Both the position numbers and the translations under genes were made by a program. A stretch of 63,617 bases of DNA, the filler included, from Chrysochromulina tobinii (lineage: Eukaryota): the NCBI GenBank assembly GCA_001275005.1. It is 9 parts of 9 records of this genome, joined end to end, with 100 filler letters (N's around TTAATTAATTAA, not from the genome) between each part and the next. Parts side by side here need not be neighbours in the genome. Positions count along the whole stretch, not along the records: positions 5,682 to 19,029 come from JWZX01000600.1; 8 more parts are not named here. One strand, 5' to 3'. Numbering within the stretch: position 1 is the stretch's first letter; each line of letters opens with the position of its first letter. The notes beneath the pieces are model-generated. The model did no database searches and had not been told where the DNA came from. It saw nothing but the letters and a program-made list of their open reading frames with translations. Positions 1 through 63,617 of the stretch are shown one piece after another.

Positions 1-867
1 GCGTTCCGGCTGCATTAACTCAAAGAGATGCTCCACGTGCTTAGGCTGTCGCGTCTCACCGCCGCCGATGCCGACGCCGACGGTGCTCCTGGCAGCCGCG
101 GCGGTCTTAGTCATCAGATTGGTGCGCACACAGCTCCAGCACAGAGCACCGTGCCCGGTGGCAGGTAGGTGGAGCTCGTGCCACCACCACTGCGGCTGAG
201 CGTCGTCTTGAGCGCGCGCTTGACCTGTGCCTTGGCCGACCGGATCTGCTCGCGCCGCTCCGCTTTGCGCGCGTCGCAAGCGAGGAGATCGACGACGACG
301 ACGATGATGATGATGATGATGGGAGCTGTCGAAGAGCACACTCGTGGTTCCCTTTTCAAATGCCATCGAGGGCTCCTCCCCATCAGCCCCCGGCGACGCT
401 GCGGACCTGCATGGAGGGCGGCGGCGGCTAAGGCGATGGAAGAGGGTGGAGGTGGCGGCGGCGGCGGCGATGGATGGCGGGACAGGGGCTGGCGAAGGCG
501 GCGGCGGCAATGGCGGTGCCGAGGGTGGCGGTGATCAAGGTGGTGTGGAAGGCGGAGGTGGGGAGGGCGGCGGCGAGAGGGGTGGCGATGAGGGCGGTGG
601 CGGAATAGGTGGCGGTGGCGAGGGTGGCTGTGAGGAGAGAGGCGATGGCATTGGCGAAGTCGACGGCGGCGATGGCGGCTGAGGCGGCGGCGGCGGTCGA
701 GTCAAGGGAGGCTGTGGCGAGGGCGGCGGTGGCGGTGTCTGCGGTGGCAGTGGTGGGGGCGACGACTGTGATAGTGTCGGGTGTGACGGAGGTGGTGGCG
801 GAGGTGGTGGTGGTGGTGGCGGTGGTGGCGATGTCGGTGGTGATGATGGCGGAAGTGGTGAGCACTT

Positions 868-1420
868 GCATGCAGCGAGTGGCCCAGCAGCGACGCGACC
901 TCCCCAACGGCCATGGCCTCGTCATTGGACACGAAGACCTGTGAGGAGGGGGGGGGCGCCGTGGTGAGCGCTTGCATGCCGACGAGCAGCACCCCGTTTG
1001 GACGCAGAGCTCCGGCCGGTTGGGTACCGGTATTACCCCGTAGAGCATCTTTTCGAGGTAGTCATGCCCGACGCGATTCATGACGAAGCCCTTGAGAGGC
1101 GGCACCGCGATCCGATCGCATGCGGCGACGGGCACGTCGTAGAGCACGAGCCCGAGCGAGTACAGAGCGGGCAAGCGCGTCGCGCGGCAGCTCACCAGCG
1201 GGCAGAGCACCCCCTGCTACCTATGGGGAAGGAGGCGAGGCGTCGTGGTGAGCAATTGCATGCAGCGCCGGTACAAGCAGAGCGCCGCCTGCCAGCTGCA
1301 TGGAATGAGGGAGACCATCAGTGGCAATCAGAATCAGAGGCAATCATCCAGTTCGGAGCACCACCTGCCACCTCGATCGCTCCGAGCGCGTTCAAATACT
1401 CCGCGGACAAGCCATGCGGC
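868..1420 (-). CDS. FAM91A1: FAM91A1-like N-terminal-domain fragment (exons ~1420-1372, 1220-1037, 938-~895; one 1-nt frameshift near 1170)
   Basis: Spliced translation ...ALYSLGLVLYDVPVAACDRIAVPPLKGFVMNRVGHDYLEKMLYG|VFVSNDEAMAVGEVASLL matches the FAM91 motif IAVPPLEGFVMNRV..DY.E.LLY.IFVSIDE. The gene appears truncated on both sides. Confidence 0.65.
939..1036 (-). other. Spliceosomal intron with CATGCAAG(C)GCTCACCACGGCGC core (family A)
   Basis: GTAATA...CCTCCTCACAG; removal joins KMLYG to VFVSNDE in the FAM91 frame; downstream exon starts GT. Confidence 0.8.
1221..1371 (-). other. Compound intron: family-B unit (1371-1296) followed by family-A unit (1295-1221)
   Basis: Units start GTGGCAGGTGGTGCTCCG and CTGGCAGGCGGCGCTCTGC, both copies of the downstream exon start GTAGCAGGGGGTGCTCTGC. 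They end ...CATGCAG and ...CCCCATAG. Confidence 0.75.
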
Positions 1421-1619
1421 CCCGCGACGTCCTTGCTGCCGCCCACCACGGCGCCCTCGTCATCGGCCCCGTCGGCGCCGAGCTCGTCCTCGTCATTGCT
1501 GGCTGCGTGGAGCACCGTCGTGGGCGGCGGGACGGGCCCTCCGGACGCGGTGCCCACCATGGCGACAGCCGCAGCAACGGCCCCGGAGGCGCCGTTGAGA
1601 GCAGCCGCGACAGACGGCA

Positions 1620-2200
1620 CGCGCCGCTCATGAGGACCGCCTGCCGCTCCAGAACCGCCTCAACCGCCATCCGACCGTCCGTCGTGTACCGCACGTTCGC
1701 GAGAGTGCAGCTCGGCCAGCGGCGCCGCACTCTCGCGCAGGCCCTCGCTGATGAGACGCGCCGCCTCGGCCGCGACAACGAGCCGCTCAGATCGAGCGTC
1801 GATAGGCTGGTGATAGCCTTGAGAAGCGCGCCCTCGCCGGCGCCCTCAGCCTCGCCCACCGCCTGGCCGCCCGCCGACACCGATTCGCTTGATTGCAGCT
1901 CGCCCACGGGCATCACGCACTCACCGAGCCTCAGCGTCAGCAGCGCGCGGCACGTCAGAACGAGGGGGAACGCCTCGTCCGCGACCACCTCGAGTTCGCC
2001 GAGGTCGACGTGGCGCAGGTGCGCGCGCCGCGAGCGTGAGCACGCTCTGCACCAGGTCGGCATGGCACCTCGGGGCCGAAGACGCTCCCATCCGAGCCGG
2101 GGCTCAGCCCGCTCAGCCGCAGCTCGGCAACCGGCGCCGCGCTCGCTCTCAGGCCCTCGAAGTCCGCACCAGCGCCGCCGGCGGGCACAGTTGGTGTGTG
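1620..2200 (-). pseudogene. LRR-like coding fragment with several frameshifts
   Basis: LRHVDLGEL, LLTLRLGEC and LSTLDLSGS are LxxLxL-type motifs, but they need frame changes to connect. Confidence 0.3.
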
Positions 2201-2512
2201 AACAAGCACACAGGCGAGTGAACAGGCACAGGAGGCGTGTGAAAAGGCACGGTCGGCGGCGGCATTGACGTACTCGGCGCAATAAGCGCCGCTGTTGTGG
2301 GCGCTGTTTCACTGCCGGGCAACGGCGGCGGCGGTGGGGGAGCAAGCGGTGCAAGGCCCCCGGGCAACGGCGGCGGTGCGAGCGGCGGCGGTGCGAACAG
2401 GGGCGGCGCGAGCGGCGGCGGTGCGAGCAGCGGCGGCGCCGGTTGCTTCTTCAGCTGCTCAAGCTCCGCCTTCAGCTTCGTCAATGCGGCCTCCTTTGCG
2501 CTGATTTCACAC

Positions 2513-2605
2513 TTAAGCGCGCCCACCACTTCGACGTTCAGAGCGCCCGCCATATCCTTCACTCCCGCCTCGGCCGCCTCGACTGCCGCCGCCGCCGCCG
2601 CCACT

Positions 2606-2643
<38 letters not shown>

Positions 2644-4015
2644 TGCCGCTACTCACGGCAGCGCCCTCGTGTGCGCCAGAGGCGACGAGCACTAGGGCGG
2701 CTGAGAGGTCAGCCAGAGCAGCCTCCAGTGACGCCTCGTCGTTCGCGGTGAGCAGGCTGAGCCCGTACGTGTGCGGTGCGCGTACCTGTGGGGAGAGGAG
2801 AGCGAGGCGCCGTTGTGAGCACTTGCATGCGGCCTCCCTGACGCGAGGCGCCGTTGTGAGCACTTGCATGCGGCCTCCCTGACGCGAGGCGCCGTTGTGA
2901 GCACTTGCATGCGGCCTCCCTGACGCGAGGCGCGCGGCGATCCATCCCTGACGTACCGCGGGAGCGATCCATCCCAAGATCAGCAGCTCGGCAGCCAGCG
3001 TCGAGACTCCGAGGGACGCGTCGTTTCGAGCACCTCCGAGGAACGCGTCGTGTCGAGCACCTCCGCGTGACGCGTCGTGTCGAGCACCTCCGAGCGACGC
3101 GTCGTGTCGAGCACCTCCGAGGGACGCGCAGATGACGAGCAGCGCACTCGGCAGTGCCGCCGCGTGGTTCGTCAAGGCGCCCAGCACCTTTTCGCACGCA
3201 GACAGCAGCGCGCTGCCGGCGCCGGCGCCGGCCCCATCCTCGCCCGCTGCACTGACGTCGACATTGCTGCTACCCCCTGCGTCCATCTCAGCGGCGGCGA
3301 TGGCGTCAAGGAAGGTCTCGAGCACGCCGCTCAGTGAGCGATGCAGGAAGCGGCGCGCGGAGGGGAGCCGACAGAGGTGCTCGGCGAGCAGGTGCCGGAG
3401 GAGCGGGCTGGGCCACGGCGCCGACTCAACGTCTGCAAAGTCGGGCGGTGCCGCCGCCGGTGATGCGAGGTGAGGGGCTGCAAAGTCGGGCGGTGCCGCC
3501 GGTGATGCGAGGTGAGGGAGGCGTTCGAGTTCGCAGAGTGCCACGACGGCGGCGCGCTGGCGCCGCTCGTCGCCCGGATTGAGCGGATCGAAGAGGGCGC
3601 TGGCCGCTTCGGCGAGGCACGCCGCCTCCTCCTCCGCCAGCCCAGGGGCCGTGCGAGTGCTCTTCTGAACGAGCAGCCACGCGAGCACCGTAGGCTCACG
3701 CATGAGGTGGATGGCGCGCATGATCCAGCGCAGATGCGGACGTAGCACGGCCGGCAGACTGGGCGCCGGGAGCCGTGGCGGTGTCGGCGACGCACCAGAG
3801 CCCGCCGGCTCCAGCAAGGGCGTAGTCGGCGGCAAACGGCACGGCTTTCCGAGGCAGCTGAGCAGTCGCTCCACCGTCAGCCGCAATCCGACGGCCTCCT
3901 CGCCCAGCCGCACGAGTGTAGCTTCGAGGTTCTGGATCGCGCGATCCTCGCAGCCGACGAGCACGTCGAGGTGCTGCAGGGTCACGGCCGCAGCACGCCA
4001 GGAAGAGACGGCCAT
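2513..4015 (-). CDS. Degenerate RasGAP-like domain protein (intron 2786-2956); may continue into a coiled-coil/Pro-rich frame at 2604-2149
   Basis: After splicing it reads ...ELLILGWIAPA|VRAPHTYGL, resembling the RasGAP FLRFICPAI.SP..YGL motif. It also has LPSALLVIC and four GGAR(H/N)DA(S/F)x 27-nt coding repeats. Confidence 0.5.
2786..2956 (-). other. Family-A intron containing three tandem 41-nt copies of the core
   Basis: GTACGT...CTCCCCACAG; 41-nt period on the + strand at 2802, 2843 and 2884; length 171 nt (in frame). Confidence 0.8.
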
Positions 4016-4132
4016 TGCCTTTCCAATCAGGGCAAGTCAGCATTTTTCGTTAAAAATGTGGCCGCTATTATTATAGCTAGAGCTATATAGCCATAGAAGC
4101 ACCACTTCCGGACCCGACATACACACCAGACC

Positions 4133-4179
4133 AGTGAGTGAGTGAGTGAGTGAGTGAGTAAGTGAGTAAGTGAGTGAGT
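4133..4179 (+). repeat. (GAGT)n microsatellite
   Basis: GTGAGTGAGTGAG... tandem array in the divergent intergenic region. Confidence 0.85.
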
Positions 4180-4368
4180 CTTTGTCAATTGTCACCAGAC
4201 CAAACACAGGCTCGCGGGTGCGGGAGCTCCCAGTTTTAAAACGGGAGGCGAACGCGCACCGACTTCCCTACCAGTGCCGAAGCACATGTACGATGTAGTC
4301 GCGGGCAGTGGTGTCGTGTTAACATTCACAGTGCCACGTTGCGCGTCGTCTGCGCGTCTGTCCGTGGG

Positions 4369-5365
4369 ATGGCGACTTCTCCGCAGCGGCCAGCCACCCC
4401 TGCCCCTCCACCGCTTGCGACGCTGCACGAATGCATTATTGCCCTCAAAAGGGCCCGCGAAGTTTCGGCGGAATCCGTCTCGGAGGTGAACCGGCTGCAC
4501 GGCAAGCTTCCGCGCATCCTTCCGCAGAACGAAGCTGACCGCGTGCGCGTCGTCGCGGAGCTCGACGCCGTCTACCGGCGAGCGATCCGCGATGCGCAGC
4601 TCGAGCGCGAGGCCGCGCTGCGCACGAGCCGAACTCTCGAGTACCTTGCCAAGCGCGACGGCGGCTCGGGCCGCTACTCGTCGCTCTCGCCTGTGCGCCG
4701 CGCCGATGACGAGGACGACGCTGGCGACGATGCTGGCGGCACAGCGGCCGACGAGGACAATCGCGCGCACGAGCCCTCCGAGTCTGGGTACGGCGTGCCG
4801 GCCGGTGCCGCGGCCGGCGGCGGTGATGACGGCGAGAGCGAGCCGAGCGAGGCTGGCTTCGGCGGGCGCGCCGTCGGACGTGTGGTCGACGAGGAGGGCT
4901 GGGACGAGGAGGAAGAGGACGAGGAGGAAGAGAACGAAGAGGACGAAGAGGACGAGGAGGACGAGGACGACGAGGAAGAGGAGGAAGAGGAAGAGGAGGA
5001 AGAGGACGAGGAGGAGGGAGTGGGAGGAGGGTGAGGGGGAGGAGGAGGGAGACGCGATGGAAGGGAGAGCAGACCTAGACAGTGACGGCAGCAGCAGTAG
5101 CGGTGGCGGCAGCAGCAACGGCAGCAGCGGCAGCAGCGACAGCGGCGGCACGCGGCACGCGGCGACCTCCTTGGAGGAGGTTGTGTCGTCGCACCAGGCG
5201 AAGTTGCAGGCAATGAACGTCAAGGAGCTCAAGGCGGAGGGCACAAAGAGCAACGTCGACCTGAGCGGATGCGTTGAGAAGAGCGATCTGGTCGCGCACC
5301 TCAGCGCCGCGTATGCCGCAGCCAAGGCTGGGAAGCTCGCTCGCGAAAGGTATGTCCCTTATTAG
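4369..5365 (+). CDS. Acidic protein with C-terminal SAP/ARMET_C-like domain; 1-nt frameshift near 5015
   Basis: ORF 4339-5034 (E/D-rich) continues in the frame ending 5365 with MNVKELK...LSGCVEKSDLV. The shift lies in a GAGGAGGGAG purine run. Confidence 0.55.
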
Positions 5366-5581
5366 CATAGTAAGATGCTAAAAACGTGTATCCATTCACA
5401 GGATTCCGTTCACAGAGCTTGAGCGCCCCAAACGAACAGTGTGTCGATTCAACTGACCCTTTCGCAAAGAACGAACAGACGTCCCCCCGTCTGTCCGGTT
5501 TCTTCTGTGTCAGATTTGTCTTCTCGCCGAGGAGCTCGGTAACAATGAAGGGCGGTTGGGCTGGGGCGAAGGTATCTTCTG

Positions 5582-5681
5582 NNNNNNNNNNNNNNNNNNN
5601 NNNNNNNNNNNNNNNNNNNNNNNNNTTAATTAATTAANNNNNNNNNNNNNNNNNNNNNNNNNNNNNNNNNNNNNNNNNNNN
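5582..5681. other. Artificial contig-joining spacer (N44-TTAATTAATTAA-N44); same spacer at 19030-19129, 37757-37856, 41430-41529, 45943-46042, 50385-50484, 58907-59006, 61277-61376
   Basis: Identical 100-nt N-run with a six-frame-stop linker occurs eight times. Genes across spacers are not physically linked. Confidence 0.98.
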
Positions 5682-5726
5682 GCTGGACGACGACTTTGGC
5701 GTGCTCTTCGTCGCGCTGTCCTATCG

Positions 5727-7904
5727 GTGGCTCACGAAGGAGCACCCCGACGACGTCCACCTCGGCATCGTGGCGCCGGTCGCCGAGCTCTGCCTCAACC
5801 TGAGGGGGGCACCTCTTGGGGCGGCGGCAGCAGCCGCAGCCGCGCTGCTGAGGCCGAGGACGAGACGGCACAGGAGCTGCGCCGGCACAAGAGCGCCATC
5901 GAGGAGGCCTTTGCCGAGCTCCTCTGCCCCATCACTTTCTCGCTGCCCTTCGACCCGGTCATCGCCGAGGACGGAAAGGTGTACGAGCGATCGGCCATCG
6001 AGGAGTGGCTCAAGCAGCAGGGCAAGAGCCCGTTGACGAACTTGCCGATGGGCACGAAGCTGCTGCCGGCAATGCACGTCAAGAATATGATCCGTGTGAT
6101 GGTCGCCTCGGGCACTCTCACAGGTGACAAGGCGGACGAGTGGGAGCTGAGGCGAAAGGAGGAGGAACAGGCCGCGGCAGAGAAGGTTGCGGCCGAGAAG
6201 GCAGCGGCGGCGGCGGCTGAGAAGGCGGCGGCCTTGAGGGGGGCTGCTGATAGAGGAGACGACCATCAGCTTCGCAACCTGCTAAAGGCGGGGGCGGCAG
6301 TTGACGCAGCCGACGACGATGGCTGGACAGCCTTGATGCTCGCTGCCCAAAACGGCCACGAGCCCTGCCTTCTCGTCCTACTCGAGGCAGGCGCCGTCGT
6401 GAGCGCTCAGGACAACGCCGGATGGACCGCCTTGATGTTCGCTGCCCAAAGTGGCCACGAGCAGGTTGCTCATGTCTTCCTCAAGGCGGGGGCGGCCGTT
6501 GACGAAACCGAGGAAGACGGTTGGACGGCGCTCATGTTTGCTGCCCAAAATGGCCACGAGCGGTGTGCTCTCGTCCTGCTCGAGGCGAAGGCGGACCCAA
6601 ATAAGGCAGCGTCCGACGGCGTGACCGCCTTGATGTTCGCTGCCCAAAATGGCCACGAGCAGGTTGCTCTCGTCCTGCTCAAGGCGGGGGCAGCCGTTGA
6701 CGAAACCAAGGAAGACGGTTGCACGGCGCTCATGTTTGCTGCCCTAGATGGCCACGAGCAGGTTGCTCTCGTCCTGCTGGAGGCGGGCGCCGTCGTGAGC
6801 GCTCAGAACAACGCCGGCGTGACCGCCTTGATGGCAGCAGCCCGAAATGGCCACGAGCAGGTTGCTCTCGTCCTGCTCGAGGCAAAGGCGGACCCAAATA
6901 AGGCAAGGTCCGACGGCGTGACCGCCTTGATGCGGGCTGCGTCAAATGGCCACGAGCAGGTCGCTCTCGTCCTGCTCAAGGCGGGCGCCGTCGTGAACGC
7001 TCAGGACAACGCCGGCGTCACCGCCTTGATGATCGCTGCCGAAAATGGGAACGAGCAGGTTGCTCTCGTCCTGCTCGAGTCGGGCGCCGCCGTGAACGCT
7101 CATTCCAACAACGGCGTGACCGCCTTGATGTGGGCTGCCCAAGATGGCCACGAGCAGGTTGCTCACGTCCTGCTCGAGGCAGGCGCCGCCGTGAACGCTC
7201 AGAAAAATGACGGCAGGACCGCCTTGATGAGCGCTGCCTTAAAAGGCCACGAGCAGGTTGCTCTCGTCCTGCTCAAGGCGGGGGCAGCCATTGACCAAAC
7301 CGAGGAAGACGGTTGGACGGCGCTCATGTTTGCTGCCCAAAATGGCCACGAGCAGGTTGCTCTCGTCCTGCTCGAGGCGGGCGCCGCCGTGAACTCTCAG
7401 AACAACGCCGGCATGACCGCCTTGATTAGGGCTGCCCAAAGTGGCCACGAGCAGGTTGCTCTCGTCCTGCTCGAGGCAAAGGCGGACCCAAATAAGGCAA
7501 GGTCCGACGGCGTGACCGCCTTGATGCTCGCTGCCAAAAATGGCCACGAGCAGGTTGCTCTCGAACTGCTCAAGGCGGGTGCCTCGCTCAAGGTGGTGAG
7601 CATCAACAACTTTACGATGCTCATGGCGGCCAGCATCGGTGGCCTGACAACGTTGCTTGAGCGTGTGCTCCCGCAATCGGACATCGACGCTGCCGTCGTC
7701 GCCTCGCCGGGCGCCTCGCATGCTACAGAGGCAGGCTACACTGCGCTCATCTATGCGGCAAAGGCGGGCCAGCAGCACTGCGTCCACATGTTGCTCAGCG
7801 CCGGCGCGCGCAAGGAAGTGCAGACTGCCACGGGCAAGACCGCGCTTTCACTCGCTCGTGATAGTGGCCACACAGTGATCTGTGACTTGCTCGGCACCCT
7901 GTGA
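5727..7904 (+). CDS. U-box + ankyrin-repeat protein (putative E3 ubiquitin ligase); true start uncertain
   Basis: U-box motif LCPITFSLPFDPVIAEDGKVYERSAIEEWL...SPLTN, then 13 near-identical 33-aa G.TALM.AA..GHE ankyrin repeats plus degenerate ones. Confidence 0.9.
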   Translation: MAHEGAPRRRPPRHRGAGRRALPQPEGGTSWGGGSSRSRAAEAEDETAQELRRHKSAIEEAFAELLCPITFSLPFDPVIAEDGKVYERSAIEEWLKQQGKSPLTNLPMGTKLLPAMHVKNMIRVMVASGTLTGDKADEWELRRKEEEQAAAEKVAAEKAAAAAAEKAAALRGAADRGDDHQLRNLLKAGAAVDAADDDGWTALMLAAQNGHEPCLLVLLEAGAVVSAQDNAGWTALMFAAQSGHEQVAHVFLKAGAAVDETEEDGWTALMFAAQNGHERCALVLLEAKADPNKAASDGVTALMFAAQNGHEQVALVLLKAGAAVDETKEDGCTALMFAALDGHEQVALVLLEAGAVVSAQNNAGVTALMAAARNGHEQVALVLLEAKADPNKARSDGVTALMRAASNGHEQVALVLLKAGAVVNAQDNAGVTALMIAAENGNEQVALVLLESGAAVNAHSNNGVTALMWAAQDGHEQVAHVLLEAGAAVNAQKNDGRTALMSAALKGHEQVALVLLKAGAAIDQTEEDGWTALMFAAQNGHEQVALVLLEAGAAVNSQNNAGMTALIRAAQSGHEQVALVLLEAKADPNKARSDGVTALMLAAKNGHEQVALELLKAGASLKVVSINNFTMLMAASIGGLTTLLERVLPQSDIDAAVVASPGASHATEAGYTALIYAAKAGQQHCVHMLLSAGARKEVQTATGKTALSLARDSGHTVICDLLGTL

Positions 7905-8210
7905 CGTCACAATTCGGGGCACGGCGGCTCGTGGCTGGCTGTTATTGGTATCTACTGAGCGCGCGGAGCCGCTCTAAGTACCGGTACAGTGACTAGTGTC
8001 TGTCCATCGAGACTGAGGCAGTGGACTCCACGCTGTGAAATTGTGTAACCGCGGACGACCGGACGCAGCCTCGTGGTCTCGTGCCACTCGGTGCGGTGGG
8101 ACGCCCGCGGCGGCGCGCGGCAACCTCTAGCAGCACCCGCCCGACCGGCGGCGGCGCGTGTAACGTGTTCGCACGCACAGTTGCTCTGTGTGTCGATTTA
8201 TCTTGTGCAA

Positions 8211-11093
8211 TTAACGTCCCTCCACCGCCTCCACCATGACCTCCTCCTCGCTCGCGTCGGGCGGCCGCTGTTGCGTCGCCGCGCCGAGCGCGAGGATGCC
8301 CCCCGCGAGCACGACGAGGCCCGCATGCACCGGCCGCGCGCGCACGTAGACGGCGAGGCTCGCCGCGATGGCAGCGACGCCATACACAGCGGCGCCCGAC
8401 CGAAGCGCCGCCTTGAGCACTCCAAGAGCGCCCACGCGCACCGCCAGGTACACGAGCGAGAGCGCGGCCACGCCGCCTCGCCAGCCGGAGGTTAGCTGGC
8501 GGCGCAGGTGGGTGCGCAGAAGCACGCCGTACACGGTCGCCGAGCGAGTGAGACGGCGGCTGCGCAGCTTCAGGCTCTTGGGCGATCGCGGCCACTGCGC
8601 GCTCAGCCGCTGGCGAGCTTCCCCCACGATCTGTCTCGCCTCGCCTGCCGCCTCTCCCACCCGCTGGCGCGCCTCACCCGCCGCCTCTCCGACTCGCGCC
8701 GCTTGGCGGGCCGCCCCCGCCGCAAGCTCGCGCGCCGCTGCTGTGAGCGCCATGGGCTTGTTTGTCTCCTCGGCCCGAGTGGACGTTGTGGTGAGCGTTG
8801 TGGTGAGCGTTGTGGTGAGCGAGCCATCGCTGCCAGCGGAGAGCGGCTCGGCGAGCGTTGTGGTGAGAGTTGTGGCGTGCCCGCCCGCACGGCGCAGCCC
8901 TCGCAGCGGCATGAGCGCGGCCTGTCGCAGGCGTGAGGTGCATGTGCGCAGGAGCGGCGTGAGCGCCTTCGCGATCGCTTCGGTCGTCAGGTGACGCACC
9001 GCTCGAGCCTCGCCTCGGGGAGAGGCCAGGCGCAAGAGGAGCTCGGTGGAGTCGAGATCGTTGGCGATCCGACGAAGATGGATCCCCTCGGGAGAGCCGA
9101 GCAGCTCCAGCACACTCTCCATCGGCGTGGCGGCGCCGCTACCCGCAAGCTTGGCAAGCTTGGAGGGGCCTGCGCTGCTCCCAACGTGCCCCATTCCCGT
9201 CGGCGGCCCCACGGCGTCACTCGCGCGCCCTGTGCCGCTGCCCACATGCGGGGCGGCGGCAGCTGCGCGCGCGGCCGTGGCTGCTGCCGCCGCCGCTGCT
9301 GCTGTGCTGCGCTCCGCCGCCGCTGCTGCTGCTCGTCGCTGCTCGTCGCTGCCGTCGCTGCTACTGCTGCCGTCGCTGCTGCTGCTGCCGTCGCTGCTGC
9401 TGCTGCTGCTGCCGTCGCTGCTGCTGCTCAGCGCGTCGCGCAAGAGGGTCATGATCTTCTCCCACTGCAGCTGGTTGTCGGCGGTGAGGATGGAGGAGCG
9501 CAGCTGGCGCGCCCCGTCCTCGGTCGAAGGGGAGAGTGCCCGGCGCAGCGCCCAAGGCAGGCTCACCTCGTAAATATTAAAGTTCGGGTCGACCTGTCCA
9601 GCGATGCCCTCGAGGGTGAGAAAGGTGCGGATCAAGAGGATGATGTACGGCGGCGAGTACATGCGCCAGAGCTTGCCCATGTCAAACAGGACAGTGGAGA
9701 GGGCGCCGAAGCGGCTCGTGCCTCCCGGGCACGCGCCCATCTTCGCTCGTAACTCGGAGGCCATCCGCTGCTGCGCATCGGGGCCGGCGGGACGGAAGGG
9801 CGCCTTGACATTCTCCCTCGCCTCGATCGGGGAGCCTACGAAGCCGCTCTTGATGAAGGCGATGACGAGCCCATCCCAGTCCTCGTTGAGGACGCACTGG
9901 ATGCCGTACGCGAACGCCTCCATGATCTGCGGCTGCACGCGCGACATGAGCCCAAAGTCGAGGAAGACCAGCCGCCCGTCGTCGGCGAGCATCAAGTTAC
10001 CTTCATGAGGGTCGGCGTGCACGATGCCGGTGAGCACGAGGCTCGCTGTCACCGCCTCGACGGCCATGTAGGTCATGCGAAGACCCTCCTCGCGGCTGAG
10101 CTTGTCGAGGTGCCGCCCGTACACCCACTCGCTCACGAGCACGCGGCTACCCTGAGTAGGGCTACCCTGAGTGTACTCGAGGAGAAAGTCGGGCACGTCG
10201 ACGTATCCAAGGAAGGCCATCGACGACTTGAACTCCGCCGCATTGCGCGCTTCGTTACGGTAGTCGAGCTCCTCGAAGACTCCCTGGGCGCACGTGTCCA
10301 GGATCTCGTCCAGATCGCCGTTCCCCCAGCCGCTCGCCGCGATCATCTGCAGCCCCACGATGAGCACTGCGAAGTCGAGGGCCACTTGCCTCACCGCACC
10401 CGGCCGTTGCACCTTCACAGCGACCTCGCGCCCGTCGTGCGTCTGGCCGCGGTAGACCTGGCCCAGGGACGCGGAGGCGATCGGCTGCTCCGAAAGGCGC
10501 GCGAACACGGGCGGCGCGTTCGGATCGGTCGTGCCGTCCACGAAGGTCGGCCCAGGCGCGATCGGACGCCCGCGCGCGCCGAGCTCCTCCCGCAGCACCT
10601 GCCACGCGCGCTCGTTGTCAAACGGCGCGTTCGACGTCTGCAGCGACTTGAGCGCCTCGCACACGTCCACGCCGACGATGTCCGGTCGCTGCGAGAGCGT
10701 CTGCCCGAGCTTGACCGCCACCGGGCCGAGCGCCGAGATTTCCTGTCGCAGCACATTGCCGCGTGTGCGCTCCGCGGCCGGCAGCGCCTCCTCGCGCAGC
10801 CACACGCGCTGCAGCTTCTTGTACACGCGCGCAAATTTGGCCGCGCGGCCCATTAGCGCCACCGGCCGCTTCATGAAGAAGCTGGTCAGCTGGCTGCGGT
10901 CGTAGCCTGCGCGCAGCACCTCGTAAGGGTCCTCAGCTGTGCTGCTGCCGCGGCTGCCGATGGCGAGCAGCGGCGACGAAGCACGCGCGGCGGTTCGCGT
11001 CGGCACGTGCACCAAGGCAGAGGCGGCTGATCCCAGTGGTGTCGCGGCCACCGCAGCCGCGTGCGGGACAATGCTCAATAAGATCGCCCACAT
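8211..11093 (-). CDS. ABC1K: ABC1/UbiB atypical kinase, probably plastid-targeted
   Basis: LGPVAVKLGQTLSQRPD, PIASASLGQVY, VAVKVQRP, EELDYRNEARN, HADPHEGN, LDFGLM. Signal-like MWAILLSIV start at ATG 11093. Confidence 0.92.
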   Translation of the reverse strand: MWAILLSIVPHAAAVAATPLGSAASALVHVPTRTAARASSPLLAIGSRGSSTAEDPYEVLRAGYDRSQLTSFFMKRPVALMGRAAKFARVYKKLQRVWLREEALPAAERTRGNVLRQEISALGPVAVKLGQTLSQRPDIVGVDVCEALKSLQTSNAPFDNERAWQVLREELGARGRPIAPGPTFVDGTTDPNAPPVFARLSEQPIASASLGQVYRGQTHDGREVAVKVQRPGAVRQVALDFAVLIVGLQMIAASGWGNGDLDEILDTCAQGVFEELDYRNEARNAAEFKSSMAFLGYVDVPDFLLEYTQGSPTQGSRVLVSEWVYGRHLDKLSREEGLRMTYMAVEAVTASLVLTGIVHADPHEGNLMLADDGRLVFLDFGLMSRVQPQIMEAFAYGIQCVLNEDWDGLVIAFIKSGFVGSPIEARENVKAPFRPAGPDAQQRMASELRAKMGACPGGTSRFGALSTVLFDMGKLWRMYSPPYIILLIRTFLTLEGIAGQVDPNFNIYEVSLPWALRRALSPSTEDGARQLRSSILTADNQLQWEKIMTLLRDALSSSSDGSSSSSSDGSSSSDGSSSSDGSDEQRRAAAAAAERSTAAAAAAAATAARAAAAAPHVGSGTGRASDAVGPPTGMGHVGSSAGPSKLAKLAGSGAATPMESVLELLGSPEGIHLRRIANDLDSTELLLRLASPRGEARAVRHLTTEAIAKALTPLLRTCTSRLRQAALMPLRGLRRAGGHATTLTTTLAEPLSAGSDGSLTTTLTTTLTTTSTRAEETNKPMALTAAARELAAGAARQAARVGEAAGEARQRVGEAAGEARQIVGEARQRLSAQWPRSPKSLKLRSRRLTRSATVYGVLLRTHLRRQLTSGWRGGVAALSLVYLAVRVGALGVLKAALRSGAAVYGVAAIAASLAVYVRARPVHAGLVVLAGGILALGAATQQRPPDASEEEVMVEAVEGR

Positions 11094-11285
11094 GACGACC
11101 AGCGGCGAGACGCCGGAATTACGGGAGTTTATGTGCGGAATCTGGCGGATTGACGAAGCAGATTTGCGAGGAGCGTCACAATCGCCTAACCCACACCTGG
11201 ACGCTGAGCATCGTTTCACAGCCAATGTTTATGATTCGTTACCAGGTTTCACACTCCTTCACGATGCGCGCCCGACTTTCTGACT

Positions 11286-13780
11286 ATGTTCCCTCCCTCG
11301 CCGCGGCGCATCACCGTGCACGCGGTGTGCTCCGCGGCGCAGGATTTGCTGGACGCCGTCGAGCGCGAGCCCAAGGCGGCCGCACAGGCAGCCGTCATTG
11401 CGGCGAGCGCCGGCGTCAAGCAGGCGCTCCGGATGCCTTCGGCCGCTCTCGCCAACGCTGTGGCTCGGCTCGCCAGCGCACTGCTCTCGGATGTGCCGTA
11501 CCGGCTGACGCAGCAGGCGCTGCGTGCGCTGCTCGACGCTTGCGAGCGCCTCTGCACCACCGTCGACCAGCAGGCCGCGCTGCTCATGGAGTGCGCGCCG
11601 CTCTGGACAGGCGCCATCGTGCATGCTAATCGCGATGTGCGCACCTTCTCGCTCACGCTGCTCGCCAAGCTGAGTTCGGCCAACGTCGAGCTGCCCTTGA
11701 GCGCGATCGATCGCGTGCTTGACTGCGGTGTCACCACGCCGCTCGCGCAGCTGCTCTGCGAGAGCGACAAGGGCAAGCCCTCGATCGGCGACCAGCCGAG
11801 CGTGCCCGTGTTGTGCGCGGTGCTCTCTCTGCGCGGGCTGCTGCGCTCCGCTCACGCTGCCACGCGCTGCCGCGACGAGGGCCTCCTCGCAGCCCAGCTG
11901 CGCGGCATGCCCGCGGCCGTGCGCCAGGGCGCCGTCGGCCTCGCTACTGCCGAGCTGTTGATGCGACTGGGCGAGTTGGGTGCGCCTTGTGCGCTGGGCA
12001 TGCGACTGCGGGCGGCGCTGCTGGGCGCGCCCAACTCGGCGCCGAGAGGCGCGGCACGTGCGGATGCGCGCGAGGCGGCGGCGCCGTCGGCCGCGGACGA
12101 GTCGGAGTCGTGGGTGGAGCCATGGGTGGCGCCGGATGCTGACATGGTATGGCCTGACGGTTTGAGCCTCGGCCTTCATCAGGTACTTGCGTGCTGATTG
12201 CATGCTGATTGCATGCTGATTGCATGCTGATTGCATGCTGATGGTTTGAGCTTCGGCCTTCATCAGGTGCTCCTCGCTGTGCGCGCTCCCGACTGGCTGG
12301 CGATGCTCCGCGCGAACGCGTCTCCTCATCAGTCGAGGGCTCCCGCCGCTGCCACCTCGCCTGGCGCATCGGTCCATGGCGCGTGTTGCTGGCAGCTGTC
12401 GTCGGCGGTGGCGACCTCGTTGCCTCGGGAAGCGTGCGTGGCGCTCTATGAACTTGTCCTCAGTGGCTCGGCCGCCCTCGAAGGAGCCGGCGGCACCGGC
12501 CGTGGCCGCGGCAGCACCGGCGGTGGCAGCGCAGTCCCAGTACTACGCCCCAAGGCCTTGCTCGCCGCCGCCGACACACTCGGCCTGCGCGCGCTCCTCC
12601 TCGCGCCTCCGTGCCACCCTACCGGTCGCCCCTGGCTCGAGTTACACCTCGCTGCCGTGCCTGGGGGGCTTGTACCAGTTGCTGACGTGCGCTTTGCGTT
12701 GGCGGATGGGGCGCTGCTCGCGCACCGTGCGCTGCTTGCTGCCGGTAGTGACTATTTTAGGACGTCGCTCGCCTTTAATGCCAACTTTGGTGGCGGGGGC
12801 AACAGCGGCAACATCAGCGGAGGCGACGACGATGGCTCAGGGTCTCAGCCAGCGTCGCCGCTTGTGGTGCGTGTGTCGGATGCGAGCGTGGCGCCGTTCA
12901 TGGCGATGCTTCGTTTTGTATACGCGGGGACCGTCGAGTTACCGGTCGCCACACCGCCCTCGCCCATCCCCGCCCCCCCTCCCGTGACAGACCCGGCACA
13001 CGCCTCACCCAGCGTGGCTGAGGGCAGCGGGGGCGCCTCCAGCGGCGGAGGATTATCTTCTCAGGTGGAGGCGCAGGGGCTAGCCTTATGGCAGCGGCTG
13101 GGGGACGAGGCGATCGTGTCACAGGAATGGATGCATGCACGACTCCAGCACTGCCTCTCTACCGCCGCCGACGCCGACGCTGGCGCTTCCCCCGCCACCA
13201 CCACCCCCGCCGCCGCCGCCAACGGCGGCGCCACCCGCGCCAGCGTCGCGACCCCGCGCCCTGTCCACGCAGAGGCGGGCGCGCCGCCCGACGGGCGGCT
13301 ATGTGCGGCGGGCGCGCTCGAGTTGGCGCTGCTCGGCGATCGGTACTGCTCGATGGTCTAAGTCCGCACGCCCCAGCATGCAAGTGCTCACCACGGCGCT
13401 GTGTCTCCCCACAGGTACATGCTCGATGGGCTAAGTCCGCACGCGCACCGGCGACTGCGCGCCGCCCTCACTGCCGCCGAGGTCGTGCCGCTGCTCCTGC
13501 GTGCGCAAGAGGAGTGCTCGAGTGCTGCGGCGCAGATTATCTTTGGCTGGGCGGTGGAGCACTACGAGCAGGTGCTTGCTCTCCTCGACGCGTGGCCCTG
13601 GCATGCAAGTGCTCACCACGGCGCTGTGTCCACCCACAGGTGCATGCGCTCCTCGACGGGTGGCTCACGTGTGCCCCTTCCGCGCGCCCACACGTGCCGC
13701 GCTTGCTCGGCGACAAGGCGCTCCTGGCTCTGAGCACTAACCTGCGCACCGAGATGCTCCGAGTACGCCACGGGCTGTGA
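11286..13780 (+). CDS. ARM/HEAT-like + BTB/POZ domain protein; exons 11286-12182, 12267-13342, 13415-13571, 13640-13780
   Basis: BTB motifs ADVRF...LAHRALLAAGSDYFR, FMAMLRFVYAG and, after splicing, LLGDRYMLDGL. Three GT-AG introns restore one frame. Confidence 0.8.
12183..12266 (+). other. Family-B intron whose 3' end copies the upstream exon end
   Basis: GTACTT-(GCTGATTGCAT)x4-CTGATGGTTTGAGCTTCGGCCTTCATCAG; the last 29 nt match exon 12154-12182 at 27/29; in-frame stop inside. Confidence 0.88.
13343..13414 (+). other. Family-A intron whose 5' end copies the downstream exon start
   Basis: GTAC-TGCTCGATGGTCTAAGTCCGCACGC vs exon GTACATGCTCGATGGGCTAAGTCCGCACGC (28/30), then CATGCAAGTGCTCACCACGGCGCTGTGTCTCCCCACAG. 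Confidence 0.88.
13572..13639 (+). other. Family-A intron whose 5' end copies the downstream exon start
   Basis: GTGCTTGCTCTCCTCGACGCGTGGC vs exon GTGCATGCGCTCCTCGACGGGTGGC (22/25), then CATGCAAGTGCTCACCACGGCGCTGTGTCCACCCACAG. Confidence 0.88.
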
Positions 13781-14013
13781 AGCTATAGGTGATCGTATCT
13801 TTCGTCCGTTTCGGGCCGTCCCGCGTGAACACGACGTGCGTCGAGACATTTTGGTTCTTAGAAGATCAAGTGTAGCCTTCGAGGTCGCAGCGCGCGCGGT
13901 CGGGGGGCTCTAACATGCTGTAGCTCAACGCCCACAGGTCAGACGCGAGACGCAGACGAGACTCGTGTGTGGAACACACTCGACAGTGACGACCCATGTA
14001 CCGTAACTCAAGA

Positions 14014-14520
14014 TCAGTCAGGTGCTCGCCGAGGGCTCGATGCTTCATCGATGCGAGCCTTGATGATGGCAGCTCGACTATAGTCCTCTACCTCCAAGGC
14101 GTCGTCAAGTGCCGTATATAGCGCCTCAAGAGCCTCATCAGCAGGCCCTGACGGTGGCCGCTGCGGCTCGGCACCATAGACCTCCACAAAATCGAATCGC
14201 GGCAGCCGAAATCCTCGCAGCCAGCTGGGCAGCATTGGACGCTCTGCCTTGAAGTTCTTCGAGTAGAAGGGATTCTGCGACTTCTCCTTCATCAGAAACG
14301 CGTTGATGCCTTGATCCCCGGTTGAAAGCGTGTACTGAAGGTATCCGGCGGCGCAAAGTAGCGCGGCCGTGGCTCCGAGTACTGCAGCGTCGGACAAGGG
14401 TTCGAACATGGTGATGACGGCCCTATGACCCGCCATGCTTGGCCGACACTGCGAAGTACAGCCGATGAAGCCGACAGGAACGGCGGTGGATAGAGCGAGC
14501 GCGAATTGGGAAAAGAGCAT
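14014..14520 (-). CDS. Small probable plastid membrane protein with C-terminal UVR-like coiled motif
   Basis: Signal+transit-like N-terminus, one hydrophobic segment, GDQGINAFLMKEK, and ALEVEDYSRAAIIKARID. Confidence 0.6.
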   Translation of the reverse strand: MLFSQFALALSTAVPVGFIGCTSQCRPSMAGHRAVITMFEPLSDAAVLGATAALLCAAGYLQYTLSTGDQGINAFLMKEKSQNPFYSKNFKAERPMLPSWLRGFRLPRFDFVEVYGAEPQRPPSGPADEALEALYTALDDALEVEDYSRAAIIKARIDEASSPRRAPD

Positions 14521-14767
14521 GAGCACGATTGCGTGTTGTTCACAGGAGATTCACGGCCCTGACGACTCCTGTTTCACTACGTTTGGCTGCTCCAAGAAAG
14601 TCGCGCGTTCCAGCTGTGCATAAAGCAAGCTACATGTAATTCCTTTCGATGTTCCAAGTTTGCGAGCGCGCTAGCACCAGAAGCGAGCGCGAGCGAGCGA
14701 GCGAGCTCGTTCACTCTCACGATGCGAGCGAGCGCGCTCTTCCGCCTCGCCGGACAAGGGAGTCGAG

Positions 14768-16441
14768 ATGCCGCCCTCCATAACCGAGCAGCACCAGTTC
14801 CTCGACTTTGCGAAGGAGTGCAACTTTGCCAAGGTGCGTGAGCTCATCGAGAAGGATATCGCTTACATCAACGTGCAGCCATCCTGGCGCTGGACGGCGC
14901 TGCACCAGGCGTGCTACCAAGGAGAATGGAGCACCGTCGAGTTCCTGCTCCGCAAGGGCGCGAACACCACGGTGACGACGAAGGACGGCGAGACACCACG
15001 CGCCGTCGCCCAGGGCCGTGGCCACACCGCCTGCGTCAAGCTGCTCGACGACGACCACACTTCTGTGTGGCTCTTCGACGCGGTGACCGGCTTTCTCAGG
15101 AGCCCTGACTGGACCGTGCCCGTCGGGAACTTCATGGACGACAACTGCCTCGTGTTTGGCTCTGACGAGGAGCAAGAGCACACCTACCATGACATCTTCA
15201 ACGCCTACCGTGATATGGTGGACTCGTTGCTGGATATGTTCCTGTCCGACCTGGGCACGACAAACGACGAATTCGGTTTGCTCTGCACAGAGTTTGCGAC
15301 CACAGACGTGGGCCAAGACGTACTCCGGCAGATCCTGGCCGTCGATGACTTCGTCTCCTTCAAGCAGATGATGGTGAAGCGCAACCTGGAGATCGAAGCT
15401 GCAGCGGCTTCCACATTGGCACCATGGTGGAGGCCTTGTAACCGAATGCTTCATGAGCGTCATCTTAAGCGTCCCCCTGCCGCACCTTTCATCGATCGAC
15501 TGCAGCCCGAGCCCGAGGCTGCAGAAGAGGCAGCGGCCGCAGAGGAGGCAGCGGCCGCAGAGGAGGCAGCGGCCGCAGAGGCAGCGGCCGCAGAGGAGGC
15601 AGCGGCCGCAGAGGCAGCGGCCGCAGAAGAGGCAGCGGTCGCAGAGGCAGCGGCTGCAGAGGAGGCAGCGGCCGCAGAGGCAGCGGCTGCAGAGGAGGCA
15701 GCGGCTGCAGAGGCAGCGGCCGCAGAGGCAGCGGCGGCCGCAGAGGCAGCGGCAGAGGAAGCAGCTGAGGCTGCAGCGGCGGCAGAGGCTGCAGCGGAGG
15801 AGGAGGAGGCGGCCGAGGCTTTCGGCGCCTCCAACGCCTCTTCGATGGCCCTCGACGACGGCGGCCACCAGCGCCGCCGCGCACCGCTCGCGCCTCCTGT
15901 GTATCACGAGGAAGGCTTCGATGTGCGTGCCCTGCGCCCAGACTGTGTGCTGCCAGCGGACGCGGCAATGGGCTTGGCGGCGAGCGCCGCCGGCGCGTCA
16001 GACGATGAGGCGGAGGGTGGCGCTCAAGACGACGCAATTCCGCGGGCGCGCCGTGTGTGGAAGGGCGGGAAGGGGCATGAGCCCGAGGAGCAGGATGGTC
16101 TAGGGCCAGATGGTCCGCTCCCGCCGGATGGCTTCCGGAGTGCCTTCGAGTACGAGCGGGAGCAGTACGCGCGCCGGAAGCTGCACGCGCGCCGGGCCAT
16201 GCTCGACGCGCAACAAGGCACGCCCACCGTCGATTCGCCGACGCTAGCGCGCCCCCGCTCGCAGCCGCCCTGGTCGTCGGACGAGGCACCAAGCACGGGC
16301 AGCGAGGGAGCGGCGCTGGACGAAGAGGACTCGGCGGCGGCGGCGCGGCGCGAGCTCGAGGAGGCCGAGCGGCGGCGCGAGGACCAAGAAGGGCGGCTGC
16401 TTGACGACCTGCTGTGCATGGTAAAGATCACCGCAGCGTGA
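14768..16441 (+). CDS. Ankyrin + BART (ARL2/3-binding, CFAP36-like) domain protein with long EAAAA repeat
   Basis: WTALHQAC/GETPRAVA ankyrin motifs; FLRSPDWTVPVGNFMDDNC...QILAVDDFVSFKQMMVKRNLEIE BART motif; (E)EAAAA repeats at ~15520-15820. Confidence 0.75.
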   Translation: MPPSITEQHQFLDFAKECNFAKVRELIEKDIAYINVQPSWRWTALHQACYQGEWSTVEFLLRKGANTTVTTKDGETPRAVAQGRGHTACVKLLDDDHTSVWLFDAVTGFLRSPDWTVPVGNFMDDNCLVFGSDEEQEHTYHDIFNAYRDMVDSLLDMFLSDLGTTNDEFGLLCTEFATTDVGQDVLRQILAVDDFVSFKQMMVKRNLEIEAAAASTLAPWWRPCNRMLHERHLKRPPAAPFIDRLQPEPEAAEEAAAAEEAAAAEEAAAAEAAAAEEAAAAEAAAAEEAAVAEAAAAEEAAAAEAAAAEEAAAAEAAAAEAAAAAEAAAEEAAEAAAAAEAAAEEEEAAEAFGASNASSMALDDGGHQRRRAPLAPPVYHEEGFDVRALRPDCVLPADAAMGLAASAAGASDDEAEGGAQDDAIPRARRVWKGGKGHEPEEQDGLGPDGPLPPDGFRSAFEYEREQYARRKLHARRAMLDAQQGTPTVDSPTLARPRSQPPWSSDEAPSTGSEGAALDEEDSAAAARRELEEAERRREDQEGRLLDDLLCMVKITAA

Positions 16442-16691
16442 TTTGGGTGCATGTTGAGGTTGTGGTGCGGTAACCACGGCCGTGTGTTCTGTTTGTGCCG
16501 CGACCGCCCTCCCATCAGGTATGGCAGGCGAGGTAAGTGGAGCACCAGCGACCCCAGGTTCGCCCTGAGGGACTGTGGGTACATGTACATTGTACTAAAG
16601 CTCTCGAGTCAGAACGTCAAGTCGCGTGCAACCATACCCTGATTTCAAACTGAGTGCCACATCCCACAGCCCCTTCGCACCCTCTAGAGCT

Positions 16692-16970
16692 CTATCGACA
16701 ATCGCTCTCCTCGCTCGGAAAGGCGAGCATCTCGCGTGCAGACCCGCCGAGCAGGCGCAGCACCAAATGAAGCGTCGACTCCTTCTGGATGTTGTAGTCG
16801 GACAGCAAGCGACCGTCCTCCAGCAGCTTGCCCGCAAAGATGAGGCGCTGTGCCTCCGGGGGGGTGCCCTCCTTGGCCTGGATCTTTGCCTTGACGCCCT
16901 CGATGGTGTCAGAGTGCTCGACATTTAGCGTGATGGTCTTTCCATTCAGCGTCTTGACAAAGATCTGCAT
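16692..16970 (-). CDS. Divergent ubiquitin with 16-aa C-terminal extension
   Basis: MQIFVKTL...[10 protein letters not shown]; 11 substitutions relative to human ubiquitin. Confidence 0.9.
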
Positions 16971-18132
16971 GCCGTGGCTTGCCTATGGTGCTTGCCTGTG
17001 CTTGCTCGCTTCTGAGAGAGGGGGAAGGCGAACGTATGGTGATTGGAGGAAGAGAGACGCGATACGGATGGCAAGGCGTCGCACCCGCCGTGCTCGTGCG
17101 TGGGATTGGTGCTCGTGTGGGAGCGGAAGTTGGAGGCGCGGTGCCTTGCGTAGCTTGGCATGGAGTGGGTCGCGCGCGGGCGGGAGAGCGCGCGCGGCCC
17201 GAATTCCGGTTGGAAGGTGCCAAGACAGGGGTGCAGGGAAGGCGTGTGCGGGTGCGCAGGGCGCGATTCGTGTTGGGCGCGGCGAGTCGGGAGCTGACGA
17301 GGGCTTCTGCTCACTCTGGCTACCTGGATCGGGGTCGCAAGGAAAGCAAGCGATGGAAAGTTTGCCGCTCGCAAGGTGTTTTTCCAGGCCAAGCTCGCGA
17401 AGAAGCGAGCACTCACGTCTCGTTGAAAGTTGCTGTGAATGATGAACCAACTGCAGCCTGAGGACCTGGCGCGGCCTCCCCTAGGTGTCGAACAAACCTT
17501 CGTTGTCGCTGACAGGGGATGACGGTGATTTTTCAGATGAGCCCCAGGACTATAACCACATGAAATGATTAATGATGACAGATGGACTCGAGACATTTTA
17601 TACTACGTAGTACGTACTCGTAGTAAGGATGATAGCCCAAGTCGTTGGTCGAGACTCGAGTAATGGTCGTAATTCCTACGTGTACATGGGCGCGCCCTGG
17701 GTGTGAGAGTGTGGTGTGGCTTTGAGATTACGGATTTACGGATTACGCGCGGCCAAGCCCAAGTGAGCGCCGCAACACCGGACCGGTCGACAGTCGACTC
17801 GCTTGATCCTTGAAAAGATTACAGAAGTTGTCAGAATTTAACCGAACGACATGGTTGAACTCAGCGCACCAGGGCCGACGACAGTATTGGTGTTTTGATC
17901 GCGCGCCAATCCAACTCATTACTATGGTAGTACAGTGATGAAGAGCAGGGCCGACGATCGCGCGCCGATCCATCGAATCACGAATTCCCACTCCATCAGC
18001 GACCGCGCCGAGTCGCCGCAGTTACCTCCGGTCCTACGACCAAAGCCGTACAAGACGGCGCCAGCACACACACTGCTGCCTACAGGAAAGGAAAGGACGC
18101 GCCCAGCGAGACGCATCGACTGCTCGCCGCAC

Positions 18133-18678
18133 TTAGAACTTCAGGCCGAGCTTGCCGAGAAAATCCTCAAGAGGATTCTTATCCGCAGGCAGCTCCTTGA
18201 CCGCGGCCAGGGCCGTCTTGACGTGCTCCTCGGGGCTAAACTGAGAGTTGAAGACGCTGGCCACGGTGCCGCTCGCGTCCACGACGTACGTCTCACGTCC
18301 ACCGAGCAGCCCGAAAAGATCCTTCTGGATGCCAATCTCCGTGCGAATTGCGTCCCCCTCATCAACAAAGAGCTTGACCCCCACGTCAGAGCCCTTTGCG
18401 CCCGCCGCATTACGCACGCCGACCACGGCCACGCCGGCCGTGGTGAAGTTCTTGCCAGCAGCATCAAAGGCCTTCAGCTCCTTGGAGCAGCTGGGCGCAT
18501 CATCAGCCCCATAGAAGAAGATGCAGGCCTTCTTGCCGCTGACGCCCATGGCAGAGAGTGCAGTAGCCGGGAACTTTTCGCCCACGGCGAGCCCCATGCG
18601 GATTGAGGACGTGCGCGCTACTACGCGCAAAGAAGCGGCGCCATTCAGGAGAGCGGCAAATGTGAAGAGGGCGAGCAT
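18133..18678 (-). CDS. PRXQ: Peroxiredoxin Q/BCP-like protein, plastid-targeted
   Basis: Signal+transit peptide, FFYGADDAPSCSKE, DLFGLLGGRETYVVD, FNSQFSPEEHV. Confidence 0.85.
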   Translation of the reverse strand: MLALFTFAALLNGAASLRVVARTSSIRMGLAVGEKFPATALSAMGVSGKKACIFFYGADDAPSCSKELKAFDAAGKNFTTAGVAVVGVRNAAGAKGSDVGVKLFVDEGDAIRTEIGIQKDLFGLLGGRETYVVDASGTVASVFNSQFSPEEHVKTALAAVKELPADKNPLEDFLGKLGLKF

Positions 18679-19387
18679 TCTCCGGCGTCGGCGAGTGAAT
18701 CTCCACTGATGCCTGTGTGCAGCAAGATTCACTCCTCCCCGTTTCCCCACAGGCCCCCATTCACGTGCTGCCTTGACGGAGGTGTGCACCGCGGCGCTTG
18801 GCTATGCGCAGCCTGTTGAGGAGAAACCCTTTCAATTCGACCCTGGAGAGTCGGAGGATGACCGGGACAGTGTCGCGGATGTGGACGCGCTCTAACGCGC
18901 CCTCATGCTCCCCCGAACCCATGACCCCCCCGCAAGCTTAACCCGCCCAGTCCCCCTCTGAGAGTCTCCCGGCAAGCTACGGCCCCGGAGCAGGGGTGCT
19001 GGTGTGTGTGCTATGCTTGCGCCCCTTCGNNNNNNNNNNNNNNNNNNNNNNNNNNNNNNNNNNNNNNNNNNNNTTAATTAATTAANNNNNNNNNNNNNNN
19101 NNNNNNNNNNNNNNNNNNNNNNNNNNNNNCCTAGCCGCCTCCTCCGCAGCCTCCGCATGCGACGCCTCCGACGATGCCTCCGCCGCGCCCCCGCCCGCCC
19201 TCGCCTATAGCCCTCGCCAGTCGTCACCCCCGCCTAACCCCCGCCTCCGCGCCCACCTAATAGTATAAAGCTATAAACGCCCACCTCCCGCCCGCCTCGC
19301 CGCCTGTCGGCGCCCCCAGCTCGACCGACCAGCTCGTTAAGGACGTTAACCAGCTCGACGACGATGAGGAGGCACTAAGCCCCAGGC

Positions 19388-19438
19388 CATACCATACCAT
19401 ACCATACCATGCCATGCCATACCATGCCGTACCATGCC
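19388..19438 (+). repeat. (CCATA/CCATG)n pentanucleotide microsatellite
   Basis: Tandem CCATACCATA...CCATGCC array. Confidence 0.8.
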
Positions 19439-19689
19439 TGTCTACAGGCGAGGTGGTTGCACGGGTTCAGACCCGGCGGGTTGACCCGGAGTATTGTACA
19501 TGTAATACAATGTATGGCGACTCTCAACCGTGTCTGTGCGCGCGGCACGCGTTACACGTCGCGAGCATGAGAATGAATCGAGGGCAACGTGTGCGAGGTG
19601 TTGCCCTTCATTTGAGATTGCGTGTTGGTGTGCATGCGTCATGTGTATTCACATGAATACACACAATACCGAAAACGAGAATCGAGTTC

Positions 19690-20904
19690 ATGTCGAATCC
19701 CGTCGCGATCGCGGTCGGCAACTCAAGCTGGCTGACGGCATGGGAGAACATGCCCTCGCGCGATGACACGACTTTCTGTTTCTCGCTCCTCCTCATTTTC
19801 TGCCTCTCCTTCATTGCGACGCTCACCAGCCAGCAGAGGTCAAAGCCCGAGCATTCGCTGGACCCTGTCCCCGTGACTCACGTGCCGCCGACGTTGAAAA
19901 CCCCTGCGAAGGACGAGTCGGTGACCAAGCGGTCGCCGCCGGCCACGCCTAGCACTGCTGCGTCCGTGCATCGGGCGCTCGAGCCAGTCCTGTACACGCT
20001 TCCAACGGAGAAGAGCGCCGCTCCGATGCATTGCGAGCCCAAGCAGGCGCCGAGTGGTGCCCTGGCTGACAAGGTGATGCGTGACGTGAAGGCGCTGCGC
20101 GCGGCCATCGAGCAGCGCAAGGGCGGGTGGAGAAATGAGGTGCGTGCCGAGGCCGAGGCGCAGCTCGACGACTTCTCTCTGGCGCGCTGGGTCATCGGCC
20201 AGTTTCCGGTGCCGCCCCAGGATGCCTTCGAGCAGGCGATGAAGTGGCGCGTCGAGCACCAGGTGGCCCAACTCTACCGGGAGTTCCACCCGCTCGCCCG
20301 CCAGCAGCCCGGCGCCAGCGAGCGCCAGCGGTGCGTACACGGGCACTTCTACGGTGGCATCGGCGGCGTCGCGCGCGACGGCACCCCGTACATCATCGAG
20401 CGGATGGGCAAGGCGGACTTTCAGGGCTACGGTAGGCAGCGAAATGGGACCGAGCTCATGAAGCAGGCGTACATTGCGCACCTTGAGACCCTCACGCGAT
20501 GCGTGCGCGCAACCTCGGCAGAGCAGGGCCGCTTAGCGATGGGCATCGTGGTGATCGACACTTCAGGCGTGGGCCCCTCGCTGGTCTGGTCTGGAGGCGT
20601 GGCGTTCGTCCAGTTCGCGGCCAAGATGGGGCTCGCCAACTTTCCCGAAGGCACTGAAGAGGTCTTCCTGGTCAATGCGCCCGGCATCGTCGCACGCCTC
20701 TTCGGTATCATCTCGCCGCTGCTCCCGGCGGACACAGCCAAGAAGGTCAAGATAGTCTCGGCGGCGAACACGCGCGCGGCGCTCGAGCACAGAATTGACC
20801 GCTCCCAGATCCCAACGTTCCTCGGCGGCGACAAGTCTGAGGCAGAGCTCGGCTTCCCCGGCGTCCGGCCAATGCCCAGGGAGACCCCTTTCGCCTTACC
20901 GTAG
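19690..20904 (+). CDS. CRAL-TRIO/SEC14 lipid-binding protein with N-terminal TM segment
   Basis: LDDFSLARW, AMKWR, GVARDGTPYIIERMG, NFPE...FLVNAP, IDRSQIPTFLGG. Confidence 0.87.
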   Translation: MSNPVAIAVGNSSWLTAWENMPSRDDTTFCFSLLLIFCLSFIATLTSQQRSKPEHSLDPVPVTHVPPTLKTPAKDESVTKRSPPATPSTAASVHRALEPVLYTLPTEKSAAPMHCEPKQAPSGALADKVMRDVKALRAAIEQRKGGWRNEVRAEAEAQLDDFSLARWVIGQFPVPPQDAFEQAMKWRVEHQVAQLYREFHPLARQQPGASERQRCVHGHFYGGIGGVARDGTPYIIERMGKADFQGYGRQRNGTELMKQAYIAHLETLTRCVRATSAEQGRLAMGIVVIDTSGVGPSLVWSGGVAFVQFAAKMGLANFPEGTEEVFLVNAPGIVARLFGIISPLLPADTAKKVKIVSAANTRAALEHRIDRSQIPTFLGGDKSEAELGFPGVRPMPRETPFALP

Positions 20905-21520
20905 GTCAAGATAGGCGAAGGTCAAGATAGGTCCCTTCGCCTTGCCGTGGGCAGCCCTAAGGCAGCCCGGCCGACTCAGCACGTCGAGCGCGCGCAAACT
21001 CTTACGCAAACTCTCACTCTCAAATCACAGTTCTAGACGTGCACTTTCTAGGTGGGCGGCTCTCGTTCGCCGTTGGCCCGGAGGGGCGGAAAACGCTGAT
21101 TCAATACGCGTACGCAGATTGCAGTTGCACGCTGGTCGCCTTATCGAACACCGGGTCTGCACGGCACCGATAGCACGATCGTGTCTTTTTGACCTTTGAC
21201 GGGTCTCACGGCCACGCGGCTCACATGGTACAACCACGGATCACGGTAGTCGGTACCTCAACATCCATTGGCTGCCGCTGCGCTGATGGTGCCTCGTCGC
21301 ACACAACTCTCGGACACGTCGGGCCGCGCAGCGCGCACGGTGGTCGTGGACAGCCGCACAACCGGGACACGCATCACACCGAGGACCATCACACACGCCT
21401 CAAACTGGTCATTGCTCGTTGTGACGTTGCCAACAGTAGGCACACCCCCCGACGCCTCCTGACCGCTACCACACTTACCGTCCGCTCTCACCCTATGGTG
21501 GCTGTAGCGGCGCTCGCTCG

Positions 21521-24220
21521 CTAGAATTGCTGGCCGGCGCGCCACACCGCGGTGATGTCAGTCACCCATGCGGTAAGCTCTTTGGAGTCCTCCGACTCGA
21601 ATTTGATCGATTCGCCCGCCTTGGCGATCGGCTTGTCCTTGGGCTTGGCGCCCGGGGCTTTCACGTCCTCCTTGAGGATGATCGCAAACGACGACATCGA
21701 ACTGCACATGACGCGCTGTACCTCCCTACGCACATCGAGCGTCGCCTTGGGCGGCTTGGCGTCGCTAAAGTCCTTCTTATCGCCGTAGATGGCGACGCTG
21801 CCCGCGCCAAGGACGACCCAGCGTGGCTTCTTCTTGCCGGCCAGCTCGCACTGGAGCAGCCCACTCCGGCTCATGCCGCCCCAGTCCGCGGCCTGCTCCG
21901 GCGCGCTCATAGGCTTCTGTGCGGGCGCGCCGGGCAAACGCACCGACATCGGGCCCTGAATGGATCCGAAGCCGGGGGCTTCCAGCGGCGGTGCGCCCCA
22001 CTGGCCTCCTCCGAAGCCGCCCGGATGCGCTGGCTCGCCACCGTTGCCGCCGATGAAGCCGAAGGCAGAGCCGCCGCCGGCAGGCAAAGGCGGCAGCAAG
22101 CCACCGCTAGCGCTGCCAAAGCCGTCGCCCGGTGGAGCAAGCGTGGGCGGTACAAAGCCGCCGCCGGCCCCGGTGGCGTCTTTCCCCTTGTCCTTTGTCT
22201 CCTTCGGCGCCTTGGGCTTGCTCTTGCGACCAAAGAAGCCACCCTTTTTCTTCTTCTCGTTCAGGTCGTCGTCGTCGTCGTCGTCGTCACCAGCTGCCTC
22301 CACGCCGGCACCGCCTGCACCTCCATCTATCCCGCTGTGCGGGGGCAGGAGCCCACCGCCGCCACTGCCGCCACCGCCGAAGCCACCAGCGGGTGGCGCA
22401 GGCGGTAGTAAGCCACCGCCGTAGCCGCCGTAGCCGCCGGCGGGAGAAGGGCGGGCGAGCGCGGCCCGCTTTGCGCCAGAGAGCCACGATGGAGGGATCG
22501 ACTCTGGCAGAGGTTGCCCCTTGAAGCGCTCGGCCGCCAGGTGCAGCGCGATCGTGAACTCTTCGAGGTCGAGCACGCCCCTCGCGTTCAGGTCACACAG
22601 CGCCCAAACGACATCGACCTCATGAGGTGGGAGATTGGCGCGCTGCATCGTCGTCTGCACCAGTGGGCGAGTGACTGGCTGCCCGTTGTTGAGACTGTCA
22701 TAGATGAGCTTGTACTGCTTCGCTGCCTCCTCGCCCCACGGCATTGCAGCTGGCAGCGGCGGCGGTGGCGGCGGCGGGTTGTGTACCGTGAATTTGGGAG
22801 GTGGAGGTGGCGGGGGCGCGTCAGCGATAGGATGGCTCGCACCGAGTCCGTTTGACGGAGGCTTGTCGGCGATCGCGCCGGTGGCGAGGATGGTGTGCAG
22901 TCGCGAGCACGCCATGTGGAAGTGAGCCTTGCTCACGCTGCTGCTTGCCTGGCTCCATGAGCCTGCCCAGGCGACGCCCGTCTGTGCCGCGCCTGGGTCG
23001 AAGGCGAGACGGAGCAGTTCGAAGACAGTCGAGCGCGAGACGCCGCCATCAGAGCCACCGATCGCAGCGAGCAGGCGCTCATAGGCAGCGGTGGCGGCTG
23101 CCGAGGTGGCGGCGGCGGAAGGATCGGTGGCAGCCCCGGCGGACGCGGATTGAGGGGTGACGGGCGCGGCGCTCGAAGGGGGCGTGGCGCTCGGCAGTGG
23201 CGCTGAGGCATACCCGCCGCCATACCCGCCGCCATGCCCGCCACCGCCGCCCAGACTCATCCCGTCGAAAGTGGCCACGGGTGGCGCGGGAGCGGGCGCG
23301 GGCGCGGGCGCGGGCGCGGGTGGTGGCGTCCAGGTGGGCGGCGCGGGAGCGGGCGCGGGCGCGGGTGGTGGCGTCCAGGCGGGTGGCGGCGCGGGAGCGG
23401 GCGCGGGCGCAGGCGCGGGCGCGGGCGCAGGTGCGGGCGCGGGCGGTGGCGCGAATCCCTCGCGTGGCACCATCTGCTTGGCCGACGCAAACAGCTCGGG
23501 CGGCAGCGCACTAGGCAGCGCCATCTGCAGCTTCTTATTCCGGGTGATCATGTGGCATGCCAACGCGTACTCATGGAGATCGAGGAAACCGTCTCGGTCC
23601 ACGTCGGCGAGCTGCCAGACGTGCATGAGCTGCTCGCCCGACAGGCCCGATCGGCTGAGCTGGCTCGTGGCCGCCGTCACCTTGCCCGCCTTGGCCGCGT
23701 CCGCCGCCGCGAACATGGTCTTGTACAGCGCCACATCCGCGTCTGTGAGTGTCCAAGGCCCAGGCTCGGCAGCGGGCGGCGCAGCGGGAGGCGGCGCGGC
23801 GGGAGCCGGCGCGGCGGCTGGAGGCATCTGGTAGGGCACTTGGTACGGCGCTTGGTACGGCGCTTGGTACTGTGGTGCGGCGGCTGGAGGTGCGGCTGGA
23901 GGTGCTTGGTTGAGTTGCGTCATCGCCGCCTGCAGCAGAGCGGGAGGACATGAGGTCATTTGCTCGACCTGCACGCCCGCGCGTGCGAACTGGATGAGAT
24001 GCATCGCGATGCGGTGCTCGTGCATGTCGAGCTTGCCTCGTTTCTGCTGGTCCGCGAGCGCCCACACGCGTAGCAGCTGATCGCCTGCAAGCCCGAAGGC
24101 GACCCACTTTTCCTTGGCGCACATCCCGCTGAATGAGTCGGGTGCGTCTTTGAGCTGAGCAAAGATGGCGTCGTAGCGCGCGAGCGTTTCGGGAGGCGGC
24201 GGGACGTTGACGTCCGCCAT
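21521..24220 (-). CDS. EH-domain (x3) + Pro-rich + PH-domain endocytic scaffold (Eps15/Pan1-like)
   Basis: VWALADQQKRGKLD, VWQLADVDRDGFLDLHEYALA, VWALCDLNARGVLDLEEFTIALHL; C-terminal PH motifs SGLL...RWVVL...ELTAWV. Confidence 0.87.
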   Translation of the reverse strand: MADVNVPPPPETLARYDAIFAQLKDAPDSFSGMCAKEKWVAFGLAGDQLLRVWALADQQKRGKLDMHEHRIAMHLIQFARAGVQVEQMTSCPPALLQAAMTQLNQAPPAAPPAAAPQYQAPYQAPYQVPYQMPPAAAPAPAAPPPAAPPAAEPGPWTLTDADVALYKTMFAAADAAKAGKVTAATSQLSRSGLSGEQLMHVWQLADVDRDGFLDLHEYALACHMITRNKKLQMALPSALPPELFASAKQMVPREGFAPPPAPAPAPAPAPAPAPAPAPPPAWTPPPAPAPAPAPPTWTPPPAPAPAPAPAPAPPVATFDGMSLGGGGGHGGGYGGGYASAPLPSATPPSSAAPVTPQSASAGAATDPSAAATSAAATAAYERLLAAIGGSDGGVSRSTVFELLRLAFDPGAAQTGVAWAGSWSQASSSVSKAHFHMACSRLHTILATGAIADKPPSNGLGASHPIADAPPPPPPPKFTVHNPPPPPPPLPAAMPWGEEAAKQYKLIYDSLNNGQPVTRPLVQTTMQRANLPPHEVDVVWALCDLNARGVLDLEEFTIALHLAAERFKGQPLPESIPPSWLSGAKRAALARPSPAGGYGGYGGGLLPPAPPAGGFGGGGSGGGGLLPPHSGIDGGAGGAGVEAAGDDDDDDDDLNEKKKKGGFFGRKSKPKAPKETKDKGKDATGAGGGFVPPTLAPPGDGFGSASGGLLPPLPAGGGSAFGFIGGNGGEPAHPGGFGGGQWGAPPLEAPGFGSIQGPMSVRLPGAPAQKPMSAPEQAADWGGMSRSGLLQCELAGKKKPRWVVLGAGSVAIYGDKKDFSDAKPPKATLDVRREVQRVMCSSMSSFAIILKEDVKAPGAKPKDKPIAKAGESIKFESEDSKELTAWVTDITAVWRAGQQF

Positions 24221-24860
24221 TAGAAGAAGGACTTCGCGGGGGTGTTGTCCTCAGTCGGGAGCATCGCAAACATTAACTTTCTGTGGGGAACCAGGGGAGC
24301 CGTCGCGGGCGCCTCCTTGGGGATTTGCTCCTTTCCTGTGTGATTTTAGAACATCAAGGCATCTCATTCATAGGGAGGCACGGTGCGGACGGCTCCACAG
24401 GGGGAGACGGCCCGGCGTGGGCGCCCCCATTCACAAATGAGAAAGGTGGGGCTGGTCGCAAGAAGGTGATGATTGCATTTGATTGCAGCCATTTTTTGTT
24501 GGGTCGCGGCGGAATGGAGCAAAGTCGGACACCTTACGGATGTCAAAACATGAGACCGCAGCGCCCAGCGGTCTGCCCCCCCGGGGGTCTCGAGACGAGT
24601 CGCTTATAAACTCTCAATCGGGAGCATCGCAAAACACAGCCTCGCGGGCTAATCCGACATCTCGAGACCTCAAGACAAGCATTCAGTTAAGATACGCAAC
24701 ACCTTCTCCCATCATTCTGCATCATTCATCAATCATGCACGCTCCGTTCCATGTACTCTACCCATGTGCGGTCTTGCGCGCGCACTACCTCAAAGCCCTG
24801 CCTCAAAGTGGTGACGCCTGTGACTTGCTCATTCTTGTGACGTGTCGACGTGCACGCCCT

Positions 24861-27250
24861 TCACCAGTTGGACATCGACATGGTAATCTCAGTTTCCTCG
24901 GCGATCTCCTCATCGATGACGGATTGGACCGGGGCGGGGTGGGTGTGGACAACTGCGACTCGAGTCGCCTCCCGTTCCTTCTCCCGATCTCGACGCACTT
25001 GCCTTTCGTGCTTCCGCTGGAAGGAATGGCTTGGACTCCGCTCGCTCCAGTGCCGATGCCAGGCGATGGGAGGGGGCAGGAAGGAAGAGTTTGGCGTCCG
25101 AGAGCCCGATGCCGGGGTCCGAGCTCCGGATGTCGGGGTCCATCCGCCGTCGCTCGGTGTAGCCCTTCCGGACCGACGTCCTCCGTAGGCTTCCTCATCG
25201 TCGGAGGCTGCGTACAATGCCTCGTCACGTCGTTGCTGGACACGTTTGACGACCTTCTCCGCCGCCTGCGCGGTGGCAGCCTCGAGCTGCCGCCGACTCC
25301 ACAGCTCAGCCTCCTCTGCCCTCTTCGCCATCACCTTCCAGTCGGTCCGCCAGTGGGTGAATGCTTCGTTGAGCTCGGGCTTGTTGACCCGGCTTGCTAC
25401 CTTTTGCAGCAGCCGGCGGTCGTTTTTGCCGTAGGTCCACATATAAAACCAAGCCGTCCAGCCGCGCGCGAGGTCGGTGTTCATGATGCGACGCGTGACT
25501 TGCCGGCGAAGCAGCTCGATGCGTGCGGCGCGGAGGAGCGCCTCGCGATGCTTCGCCTGCTCCTCAGCGAATCGCAGGGCCACGCTGTTGACAGTGTCGG
25601 CCGCTGTCGAGAAGGTGACTTTGCTAGGGTCCTCCTCCTGAGCAAACGGCCACTTATTCTGGTAGCTCTGGCGGCCCAAGAAAACCGCGATCCCGATGAA
25701 AATGTAGAGGATGGACAGCTCGAGTAGCGGGTCGCTCCCATCCCTAAAGTAGCTGTCGGTGGTGACGAAGATGAACGAGAAGATGATCAACTGCGGGATC
25801 ACCACCAGAGGGAGGAAACGAACTTTCCAGGCCCTCGGGTCATCCTCTCTGCGCCCGGCCCAGATCTGGTAGCGCAAGGCGCAGATGCCGATTCCCTGGC
25901 CGATGAACTGGACGAGGGTGAGCATCACGGTCATCGCGCCCACGACGACATCGAGATCCAAGAAGCAGAACAGTGAGGAGAGCGTACCGAGCGCGAGGAG
26001 CGACAGGGTGGGCACGCCTTCAGAGCACCCAAGGGTGGAGCGGCGGGCGAAGGCCTCGATGAATAGGCCGCTCTCCGCCGCTGCCCCAGGCAAGTACATC
26101 ATACCGGCCATGTTTGAGAACACAGAACCGAAGATGACGATGCAGACAATGACGGCGGAGAAGCACGCAAACGCGCGGCCGGCGAGCTTCTCCGAAAACT
26201 GCGACACGCCGAACCGAAGGCGCGCGAGAGGGAGACGATCTGTATGAGAGAGTAATGAGAGAGGGTGCGAGGGATGGGAGTGCGCTGGGCGAGATGCGGA
26301 TGGAGCGCGGGGTTCGGTCGCAGCCAAAGAACCTCCGCCACGATGTACACTGCGTCGTCGTTGGCTGCGCGAGTGGCGAAGCCGTCGTCACCACCCCACG
26401 GCAAGTAGCCGAGGATTGAGATGTAGGTGAGCATGTACACGCAGAGCAGCACGCTGCACGTGATGATGCACGACCCGGGGATAGTGCGCCGTGGCTTCTG
26501 GACCTCGCCGCCCATGGTGCAGACGTCGTAGTAGCCGGTGAAGTCATAGATGCCGAACCGGCATGCGGCACCAAGGGTGGCAATCCCGTTACGAAGCGGT
26601 TCGGGAGGCAATTGGAAATTGTCGCCGTCGAAGTTGACAAAGCCGGCGATCAGTACGTAAAGAATCGCTGCGATCGTAACCGCCCAAAGCACGTAGATCA
26701 TTCGGCCCGAGTTGCCAGGCTTTTGCATCAGGATCGCCATGACCACCCAGTTCAGGCAGAAAGCCGTGAAAGACAGGGTCCAGTAATCGTTATTGCCGTG
26801 GATATATGAGGCGTAGTTGGCGATGGCGATGAAGCCCGAGGCACAATTGGCGGGGCCGCTGATCCAGGACTGCCAAAGGAAGATGAACGCCGCCAGATCG
26901 CCCCACTTGCCCACCCCAAAGCACTCGCGTAGGTACACGTACGTGCCGCCCGAGTATGGGAAGCGTGAGCCAAGCTCTCCCCAGATCCACGAGTCGCAAA
27001 AGCATGCTAATGCGGCAATAGAGTAGCCGATCATGGCGTGCGGACCGGGCGGATCCGTTGACGCGATGCAGTAGGGCATGGAGACAAAAGGGCCTGTGCC
27101 GAACATCATCATCGTGTTGAGCGCGCACGCCTGCGTGAAAGTGAATTTGTGGGAGTCGTCCTCTTCAACCTCTTTGCCATCTTCATCAAAGCCGTCAACG
27201 TCCTTACGTACTCGCGGCTTGTCGCCGATGAATCTGTTGAAAATTCCCAT
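24861..27250 (-). CDS. APC-superfamily amino acid permease (intron 26199-26332) with C-terminal W-repeat helical tail
   Basis: MMFGTGPF, WGELGSRFPYSGGTYVYLRE, YDFTGY...GGEVQKPRRTIP. A GT-AG intron joins IVAE to FSEKLAG in frame. Confidence 0.87.
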
Positions 27251-27471
27251 AGCTGTCAAGCAAGCCGTCAAGTGAGTCGCCTTAGAGACGCCCTGGCCGA
27301 GTGCCAAGAAGAATGCATCCTTAAAAGGATTGTTTCGAGGCTTGCATGCGGGCCCAAGTGATCGCATAGAAGATCGCCGTGAACTCCTTCGCGCGCGCTG
27401 GGGCAAGCACTTCATATCACATCACATCTATCACCTCTCCGCGTGCGTGGCTGCGCACGAACACGATCGGC

Positions 27472-28983
27472 ATGGTAGACTATTCCAAGTGGGCCAACTT
27501 GGACGACGACGACGATGACGACGACGTCCCCGTCAAGAAGGCGCCCGCCAAGGAGGCGGCAGCCGTCGACATGACGCCCGCCAAGGAGGTGGCGCCTGTC
27601 GAAATGTGCCAGGGCGCGGTCGTCCGGCTGCATCGGGGCAGCTTTTGCTACGTGAGCACGGACGGCGAAACGTACGACGAATCGCTCTGCCAAGTTATGT
27701 CGTTCAATCGCGACAAATTGGCGTGGATGTGCAAGTGGAAGGGCCGTGAGGTGCCCATTCCCGAGACAGCCTTGCGCCTGTGCTTCAGCCTGCTGCCGTC
27801 CGCTCTGGACAACCTACACTTCCATCACAAGATCGAGTTCGAGACGGCCCAGGGCTCGTGCGGCCGCGGCCTCGTCGCGGGGGAAGACATCAAGCAAGGC
27901 TCGCCCATCTTTGAGGAGCCGTGCCTCCTGGTCGTGTACAAGAGCGCCGTGTCGCCCATCGAGCAGCATGAGCTGCGCTGGCGGGCATACCAGATGCTCA
28001 AGAACTTGGCCTCGCGAGGGAATTCGTCGTACAAGAAAGCCGTCGCGGCCTTCGATCAGCTCGGCACGTCCAGCGTCGTGCCCGAGCACGTGCGCACCTC
28101 GGCCATCGAGATCGCCCGAGTCTCTCCAGATCCCCGAGCAAGGGCGGCTTCCTCCGCTTCCACTTACGCTGAGGAGATCGAGAGCGTCCTCATGCGCTTC
28201 CACTGCAACCAATTCTCGTTCTACAACGGCGCACCCGACAACGACCCGTCCTTTAATGCGTCGGCCGTCTTCTCGTACACCAGCCGGATCAACCACAGCT
28301 GCGCGCCGAACATGGCCTTGATTCGAAAGTACTCATATCGGAAGCTGCATGATCTGCCGACCAAGCTGGAGGCGGACGGCGGCATCACGATGGCTGTCGC
28401 GGCGCGCGACATTGCCAAGGGGGAACGCCTCACGTTCAGCTACGACACCACGATCGCCGCGACACGTATATACGAGAAGGAGAAGACGGTTGCGGCCGTG
28501 CCTGACCAGAGCCTCGGCGTCACGCACAGGCGCGAGCGGCTGCTCAACACCCTCAGCTTCCTGTGCGGCTGCGAGCGGTGCGTCGCCGATCTGGCCGACG
28601 AGAAGGCAGCGGCAAAGGGATCGGCGGTGAAGGGGGCGGCGGCGAAGGGGGCGGCGGCGAAGGGGGCACCGAAGCCGGCGCCCGAGTTGGCGCCGCACGA
28701 GGTGTCGTCTAGCGAGACGGCAACACATGCGGTGAAGGCATTGGATACGGCCCTTAGTTCGGAGGCGCGTTCGGACGTGGCCGCCAAGGCTGATCCGCCG
28801 CCGACGCAGGGCAGCGTCGATAGCGATGGCGGTGGGTCCGCTGGGTCGCCGGGCATCATCAACAGGTTCAACTTGCAGACAGCTTCGATGGCGACCGCGC
28901 TGCTCTACTTGGCTGCCGCCGCCGCCGCGCTGGCTTTGGCGTCCGTCGCTTTGGCGACCGCGTTGGCGCGCCGGCGTCGGTGA
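27472..28983 (+). CDS. SET-domain (SMYD-like) methyltransferase with hydrophobic C-terminus; possible extra exon 29067-29229
   Basis: GRGLVAGEDI, SRINHSCAPN, AARDIAKGERLTFSY, post-SET FLCGCERC; start MVDYSKW. Confidence 0.87.
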   Translation: MVDYSKWANLDDDDDDDDVPVKKAPAKEAAAVDMTPAKEVAPVEMCQGAVVRLHRGSFCYVSTDGETYDESLCQVMSFNRDKLAWMCKWKGREVPIPETALRLCFSLLPSALDNLHFHHKIEFETAQGSCGRGLVAGEDIKQGSPIFEEPCLLVVYKSAVSPIEQHELRWRAYQMLKNLASRGNSSYKKAVAAFDQLGTSSVVPEHVRTSAIEIARVSPDPRARAASSASTYAEEIESVLMRFHCNQFSFYNGAPDNDPSFNASAVFSYTSRINHSCAPNMALIRKYSYRKLHDLPTKLEADGGITMAVAARDIAKGERLTFSYDTTIAATRIYEKEKTVAAVPDQSLGVTHRRERLLNTLSFLCGCERCVADLADEKAAAKGSAVKGAAAKGAAAKGAPKPAPELAPHEVSSSETATHAVKALDTALSSEARSDVAAKADPPPTQGSVDSDGGGSAGSPGIINRFNLQTASMATALLYLAAAAAALALASVALATALARRRR

Positions 28984-29492
28984 TAGGAATGAGTGTGTGT
29001 GTGTGTGAAAAGTCAGATCTGACCGGGCCACTGTTTGGCTTCGTGTGTCTCTGTGTGTGTTTACAGCGTACACCACACGCAGCAGCTGGCAGCGGCAGCG
29101 CAGGTGGGCGACGCCCGACGCGTAGGGGATCCGGCGCGCATCCGGAAGAAGATGCAACTCATGCAAGATCACCGCGAGATGAAGATGCCCAATCGAATTA
29201 AGGCCGCGCGCGAGACCGGGCGGCGATAAGCGCCCGGCCCAACGACTGGTCGAGTATGGTTGTGGTAAGGGGGTCCAGGGGTCCCTCTAGATTCGAAAAC
29301 TGCCTGTGAAGACGAGACGTTAGTGTGAACGCTGTTTGAGCAGAGAGAAACACCGCAGCCTGTGCTGTCTGACGTCGCGCAAACGCCACGCCGCCGGCGA
29401 AGCAACCCAAGCGGGCTGCCAAGAAGCGGCCCGGCAAGAAAAAGGCACATCGCCCGCCACTCGCCACCATAGGTTCCGCAGCCTCCACCTCG

Positions 29493-31004
29493 ATGCCCAC
29501 CGGAGCGGCTACAGAAACCGCCGCTGAGAAGCTTGACGAGGTCGAACGCGACAAAGATAGCAATGCAGAGCGCACGCAGCCTACGCCAGAGCTTCTGTGG
29601 CCAAAGGACGGGTTCAAGGACCGCTTCTCACTCACTGTGAGCCGCCGCGTCTTTGACGGTTGGGTCACCCAGCCCAGCCCGTGCTGCGCCGCAGCGTCTG
29701 TTGCTGGCGCGTGCAATATTGTACTCGGTCTTAGGGCGATGAACGAGGCCGACGCACCGCTATCGCACAGCGACGTCGCCGCGATCATGCACGGCATGAT
29801 ATCGGAGCACCTCGCAAAGCGCCACGCCTCCGTGTGCCGGCTACTCGGCGTGCCGTCATGCGAGCCCGCATTCGACGCCCTCCGCGCCAACCTTGCGGCC
29901 GAGGGGCGCTCGCTCGGCGGCCAAAAGGAGCTCGGCTGCAAGCCCAAGGAGGCTCTCGAGCGGTTGCGGCTCGTGTGCGTTGAGCAGATGGCCAAGGTGG
30001 CGGCGGCTGCCGCCGCCGCACCGGCGAGCAGCGACGGCGCCTGTACGTCCAGCGAGCCCAACCGCCTGTGGGTTGCATTGCTCGAGTGTCTGCCTGAGGC
30101 TCCTGCGGCCGGCGCGCCCGCCGGCGCGCCCGCCAGCGTACCGGACTGCGAAGAGGAGCAGGAGGAGGAGGAGGAGGAGGAGACACTGCTATCGGGCGGC
30201 AAGGGCGGCGGGACCGGCGCCGACAACTTCGGCCTCAAAGTGCGCAAGGAGCTCAAGACCCTGATCAACAAGCTCACCGGAAGTGAGCAGCTGGGCCCTC
30301 AGGCGGCACGGCTGCACACCTCGATGATCGGCAATTGGGGCATCCGCGGCGCGGTCAAGGAGCTGAGCGAAGCCGCCTACTTGCGCTCGCTCGATCCGCG
30401 CCTCAAGAAGCTGCAGCAGTGGCATGCGGAGGCCACTGCTGCCAACGGCCAGCCCACGCCAGTGGATGCGGTAACGGCCGATGCACCTGTGCCGGTGGCA
30501 TCGGTCGAGCTGTCCGAGAAGGAGAATGAGAGCGCACAGCCGAGCGAACGCTCGGAGGCACCGAGCGTCGCGGAGGGGGCGTGCCTCGGTGGCAGCACGG
30601 AGGACGCCGTCGCGGGCGCCGCGGCCTCCGGCGCTGTTGCGCTGATCCGAGGTCTCGCGACGGTGCGTGCGAAGACGCTGATGTCGAAACGAATCAAAGG
30701 GGCACCAGCACCGCCTATCACGGTCAAGGCCAACGACGGCGAGAAGGAGATCGACGACGCGTGGCAGGCCTTCAAGGTGGCCTTTGGGCGAGAGGGCACA
30801 GCCCTCATCGTGCACCACAAGAACCACTACTCACTCGTGTTCGCTCTGCGCGAGTGGACCGAGGCAGAGGGCACTGCGGTCCGCGAGGTGCTCACCGCGC
30901 GCAAGGGGCAGCGGCCCACAGCCTGGGTGCCATGGGACGAGATCCACGGGCTCATCGCGCGCTGGGCGGGCTACGCCGTCATCCAGGTCAGTCGTGAGGT
31001 CTGA
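29493..31004 (+). CDS. Hypothetical protein, BIVM/peptidase C39-like motifs
   Basis: QPSPCCAAASVAGACN and LIVHHKNHYSLVFALREW resemble the Q..C / HxxNHY pattern of BIVM-like papain folds. Confidence 0.55.
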   Translation: MPTGAATETAAEKLDEVERDKDSNAERTQPTPELLWPKDGFKDRFSLTVSRRVFDGWVTQPSPCCAAASVAGACNIVLGLRAMNEADAPLSHSDVAAIMHGMISEHLAKRHASVCRLLGVPSCEPAFDALRANLAAEGRSLGGQKELGCKPKEALERLRLVCVEQMAKVAAAAAAAPASSDGACTSSEPNRLWVALLECLPEAPAAGAPAGAPASVPDCEEEQEEEEEEETLLSGGKGGGTGADNFGLKVRKELKTLINKLTGSEQLGPQAARLHTSMIGNWGIRGAVKELSEAAYLRSLDPRLKKLQQWHAEATAANGQPTPVDAVTADAPVPVASVELSEKENESAQPSERSEAPSVAEGACLGGSTEDAVAGAAASGAVALIRGLATVRAKTLMSKRIKGAPAPPITVKANDGEKEIDDAWQAFKVAFGREGTALIVHHKNHYSLVFALREWTEAEGTAVREVLTARKGQRPTAWVPWDEIHGLIARWAGYAVIQVSREV

Positions 31005-31911
31005 ATTGTCCGTATCGGCGGACCGTCGGACCTGGGACGGGGTCGGAGCCCGGCGTCGATCCCAGAGCGCGGGCGTCGTCCTGCGTTGAATCTTTCGGTT
31101 CGATTCACTTCGTATTCGACGGGACGCTGTTTACACTCGTTCGACTTCGTTAATAAGTTTATCGATATGTAAGCGCGCGGGTTTCCGGGTTAACGTCGAC
31201 GAACTCGAATTCGGCGGGACCCGCGCGCGCGCGGCGCGAACGGCGAAGGAGTCGCGTCCCGCTCCAGGTAGACCTCCCGCGTCCCGGGTCGCGGGTCCCG
31301 CGCGCGAGGCAGCCGCGTTAGGCGTTTTACCGCTTACTCCCCGGCCGGACGCGCCCCCAGCCCGCGGCCCGGCGCCGCCCGCCGCCCGGTACCCGGGCTA
31401 CCGCCGGCGACCCCCCGGCGCCCGGGCCCCGCCCCCCCCGGAGCGGGGCGAGGGCGGACTTAAGGGCGGACGCACGCGGCGCCACGGCGGCTCGGTGGCA
31501 TACCCACTACCCCGATCCCGGGCCGCGCGCGGCCGCCCGGCGCCGCGGCGCGGTATTCACGCGGATGGCAATTTAACGTGTGACGCGGACTCGGGAGCCT
31601 GGGACCCGCCCGATCCGGACCGCGACGGGACGGCGACGCGGCCATCCATGCGCGGATCGGATCGCATCGCGATCTGCGCCGTGCGGGTCGCTGCGAGCGA
31701 CGCCAGCCGACCTGACCCGGTCGCAGCCGTGAGCCGAGGCAGCTGGCACCGTCCATGCGTCTCGTCTTTCGAGTGGAGGCTGGAGTTAGGGTCTTTGCGT
31801 CGTTCGACGCCGCGCGACGAGTAGGCCTGTCACGCTGAGTATTCCGCTGTCAGGGACCCGAGCTTGGAGCTACGACCCCGGACCGGACGTTACCGTGTAT
31901 TAGGGTACCCA

Positions 31912-33276
31912 TTAGGTCAACGTTGTCATCAACCGGCAAACGATTGCCATCCCAGGCCCAGCGTCACCGTCACTATCCTCGCCGCCGTCACTTGAGCTAG
32001 CTCGCAGCGCACAACCTCTCGCGCTATCAGCGTCGCACTCGCCAACTCGGTCTCCATAGCGAGAGAGGCGCGCCCTGCCGCTCTGCACCTCGTCGAGCGC
32101 GTCGCCCGCCCACATAGCGGCTGCATGCAACGCCAGCCGACGCACGTCGCTCTCGCCAGTTGAGATCTCTCGGAAGCGGAGCGTGGCCGACGCTGGTCCG
32201 CTCAGGTGTACGTAAGCATACACATGCTCGCTCGAGAAGAGCCATCGGCGCTCCTCAGTGGCCTCATCGTCCTCGTCGGCTGCCGCACTTGCGCCGCCGT
32301 GGGCGCCGCCGTGGGCGCTACCATGCACGCCGCCGCCGCTTGAGTCGCCGTGCGCGCCGCCCACGTCTCCTCCGAAGGCGTACGTCGCGAGGCACTCAGG
32401 ATTGAGGAAGTCGGAGATTGCGAGCGCCTGCTCCATTCGGAGCTCGAGGAATTGCATGAAGAGAGCGCGGCTAGCGAGGCTCACGGCGAGCCCCGCGCCG
32501 CCCGCGTAGACCAACGGCAGCTTTCGCTGTCTCGAGCGTCCGAGCTCTGCGGAGATCGCACGAGCGTGCGCCGCCCCCACAAACGGCTCTGCCGTCGTCA
32601 TGAAGCGAGGCAAGCTGGCCGGTCGGCAGTGGAAGCAGCGTGCGCCGTGCGGCGAGAGAGCCATGCGCCGATTTTGGCCGCCCCAGCCGACTGTCCAGGA
32701 CGCGTTGTTGCACGTGCCGTGGTACCACCCATCGGGCACGACAATCGTTTCACCCGCCTCCTGCACGCAGGCTGGCACCGGCGCACCCGGCCTTGCATAA
32801 TGAGCGCACACGTCCAAGATGGCGCTGCACTCGCCCTCGACATCATGAGTGCAGGCCGGATCCGCCGGCGGACGCAACGCCCAGATCTTGCGACCTTGCA
32901 GCAGCAGCATCGCCGTGACCCCGTGATAGTGGCGGCCCAGGTCAATCTGTCCGGTGCCGTTGAGGCCGACTGAGATCATGGGCGTCAGGTCGATCGACTG
33001 CACGGCTGGCGGCAGTGGATGCCGCTCGCGCAGCACGCGAAAGATTCGGGGCTCGTGCTCGCCCGGCGGGTTGGAGAGTGTGTAAGGAAGGCCATCCGAG
33101 GTGATGGTGCCGAATTCAAACACCGCGCCCGTGGCAACAGGCCGCCCAAACTCCCTGACGACGTCCAATGTACTCCCTCCCGGCAGCAATCGTGGCCGAG
33201 GGTCCTCGCTCATGAGCGTCCAGAAAGTGGGCGCGTCAGGCAGCTCCGAGAGGCGTTCGCAGGCAGTGAATGGCAT
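31912..33276 (-). CDS. JmjC/cupin-like oxygenase (JMJD8-like HxH motif)
   Basis: GRHYHG...LLQGRKIWAL and CVQEAGETIVVPDGWYHGTCN. Confidence 0.72.
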   Translation of the reverse strand: MPFTACERLSELPDAPTFWTLMSEDPRPRLLPGGSTLDVVREFGRPVATGAVFEFGTITSDGLPYTLSNPPGEHEPRIFRVLRERHPLPPAVQSIDLTPMISVGLNGTGQIDLGRHYHGVTAMLLLQGRKIWALRPPADPACTHDVEGECSAILDVCAHYARPGAPVPACVQEAGETIVVPDGWYHGTCNNASWTVGWGGQNRRMALSPHGARCFHCRPASLPRFMTTAEPFVGAAHARAISAELGRSRQRKLPLVYAGGAGLAVSLASRALFMQFLELRMEQALAISDFLNPECLATYAFGGDVGGAHGDSSGGGVHGSAHGGAHGGASAAADEDDEATEERRWLFSSEHVYAYVHLSGPASATLRFREISTGESDVRRLALHAAAMWAGDALDEVQSGRARLSRYGDRVGECDADSARGCALRASSSDGGEDSDGDAGPGMAIVCRLMTTLT

Positions 33277-33753
33277 GTGCGGCTCTTCACGCCACGAGGG
33301 TGAGGAGCGGCGTCGGCAGGGCAGGCTTTTCCAGTCCCCAGCAGCAGCACTTTTCCCTCCGCGTTCGCCGCGGCCCGCGGATTATGTGGAAACGCGACAC
33401 CCTCATCATTCATAGCGAAAAGGTCAAACTTGCCTGCACCTAACACAAATTCCCCACCATGCCTGCGATGTCCGGAACTTGGAACGATGTGGCGAATGTG
33501 TAACGCAACCGCGCTCACAGGCACGGTTAGAGTTCGTCAGAGTCGCCATGTCCGTCGCGCGTCGGGTCAAACCCGGGTCTGAACCTGTGCAGATCTGAGC
33601 AGAACCACCTTGCCTGGCTGGCATGCCGCTTGTCGGGACGCGACCGCGCTCTTCACAGGCCGTCAGGCCGTCTCAACAGCCAATTCACACTCTGAACACA
33701 CGCTGCAACGTGTGCCGGCACGTTACATGTAGTGTAGGTACACCTACAGCCAC

Positions 33754-34908
33754 TCATGGCAACACCATGACATCTGTACCAGAGCACTTCTCAGGTTTGC
33801 CGGTGCATGAGGAGACGAGATTAAAGTTGAAGCGGCACTCGGCGCAGGTCGCCCGATTCAGCCGCTCCTGCAGGCAGCGATTCTTCCGTCGGAAGAGCTG
33901 CCAGCAAAAATGATCCTCCTGCCCAGCGTCAACATCGGCGTGCTCGAGGAATTTGAAGTAGGTGGGGCACCGCACATTGGCTTTCCAGGGCTTATGGCCC
34001 GCGTTGAAGTGGCGAGCTCGCATCGCCCCGAGATTGTGCTCATGGCGGAATGTGCGGTTCTTTGGGAACGCAAAAACGGGCGAATGGACCTCGCTCCGTA
34101 CGAGAAAGAGGTACACGAAGAGCCCTTGGCATGCGTGGCCACCAACAAAGTTCCAGTCGTTCTCTCTCATCATCGTCGTGCGGTTGATGATATCCCATTC
34201 TTCCATCACGCGCAGGTGCCGAAGGGCATCCCTGGGACGGCCGACCCAGTCAAAGCCAAGCAACGGATCAAACCTCCGCCGGCGAAGAACACGCACTGCC
34301 TGCTCGAAGATGCTCAGGCTGGGCTTGAGCAGCATCACGCCGGTGTTGATCGGGGAGTGTTGATCGGCGCTCGCCAGAAGGCGCACTGTCGAGTTGAGGA
34401 AGATGGTAAAGCTTTTTGTCCAGGCTTGCTCAATGTCACGACCCATCTTCCTGTTTTTTAGTCTACCATGAAGACTTGAGGGTGGCCTGCCTGAAGTACC
34501 TAAAAAAAGATCAACGTCCACGTCGGTGAATAGTACAGCACGGTACTGCGTCAGCCGAAAGAGCTGCAGCTTGTAGAGCGCGTGCACGGATACTTGTCTT
34601 GTCCATTGGAAAGTTGAGTAGTTGAGCATCGCCGTCCAATTTCGAATGAGCCGCTTGAGCGTCTCATCCAGCGGCAGTACATTCAGCAGGCGCGTCGCGG
34701 CAGACGCACAGAGAGATCGGACGTAGTTTTCGTCATTCGTGAGTACAACGAGCTCAGCCCGTCCCACCAAATAGGGAGCCAAAGCCAGATGTGACATAGA
34801 ATAACACCACTTGATCAAGCCGCAGCTGCCAGCTCGACTGCTCGTGGAGCGGTTGTCTATGTCTTGAATGGCAGCCAGGCCGAGCAGTAGCTGCGGCCTG
34901 GGCACCAT
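33754..34908 (-). CDS. Glycosyltransferase family 8-like protein
   Basis: YKLQLFRLTQYRAVLFTDVD (DxD), INTGVMLLKPS, QGLF, HF...KPW. Confidence 0.72.
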   Translation of the reverse strand: MVPRPQLLLGLAAIQDIDNRSTSSRAGSCGLIKWCYSMSHLALAPYLVGRAELVVLTNDENYVRSLCASAATRLLNVLPLDETLKRLIRNWTAMLNYSTFQWTRQVSVHALYKLQLFRLTQYRAVLFTDVDVDLFLGTSGRPPSSLHGRLKNRKMGRDIEQAWTKSFTIFLNSTVRLLASADQHSPINTGVMLLKPSLSIFEQAVRVLRRRRFDPLLGFDWVGRPRDALRHLRVMEEWDIINRTTMMRENDWNFVGGHACQGLFVYLFLVRSEVHSPVFAFPKNRTFRHEHNLGAMRARHFNAGHKPWKANVRCPTYFKFLEHADVDAGQEDHFCWQLFRRKNRCLQERLNRATCAECRFNFNLVSSCTGKPEKCSGTDVMVLP

Positions 34909-35113
34909 TCAATCGCAGTCGAGAATCGGCTGTCGGCGGCGAGTAGCGAGAGTCTTTGAGACATGAAAGAGCCGCTCATCATGACGCTAGCGCCGAGCGT
35001 CAATACTAGGGTGTCCTTTATAGAATGTTGCAAGAGAGGGAATGATGCATACAAGTCGACAGAACACCCAGCGCCGCATATCTGACTAAACCAAACTCAG
35101 ACATACACCGGGT

Positions 35114-37490
35114 ATGCACGCACAGCGAACACAGAGCTCCACGCGTGTTGAAACTCCCATAAAAATCCCAGTGGCGCGGTTTCGGTCCGAGCACGTGCAT
35201 GCCTCTGAGGAGCCGTCGCTGCCATCCATGGAGACTGACCAGCCCTCCGAAGTGACAGCTTCGCAAACCAGTGATGACCCTGCGGCTGAGAGCTTGCCCG
35301 CGCTCGTTCCCACCCAAGCCATGGAGAGCGAACCTGAGGCGGTGCCCGCTCCTGCTGCTGACGAGGTGGCGACAGCTCAAGCAGAGCCGCTGCCACTGCT
35401 GTCCGTGGAGACTGACCAGCCCTCCGAAGTGACAGCTTCGCAAACCAGTGATGACCCTGCGGCTGAGAGCTTGCCCAGCGCTCGTTCCCACCCAAGCCAT
35501 GGAGAGCGAACCTGAGGCGGTGCCCGCTCCTGCTGCTGATGAGGTGGCGACAGCTCGAGCAGAGGTGTCTGTCCCTGGTATTGCCGAAGCGGCTGCGGCA
35601 ACAATAGAAGATATTCTTGCGCCCGCATCGGACGAGGTTACTGCAGCAGCGTATGACGGCGAAGAGGCGGAGCTCGGGCTTGAAGCGCGTGAGTACGCTG
35701 CTGAGCTCCTTGCGAACATCCAACAGGCTGAGGTCGAACCACATAAGCATTCAGAGCTCAAACCCGCTGAGCGCGAGAAGGCAGAGCGCGAGCAGGCTGA
35801 GCGCGAGCAAGACCAGGCAGCACGAAAAATGCAGGCCATCCAACGTGGTCAGCGCACTCGCAAGATGGCTAAGGAAAATGCTAAGACAGGTAGAAAGAGT
35901 CGTCAAATGGTGGAGGCTCTCCTCCACTACGAGGCCTTCGAAGAGGACAAGTTGCTCTTTGCCCAGCGCCGTCTGTTGGCCTTCAACGATCCGACCACCT
36001 TTCTGAGGAGTCTCGTCAAAGAGTATCAGGCTCTCGAGATGTGGCTCGCGCATTGCACATCTCGGCACGCACTGCTCGAGGCCACGCTGCGCCTGCAGTA
36101 CTTCTTTCGGGCACGGGGATGTTTGAGCATCGAGGCTCGCACGAAGATGGACTATGTCCTCACGGGGTTACGCAAGAGCACGAGGCATCAGATGGCCGAG
36201 ATCCAGGAGCTACGAGAGCTGACTCGTGGACTCGCCACGCGCTTCTTTGCCATCATGTCGCCACACTTAGAGAAGCGCATTCAAAACTTCAAGTCGCGGC
36301 TCAGCAGTATCTCGCAGGCAGCTACCGCGGACAAGGCGGCCGCATCGGCCACGCCGGTACCGCCTACAGCAGTAGGCAAAACGCCAGTCCGCGAGGGAGC
36401 TGAATTTGACGAGCGCATCAACGTGCTGCGGGGGCATATGCACGTTGTGCGCGATTACCAGGAAGGGCTGCTCAAGAATGAGAAGATGCTCCGTACGTTG
36501 GAGCGGCTGATCTACAAGTTCGCCAACAAGAAGGAGGCGAAGGAGCTCCAGGCTGCCCAGGATCCCTATGGGCCGGGGAGCCTCGGTAAGTTGCTAAAGA
36601 AGATGGCGCCGCCTGGAAGCGCTGGCGATCCCATCCAGACGCCTGTTTGTTTGAGAGCATACCGCAACCGAGACAGGACCGCCGAGCGCAACAAGCTATA
36701 CGCGAACGCTATCGCCAAGGTGCTGCCGCAGAATGTACATGATGAGCTCGTACTGATTCGTGAGCAGACTGAAGCGGTCGAACAGCTCAGCGGGAATGTC
36801 GAAGAGGTTAGACGTGCCCTAGCCGCAATGGGCGGCGAGGGTAAGTCGAGGTTGGCAATGCCTCGCTCCCTTGCACATCTCGACATGGACTCGAGGCCAG
36901 GGACACGAGGCACCACTTCATCGCGGCCACGCTCACGTGCAAGCCTCGGCCAGCGCCCGTCTAGAATGGCTCTCGGCAAAAGCAGTGGGCAATTGGTGGC
37001 ACCACCCCTTGCGCCCCTTTGGGCCTGCTCGCCAAGTACAGGATGGCACGCGCACGCGACGAGTCAGCTCGTCGCACTTCCGCGCACGTCTAGCTCGTCA
37101 AGCCTCATCCCCGCGCTCATGAGCCCCAAAACATCGCCCACGCCCCAGTTCATGGAGGTTGGCGTTGGGGCCGGCCTGCAGACATCACTCGAAGAGGATG
37201 CACTCCTGACTCTATCCACTAGCACGATCAAGCTCTCATCAGGCCGAGGCCCGGAGCTCGTTGATACGTACCGGCAACAGCTTCCATGGACGCCCATGAG
37301 GTATAAATACGACGAATCCAGATGGGTGGCGTCCGAGCGGCCTATCTATATCCATCCGGACCGGGAGCGTGGAAAGGAGCGAATGCTACGTATCAGAAAC
37401 GCTCGATCACTTCCTTCATTGTTGGCGTCCACCTACGTGAAGGAGCCGAAGAAGTTCAACCCCTTCGACTTTGGTGCGGTCATCCGATGA
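35114..37490 (+). CDS. Hypothetical coiled-coil protein with IQ motif; N-terminal 177-nt tandem duplication with 1-nt insertion at 35477
   Basis: AARKMQAIQRGQRTRK IQ motif. Two copies of ETDQPSEVTASQ... differ by an extra A that splits the ORF. Confidence 0.55.
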
Positions 37491-37856
37491 GCAGTATCTC
37501 TTAGCTCTTTCCAAGGTGCACCTCTTTATCAACGGTAGGCTTAAGTTCGTTCGAGGGTTGTTTCGTACATGGGAGAATTTACGCATGGGGCATGGCGGGA
37601 CGTAGCTTGTGCTTTGAAGCATGAGCATCTAAGCACGACATAAACTTGACTTCCCTAATGAAGTAATGTTATGAGGTCAGAGTTGTTGTTCGTTTATCTT
37701 GATTAGCATGAAACACCTCCTGGTGGCGGTGGGCGGTTATCCGTCGCCGTTAGGCGNNNNNNNNNNNNNNNNNNNNNNNNNNNNNNNNNNNNNNNNNNNN
37801 TTAATTAATTAANNNNNNNNNNNNNNNNNNNNNNNNNNNNNNNNNNNNNNNNNNNN

Positions 37857-40255
37857 GCCGGTACGCGGACTATTGCGCCCAGATGAACCTCGACAAGGTA
37901 GAGGTGAAATGTACTACCGTCAAGCACTTCACCGAGCTTTGGAACGCTGACAAACAGATCATCGAGGTAAGTGCCACGGGGCATTCGATCTGTGATATTT
38001 GTACCGCATTCGACGCTCGAGCAGAGGCACTAGGGAGTCGGATGGATGCAGAGGCAAGCAGGCTCAGACTTGAGCTTGATGAGGATCGGCGTGAGCATTA
38101 CCGCGTGCACGATGCATCACGTAAAGTATTCGATAACGCAACATACCAAGCTGAGCACCGTCCTGACTTGGTGACTATGATAAACATCGACGCGCCCACG
38201 AAGAGGCAATTTGATTTGCCGCGCCATCCCAAAAATCGAGACGTTCCAAAAGGCCTTGAAGGCGAGAAGCGCTGGGAATCAAAAGTGACGGGCGCAATGG
38301 ACGCAAGTGTCGGCGTGAGGGTGTTCGTGGCCCACGAGTCAGTGAAGGCGGGACCAAATCTGGTTGCAACTATCTTGTACCTGACGTTGCTAGGTCACAT
38401 CAAGCTTGGCAGCCCCCTCGGACAGATATTGCACCTACAGCTGGACAACACCTGCGGCGAAAACAAATGCCTATGCATTTTAGCCACAGTAGCCTGGCTG
38501 GTTCAATCATGTTCATTTGACGGGGCTTTGATCAACTGCATGCCTGTTGGGCATACGTTCACGATCCTTGATCAGTCCTACAATACACTCATAGATGGCA
38601 TGCATCAAAGCACGCTCCCCACGGTCGAAGCCATGCTCAACGAGATCCAACGTCGCATGCGCGAATACAACTGTGTGGAAGTTACGGAATTGAAAGCCGT
38701 GTTCGACTTCTGGGAATGGTTCAAGCCTGTTATTGTGAAGCTCACGGGATTTGCTCGGCGTGAAGCCCTCGGCGGGCTCTACACAGGTATGGGTCAGTTC
38801 CAATTTAATCGCGATGCGTCCGGCCAGGTCAGGCTGAAGATGCGAGTCGCTCCAACTGCTACAACATGGATTCCGGAAGGTGATGGCTACCTACTGTTCA
38901 ACGTGACCTCGCCCCTCTCAGGTGGGCCTCCACTGGCGCCGCTCAAGTCTTTTGCCGATTGGCAGAAGGAAACTGTGGTCACCAACATTAGACGCTGGTT
39001 GCCTTACCTGGGAGTGGATCTCGCGGCTCAGCAAGATGCTAAAGCTGAATGGGAAACGCGCCTCGCATCATTGACTCAATCAGTGCGTGATATTGAGCTG
39101 AGAGGTGAAGCCCCAGTATGGGAGGGCCCCCCCCAGAGCCCGGAGCCAAGAAACAACACTGCGGGAGGAGCAAGCGACGGCGCCGCCCGCCCATGGATAG
39201 GGGTTGTTGACAACCCTCCTGTCAACCCGATCGACGTCGAACGCGGCAAGCAGTACACGCAGTCGGTCACCGCATGGCAAAAATCCACTAGGGCCGAAGC
39301 TGCCCGCTCCGGAGTAGCGCCTCCTGTGCACCTGTCTGATTACCTCATAGTCAAGGACAGCTCCAACTTGCCGTGCTTGATTCGCGTATTGGGCGGCACG
39401 CTGGGCTTAGGTGGTGGCGATGTCCTCGTCCATGGCACCACGTACGACCAAGACCCCAACCCCTTGGTGGCAGTCTCTTCTTGGGGGTGGGGTACTTTCT
39501 CTCCTAGACGCAATGGAGCCTATGATCCACACGATCGGAGCAAAGGACCCGTTCACGTCTCGACACACGATATCAAACGCAGCGACATTTTAGTTTATGA
39601 TGCCAAAGCATTCTTGGATTCTAGAGAGGAGCTCCGCTTGCATGTTGACACTCTCAAAGCGTTGGCATTATCTGGAGAGTACCCATTACCAACGCCGTTG
39701 CCATCGACGCATCTTCGCTGTCCAGCTGGAGCCCCCGCATCCTATGTGCCCCCTGCGAAGCGGACTACCAGCGCGGACGCTGGCACGGGCTCGAGGGATG
39801 CAGGTGCAGGCGCAGGTGCAGGCTCAGGCTCAGTCTCAGGCGCGGGCAAACGCGCGGGCGCCCCAGTTGCAACCCCTGGGAAGCGTAAAAGCGCTGGCTC
39901 GGGCTCTGTACCGGAGGGCTCCGAGGTCTCGGGCGAGGTCTCGTCGGGCGCGGGCGCGGGCACGGGCGCGGGCGCGGGCGCGGGCACCGTCTTGGGCGCT
40001 ATTGTGCCGGCTAGAACGGATTCTGCAGAAGCAGAAATGTATGAGGTCGAAGCACTTATTGGTCGCAAGAAGTCACGAGGTGCCAGGTACGACCATGGCT
40101 TTCGCAAAGGCACATGGATTTACCTTGTGAAATGGGAAGGCTATGAGGAAGCAACCTGGGAAGATGCAAGAAACATCGAAAATTCATTGATAGAAGCGTT
40201 TGAGGATGAACATGGAAGTGCACATACCTCAGATTTTGACTCCGCCGAGGAGTAA
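37857..40255 (+). mobile_element. DDE-type transposase (Sola/DUF7869-like) with C-terminal chromodomain; 5' truncated by contig edge
   Basis: ICDIC, LHLQLDNTCGENK, MPVGHTFTILDQSY; chromodomain YEVEALIG...YLVKWEGYEEATWEDARNI. Intronless and lower GC than host genes. Confidence 0.7.
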
Positions 40256-40499
40256 TCTAACTTGGGCGCCTCCGTCTCTCTAACTGTATCTGGACAGGGA
40301 CGTGTGGTGTGCGTGAAGATGCTGAACGGAGGTACAGCTACTCATAGCAGAACATAGTCTTGTGCGGTTCGACGAGATACATGCTTTGTTATAATAGAGA
40401 TGGTGTACGTCGAGGTAGCATAGTGTTCATCTTACATCAGACACGACGAATGTTGAAAGACACTCGAGGAAACAGCGGAGTGTTGCCCCTTGAGCGCGG

Positions 40500-41360
40500 T
40501 CGCTCTCTGACCGAGGGCGTGGCGGGCGTGAGCTCATTCGGGTTCAGCGGCACAAATGCGCACGCGCTGATGCAGCGCGCGGAGGACGGATCATCGGGCG
40601 CCAAGTTGGGTCTCATCGCGGAGTGGGCGCGTGGCTCGTGATGGGCAGGGGCTTTTGGCGCAGCTGCACGAGTTTGGGGCGGGCGAGGAGCTGGTCGCGT
40701 GCGATAGCGCCAATCTGCTCGACATGGCAGCATTCCGTGCGGCGCATCCCAAGGTCAGCGGGTACCTGCACGCAGCAGGCGCAGGTGACCGAGGGCTCCT
40801 GACCGAGCTGGAAGCGTCCCGAGAGCGCTGGATGCTTGCGCCCCCTCGCCGCCGCCCTCTTTGCCGCCCTCGCCGCTGCCCTTGCCGCCTCCTCCCTCGC
40901 CGCCACCGTCGCCACCCTCTATGCCGCCCTCGCCGCCGCCATATCCATCTCCGCCATCGCCCCCTCCATCTCCGCCACCTCCTTCGCCTCCGACTCTGCC
41001 ATCTCCACCTAGCATGCCGCCCTCACCTCCGTCACCAAGCCTGCCGCCAGCGCCGACTCTACCGCCGCCGCCGCCGTTGCCGCCGCTGCCGCCGCCCTCG
41101 CCGCAGCCGCCGCCCTCGCCACCGCCACTGCCGCCGCCACCCTCGCTACCACCCTCGTTTTCCCCGCCTTCACCGCCGCCCTCGCCTCCGCCACCCTCAC
41201 CGTCACCTGTCTCACCGCCACCGTCGCCTCCACTATCGCCCTTGCGACGTGCGTGGCTCGATCGCGGCGGAGGACGTCGACGGCGACGGCAACCTCGACG
41301 TGCTGCTTGGGAACGATGGCAGTCCCGGCCGAGTGCTGCTCGACATCGGTGGCCTCTGAG
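40500..41360 (+). pseudogene. Mosaic of gene fragments: PKS ketosynthase end, PKS ketoreductase, SPPP linker, FG-GAP repeat
   Basis: GVSSFGFSGTNAH; VACD...GYLHAAG; (SPPP)n; AEDVDGDGNLDVLLGN. The pieces are in different frames and separated by stops. Confidence 0.7.
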
Positions 41361-41856
41361 TGCAATCATGCTGACGGTGGCGGGCAGGCGAGGGCGGCGA
41401 GTAGGCGGCGAGCTCAGCTGGGGCGGGCTNNNNNNNNNNNNNNNNNNNNNNNNNNNNNNNNNNNNNNNNNNNNTTAATTAATTAANNNNNNNNNNNNNNN
41501 NNNNNNNNNNNNNNNNNNNNNNNNNNNNNGTCGTCGACGAGGTGAAGAGGTGAAGAGGTGCGGAGGTCGCTTCGGGCCTCCCTCTCCCAGTTTGGAACCC
41601 CACAGGCCCGACTGTAGGACAACGAACTCACGGGAGCACACACACAAGACGAAGAACACACGCACTCAACATACTTCACACTGTGACAATTTGCCGATTA
41701 CCCGGAGTAGGAGAGCACAGACAAATTTCTCCGTCTCGCCAACACGTGCATTACATGTATGTTGTAGGTATCCCATTGATGAATGGGATGCATTCCCATT
41801 CACAGCAGACTTGCGATGGTGGAGGCGCGGTAGCCATCGCCAAATGCGTCGCCAAA

Positions 41857-43380
41857 TTACTTGCCCGGGTTCGCCTTCTTGAGCATCTCGATGGCCTTCA
41901 CGCCCATCAGGTCGGTCAGCTCGCACGCGTCGAAGTAGTCCTCGTCGGGCACGTCGGCGAGCGTCTTCTCGCCGCCGCACACGGCCTGGAACTTGGAGAT
42001 GCCGACGCACGAGCAGTTGAACTCGCCCACGGTGTACTCGGTATGCTCGTCGTCGCAGTTGCGAGCGTACGGGCCATCGGCCCAGTCATCGGGGTTCTTG
42101 GGGATGTAGTCGCACGTCCACAGGAGCGGCAGCGGCTCGCCCTCGAGGTGGAGCGACGGCAGAAGCGTCGGGATGTCAGCGTACAGCTTCTGGATGAGGT
42201 TCTGGTACTTCTTGTCGGTGGGCCTGTAGTACGTGTAGTCCGACATGCCGCCGACGGCCGAGAGGCCGCCGCCCATCGGCTTCTTGTGGATGGCCATCTG
42301 GCACGTGTCGCCCGCCATCAGGATGCGCACCTCGCCCTCGTCGATGCGCGGGAGCAGGCGCTGGTCGACGAGCTGGCCGTGCGCCGCCTTGCCGCCCTTG
42401 AGGTACTGGCCCGGGAAGGTCGACTTCCACTCGCCCGCGCCTTCGCCAGTCGGACCCTCGATGCAGAAGATCATGAACTCCTTGACGGTGTGGTACTCGA
42501 CGTGGTTGTCGTTCATCTCCATCAGCTTGAGGTAGGAGTCGTCATCGAGCGAGGACTCGCCGAACGACTTGGACGGGTAGATCTCGATCTTGGTGTTCGA
42601 CTCCTTGTCCCACAGCCAGCAGAGCCAGATGCCCTCGCCGGCCGAGCCGCGGTTCTGCTTGAGCACACGCGGCTGGAAGGCGCACGTCTTCTTGAAGCCC
42701 GTGATGAGCTCCTCCTCGGTGTAGTACGCGAACGTGTCCTTGAGGCCGCAGTTGAGGCTGCCGATGTTGACGAGCGCGTCCTTGGCGCCCATCTGGGTCT
42801 GGATCTTGGGCGACGACCAGATGAGCTTGCCCTTGGAGATGTACTCGTTCATGAGGTCGTCGAAGCGGGCCTGGGTGCCCTCGGGCGTGCCCTGCGAGAG
42901 CTGGCCCGGGTTGATGCGCACGACGAGCGCGTCGTACTTGCCCGACACCTTAACAAAGTCCTCGTGCTTGGTCGCATCGTAAAGGAGGAGGTCGCACGCG
43001 CCTCCAGCCTTGATGATGCTGTTGGCGATGGGGATCGAGTCCACACGGTTGCCGTCGGGGCCCTTGTCCGAGCCACCGTTCTTGGCACCCGGCACCTTGA
43101 ACTGCACGACGGCCAACTTGTACTTGGCGCCAGCCGGCGACGCACGGAGGGTGTTGTAGCGCTCCTTCTCCTCAACCTTGGTGGGCTTCTTCTCCTCAAC
43201 CTTGGCGGGCTTCGCCCCGACCTCTCCAGGCGCAGCGGTGGACGCTCCGCAACCCTGCCGAAGGAATGTGCGCGAGAGATGTCACTTGTAGATCCGAACA
43301 GAGAGTCGAATCGCGAGTCGAGAGTCGAAGGGACGGGTGGCGTGCAAAAGAGCGTGCTAAAGCGCAGCGAGGCACACCAT
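41857..43380 (-). CDS. Cj0069-family ATP-grasp-like protein with MGCGAS N-terminus (intron 43255-43377 directly after ATG)
   Basis: GGSDKG..G.R.DSIPIAN, VRINPG, MGAKDAL, RVLKQNRGSAGEGIW, VDQRLLPRI.EGEVR, GEFNCSCVG. The ATG|GT...CAG|GGTTGC splice is in frame. Confidence 0.8.
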
Positions 43381-43833
43381 TGTGCTTTCGGGAACGGTCT
43401 TCACGCGTCGACGTAGGTGCTCACTTCCTTCTCGAACACGGGAAAGACCTCTCTCTTCACCTCGCGGGTCCGGAACAGATTTCGGTCGAATTCCCACAGC
43501 GATATCCCCCATCATGAGCCCAAGCAAGTACAGGTCGTTACTTGACTTGACTTGACTTGACTTGATCGAGATCTCAATCTCGTTTCACACCCACGTGCAA
43601 CACCTCCCGGATCGCGGTGGACCATCCTGATTCACTCCCGATCGCACACAGGGGTAAGTAAGTAAGTACGTAACTCACGCCTATCGATTGGCCATCTATT
43701 GGCCATCGGGACGACGTTACAACAGTTTGCGAGCCTTCAAACGTACGGTACCAGTTGCCGTGTTCAGATAAACTTACTCATGTAGGTCCGTCCGCACGGC
43801 TAGAATTGGCGCGGCGCTAGCGGCGGCGCGCCG

Positions 43834-45758
43834 TCACGGCAGCAGCACAGCAGGCAGAATGAGCAATGCCACCTCAAGCTGCGAGAGCACCAGCGACGAG
43901 CCCTCTCGGCGGCAGAGCGTCACTTGCGTGACACTGGCATTGGGCATGGGCACGAGCCACCAGCGCGGCGATTGAGCCTCCTCGAGGAGGTTCGGGGCGG
44001 CGGCCACCTCGACGCCGCCAGCCGACGCTGTGAGCTCCAGCCCACGCGCGTGCCTCCACGGAAGGTGTCGCGGCGGCCGGGCACGAACGGCGGCGTAGGC
44101 CACGCGCAGCTCCGTGAGGGGGGAGGGGACATCGCCCTTGCAGCAGCAGCAGGGTCGAAGCATGGAGCACGTCAGTGGAAGGACAAGCCTGCTCAGGCCG
44201 TTGGGAAGGCGCTGCGCCTCGGCGTGCGCCATCGTATCTGCGGCCGCCTGCGCCGCCTGCGCCGCCTGCGCCGCCTGCGCCGCCTGCGCCGCCGTGTGCG
44301 ACAACTCAGCCACTCGCTCATGGTCGACTTCGTCGAGCCAGCTGTCGAAGACGCCCGAAGCATCGACAGGTGCACTGCGATTCTCCCGCTGTGGAGGCAG
44401 CCCACCGCGCACGTACATGTAGGTATCGTGAGGCACGTCCAGCCTGTCCACGTACCAGTCCTCGTTTCCCGCACGATCCAGCGCCGTATCGGGCGGCTCG
44501 CCCTCGGCCGCCGGCCAGTCGTCGTGGTGTGAAGCTGGTGTGAAGCTGCTGAAGCTGCCCTCGCGCAGCTGCTCGAATGCCTGTCGCCGCGCCTTACGCT
44601 GCGCGCGCTGCGCCTCGTCGGCCGCTTGCTTCTCGAGATGCTCCTGCCGCCGCCGCAGTAGCTTCGGCTGGAGCTCACTCAGCCGAGCTAGAATCCGATC
44701 GGCCACCGCCGGCTGCGAGTAGTGTGCAAGCACGTGCGCTCGCGCCGCAGCGCCCACCGCCGCGGCCTCCTCTCGGTGTGTGGCCACGTGACGAAGCACG
44801 GCTCGAAGGGCGAGCACGTCTGGCTCTGCCCAAAAGTGGCTGGCGTCGGTTGGGGCCTTGACAAGCTTGTAAGGTAGAGGGTAGCCCGTCTGCGGCGAGA
44901 GGAAGGCGGTGATGCCGCTCCAGTTGGTCGCGATCGCCGGCAGCCCCATCGCCATGGCCTCGACGACTGGCCGCCCCCAGCCCTCTCCGCGCGTCGGCAG
45001 CACAAAGGCATCCACCGCCCGGTACAGCGAAGGCAGCTCCGCCTGTGGAACGGCCTCGTCGAGAAGCACGACCGGGGGCAGCAGCTGCCGCGACTGCCCC
45101 AACGCGCCGCGGCAAGACGCTGGCGACGACACCCGCGGAGAGCCGCTGTCTGGCCGCGCCGCCGGTGGCCGTTTTCGGATCCATATCGCTCCACGTTTGA
45201 TCCACTCGGGCGCCGTGTCGGGCGCGGCTGCGTTGGCTGCGGCGTCGGCGGGAGTGTCGGCGGGAGCAATGGAGGAAGTGCCGGCGGGAGTGCCGGCGGA
45301 TTCAACGGTGGCGTTGCCGTGGGCCGTGGCGCCGCCCTCGCAGCCCTGCTGGTGGAGCGCGTCTGAGAGCCAGCGCGCGAGCTCCTCCTTGTTGGCCACG
45401 TCCGTGGACACGCGCAGGTAGAGCACCACCTCGTCCGCCGTACTGGGCGCTGTATCGGGCGCCACCTCGTCCGCCGTGCGTGCGAATTCGGCGAGGTAGG
45501 CCCGCAGCAGCACGTCCCATCCCTTGCGCTCCTCCCATTTGAACACGCTCAAAAAGGCAAACGCGGGCCGGCCGGAGGCGCCGACGCGTTCGGGCAGCTC
45601 CATCGGCGCCGTCACGAGCGGGTTGAAGAGGACGCTATCGAATGGTTGGGGCATGATCTGAAGCCGGTCGCGCTGCACGCCGGACGCTGCAAAGGTGGCG
45701 CGGTTGAACTCTGACGGAAGCCACACCTCGTCCACCCACTGGTTGCATGCGGCCGCCC
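43834..45758 (-). CDS. Glycosyltransferase family 4 (GT-B) protein, 5' exons missing
   Basis: DEVWLPSEFN, FLSVFKWEERKGWDVLL, DAFVLPTRGEGWGRPVVEAMAMG; acceptor TTCGCAG at ~45759. Confidence 0.88.
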
Positions 45759-46199
45759 CTGCGAACGCGAAGAGTCGGAAGCACGAGGTGGTCAGCGGGC
45801 GAGGTGCGGGCCAGGCCTCATCTTCAGCCTCCGGAGCTCGCGAGCCTGGTCTGCCACGCGTTCGGTCCGCGGGCGGACGGCTGCGGCGCGCGCGAGGGCG
45901 CGGGCGCGGGCGCGGGCGCGGGCGGCGGGCGGCGGGCGGCTGNNNNNNNNNNNNNNNNNNNNNNNNNNNNNNNNNNNNNNNNNNNNTTAATTAATTAANN
46001 NNNNNNNNNNNNNNNNNNNNNNNNNNNNNNNNNNNNNNNNNNAATTTATGGCCTCGAGCATGCTCTGCGACGGGGTTGCGCGCCTCGATGATGGCAGAGC
46101 CGCGTCCCCCGTTTTCCGGCCGCTGTCTTGGGTGGTAAGGTCCTCGGTGTGTGCGCCGATGGTGTGAAGAAAGGTGTGTGAACGTTAACACGAGCGACA

Positions 46200-46241
46200 A
46201 CTGTTACTGCCCGCTCTGAATACACACACCTTACACGACCC
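46200..46241 (+). repeat. Dispersed ~42-bp repeat, second copy at ~56829-56870
   Basis: ACTGTTACTGCCCGCTC(T/A)GAATACACACACCTTACA(C/T)GACCC on two different contigs. Confidence 0.8.
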
Positions 46242-46338
46242 GGGTGTGTTAGAAATCACGCAGAATACATAATTCACTCATACACAACTTACCTACATAT
46301 TGCTGGAGACCACGCCGCCCATGGTCAGGCAACCGCAA

Positions 46339-47085
46339 TCACACGTGCACAGAGGCGGCACGGCTGTGGGCCTGGCTAAGCATGGCAGGTGGCACACTCC
46401 GATCACTCCTCTGCCCCTTCGTACCTGACGTGCCACCTCGGCCCATACTGTCCGACGAGACCCGGGCTGCCATCCCCTCTCGCGTACCTTCGAGGATCCG
46501 CCTTTGGCGTGCCGAGGATGCGCTCGCGCTCGCCCCGGACGGTGGAACGACCGCGCCCGCTCCAACGTCGAGCGCCGTGACGTTCGGCACGCAATTCGGT
46601 ACGACCTTCGACCTCGGACGGCTCGAGGGTGGTACGAGGACAATCGGAACAGCGCGCCCCTTGGGAATCACAGCGCCCGTGCAGGACGCGTCACTCGTAT
46701 GGGACGCGTCACTCCCGCACTCCCTCAGTGTGGGGGGCTGGCGGATTGCGGATGGTTGAAATCTCGAGCAGCCGGCATGCGGGGCGCTCGCCGAGCTCGC
46801 CGCCGGCGGTGTGGATGCGCCGTCGGCGGAGAAGAGATTGAACGTCCGCTGATGTCGCCGGCGCCAGAGCCACAGCAGCAAGAGGAAGAGCCCGAGCAAG
46901 GCAGACGCGGACAAGAGAGGCGCAGTGGAGAGGAGGACGTCGCTTGCACCAAGGTCGAAAGCGAAGACAATCGGCGGCGGGAGAGAGGGCGGCGGCGGCG
47001 AGGGCGGCGGCGGTAGTGGTGGTGGCGAGGGAGGCGGAGGCGACGGCGGCGGTGATGGCGGTGGAGGCGAGGGCGGCGGCGGAGA

Positions 47086-47120
<35 letters not shown>

Positions 47121-47165
47121 AGGGCGGTGGCGGTGAGGGCGGCGGCGGCGAGGGCGGCGGCGGCG
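46339..47165 (-). pseudogene. Headless SPPP-stalk + transmembrane + cytoplasmic tail fragment
   Basis: (SPPPP)n then ALLGLFLLLLWLWRRR; starts immediately after the Sel1 gene stop with no start of its own. Confidence 0.5.
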
Positions 47166-47167
47166 AG

Positions 47168-47959
47168 TCAAGCTGCTGGATGCTCACGCAGCCATGTGGC
47201 TGCTTTCTCTGTGGCAGGTGTGCAATCATCGAGCGAGGCGCTCGCCACCATCGAGTAGTAGCGGCGCGCCATCTTCTCGTCCTTCGGGAAGCCCCAGAGG
47301 CCACTAGCGTATGCGCGTCCAAGATTGACGCACGCAAATTTGCTGCCGCGTCCGGCGGCGTCCATCAGCAGCGTAGCTCCACGCACAAGGCACTTTGGCA
47401 CGCCGACACCATCCACGTAGCACCCTCCAAGCTCGCCAGTTCCACTTGCATCCCCAGCCTCGTGGCTCTTCTCGTACCACTCGAAAGCCTTGGCCTCGTC
47501 ATTTGCGAGGCCCTTCTCACCACGCTCGTACCAAACTCCCAGGTTGTACATCGCCCTGCCATCACCAGCCTCGGCCTTACGCAGCGTCGCCACCTTCTCC
47601 TCCTCCTCCAGCTTCAGCTTCCACGCGTCCACCTTGTCGCCCGTGAGAGCGCCCGAGCTGACCATCGCGCGGATCATGTTCTTCACCCGCAGCGCCGGCA
47701 GCAGCTTCGTGCCCATCGCCAAGTTCGTCACCGGGCTCTTGTGCTGCTGCTTGAGCCACTCCTCGATGGCCGAGCGCTCGTACACGTTGCCGTCCTCCGC
47801 CATGACGGGGTCGACGGGCAGCGAGAAGGTGATGGGGCAGACGAGCTCGGCAAAGGCCTCCTCGGTGGCGCTCTTGTGTCGGCGAAACTCCTGCGCCGTC
47901 TCGTCCGCAGCCGCGCGGCCGCGCGCGCGCTTGGGCGGCATCGGGACGATTTGGGACAT
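47168..47959 (-). CDS. U-box + Sel1-like repeat protein
   Basis: LVCPITFSLPVDPVMAEDGNVYERSAIEEWL; AMYNLGVWYERG..GLAND..KAFEWY..S Sel1 repeats. Confidence 0.9.
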   Translation of the reverse strand: MSQIVPMPPKRARGRAAADETAQEFRRHKSATEEAFAELVCPITFSLPVDPVMAEDGNVYERSAIEEWLKQQHKSPVTNLAMGTKLLPALRVKNMIRAMVSSGALTGDKVDAWKLKLEEEEKVATLRKAEAGDGRAMYNLGVWYERGEKGLANDEAKAFEWYEKSHEAGDASGTGELGGCYVDGVGVPKCLVRGATLLMDAAGRGSKFACVNLGRAYASGLWGFPKDEKMARRYYSMVASASLDDCTPATEKAATWLREHPAA

Positions 47960-48359
47960 TTGGGCGTGAAGCCCAGCTGTGAAGCCGCGTGACGTTCACA
48001 CGCGACACCCGACAGACACCCGGTGCTCCGGATAGGTCTGTTTCGTTGGCTGGCGCCGTTCTCACACCTCACCGCAATACTGTACGCACACAGAGCGAGA
48101 GGATGCACACATAGAGGGCACACCGCCCTGTGAGGGGCCTATTCCCTATAGCTCTCACACACACATCCACACACGAACCTTGCCCACGCGAATGTATAGA
48201 GGATGGGCCACTGCGCTTACGCCCCGGTCCCTCCCCGTATATGATGGTTGTCGCCGGGCCCCTCCTTCGGGGACGGCTGAGCGCGCCGATTTCACTTCGC
48301 CGCTTCTTGCGTCGGACGTGCGCCTCTTCCTCGACGGTTGTGCAGCAGATCACAGCAGA

Positions 48360-50384
48360 TCACAGCAGTGAGGCCTCGTACAGCTGCTGAATCTCGATGC
48401 GCTTGTCGTGGAGGAACGCGTAGTCTACGTGCTTGATGGCTGTGCGCGCCGCACAGACTGAGGTCGCGTCGTGGTCGTCAAATTCAACGACCCTCGATGT
48501 GTGCCAGTTCGTCATCAAGTGGCGCCGCTCCGCGTCGAAGAAAAAGACATGTGGTGCATCAAAGCCGTCGCCTTTGATTCTCGCTCGCACAGCAAAGAGT
48601 CGAGCACCCGTCAGCGCGATTAGTGCACGCTCGCGCCCGCCAGGTGACTGGCACAGCAGGGACGTGACGTCCCGCAGAAGGACGCCCCTTGCACGTGACC
48701 AGTCCACGACAAAGTCGTCAGGAGTATCCACAAATGGATCGTACATGTTGTGGAAGTCCACCCGCATTAAACCCAGCCGAGTGGCCATGCCCAATCTGTA
48801 GAAGATTGTGTGCATCGTCTCCTCCCAGCACAGAGAGAGTGGCAGCTCTCCCTGCCTGGGAGCGGCCAGTCTCGGCACAGCGTTGTCCCCGAGCACCATG
48901 CGGATTGCACTCTTCTTAAGAATAGTGTATCCACCTGTCTTCTGTCTCTTGCCACTCGATCGCCCTCGCCGGGAACGGTTGCGCCTTCCACGTTTCTTTT
49001 GCCCTTGAAGTATCAGCTCGTCAAAGTGCATGTCCTCGTAGGTTTCGCCATCATCGAACTTGACCGTGTGCATCCACACGCCGTCCACCGACGAGCTCGA
49101 CACCACTGTTCCGCGGTAGAGCGCTTCCCCCCCCCCCTCTTTGACAAACATGACCTGCACCCGGGCACCATCTGGTGCCCGGGTCGCCGCGCCGCCGAGA
49201 TCACCGCCGAGATCGCCAAGACCAGCACCGCCGAGATCGCCGCCCTCGCCACCTCCGTCCTCGCCACCTCCGTCCTCGCCACCTCCGTCCTCGCCGCCGC
49301 CGCCCTCGCCACCTCCGCCCTCGCCGCCGCCGCCCTCGCCGTGACTGCCACCGCCGCTGCCGTTGTAGACGGGTGCATCACCTCCGCGGACTGTGTTGCC
49401 GCCTTCGCCATCGACGCCTCCGCCGTCACAACCGTCGCTGCCGTACGACGCAACCGCTGCTTGGGACGTTGAGGCGCTGGCGCTGCTCGTAACGGCGCTG
49501 CTCCCGCCGCTTGCGTCAGAGGTGGCCGACATGATGCGTGACGCGTGCGCCTGCATCGACTGGCTCGAGAGCCCCACGGATCTCACAGGCGCCGTGCCGA
49601 GCGCCAGTGCGAGCGCTGTCTCGAGCGTGCCAACGGCGCCAGCGCCGTCCACCTCCATCGCGTCGTCCGCGCCCTCCGCCGGTTCCATCGGCAAGATGGT
49701 GCCGGCGGCAGCAGAGGGCGTCACCTCGTCACCTCCCGCGTCGACCGCGCCCGCAACGGTCGAGGGCGTAACGGCCAAGGGCATCACCTCCGCCGCATCG
49801 CCCGTACCCACGGCAGGGGTCAACGGCTCGTCGATGCCGGGGGTGGGCGCCTTGGCGACAAGGCCACGGGCGGCGAGACCCTTGCGACGCAATCGATTCT
49901 TGGGACGGTCTTCCACATGCGCAGCTTCCTCGACCGGCACCCGGTGATCAATGAAGCTCGCACTGCCCCAGTCACACCACATGTCAGCAAAGTCAATTCT
50001 CGACAATTGATCGTCGGGCATATCCGACGTGGCGCGGCGTTGCCTCGGCGCCTGAGGCGCCGTTTGCAGATGCATCGACGGCCCGTCGTCGCCGTCACAG
50101 AGCAGCTGCGCCGCCACTTGCCGCCTCACTCTGATGCAGGAGTCTTCCACGCTTATGAAGCGATCGTTTTTAGTGCTCAGGCCAATCCAATGAATTAGCA
50201 AATCTTGAGCCTGTGGGCCAAAGGCTGGCCTTGCTTTGATACATTTGCCGAACTGACCCTGGCCACTCTGAGCATTTATGTAGTAGATGTCATCGCCATG
50301 CTTGAATACTGTCCTTGAGTCAGGCACAGTGTTGAAGTCCTCTTTGTTCAATGTTGTTCGGGGCATCACTGGACGCGATCGCCA
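48360..50384 (-). CDS. Hypothetical protein with Tudor-like domain and basic NLS; 5' truncated
   Basis: Long intronless ORF; RVQVMF...YRGTVV...HTVKFDDGETYE (Tudor-like); KKRGRRNRSRRG. Confidence 0.55.
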   Translation of the reverse strand, partial: WRSRPVMPRTTLNKEDFNTVPDSRTVFKHGDDIYYINAQSGQGQFGKCIKARPAFGPQAQDLLIHWIGLSTKNDRFISVEDSCIRVRRQVAAQLLCDGDDGPSMHLQTAPQAPRQRRATSDMPDDQLSRIDFADMWCDWGSASFIDHRVPVEEAAHVEDRPKNRLRRKGLAARGLVAKAPTPGIDEPLTPAVGTGDAAEVMPLAVTPSTVAGAVDAGGDEVTPSAAAGTILPMEPAEGADDAMEVDGAGAVGTLETALALALGTAPVRSVGLSSQSMQAHASRIMSATSDASGGSSAVTSSASASTSQAAVASYGSDGCDGGGVDGEGGNTVRGGDAPVYNGSGGGSHGEGGGGEGGGGEGGGGEDGGGEDGGGEDGGGEGGDLGGAGLGDLGGDLGGAATRAPDGARVQVMFVKEGGGEALYRGTVVSSSSVDGVWMHTVKFDDGETYEDMHFDELILQGQKKRGRRNRSRRGRSSGKRQKTGGYTILKKSAIRMVLGDNAVPRLAAPRQGELPLSLCWEETMHTIFYRLGMATRLGLMRVDFHNMYDPFVDTPDDFVVDWSRARGVLLRDVTSLLCQSPGGRERALIALTGARLFAVRARIKGDGFDAPHVFFFDAERRHLMTNWHTSRVVEFDDHDATSVCAARTAIKHVDYAFLHDKRIEIQQLYEASLL

Positions 50385-50484
50385 NNNNNNNNNNNNNNNN
50401 NNNNNNNNNNNNNNNNNNNNNNNNNNNNTTAATTAATTAANNNNNNNNNNNNNNNNNNNNNNNNNNNNNNNNNNNNNNNNNNNN

Positions 50485-52288
50485 TGCTCGACAGCGCCGA
50501 GGCTGCCGGCCGGCCCATCCCGTCCCTGACGAACAACCCGGACGCGCTGCCACAGCGTGGCTCGTGGGCCGTTCGCCGTCTCGACGAGCGACCGCATCTC
50601 CTCGGGGGTCGGCGATTCTGCGTCCAGCTCTTCGTGCTGGTTGCGACGGAGCCGCTGCGCGTGTACGTGCACAGCGAGGGAATTGTCTGGCGAGCGGCGC
50701 GCGCGTGGCATGCTCCGGTCGGCCCGCCGGAGACGTACGCGAAAGGTCCTCGCCGATTCTCAACGTCTGCTTGGCAGTCGGGCGCTCGCGACTTTGCGAC
50801 ACGGCTAGTACCTGGCGAGCTGTGGCCACTAACGTCCCTGCTGCGCCGGCTCGAGGACACCGAAGCCTCTCCGGACTCCACCGCCGACACGGATGGCCAG
50901 GCGAAGCTGAAGCGTGCAGACGGCAGCGCGAACGCATCGGTGACGGCAGCGGCAACGCTATGGGGATCTCTCGAGCGCGCGAGTGGTGCGGCGGCGGTTG
51001 CGAGCCTCTCACGTCAAACGGGATCGGGCTACCGCCATCCACGCACGGGCAGCGGCTTCCCTGGCAGTCACCTCTACCGTTCGATGATGGGCTATGGCGA
51101 GCCTCTCACGCCAGCAGCCGCGGCGGCGCGCGGATACGCTGGGGCGTTCCAGCTGCTCTCGGTACGACTCCGCTCAGCTCTTGATTGCCTCTGGATGGCC
51201 ACTAATTGCAATTGATTGCACTTGATTGCCTCTCTCCTCAGGTGCGACTCAGCTTAGATGAGGCGCTCACTCCGACCATCCTCTCGGTCGACCCGAGCCC
51301 CGAGTTGCCACTCGACCGACGCTTCGACCCATACCGGACCGCGCAGCAGCCGCCGCAGCCGCCGCAGCCGCCGCAGCCGCCGCAGCCGCAGCAGCCGCAG
51401 CGGCCGCCGCAGCCGCCGGAGCTGGCCCCCGAACGTAAGGTCGAGCTCGTGGACACTCTGCTGGCGCAGCCGCTGGTGCAGCCGTCGAACATGCCCTCAT
51501 CGTCGACGTCCTCACCGGACGCGCTGACCAAGGCAGCCGGCGGCCGGCCAGCGGATCAACGCGCGCGCCGGCGTGCGGCGGCGGCAGCGACGCTGGAGGC
51601 TGCTTGGAGCGCGGACGTAGGGCAGCCGTGGTGGCATGCCAACTGCATGCGGCGCGTGGCATCCGACGTCCTCAACCTGACGGGCGCGGTGCAGCACCCG
51701 CGCCGTCGCGAGCTCTTTCGGGAGTTGCGCACCCAATTGCAGCGCGCCGTCACAGTGCGATCTCTCAAGGGCTCCTCTCGAAAGCAGCAGCGCGAGCTCG
51801 AGCAGGAGCGTCTCCGAAGGGCCAAGGGGATGCGTGGTGGCAAGGGGGCTCATACCAGGAGCGGTGCGGAGGGCAAGAGGAAGCGCCGCGGCTGGTTCAG
51901 TCAGATCTCGGGAGCTTTCTCATGGTTCATGGGATCAGTCTCGATGGGCGACAGCAGCGAGTTTGAGTGCAAAATGAGGCTTCCACTGACCACGCGCGAG
52001 GAGGTTGACGAACCTTGCCTCACGGCCGCCGACGTAGACCAGCTCACATTGGCCGATACTGAGTTCCTTTGGCGCTTTGGGTTCCGGCGTATCGTGCCCG
52101 GGGCGGCGGACGAAGCGCGCCGCGCGTTGCGCCCCTTGAAGCCAGCTGACATGCTGCTTGCGCGCTACCTTGCTCGATGGCCTAAGGATGAGGAGCCCAT
52201 GGCGCTGCCGCCGTGGGTGCATGAGCTGGCCCAGAGAATCGAGGGGGAGGCGGCCGAATCTGAGGCTGGAGCTGGCAGCTTGTTGTAG
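50485..52288 (+). CDS. Tubulin-tyrosine-ligase-like protein, degenerate, 5' truncated (intron 51162-51241)
   Basis: ERPHLLGGRRFCVQLFVLVATEPLRVYVHSEG and FQLLS|VRLSLDEALTPTILSVDPSP align with TTL motifs. Confidence 0.65.
51162..51241 (+). other. Family-B intron whose 5' end copies the downstream exon start
   Basis: GTACGACTCCGCTCAGCT vs exon GTGCGACTCAGCTTAGAT (14/18), then TTGATTGC repeats and CTCTCTCCTCAG; removal restores frame. Confidence 0.82.
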
Positions 52289-52817
52289 GACGCCAAGACG
52301 GTGATGATACAAATTGAGGCACAGATCGAACGCTTTTTGCGTGGTGCGACTCGCGCGGGTCGGTAGGAGTTGTAGCGTGGATGTACAGACAAATTGTGTG
52401 GACATCTGTGGGTGCATCTGTGAACTGTCTATGGCACATGAGGTGATGACGAATTCAACAAACTTAAGACATCTTGACAACATCTGGCACACGCGACACG
52501 GGGCACGAGCCGGCAGGCCGTCCGCTCCATCCTCCAAAACATAGAGCACGCGTCCGCCAGCCACACTATCTTCAACTCCACTCTCGCCACATGTGAGCCA
52601 CATGTGAGCCTCATGGACGACATGCAATGCGCGTGCGCGCCGCCCGCCGCGCCAAAATAGGACATGAATGGTCGGACCTCAGAGCTCCCGAGCTCGCGGC
52701 CTGGAGACTCGCTGCCGCCCGGCCGTGATTAATAACGTCGTTTTTCACGTGACATCAGCCCCGCGGAAGGCATGCGGTATGGCAAAGGCGGCCTCATTTA
52801 AGAGGAGTTGACGAGCT

Positions 52818-54158
52818 TCACGCGACATCAGCCCCGCGGAACGCATGCGACATGACAAAGGCCGCCTCGAGGCCCTGCGAGTAATTGAAGCGCGGATCGC
52901 ACAGCGTCTCGTAGTGGTTCCCCAGCATCTCCTCGAGCACATTGATGGAGCCGCCCGTGCACTCTGTGACGTGGGGCTGGCCGGTCATCTCGAGGTGCAT
53001 GCCCGCAAGCACGGAGCCGAGCTCGCGGTGGATTGCAAGCGCCTTCGTGCACTCGCCGAGCACGTCGTCAAACTTGCGCGTCTTGAGCTTGTTCGCGGCA
53101 GTGACCGTGTTGCCGTGCACGCCATCCACCTGCCAGACGACGGGCACGCCGCTCGCCTGGACGGCGCGGATGTGGGCGGGCAGCATCGCCTCGACCTTGT
53201 CGTTGCCGTAGCGCGTGATCAGCACCAGCCGCCCCTCGACCTTGTCTGGGTTGAGGATCTTGACGAGACGCTGAAGCTCGTCAGCCGCCATGCTAGGGCC
53301 GACCTTGCACCCGATTGGGTTCTTGATGCCGCGAAAGTACTCGACGTGCCCGCCGGTGAGCTGGCGCGTGCGGTCACCGATCCACACCATGTGCGCCGAC
53401 AGGTTGTAGAAGCCCTTGCCCGGCACCTCGCGTGTGAGTGCTTCCTCGAGGTCGAGCTGCATCGCCTCGTGCGCCGTGAACATCGGGCCGGCCACATTGG
53501 GCGGCGCCGACTGGATCTCGCTGACCGTCTTGGCGTACGAGGCGTACTTGGGGCTCGCCTTGTATGCCGCGGCGTCGAGGCCCGAGAGCATCTTGGGCGC
53601 GAACTCGGGGTCCATCTGCAGCCCGCGCATGAAGTTTTGGCACGCCGCCGAGTGCCAATAGCCCTCGAGCAGCCGCCTCGGGTCCCACGCGCGCTCCGTG
53701 GGCTCAAATCCGTTGATGTTTTCGCCCTTGAAGGACTTGATCTCGCCGAGGGTGGGATGCTTCTCGACGGGGCTCGAGCGCGGCTTGCCGTACTGGCCGG
53801 CGATGCGGCACACGCGCACCGGCGGCACGCCCGTTGCCGTCTCGAACACCGCTCCCATCTGCACGACGAGCTTGATCTGCGCCGTGGTGTAATCGGCGTT
53901 GCAGTCGACGAAGCGCTCGGCGCAGTCACCGCCCTGGATGATGAACTTGTCGCCGCGGGCGCACTGCGCGAGGAGCGAGGTCAAATTGTCAACCTCGTAC
54001 GCTGTCACGAGCGGCGGTAGCGAGGAGAGCTTGGCCATGGTAGTCTCGTAGAGGGCTTTGTCGTCGTAGGTGGCCATTTGCAGCGCCTCGTAGTTGCGCC
54101 AGGAACCCGGCGTCCACGTGCGCGCGCTCACGGAATCGACGACATCATCCACATCCAT
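52818..54158 (-). CDS. Class II DAHP synthase (phospho-2-dehydro-3-deoxyheptonate aldolase)
   Basis: WTPGSWR, QGGDCAE, RIAGQYGKPRS, SAHMVWIGDRTRQL, HGNT, HLEMTG..VTEC, TLCDPR. Confidence 0.95.
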   Translation of the reverse strand: MDVDDVVDSVSARTWTPGSWRNYEALQMATYDDKALYETTMAKLSSLPPLVTAYEVDNLTSLLAQCARGDKFIIQGGDCAERFVDCNADYTTAQIKLVVQMGAVFETATGVPPVRVCRIAGQYGKPRSSPVEKHPTLGEIKSFKGENINGFEPTERAWDPRRLLEGYWHSAACQNFMRGLQMDPEFAPKMLSGLDAAAYKASPKYASYAKTVSEIQSAPPNVAGPMFTAHEAMQLDLEEALTREVPGKGFYNLSAHMVWIGDRTRQLTGGHVEYFRGIKNPIGCKVGPSMAADELQRLVKILNPDKVEGRLVLITRYGNDKVEAMLPAHIRAVQASGVPVVWQVDGVHGNTVTAANKLKTRKFDDVLGECTKALAIHRELGSVLAGMHLEMTGQPHVTECTGGSINVLEEMLGNHYETLCDPRFNYSQGLEAAFVMSHAFRGADVA

Positions 54159-54811
54159 GGTCGCGTGATCGGGGCCTCGTCTCCACGGAGACCGCGCCCT
54201 ACGCGCAGATTTCTGTGAACGCACCGCACCGGATCCGGACGTCTCTGCTCTTTTTCGACCTCGCGCCCGGGCCTCGTGTCACGGCGACCACACGAGCGGT
54301 CCGCAGCTACTTTGACGACTAGGACACCTCCAGGTGGGCACATTTGCTGCACACCTTCGACAGCACTTTGAAATTTGCGCCAGATCTTTCGCCCAACATG
54401 CTACAAGATTTCGGTCCCCGCTGGCCTGGCAATCCTCGAAGGGCCAAACCTCGAGCTCTAGGCAGCGGCTGCGAAGAGGAAGGCCAAAAAAGTACGCAGA
54501 TGAGCGCCGAGAGCCGAGAGATGCGGAACGCGTGTATCTGGCCATGCACTCACACCGTGTCTATGGCGTGGGTGTCATCCTTGGTGTCCCCTTGGGTGTC
54601 ATGTTTATGCCCAGGACAGTACTTGCGGACGCTTATACGCAGACATTCAACGACCTGCTCGTCACGAAGCAAAATGGAACCATTTTGATATTTTCCCCAT
54701 TCCCCCCAATCCCCTCAATTACCGGTACAATCCAAAACTTGACAAAAAGAGCATCGACGACACGGCCCCTTGTGTGCCCCTAATGTACATGCATGTATAG
54801 GATCCACAGTA

Positions 54812-55489
54812 ATGCGCCGGTGGGACTCTCCATGGCCCACGTACGTCTCGCCTCGCACGCCGTCGCCCACCCACCGGCGCCGCCGCTTCCCAGCCGCCTT
54901 GTCGCCGCCGCCGCGCCACCTCTCCTTTGCCGCCGAGCCCTCGTTTCACATCATTCGCCGGCTGCCTCCTCCGCCGCCACCGCACACGCCTCCACCGCTG
55001 CACACGTGGCCGGATCCTCTCGCGCAAACATACTATCGCTCGAGCTCCTACCACACAGCAGAGCCGCCCTCCAACGATCCCGTCCCGCCCGACGATCCCG
55101 TCCCGCCCGATGTCCTCGCCGCCTTTGAGTACTTTGATCGCGACGCTTCTGGCTCCCTCAACTATCACGAGCTCGCCCATGCGCTGCGCTACTTCGGGGT
55201 CGAGACGACCATGGCGGGCGCGATCGACCTGCTGCATCAGTACGACCATCCAAATGGCAAAAATCTTGACCTTGCCGCGTTTGCCAAGCTCATCCACGAC
55301 CATACCGTCGGCTGGGAGTACGCGCAACAGGAGACGCAGCAGGAGACGCAGCCGCAGCAGCGTGTGTACCTGGCGCGTGAGCCGTCGCCAAAACCGTCGC
55401 CTGAACACCGCCGCCGGTGGCTCTACCTTCCGCCGGTGGAGTCCCTGTGGTCTGAGACGCCCCCGCTGCCGCCGCAACTGCAACTGCAA

Positions 55490-55550
<61 letters not shown>

Positions 55551-55989
55551 ACACACCAGTCGCGCTGCCGCCATACTCTGGCGCCGTGCCGGCGCACCAC
55601 TATATGCCGCCGTCAGCGTACGCGCCGCCGCCGTACTACTCGCCGCGGCCGGCCCTGCTGTACAACCACGCGCGGCCATACGTGAATGTGCATGCCGCAC
55701 GTGCCGGCCCGCTCGGCAAGCCCGACCACTCTCTCACCCTCGGCGAGGTCTTCGAGATGCACGATCTCGAACGGCGAGGTCTGCTGAGTGCGACGAGCTT
55801 GCATGCCGCGCTGAGCTTCCTCGGCGCGGTCCGCCTGACACTCTTCGACACGATCGATCTCGTTGCCGCATACGGTTCGCCCGCCACAGCGCCCGGGCTG
55901 GACGCCGGGCATGACGCCGCGTGCACCTTTCTGAGTTCGCGTCGCTTGTGCGCACCCTGCGCGTGCGCGGCGACCTGCCGCCGCTCTGA
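54812..55989 (+). CDS. Pro-rich EF-hand protein (1-nt frameshift near 55915)
   Basis: FEYFDRDASGSLNYHEL, YDHPNGKNLDLAAF, FEMHDLERRGLL. The last EF-hand D(G)RVHLSEFASLV needs one extra G. Confidence 0.7.
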
Positions 55990-56739
55990 GGATATGCTGC
56001 CGCATCTCTCGGTGCGAGCCCGCTATGGCGCATATGCCTCTGGCTGAAGAGCCAATGCGGTAGAGCCTAGACCGGGCCGTGCGCGGTGCAACGCGCGCGT
56101 TGTCGTGTGCCGCGATGTCGTGTTCACGGCTGCACGCGCGCGGTGTTTTTTGTTTAGCGCCCGGTCATCCGGCCCTTCCACGGATAAGTCTTCGCGGATA
56201 TACGGATATCGTCCCGTTTCCTATACGTCACAGCCGTCGTTCAAGTTTCCCTCGGTAATTTTACGAGCCGCGCGCGTCGTCTCATAGCAATTCGCCCTGC
56301 GCTAAGGATGATTGTGCAACTGACTCTGCCGCAGCTGCTTGCGGCACTGCAAGTGCCACACTAGGAGTAGGGAAGTGCAACAGAGGTGGTGTCCTCCTCA
56401 GCCTGATCATCGTCGTCGTCATCATCACACTCAGTCGCTAGCATCTCGGCATCGCCTGCTCGTGACTGCTGCCGCACAACTTCAGCACGATGCAGCAGCG
56501 CCTGCTCTCGCATCAGCAGCACCTCGCCCACGGTGGGCTTTCTCACTGCTGCGGCCTCGCGTCGCCGGGCGCGCTCATTAGCCTGCTCATGGAGGCTCAT
56601 TATATTGGGTACGCAGCCGCAAGCGCAGTTCGCCACGTGTGCTATCGAGCGTTGGAGTGCTCCGGCGCGCTGCGTGCCCAGGAGGGTCTCCAAGCTGAAC
56701 CCACGAAGCATAAAAAATGAACACGGGTGTGAACTAGAA

Positions 56740-56790
56740 CAAGTCAAGTCAAGTCAAGGTTGTCTGTTGTTTATGTATAGACTTGACTTG
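56740..56790. mobile_element. 51-bp miniature inverted-repeat element with 8-bp TSD
   Basis: AACTAGAA|CAAGTCAAGTC...GACTTGACTTG|AACTAGAA: perfect 11-bp TIR and perfect 8-bp flanking direct repeat. Confidence 0.75.
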
Positions 56791-57299
56791 AACTAGAACA
56801 CGACGCACGAGACAAGGGGTGCTCCGGCACTGTTACTGCCCGCTCAGAATACACACACCTTACATGACCCCATGCGAGACACGGAGCGTGCGCGCGCGCG
56901 CGCGGCGTCGATAAAACTCCAGGATAAACATACTGGTGTGATTCAGTGAATAATGGACGTATGGTACCGACAAGCACTGGGGTGTTACCGGTACCAATCA
57001 CACAGGCGAAAGCCAAAAATTCTCACGCTCATTAAAGACCGGAGAAGGGCCTGTCGCTTGCTGGCACCAATTGGCTGGTCGACTTGTGTCGGCTCAATGT
57101 GTGGTGCTCGTGTGGAGCGCTGGAGATTCATTCTTCGAACAGATGCAGGAGGCCGCGCCTACAACTCTCTACATCTATGAGCCCATTCCTCGGGTACGCC
57201 CACGGGCCGGCCCGAGACGCCGAGAGCGTGGAGCCCGCGACCTAGGTAAAACCCCACCCTTCAATCATGCCTTCAATTGTGGTCCCCACGCACCTATAT

Positions 57300-58484
57300 T
57301 TACATCTTGAGCCCATTGAAGATGCCCGTCTTGGCGTTGCCATCCTTGTCGGACTCTACAATCTCAACCACTTGGTTGCTTGCCTTCGGGTCGAAGAGCG
57401 CTGCGACCGACACGTCGGCGACGAGGTCGCGGGAGATCTCGCCGCTGTTGAGCGTGTTCTCGCCCGAGACGAAGAGCGCGCCGGTAGGCGGGTCCGCCTT
57501 GAGACCACCGGGCCTCACGATCGTCCAGTCGAGCCCGGAGGCGCGCAGGTACTTCTCGGCCACCAGCTTCTCCTCGAGCACGTGTCCGAAGGCGTTTGTC
57601 TGACGTGGCGGCGTGAGAATCGATGGTCGGGCGTGAGTCCAAAACGCCGTGGGGCGGTTCGGGGCCTGCGAGGCACGCCATAGCGGGTGTCTTACAATCT
57701 GATAGCCCGGCGAGTTGAGCTGCCCCCACGCGCCACCATCGGTGAGGATGCTGCTCACGAGAACCACTTTGCGCACGCCAGCGGCCTTTGCCGCGTCGAT
57801 TAGCGCGCACGTGCCGACGTTGTCGACGGCGTGCTGGGCAGGAACGGGACTCGTTGTACAGCGAGTGTCAGATGCGCGGCGGAGACATGGCGAGCAAGCG
57901 AAAGCGCGCGCGCGCAGCAGACGACCCAACGTGTTCGGTGCCCCGTGTTCTCAAACCGCCGCAGCATCCATCTTGAAGGGGTTGCCAGGGACGAAGCCAA
58001 CGGCGATGATGAGGCTGTCAGCACCCTTGAGCGTCGCGCTCATGTCGGCCACGCTTGATTTCTCGACGTCGAGTGCCTTGAGCTCGATGCTGCTCGCATC
58101 GATGCTCGCACCCTTCTCGATCATCGCCCCGCGGATTTCAATCTTGCTCTCGGCCAGCTTCTGGGCGGCCTTGGTCGGATCGCGAACGCCACCGATTGCC
58201 TTCACACCCTTCATCGCACCGAGGCGAGACAGGCACCGCCGCCCCGTCTGGCCGGTCGCGCCGGCGACGACCACCGTCTTCAATGCTTCGTCGGCTGCAA
58301 TGGCTGGCCGGTCATAGCCGAGAGCTGTCGCGATCGCCGCGGTGCCGAGAGCGAGGTCGCGGCGGGTGAAAGAGGTCGCTGAGGCCACCGGGCCAGAGAC
58401 ACGGCGCGTGACCTTGTATGGCACCGGCGAGCATGAGAGCGCGTGGGCGACGAGCGTGACAATCGCAAACGCGGCCGATGACAT
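57300..58484 (-). CDS. Plastid-targeted NAD(P)-binding atypical SDR (At2g34460/TIC62-like); introns 57600-57695 and 57834-57956
   Basis: VVVAGATGQTG, spliced MDAAA|HAVDNVGT, GYQI|TNAFGHVLEEKLVAEKYLRASGLDWTIVRPGGL; signal+transit N-terminus. Confidence 0.88.
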
Positions 58485-59006
58485 GGCCCACGAACGAGGA
58501 GCCTTCGCCGACGATGTGATCTCCGCTCGTCGGATGTCAGGCTACAGAAACTACTTGTACTTCACTACTTCACACGTGAATTGACCTGAGGCTCGAGAAC
58601 TGCAATCTGTTCAAGATTCATGCGGCCTCGTTTTTCTGACAGTCGCCGCAGCAGGGATATACATGTTACATGAATGCCTAAATTGTACATAATTTGTAGA
58701 TCAAGATACGTATGAATATTCGAAAACAACCCCATTGGATACTTGAAGTAAGTAACCCTTCGAGCTCTCATGCACTCACTGACAACGAGGACTCTCTGAC
58801 AACGAGGACGAACAAGAATTCCGTTTGCGTTACTTTTTCAAGTCCGCAGACGCTCGGGGATCAGAAAAAGGCAAGAAGAAGCCCTGCATCGGATCTTCGG
58901 CTGTCTNNNNNNNNNNNNNNNNNNNNNNNNNNNNNNNNNNNNNNNNNNNNTTAATTAATTAANNNNNNNNNNNNNNNNNNNNNNNNNNNNNNNNNNNNNN
59001 NNNNNN

Positions 59007-59090
59007 GATACACTCAGGATACACTCAGGATACATCAGGATACGTATCTGATAGGAAACTGTACCCAAACACGATAGGAAACTGACCCGC
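59007..59090 (+). repeat. GATAC(A/G)-type and GATAGGAAACTG short repeats, probable transposon subterminal region
   Basis: GATACACTCAG x2, GATACATCAG, GATACGTATC and two GATAGGAAACTG at the contig edge. Confidence 0.4.
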
Positions 59091-60311
59091 ACCGCCCCCG
59101 GTGGGGAAGGGTGGTGACGTAGATGATATGTCATGCGGCCGGGTAGGAGGTATGCTGGTTGGCGAGGCGAAAGCGGTGGAGTCGATGGCGTTTGCGGCGA
59201 GGTCGACAGGGGTGGTGATGGGGGCGACGGGTGAGGTGGTGGCGGTGACAGAAAGTTGAAGGTTGCGAGCCTGATTATACTCTAGGCGAGTCTCTGTGGA
59301 TTGGCAGGGCGGAGTTTGGAGTTAGAGGGTACGGCTTGGTTGATTGCTTTGTTTTGCTTTGTTGGAGTATTGGAGGCGAGGATAGCAAGGTAGCAGCAGC
59401 GAGGCAGCAGCAGTGTGGCGTCATCAGCGTACACGCAGCACGCAGTGGTGGTGCAAAGTAGTGCGGTAGTGGCAGAGTGGCAGCAACGGTGTGGCAGCAG
59501 CAGCGGCAAGCAGTAGCGTGGTCCATGAGCGTGGCAGCAGCAGCGCATCGCGTCGTGTTGTCGTGCGTTAGGGCTGCGCGGCAGGGTGCAGATCATGAGA
59601 GGCTTCAGGCATGGGAGTGCGTGAGCCTTCATCGGTCTGCCCTGGCATGATGTTTTCTCTTTTTGGAAAGCGCGCGCGCGCGATCCTCATGGATAGTGTC
59701 TGTTTGAGGCGCGTTTTGGAGGGCGAGGGCAGGGCATGGGGATCGTGTGCGGGTGCCCATCGCGGTGTGCTGAGCTTCGGTCATTTTTTCGGGCGCGAGG
59801 GCCACTTGGACGAGAGTCTCTGGTCTCGTGATCCCCATCTTTTAGAAAAAAGAGGGGATCTATTCGACTCGTGTAGATAGTCTTATTCCGGATCCTAACC
59901 CGGACGGGAGCGCACCGAGTGAGAGAGGTGAGGCACTCCAGGCGAGAGGAGAGAAGCATTTGGGGGCACTGCCGGAGCCGCTGCGCCATCAGGCGCGGCT
60001 CCACTTGCAGCCAATACGATCATATTGGGTCTGGATTAAGCATTGGTGGGCCGTCGCGCTTGCGCGAGCCAGTGTTGTGTCGCATGTTGTCAAGTCTCCC
60101 TGTGCACGAGAAAGCGGCACGGCTGGCAAGCCGCACCACTTGACGACACATCGACACGAACAACCCGGGGAACCACTCGCCCGTGAAAGGGGAGATCACG
60201 GGCCCGAGATCGACCGGGTAGGTCAATCCCTAGTGGACCCGCGAGGCGTTACAACACCCCCTCCTATTTATTATTATTATTACTGAGTATTTACTAAGGA
60301 CTGCTCTGCTG

Positions 60312-60390
60312 TGGGGACTTAGGACTGACAGGGGACTTAGGACTGCTCGGATGTGGGGACTTAGGACTAGGGGGACTTAGGACTGCTCGG
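60312..60390 (+). repeat. GGGGACTTAGGACT tandem repeat x4
   Basis: Four copies with short variable spacers. Confidence 0.8.
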
Positions 60391-60529
60391 CTGGACCGCT
60401 CAGCAGCCGAGCAGCACGGCACCAGCCACCACGCACACCGCACATCACGACCGTGCGACAGCTGGCACTGATGACCAGACTATTTTCCAATGAGGCCGGC
60501 GGTCGCCGCGCCCACCACGGCGCTGCGGA

Positions 60530-61276
60530 CTATGCCGGCGGTTGGCGCGTCCGGAGGAGCTCAGCGGTCTGCTTCCACAGCCAGTCGCCCACGACGGCAT
60601 CCTGTGCGTGGCTGCCCGCCGCTCGCACCTCTTTCATGTGATAGTGCACGTCGGCCGTCTTGCCGGCGAGGAGGCGCTCGACGAGGGGCAATGCGGCGTC
60701 AGAGGGCGAAGGGAACGTGAGCCATATGCCGAAGAGCGTCAAATCACCGAGAGGCCAGGGTGCATCTCGCGCAATCTGCGACGCGACCGGGCCCGGGCAG
60801 ACGTCTTTGATCGTGCATGGGACGCGCCGCGCGAGCTCGTGTGAAAAGGTGGTGAGCAGCAGCTTCGAGAACGCGTACCGTTCCATCGCGTTGAAGACGG
60901 AGGCATCGACCGGCAGAGCGCCGAGATGAGCGTCGAGGCGTCGCTCCCCCTGGTGCGTGCTGGGCAGCGGCGCATCCAGGACGGACGCGAAGGAGGCTAG
61001 GCGGTGCTCCTCCGACGTCACGTTCACGATCGTCGCGTCAGGCTTGAGCAGGCCTCGCCTGTGGAGCTCAAGCGTGAGGTGGGCGGTGCCGAGGTAGTTG
61101 ATGCCGAAGGCGGGCTCGAAGCCCTCGGCCGTAACGCCGCCCGAGATGGGCACCATGCCCGCGTTGTTGATCAGACCATCTAGCAGCACGCCCTGCGAGG
61201 CAAGCTCATCGACGAACCGATCAATCGAAGCCAGCGAGCCCATCTCCAGACCGCACGAAGGGCTCCGCACATCGAT
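60530..61276 (-). CDS. Short-chain dehydrogenase/reductase (retinol-DH/WWOX-like), 5' truncated
   Basis: LDGLINNAG, EGFE..FGINYLG, IVNVTS, YAFSK catalytic motif. Confidence 0.85.
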   Translation of the reverse strand: MDVRSPSCGLEMGSLASIDRFVDELASQGVLLDGLINNAGMVPISGGVTAEGFEPAFGINYLGTAHLTLELHRRGLLKPDATIVNVTSEEHRLASFASVLDAPLPSTHQGERRLDAHLGALPVDASVFNAMERYAFSKLLLTTFSHELARRVPCTIKDVCPGPVASQIARDAPWPLGDLTLFGIWLTFPSPSDAALPLVERLLAGKTADVHYHMKEVRAAGSHAQDAVVGDWLWKQTAELLRTRQPPA

Positions 61277-61376
61277 NNNNNNNNNNNNNNNNNNNNNNNN
61301 NNNNNNNNNNNNNNNNNNNNTTAATTAATTAANNNNNNNNNNNNNNNNNNNNNNNNNNNNNNNNNNNNNNNNNNNN

Positions 61377-63617
61377 GCAGGATGAGGCCGCCCCACTTGC
61401 CGCGCTCGCCGAGCGTGATGGCGTTCTCATTCGAGTCCGTGGAGGCGGTGGCCGAGCTCTTGAGCGCCGACTCCGCAAGCACGGACGTGAACGTGATCGG
61501 CATCATCGCGCTGCCCGTCGCCATGAGCATGCCGCCCTTCAAGACCACGAGCGCTGGGGCGGCGACGCCGGTGGGCACGGGCAGCGCAAAGATGGTGGTG
61601 CCAGCGGGGATCGTGAGGGTCGCCGACACGATGACCTGAGAGGCGAGAATGTACGAGGTGCTTGCGGCGAGGGCCGTGCTGGAAGCGTACGCACTCGACA
61701 GCAAGGCGATATTTGACAGCATCGTCGCGAACGGCGAGGGCGGAATGGCGGTGCACGTGCGGCCGGCCATCTTGCCGCTGCACGCGAGCCACGAGTAGCC
61801 GGCGAGCCAGTTGTCCGTCGAGGAGCCGAACGCGCCCTTGCAGCTCACCGCCGAGAAGAAGGCGTCGCCGTTGGGGGGATCGTCCTTGGTGCCCGAGCAC
61901 GCCGCGCCGGTGGCGGACGGCAGAGGGTTGAAGGTGGCGGAGCCCTCTGCGAGGTCAGTGGTGGCGTTGACCGCAACGAAGCCGGGGGCACCCATCACCG
62001 CCGTCCATGTGTTCGCGGGATTGCAGGCGGTGGTGGTGCCGGTGTGCAGAGCGAACTGCGCCTCAGTCGTCAACGTGTCGATGATGTTGTTGGCCGAGAA
62101 GTAAAAGTAGCCGGGGTTCGAAATGCTGACCGAGGCCGCCGGCAGCGTCTGCGTGTAGCTCAGCGTCGAGCCGCAGTCCTCGAAGAGGAGGCCGTTCAAG
62201 TGCGGGTACGCGAGGATGCCGTTGCCGAACTTGCCACCCGTGCCGTCGTTGATGTGGATCAGCTCGCCCGTGCGCGCGCCAGTGCCGGTGCCTCCGCCGA
62301 TCAAGGTGAACGAGTAGAAGGCCGGGTGCGAGCGCGGGGTCGCGTCCTGATCTGCGCCGACGCCCGAGTCCATCTCCATCGCGTGGTCGCCACTCAGGCC
62401 CTCCATGACGAACAGGAACTGGCCCTTGCCAATGTAGCCCTGGTCCGTGTCGAAGGCGTCGTCCGCCACGAAGAGCACCGACAGGTACTTGACGTTCACC
62501 GTGCCGCCGAAGAACTCGAAGCCGTCGTCAAGGTTGAAGGCCACCTCGCAGTGGTCAACGATGGTGCGGGAGCCGACGCCGCCGAAGGTGATGCCGTTGA
62601 TCTCGTTATCGTTGCCCACGACCGCGCCGCCGTGCCACACGCGCACGTACTGCAGGGAGCCCGACGAGTCGGTCGGGTTGGTGCCGCCGTACGTGCGGCC
62701 GGTGATGCCCTCGATTTCGGTGGTGGTCGGCATGTTGGTCGGCGCGTTGCCGAGCAGGATGAGGCCGCCCCACTTGCCTTTTGTCTCGAGCACGGTGAGC
62801 GCGCCTGGGTTAGAAGCGTCCGTCACCACCGACGACGACGACGACACGGTGGGGTTGAAGGCAGTGAAGGTGATCGGCGAAATAGAAGTGCCCTCGGCAA
62901 GCAAAAAGCCGCCCTTCTCGATAATCAGGGCTGGCGCACCGCCGCCACCGGAAGCCACCGGCGAGGCGTAAATGGTCACGCCCGCCTGGATGCCCAGAGA
63001 GAGGCCCGACGGAACGAACATCTGGCAGGTGAGCACGTAGAGCGCTCCACTGTAGAGCATCCTGTCTGCCGACAGGGTGCCGCAAAGAGCAACGGAGTCG
63101 TCACGGTCAGCCACCGCGGGGCACGTGAACGTCGAGCTGACAAAGCCCGGGCGGTTGGGCAGGTTGAAGAACGACCAGCCATCGAGCCAGTTGACGCTGC
63201 CGAACGCGCCCTTGTACGTGGTCGGGTCGAAAAAGGCGTCGCCGTTGGGCACCGGGTCGACGTTCGAGTACGCGGCCGAGCCGCACGCGGGGCGCGGGTC
63301 GATCGGAACCATGCTGGTCTCGGTGAACGTGCCTCCAAAGATGAGCGGATCCGTGTTGACGAAGGCCGGCGCCGTGCCAGTGCATGGCGACGAAATCTGA
63401 AAGCCGGCGGTGGGGCTCTGGATGATGTTGTTCGACGAGAAGAACAGGTACGTGTTCAGCGACGCCGACGACGCTGGCAGCACCGACACAATGGACGGCG
63501 CCTCGCCGCCGCCGCTGCTGATACCGACACCGATGTTGCTGCAGGTGTCGATGCGGATGCCAGGGTGCGTCGCGACGTTGGCGAGGATCAGGTTGCCAAA
63601 CTTGCCGCCCGTGCCCT
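61377..63617 (-). CDS. Large protein of tandem bacterial-type lipoprotein/beta-helix domains; truncated both ends
   Basis: GKWGGLILLGNA, YGG..P.DSSGSLQYVRV.HGG, NEINGITFGGVGS, DDGFEFFGG, DDAFDTDQGY. The unit recurs at least three times (one complete, two partial). Confidence 0.8.

What the first reader, a model, noticed from the sequence alone, without database searches (positions are those of the whole stretch)
12154..13665. Intron-generating system: introns built from a copy of the flanking exon plus a shared branch-point core
Seen: seven GT-AG introns in four unrelated genes on three contigs (939-1036, 1221-1371, 2786-2956, 12183-12266, 13343-13414, 13572-13639, 51162-51241). Each carries core A (CATGCAAGTGCTCACCACGGCGC plus a pyrimidine tract to CAG/TAG) or core B (GATTGC/GCTGAT repeats). 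Five contain an imperfect 18-30 nt copy of the adjacent exon (e.g. 28/30, 22/25, 27/29, 14/18) that supplies a splice site. One has a 12-nt copy and one has no clear copy. All seven sit at G|GT, with the downstream exon starting GT. The four ordinary introns here (26199, 43255, 57600, 57834) have no core, no exon copy, and none is followed by GT. Known: Introner elements in Micromonas, Aureococcus and dothideomycete fungi create introns, and those described as DNA transposons have short TSDs and TIRs. Inference: here a TIR-less core is inserted with a long, variable-length duplication, as expected from target-primed reverse transcription or staggered-break repair with templated filler. The CTCAC/CTGAT motifs would act as branch points, making each insertion splice out cleanly.
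Basis: partly seen in the sequence, partly recalled or inferred. Interest (0 to 1): 0.9.

Follow-up and report, generated by a model that had tools for sequence, protein, structure and literature searches.

The report
Introns that copy their neighbours' ends
In an alga that is likely a haptophyte, many introns consist of a roughly 30-base copy of the gene's own exon joined to half of another intron, and they likely arise when a repair process copies from a nearby intron of the same gene, which would be a way to gain introns in bulk without a transposon.

Summary
Real and widespread. All seven introns lie at the stated places; RNA contigs join across four. Core A occurs in at least 132 metagenome stretches; 129 of 186 acceptor-bearing copies have a 12-50 nt (median 28) duplicate of the next exon that supplies the donor. 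Mirror forms duplicate the previous exon up to its AG. Cores A and B are two halves of one intron lineage. Two sites are empty in closely related assemblies. There are no inverted repeats, no poly-A and no fixed duplication length. Inserts resemble introns of the same locus more than distant ones, and in five cases, read by eye, the donor is a downstream neighbour. Joints show microhomology. Best reading (0.55): templated repair with target duplication that re-uses intron ends, on an RNA or DNA template; a transposon mobilised in trans is the main rival (0.2). Host: probably a prymnesiophyte haptophyte. This scan reported a similar footprint on another piece of this genome before (e1-2577349); empty sites, mirror forms and neighbour donors are added here. 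New variant of introner-like gain.

The parts
11286..13780 (+). Host gene (BTB-domain protein) holding three family introns
   Evidence: 773-codon stop-free frame after removing the three introns; BTB hit E 3e-5 in the exon 12267-13340; start codon taken from the ORF list, not verified
12154..12182 (+). Exon end (target) that is copied into the first intron
   Evidence: 27/29 match to 12238-12266
12183..12266 (+). Type II intron: GT + four 11-nt core B repeats + copy of the upstream exon end (12238-12266) that supplies the AG
   Evidence: skipped in RNA contigs of X15 and X17
13343..13414 (+). Type I intron: copy of next exon start (13343-13371) supplies GT; core A 13376-13399; linker and acceptor 13400-13414
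   Evidence: 28/30; in-frame stop if retained; not bridged in RNA, one contig starts at 13414; same in L126
13415..13444 (+). Exon start (target) of the 13343 intron
13572..13639 (+). Type I intron: copy 13572-13596; core A 13601-13624; linker shares its first six bases with the neighbour at 13343
   Evidence: 22/25; skipped in X15 and X16; neighbour likeness
13640..13664 (+). Exon start (target) of the 13572 intron
939..1036 (-). Core A intron (core 956-979) without a recognisable exon copy; a second donor gives an 89-nt intron
   Evidence: 98-nt skip in X14, X15, X18 and 89-nt skip in X15
1221..1371 (-). Compound intron: copy 1 (1356-1371) + core B ending in an inner AG (1296-1345) + degenerate copy 2 (1264-1295) + core A (1240-1263) + acceptor; reads as two events at one site
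   Evidence: sequence, 14/16; second copy judged by eye; stops in all frames if retained; RNA contigs stop at 1222, no joint listed
2786..2956 (-). Intron with a copy of the upstream exon end (2931-2948) and three 41-nt tandem units each holding core A
   Evidence: 171-nt skip in X14, X15, X18
51162..51241 (+). Type I intron with a core B acceptor: degenerate copy 51162-51177 + B repeats + acceptor
850..873 (-).

Best explanation
These are recently gained spliceosomal introns made of a duplicated piece of the host exon plus one end of an existing intron, and they likely arise by microhomology-guided template switching during repair or copying of a transcribed gene, with no fixed mobile element. 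Shown: the anatomy (target copy + half intron), splicing of four window introns, empty sites, microhomology at joints, likeness to introns of the same locus. Inferred steps: (1) a staggered break or a stalled strand leaves a 3' end about 30 nt from its partner end; (2) the end of the strand complementary to the RNA pairs by a few bases (GT.. at an exon start, or inside the intron) with an older family intron, often the next one downstream; (3) 30-60 nt of that intron's 3' end (type I) or 5' end (type II) is copied with errors and slippage, which would explain the ever-changing linker and the 10-11-nt core B repeats; copying mostly stops at the palindrome that begins core A; (4) the strand returns by 2-5 nt of microhomology and recopies the exon, which makes the duplication; (5) selection keeps products whose duplicate begins at GT/GC or ends at AG, because they splice out without changing the mRNA; each becomes a donor in turn. 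The template would be nascent RNA of the same gene (slightly favoured, because every donor that could be ordered lies downstream) or DNA; the enzyme is not identified.
For: Duplicate anchored at the splice junction: 129 of 186 core A acceptors above the 99th percentile of 600 mismatched pairs, 12-50 nt, median identity 0.94, 35 perfect; 29 of 63 core B acceptors; 13 of 22 full left arms are followed by a copy of the upstream exon end, all 13 ending exactly at the donor. Empty versus filled: L010/L036 one target copy, L071 two perfect copies around an insert; L065 empty, L044 filled three times, and the empty allele's two diagnostic sites cannot come from one crossover of today's copies, which favours gain. 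Local donors: identical variant cores in 7 of 58 same-locus pairs against 54 of 3162 others (Fisher p 9e-5); 3 of 19 fillers match a neighbour's private sequence; the new L071 insert equals its neighbour 524 nt downstream over 8 nt left and 21 nt right of the core; L038, L013 and L054 carry private bases of a downstream neighbour. Clustering 4.4 against 0.8 elements per 10 kb. Microhomology of 2 nt or more in 17 of 26 direct joints, about 18% expected. No TIR (0 of 107), no A-run (0 of 107), 33 different copy lengths. Same strand for 78 of 84 adjacent cores and 315 of 340 core B motifs.
Against: Most inserts have no donor in view: 16 of 19 fillers match no neighbour within the fetched flanks, and near-identical inserts also occur on different contigs (L016/L121, L035/L055, L012/L024), so copying in trans is likely too. 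65 of 109 left edges fall on the same two bases, sharper than random switching predicts and like an element end. 77 of 103 joints carry extra filler and were not scored. Same-locus pairs do not share exon starts more than others overall (p 0.24). Pair counts are not independent, one same-locus pair lies in a tandem array, and clustering and strand bias can come from gene class and selection alone. The five ordered donors were picked by eye from an output whose middle was cut; one rests on 5 nt. No genome was held, so an autonomous element could not be sought.
Confidence: 0.55

Rival explanations
1. A non-autonomous element (SINE-like, target-primed, or a TIR-less introner) is mobilised in trans by an unseen autonomous partner that makes widely staggered cuts; splice-competent insertions survive.
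For: Variable duplication length, fixed 3' end, truncated 5' end with microhomology in type I; sharp left edge at a 12-bp palindrome; shared inserts on different contigs; non-LTR introners are about 5% of classified cases in PMC12130899 (passage).
Against: Mirror type II forms have a fixed 5' end and a ragged 3' end; no poly-A; 101 different linkers in 107 copies; inserts carry private bases of same-gene neighbours; few opposite-strand neighbours (6 of 84).
Confidence: 0.2
2. A full-length introner (core B + core A) inserted first; later one half was overwritten by partial conversion with spliced cDNA or an empty allele (aborted intron loss), which left the exon copy.
For: Fuller copies exist (22 left-arm hits, some with both cores and no long duplicate); explains both mirror types and exact anchoring at the junction; 13 of 107 type I donors directly follow another family acceptor (a 14th row was a false call).
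Against: Needs two events per site, yet L071 shows a perfect duplicate and an insert equal to its neighbour where L010 is empty; 60 of 107 inserts keep no base of the left arm and only 19 keep three or more.
Confidence: 0.12
3. The spliceosome reverse-splices an excised family intron into the displaced DNA strand of an R-loop in the same gene; a nick about 30 nt away on the other strand primes copying of the RNA, which is left incomplete and joined by microhomology.
For: Sense orientation, clustering and same-gene donors, one exact intron end per event; the R-loop model is set out in PMC4540971 and favoured in PMC10996645 (passages).
Against: The published model inserts a whole intron cleanly; here half an intron and a long duplicate are the rule; the L038 filler includes three bases of the donor's upstream exon, which an excised intron would lack; family introns show no common RNA fold (z -1.9 to 0.5 in 7 sequences).
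Confidence: 0.1
4. Old introns with a conserved splicing signal, or assembly artefacts at repeats.
For: Metagenome assemblies can mis-join repeats; unit numbers differ between assemblies (L021/L047, L035/L077).
Against: The window's two core A introns are the same in the independent locus L126; RNA confirms four; duplicates differ from their targets by substitutions; empty sites exist.
Confidence: 0.03

Closest known systems
Introners that take one splice site from the target-site duplication (Aureococcus, Micromonas, Symbiodinium, Polarella classes 4/5 and 6/8/10; Chrysochromulina sp. family of Gozashti 2022 Fig. 2C)
   Same: Repeated intron sequence in unrelated genes; the insert brings one splice site, the duplicate the other; the mRNA is unchanged. 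The Chrysochromulina family also lacks TIRs and carries the 5' site, like type II here (passage).
   Different: Published duplications are 3-9 nt and fixed per family; here 12-50 nt with 33 lengths. Similarity does not reach both intron ends; both halves are used in mirror fashion; donors are often neighbours.
Daphnia pulex new introns from staggered double-strand breaks (PMC4202315)
   Same: Exon end repeated at the far end of the new intron; repeated events at one site; presence/absence in populations (passages).
   Different: Repeats there are 4-12 bp; the passages read describe no shared intron family or donor intron.
TIR-less, TSD-less introners (fungal ILEs, some Micromonas IEs, Hypoxylaceae sister stwintrons) and the R-loop reverse-splicing model; intron transposition in yeast (Lee and Stevens 2016, seen only as cited in PMC10996645)
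   Same: Short, non-coding, sense-strand introns copied from other introns; a central palindrome in the Hypoxylaceae family.
   Different: Those are described as whole introns inserted seamlessly; here half introns with a long duplicate.
Polymerase theta-type templated insertions and RNA-templated break repair (recalled; only a reference title and a search listing seen)
   Same: Short inserts copied from nearby sequence, microhomology at joints, slippage repeats.
   Different: Not known to me as a source of a genome-wide intron family; no enzyme was identified here.

Membership tests
Introner (operational definition, PMC9860276) | Similar introns in many non-paralogous genes | tested here: met
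Introner (operational definition, PMC9860276) | Similarity reaches to within about 10 intronic bases of both intron ends | tested here: not met
   donor-to-core distance 14-61 nt, locus-specific; type II ends in the local exon copy; criterion read
Introner (operational definition, PMC9860276) | Spliced out of the mRNA | tested here: met
   4 of the 6 window introns laid on RNA are bridged; contigs, not raw reads
Introner (operational definition, PMC9860276) | Recent gain, presence/absence between close relatives | tested here: met
   2 of about 12 orthologous core A sites empty in one assembly
TIR DNA-transposon (MITE) introner | Terminal inverted repeats | tested here: not met
   0 of 107 inserts with a 6-bp score; intron ends 4 of 107, as in shuffles
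TIR DNA-transposon (MITE) introner | Short duplication of fixed length | tested here: not met
   12-50 nt, 33 lengths
Non-LTR (SINE/TPRT) introner | Variable duplication, fixed 3' end, 5' truncation with microhomology | tested here: met
   type I
Non-LTR (SINE/TPRT) introner | 3' poly-A or simple-repeat tail | tested here: not met
   0 of 107 with five A; the end is a splice acceptor
Non-LTR (SINE/TPRT) introner | No class of copies with intact 5' end and missing 3' end | tested here: not met
   type II
Non-LTR (SINE/TPRT) introner | Autonomous partner with a shared 3' end | not testable with these tools
   no genome held; none seen among 25 window frames scanned with Pfam
Daphnia-type staggered-break intron gain | Exon end repeated at the opposite intron end | tested here: met
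Daphnia-type staggered-break intron gain | Repeat of 4-12 bp | tested here: not met
   median 28; my threshold cannot see repeats under about 11 nt, so short ones may exist among the 57 unscored copies
Reverse-spliced (R-loop) introner | Sense strand only | tested here: met
   78 of 84 and 315 of 340; gene strand not annotated independently
Reverse-spliced (R-loop) introner | Whole intron inserted without duplication | tested here: not met

The most novel reading that the evidence does not exclude
A transposase-free, self-propagating intron system: unspliced introns in a gene's own nascent RNA serve as templates for repair upstream, so that intron ends spread from intron to intron along genes and have supplied most of this alga's introns. 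It would be a natural, ongoing, genome-scale case of RNA-templated intron birth, invisible to introner screens that need similarity at both ends.
Probability: 0.3. Interest if true: 0.92.

Novelty: new variant of a known kind. Interest (0 to 1): 0.76.

Why it matters
How new spliceosomal introns arise in bulk is an open question; transposons (introners) are stated to be the only mechanism that can explain bursts (passage of PMC12130899). Here a lineage appears to be gaining introns now, each event keeps a record of target, donor and joints, and sites are polymorphic, so donor-recipient rules and RNA versus DNA templating can be tested by population sequencing. Screens that demand similarity at both intron ends would miss most of these copies, so such gain may be under-counted. 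The duplicates also mislead gene prediction and read mapping in haptophyte genomes.

Tried and rejected
No whole genome or record handles were available, so genome-wide counts and a search for an autonomous element were not made. The cluster look-up could not be made; the host was placed by one protein search instead. The protein atlas gave no answer for two unexplained frames. Rfam: no hit in the window. RNA structure: no common fold. Core A in prokaryote genomes: 0; in viral contigs: 1, at the very end of a phage-like contig, probably a mis-join. Linker derived from the local exon: a small excess against the upstream exon (p 0.017) is driven by tandem units, none against the downstream exon (p 0.5), rejected. 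Core decay tracking duplicate decay: no correlation (rho -0.02); seeds were chosen for exact cores, so uninformative. Targeting of existing intron ends: 13 of 107, about five of them tandem units, not clearly above chance. First null was inflated by duplicate loci (77 of 197) and was redone; the nulls may be inflated likewise, and (25 of 57) includes tandem units and misplaced donors, so it is only rough. Holes in RNA cover at 13343 and 1221 are no evidence against splicing.

Full report
Setting. The window is nine pieces separated by N runs, mostly 54-71% GC. An intronless DAHP synthase at 52821-54158 has Haptolina brevifila (69%) and Prymnesium parvum (67%) as closest named hits, so the host is probably a prymnesiophyte haptophyte; the stretch is held by mixed-culture DNA runs and by RNA runs, one labelled freshwater. 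No genome was held.

Observation. All seven introns, their cores and exon copies are as described. Core A matches 7 times in the window and never in 100 shuffles. RNA contigs skip four of the six introns laid (12183, 13572; 939, 2786); 13343 and 1221 are not bridged but would stop the frame if kept. These are contigs, and DNA can be present in RNA libraries, but a precise GT-AG skip is what splicing gives. An eighth core at 850-873 was missed.

The family. After dropping 15 redundant or orthologous loci and 11 duplicate exons, 186 copies had a pyrimidine tract and AG. Of these 134 are followed by GT and 17 by GC (background 5% and 14%), and 129 have, upstream of the core, a copy of the next exon that starts at its first base: 12-50 nt, median 28, median identity 0.94, 35 perfect; intron length median 77. 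An unanchored test gave 135 of 200. I call this type I. The same build occurs with a core B acceptor (29 of 63), as at 51162. The mirror, type II, has GT plus the left arm and then a copy of the previous exon's end; 13 of 22 left-arm hits show it and all 13 copies end exactly at the donor, as at 12183. In fuller copies core B runs directly into core A, so the two cores are halves of one intron lineage. Compound introns with both types, or with tandem units, are common (1221, 2786, L132, L067). Among 125 non-exact cores the bases G-C-T-C-A have 1, 0, 5, 2 and 2 changes while others have up to 41, and the A lies 23-38 nt from the intron end: a branch point is likely, not shown.

Recent gain. L010 and L036 hold one copy of a 33-34-nt target, L071 (about 98% alike) holds two perfect copies around an insert, 81 nt in all; L065 is empty where L044 has three units. 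In the second case the empty allele has the exon's state at the first diagnostic site and the copy's state at the second, which a single crossover between today's repeats cannot give, so gain is favoured. About ten other orthologous sites, among them both window core A introns in L126, are shared. Loss by recombination between the repeats is also possible and is not excluded for L010.

Not a standard element. No terminal inverted repeats, no A-tail, 33 copy lengths; 101 different linkers between core and acceptor in 107 clean copies. The left edge is sharp, though: 65 of 109 non-exact copies begin at the same two bases, inside a 12-bp palindrome. Of 26 joints without filler 17 share 2 or more bases between exon copy and insert, against about 18% expected; 77 joints have filler. 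Core B joints show the same by eye.

Donors are often neighbours. Tails are more alike within a locus (129 pairs, 0.14) than between loci (17041 pairs, 0.02), and variant cores are identical in 7 of 58 against 54 of 3162 pairs (pairs are not independent). Elements are 4.4 per 10 kb near another element and 0.8 in the window. Three of 19 testable fillers match a neighbour's private bases. By eye, from an output with its middle cut: the new L071 insert equals the intron 524 nt downstream; L038 carries the neighbour's exon end and donor; L013 an 18-nt variant arm; L054 20 nt of the neighbour's own exon copy; L011 five bases only. In all five the donor lies downstream; I saw no upstream donor, but five is few. 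The window pair 13343/13572 shares an unusual linker start. Against a purely local process: 16 of 19 fillers have no donor in view, and L016/L121, L035/L055 and L012/L024 share inserts across contigs whose linkage is unknown.

Mechanism. Both types can be written as one synthesis of the strand complementary to the RNA: copy the exon up to the junction, hop by microhomology to an older intron, copy one end, hop back about 30 nt and recopy the exon. This accounts for the duplicate, the exact junction, the mirror types, the joints, the error-prone linker and the donors. Selection then keeps the spliceable products. The template may be nascent RNA, whose downstream introns would still be unspliced, or DNA at a staggered break (polymerase theta-like; recalled knowledge). 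I give 0.55 to templated switching of either kind, 0.2 to an element mobilised in trans, 0.12 to remodelling of full-length introners, 0.1 to spliceosomal reverse splicing with incomplete copying and 0.03 to old introns or artefact.

Comparison with print. It works like introners that recruit one splice site from the duplication, but those have 3-9-nt fixed duplications (PMC9860276, passages; 10.1101/2020.10.14.339549, parts 1-2 of 4; PMC11282704, passages), and it fails the both-ends criterion. It shares the staggered-break footprint of Daphnia new introns, 4-12 bp (PMC4202315, passages). Reverse-splicing models insert whole introns (PMC4540971, PMC10996645, PMC8469720, passages); Lee and Stevens 2016 was not held. 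Haptophyte introners are listed for many marine genomes in the supplement of PMC9860276 (rows seen; file cut when stored, no core motif found), and PMC12130899 lists 0 families for Chrysochromulina tobinii (files 13-14 not searched). The published consensus files were not visible, so the full-length form may match a listed family. Eight paper searches showed no report of 12-50-nt junction-anchored duplicates with neighbour donors; subscription papers are largely outside that library.

Verdict. Observation confirmed, interpretation partly supported, new variant of a known kind, interest 0.76. At about one core A intron per 10 kb in this window, and family introns outnumbering the four ordinary ones, thousands per genome would be expected; that is an extrapolation from 64 kb.

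Noticed in passing
window 407-899 (minus): Eighth core A at 850-873 followed by about 440 nt of low-complexity CAC/CGC repeats; possible long intron from 899 to 407.
   Followed up: partly
window 939-1027 (minus): Second donor 9 nt inside the 939-1036 intron gives an 89-nt skip in X15.
   Followed up: no
window 13773; L010/L071; L017/L105: Short tandem duplications of 3-12 nt differ between populations (12-nt insertion at the BTB gene's stop in X15; several): the lineage seems prone to duplication in general.
   Followed up: no
window 3001-3130: Four to five 27-nt tandem repeats in the exon next to the 2786 intron.
   Followed up: no
   Followed up: partly
L133:2850-3060: A phage-like contig ends in a family intron with repeats; probably a mis-joined contig end.
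   Followed up: partly
window 37883-40255: 790-codon frame with DUF7869 and a C-terminal chromodomain on a lower-GC piece; could be a mobile-element protein; no core nearby.
   Followed up: partly
window 13863-13876: 14 bases in the 3' flank that I recall as resembling U2 snRNA near its branch-pairing region (recalled, no call); Rfam found nothing; likely chance.
   Followed up: no
L107:230-290; L032 (minus) near 200-300: Other 10-nt-type intron repeats besides core B (ATCTCCCCAC-like, GAGATGCGCC-like) occur with the same exon-copy build, so more donor lineages may exist.
   Followed up: no
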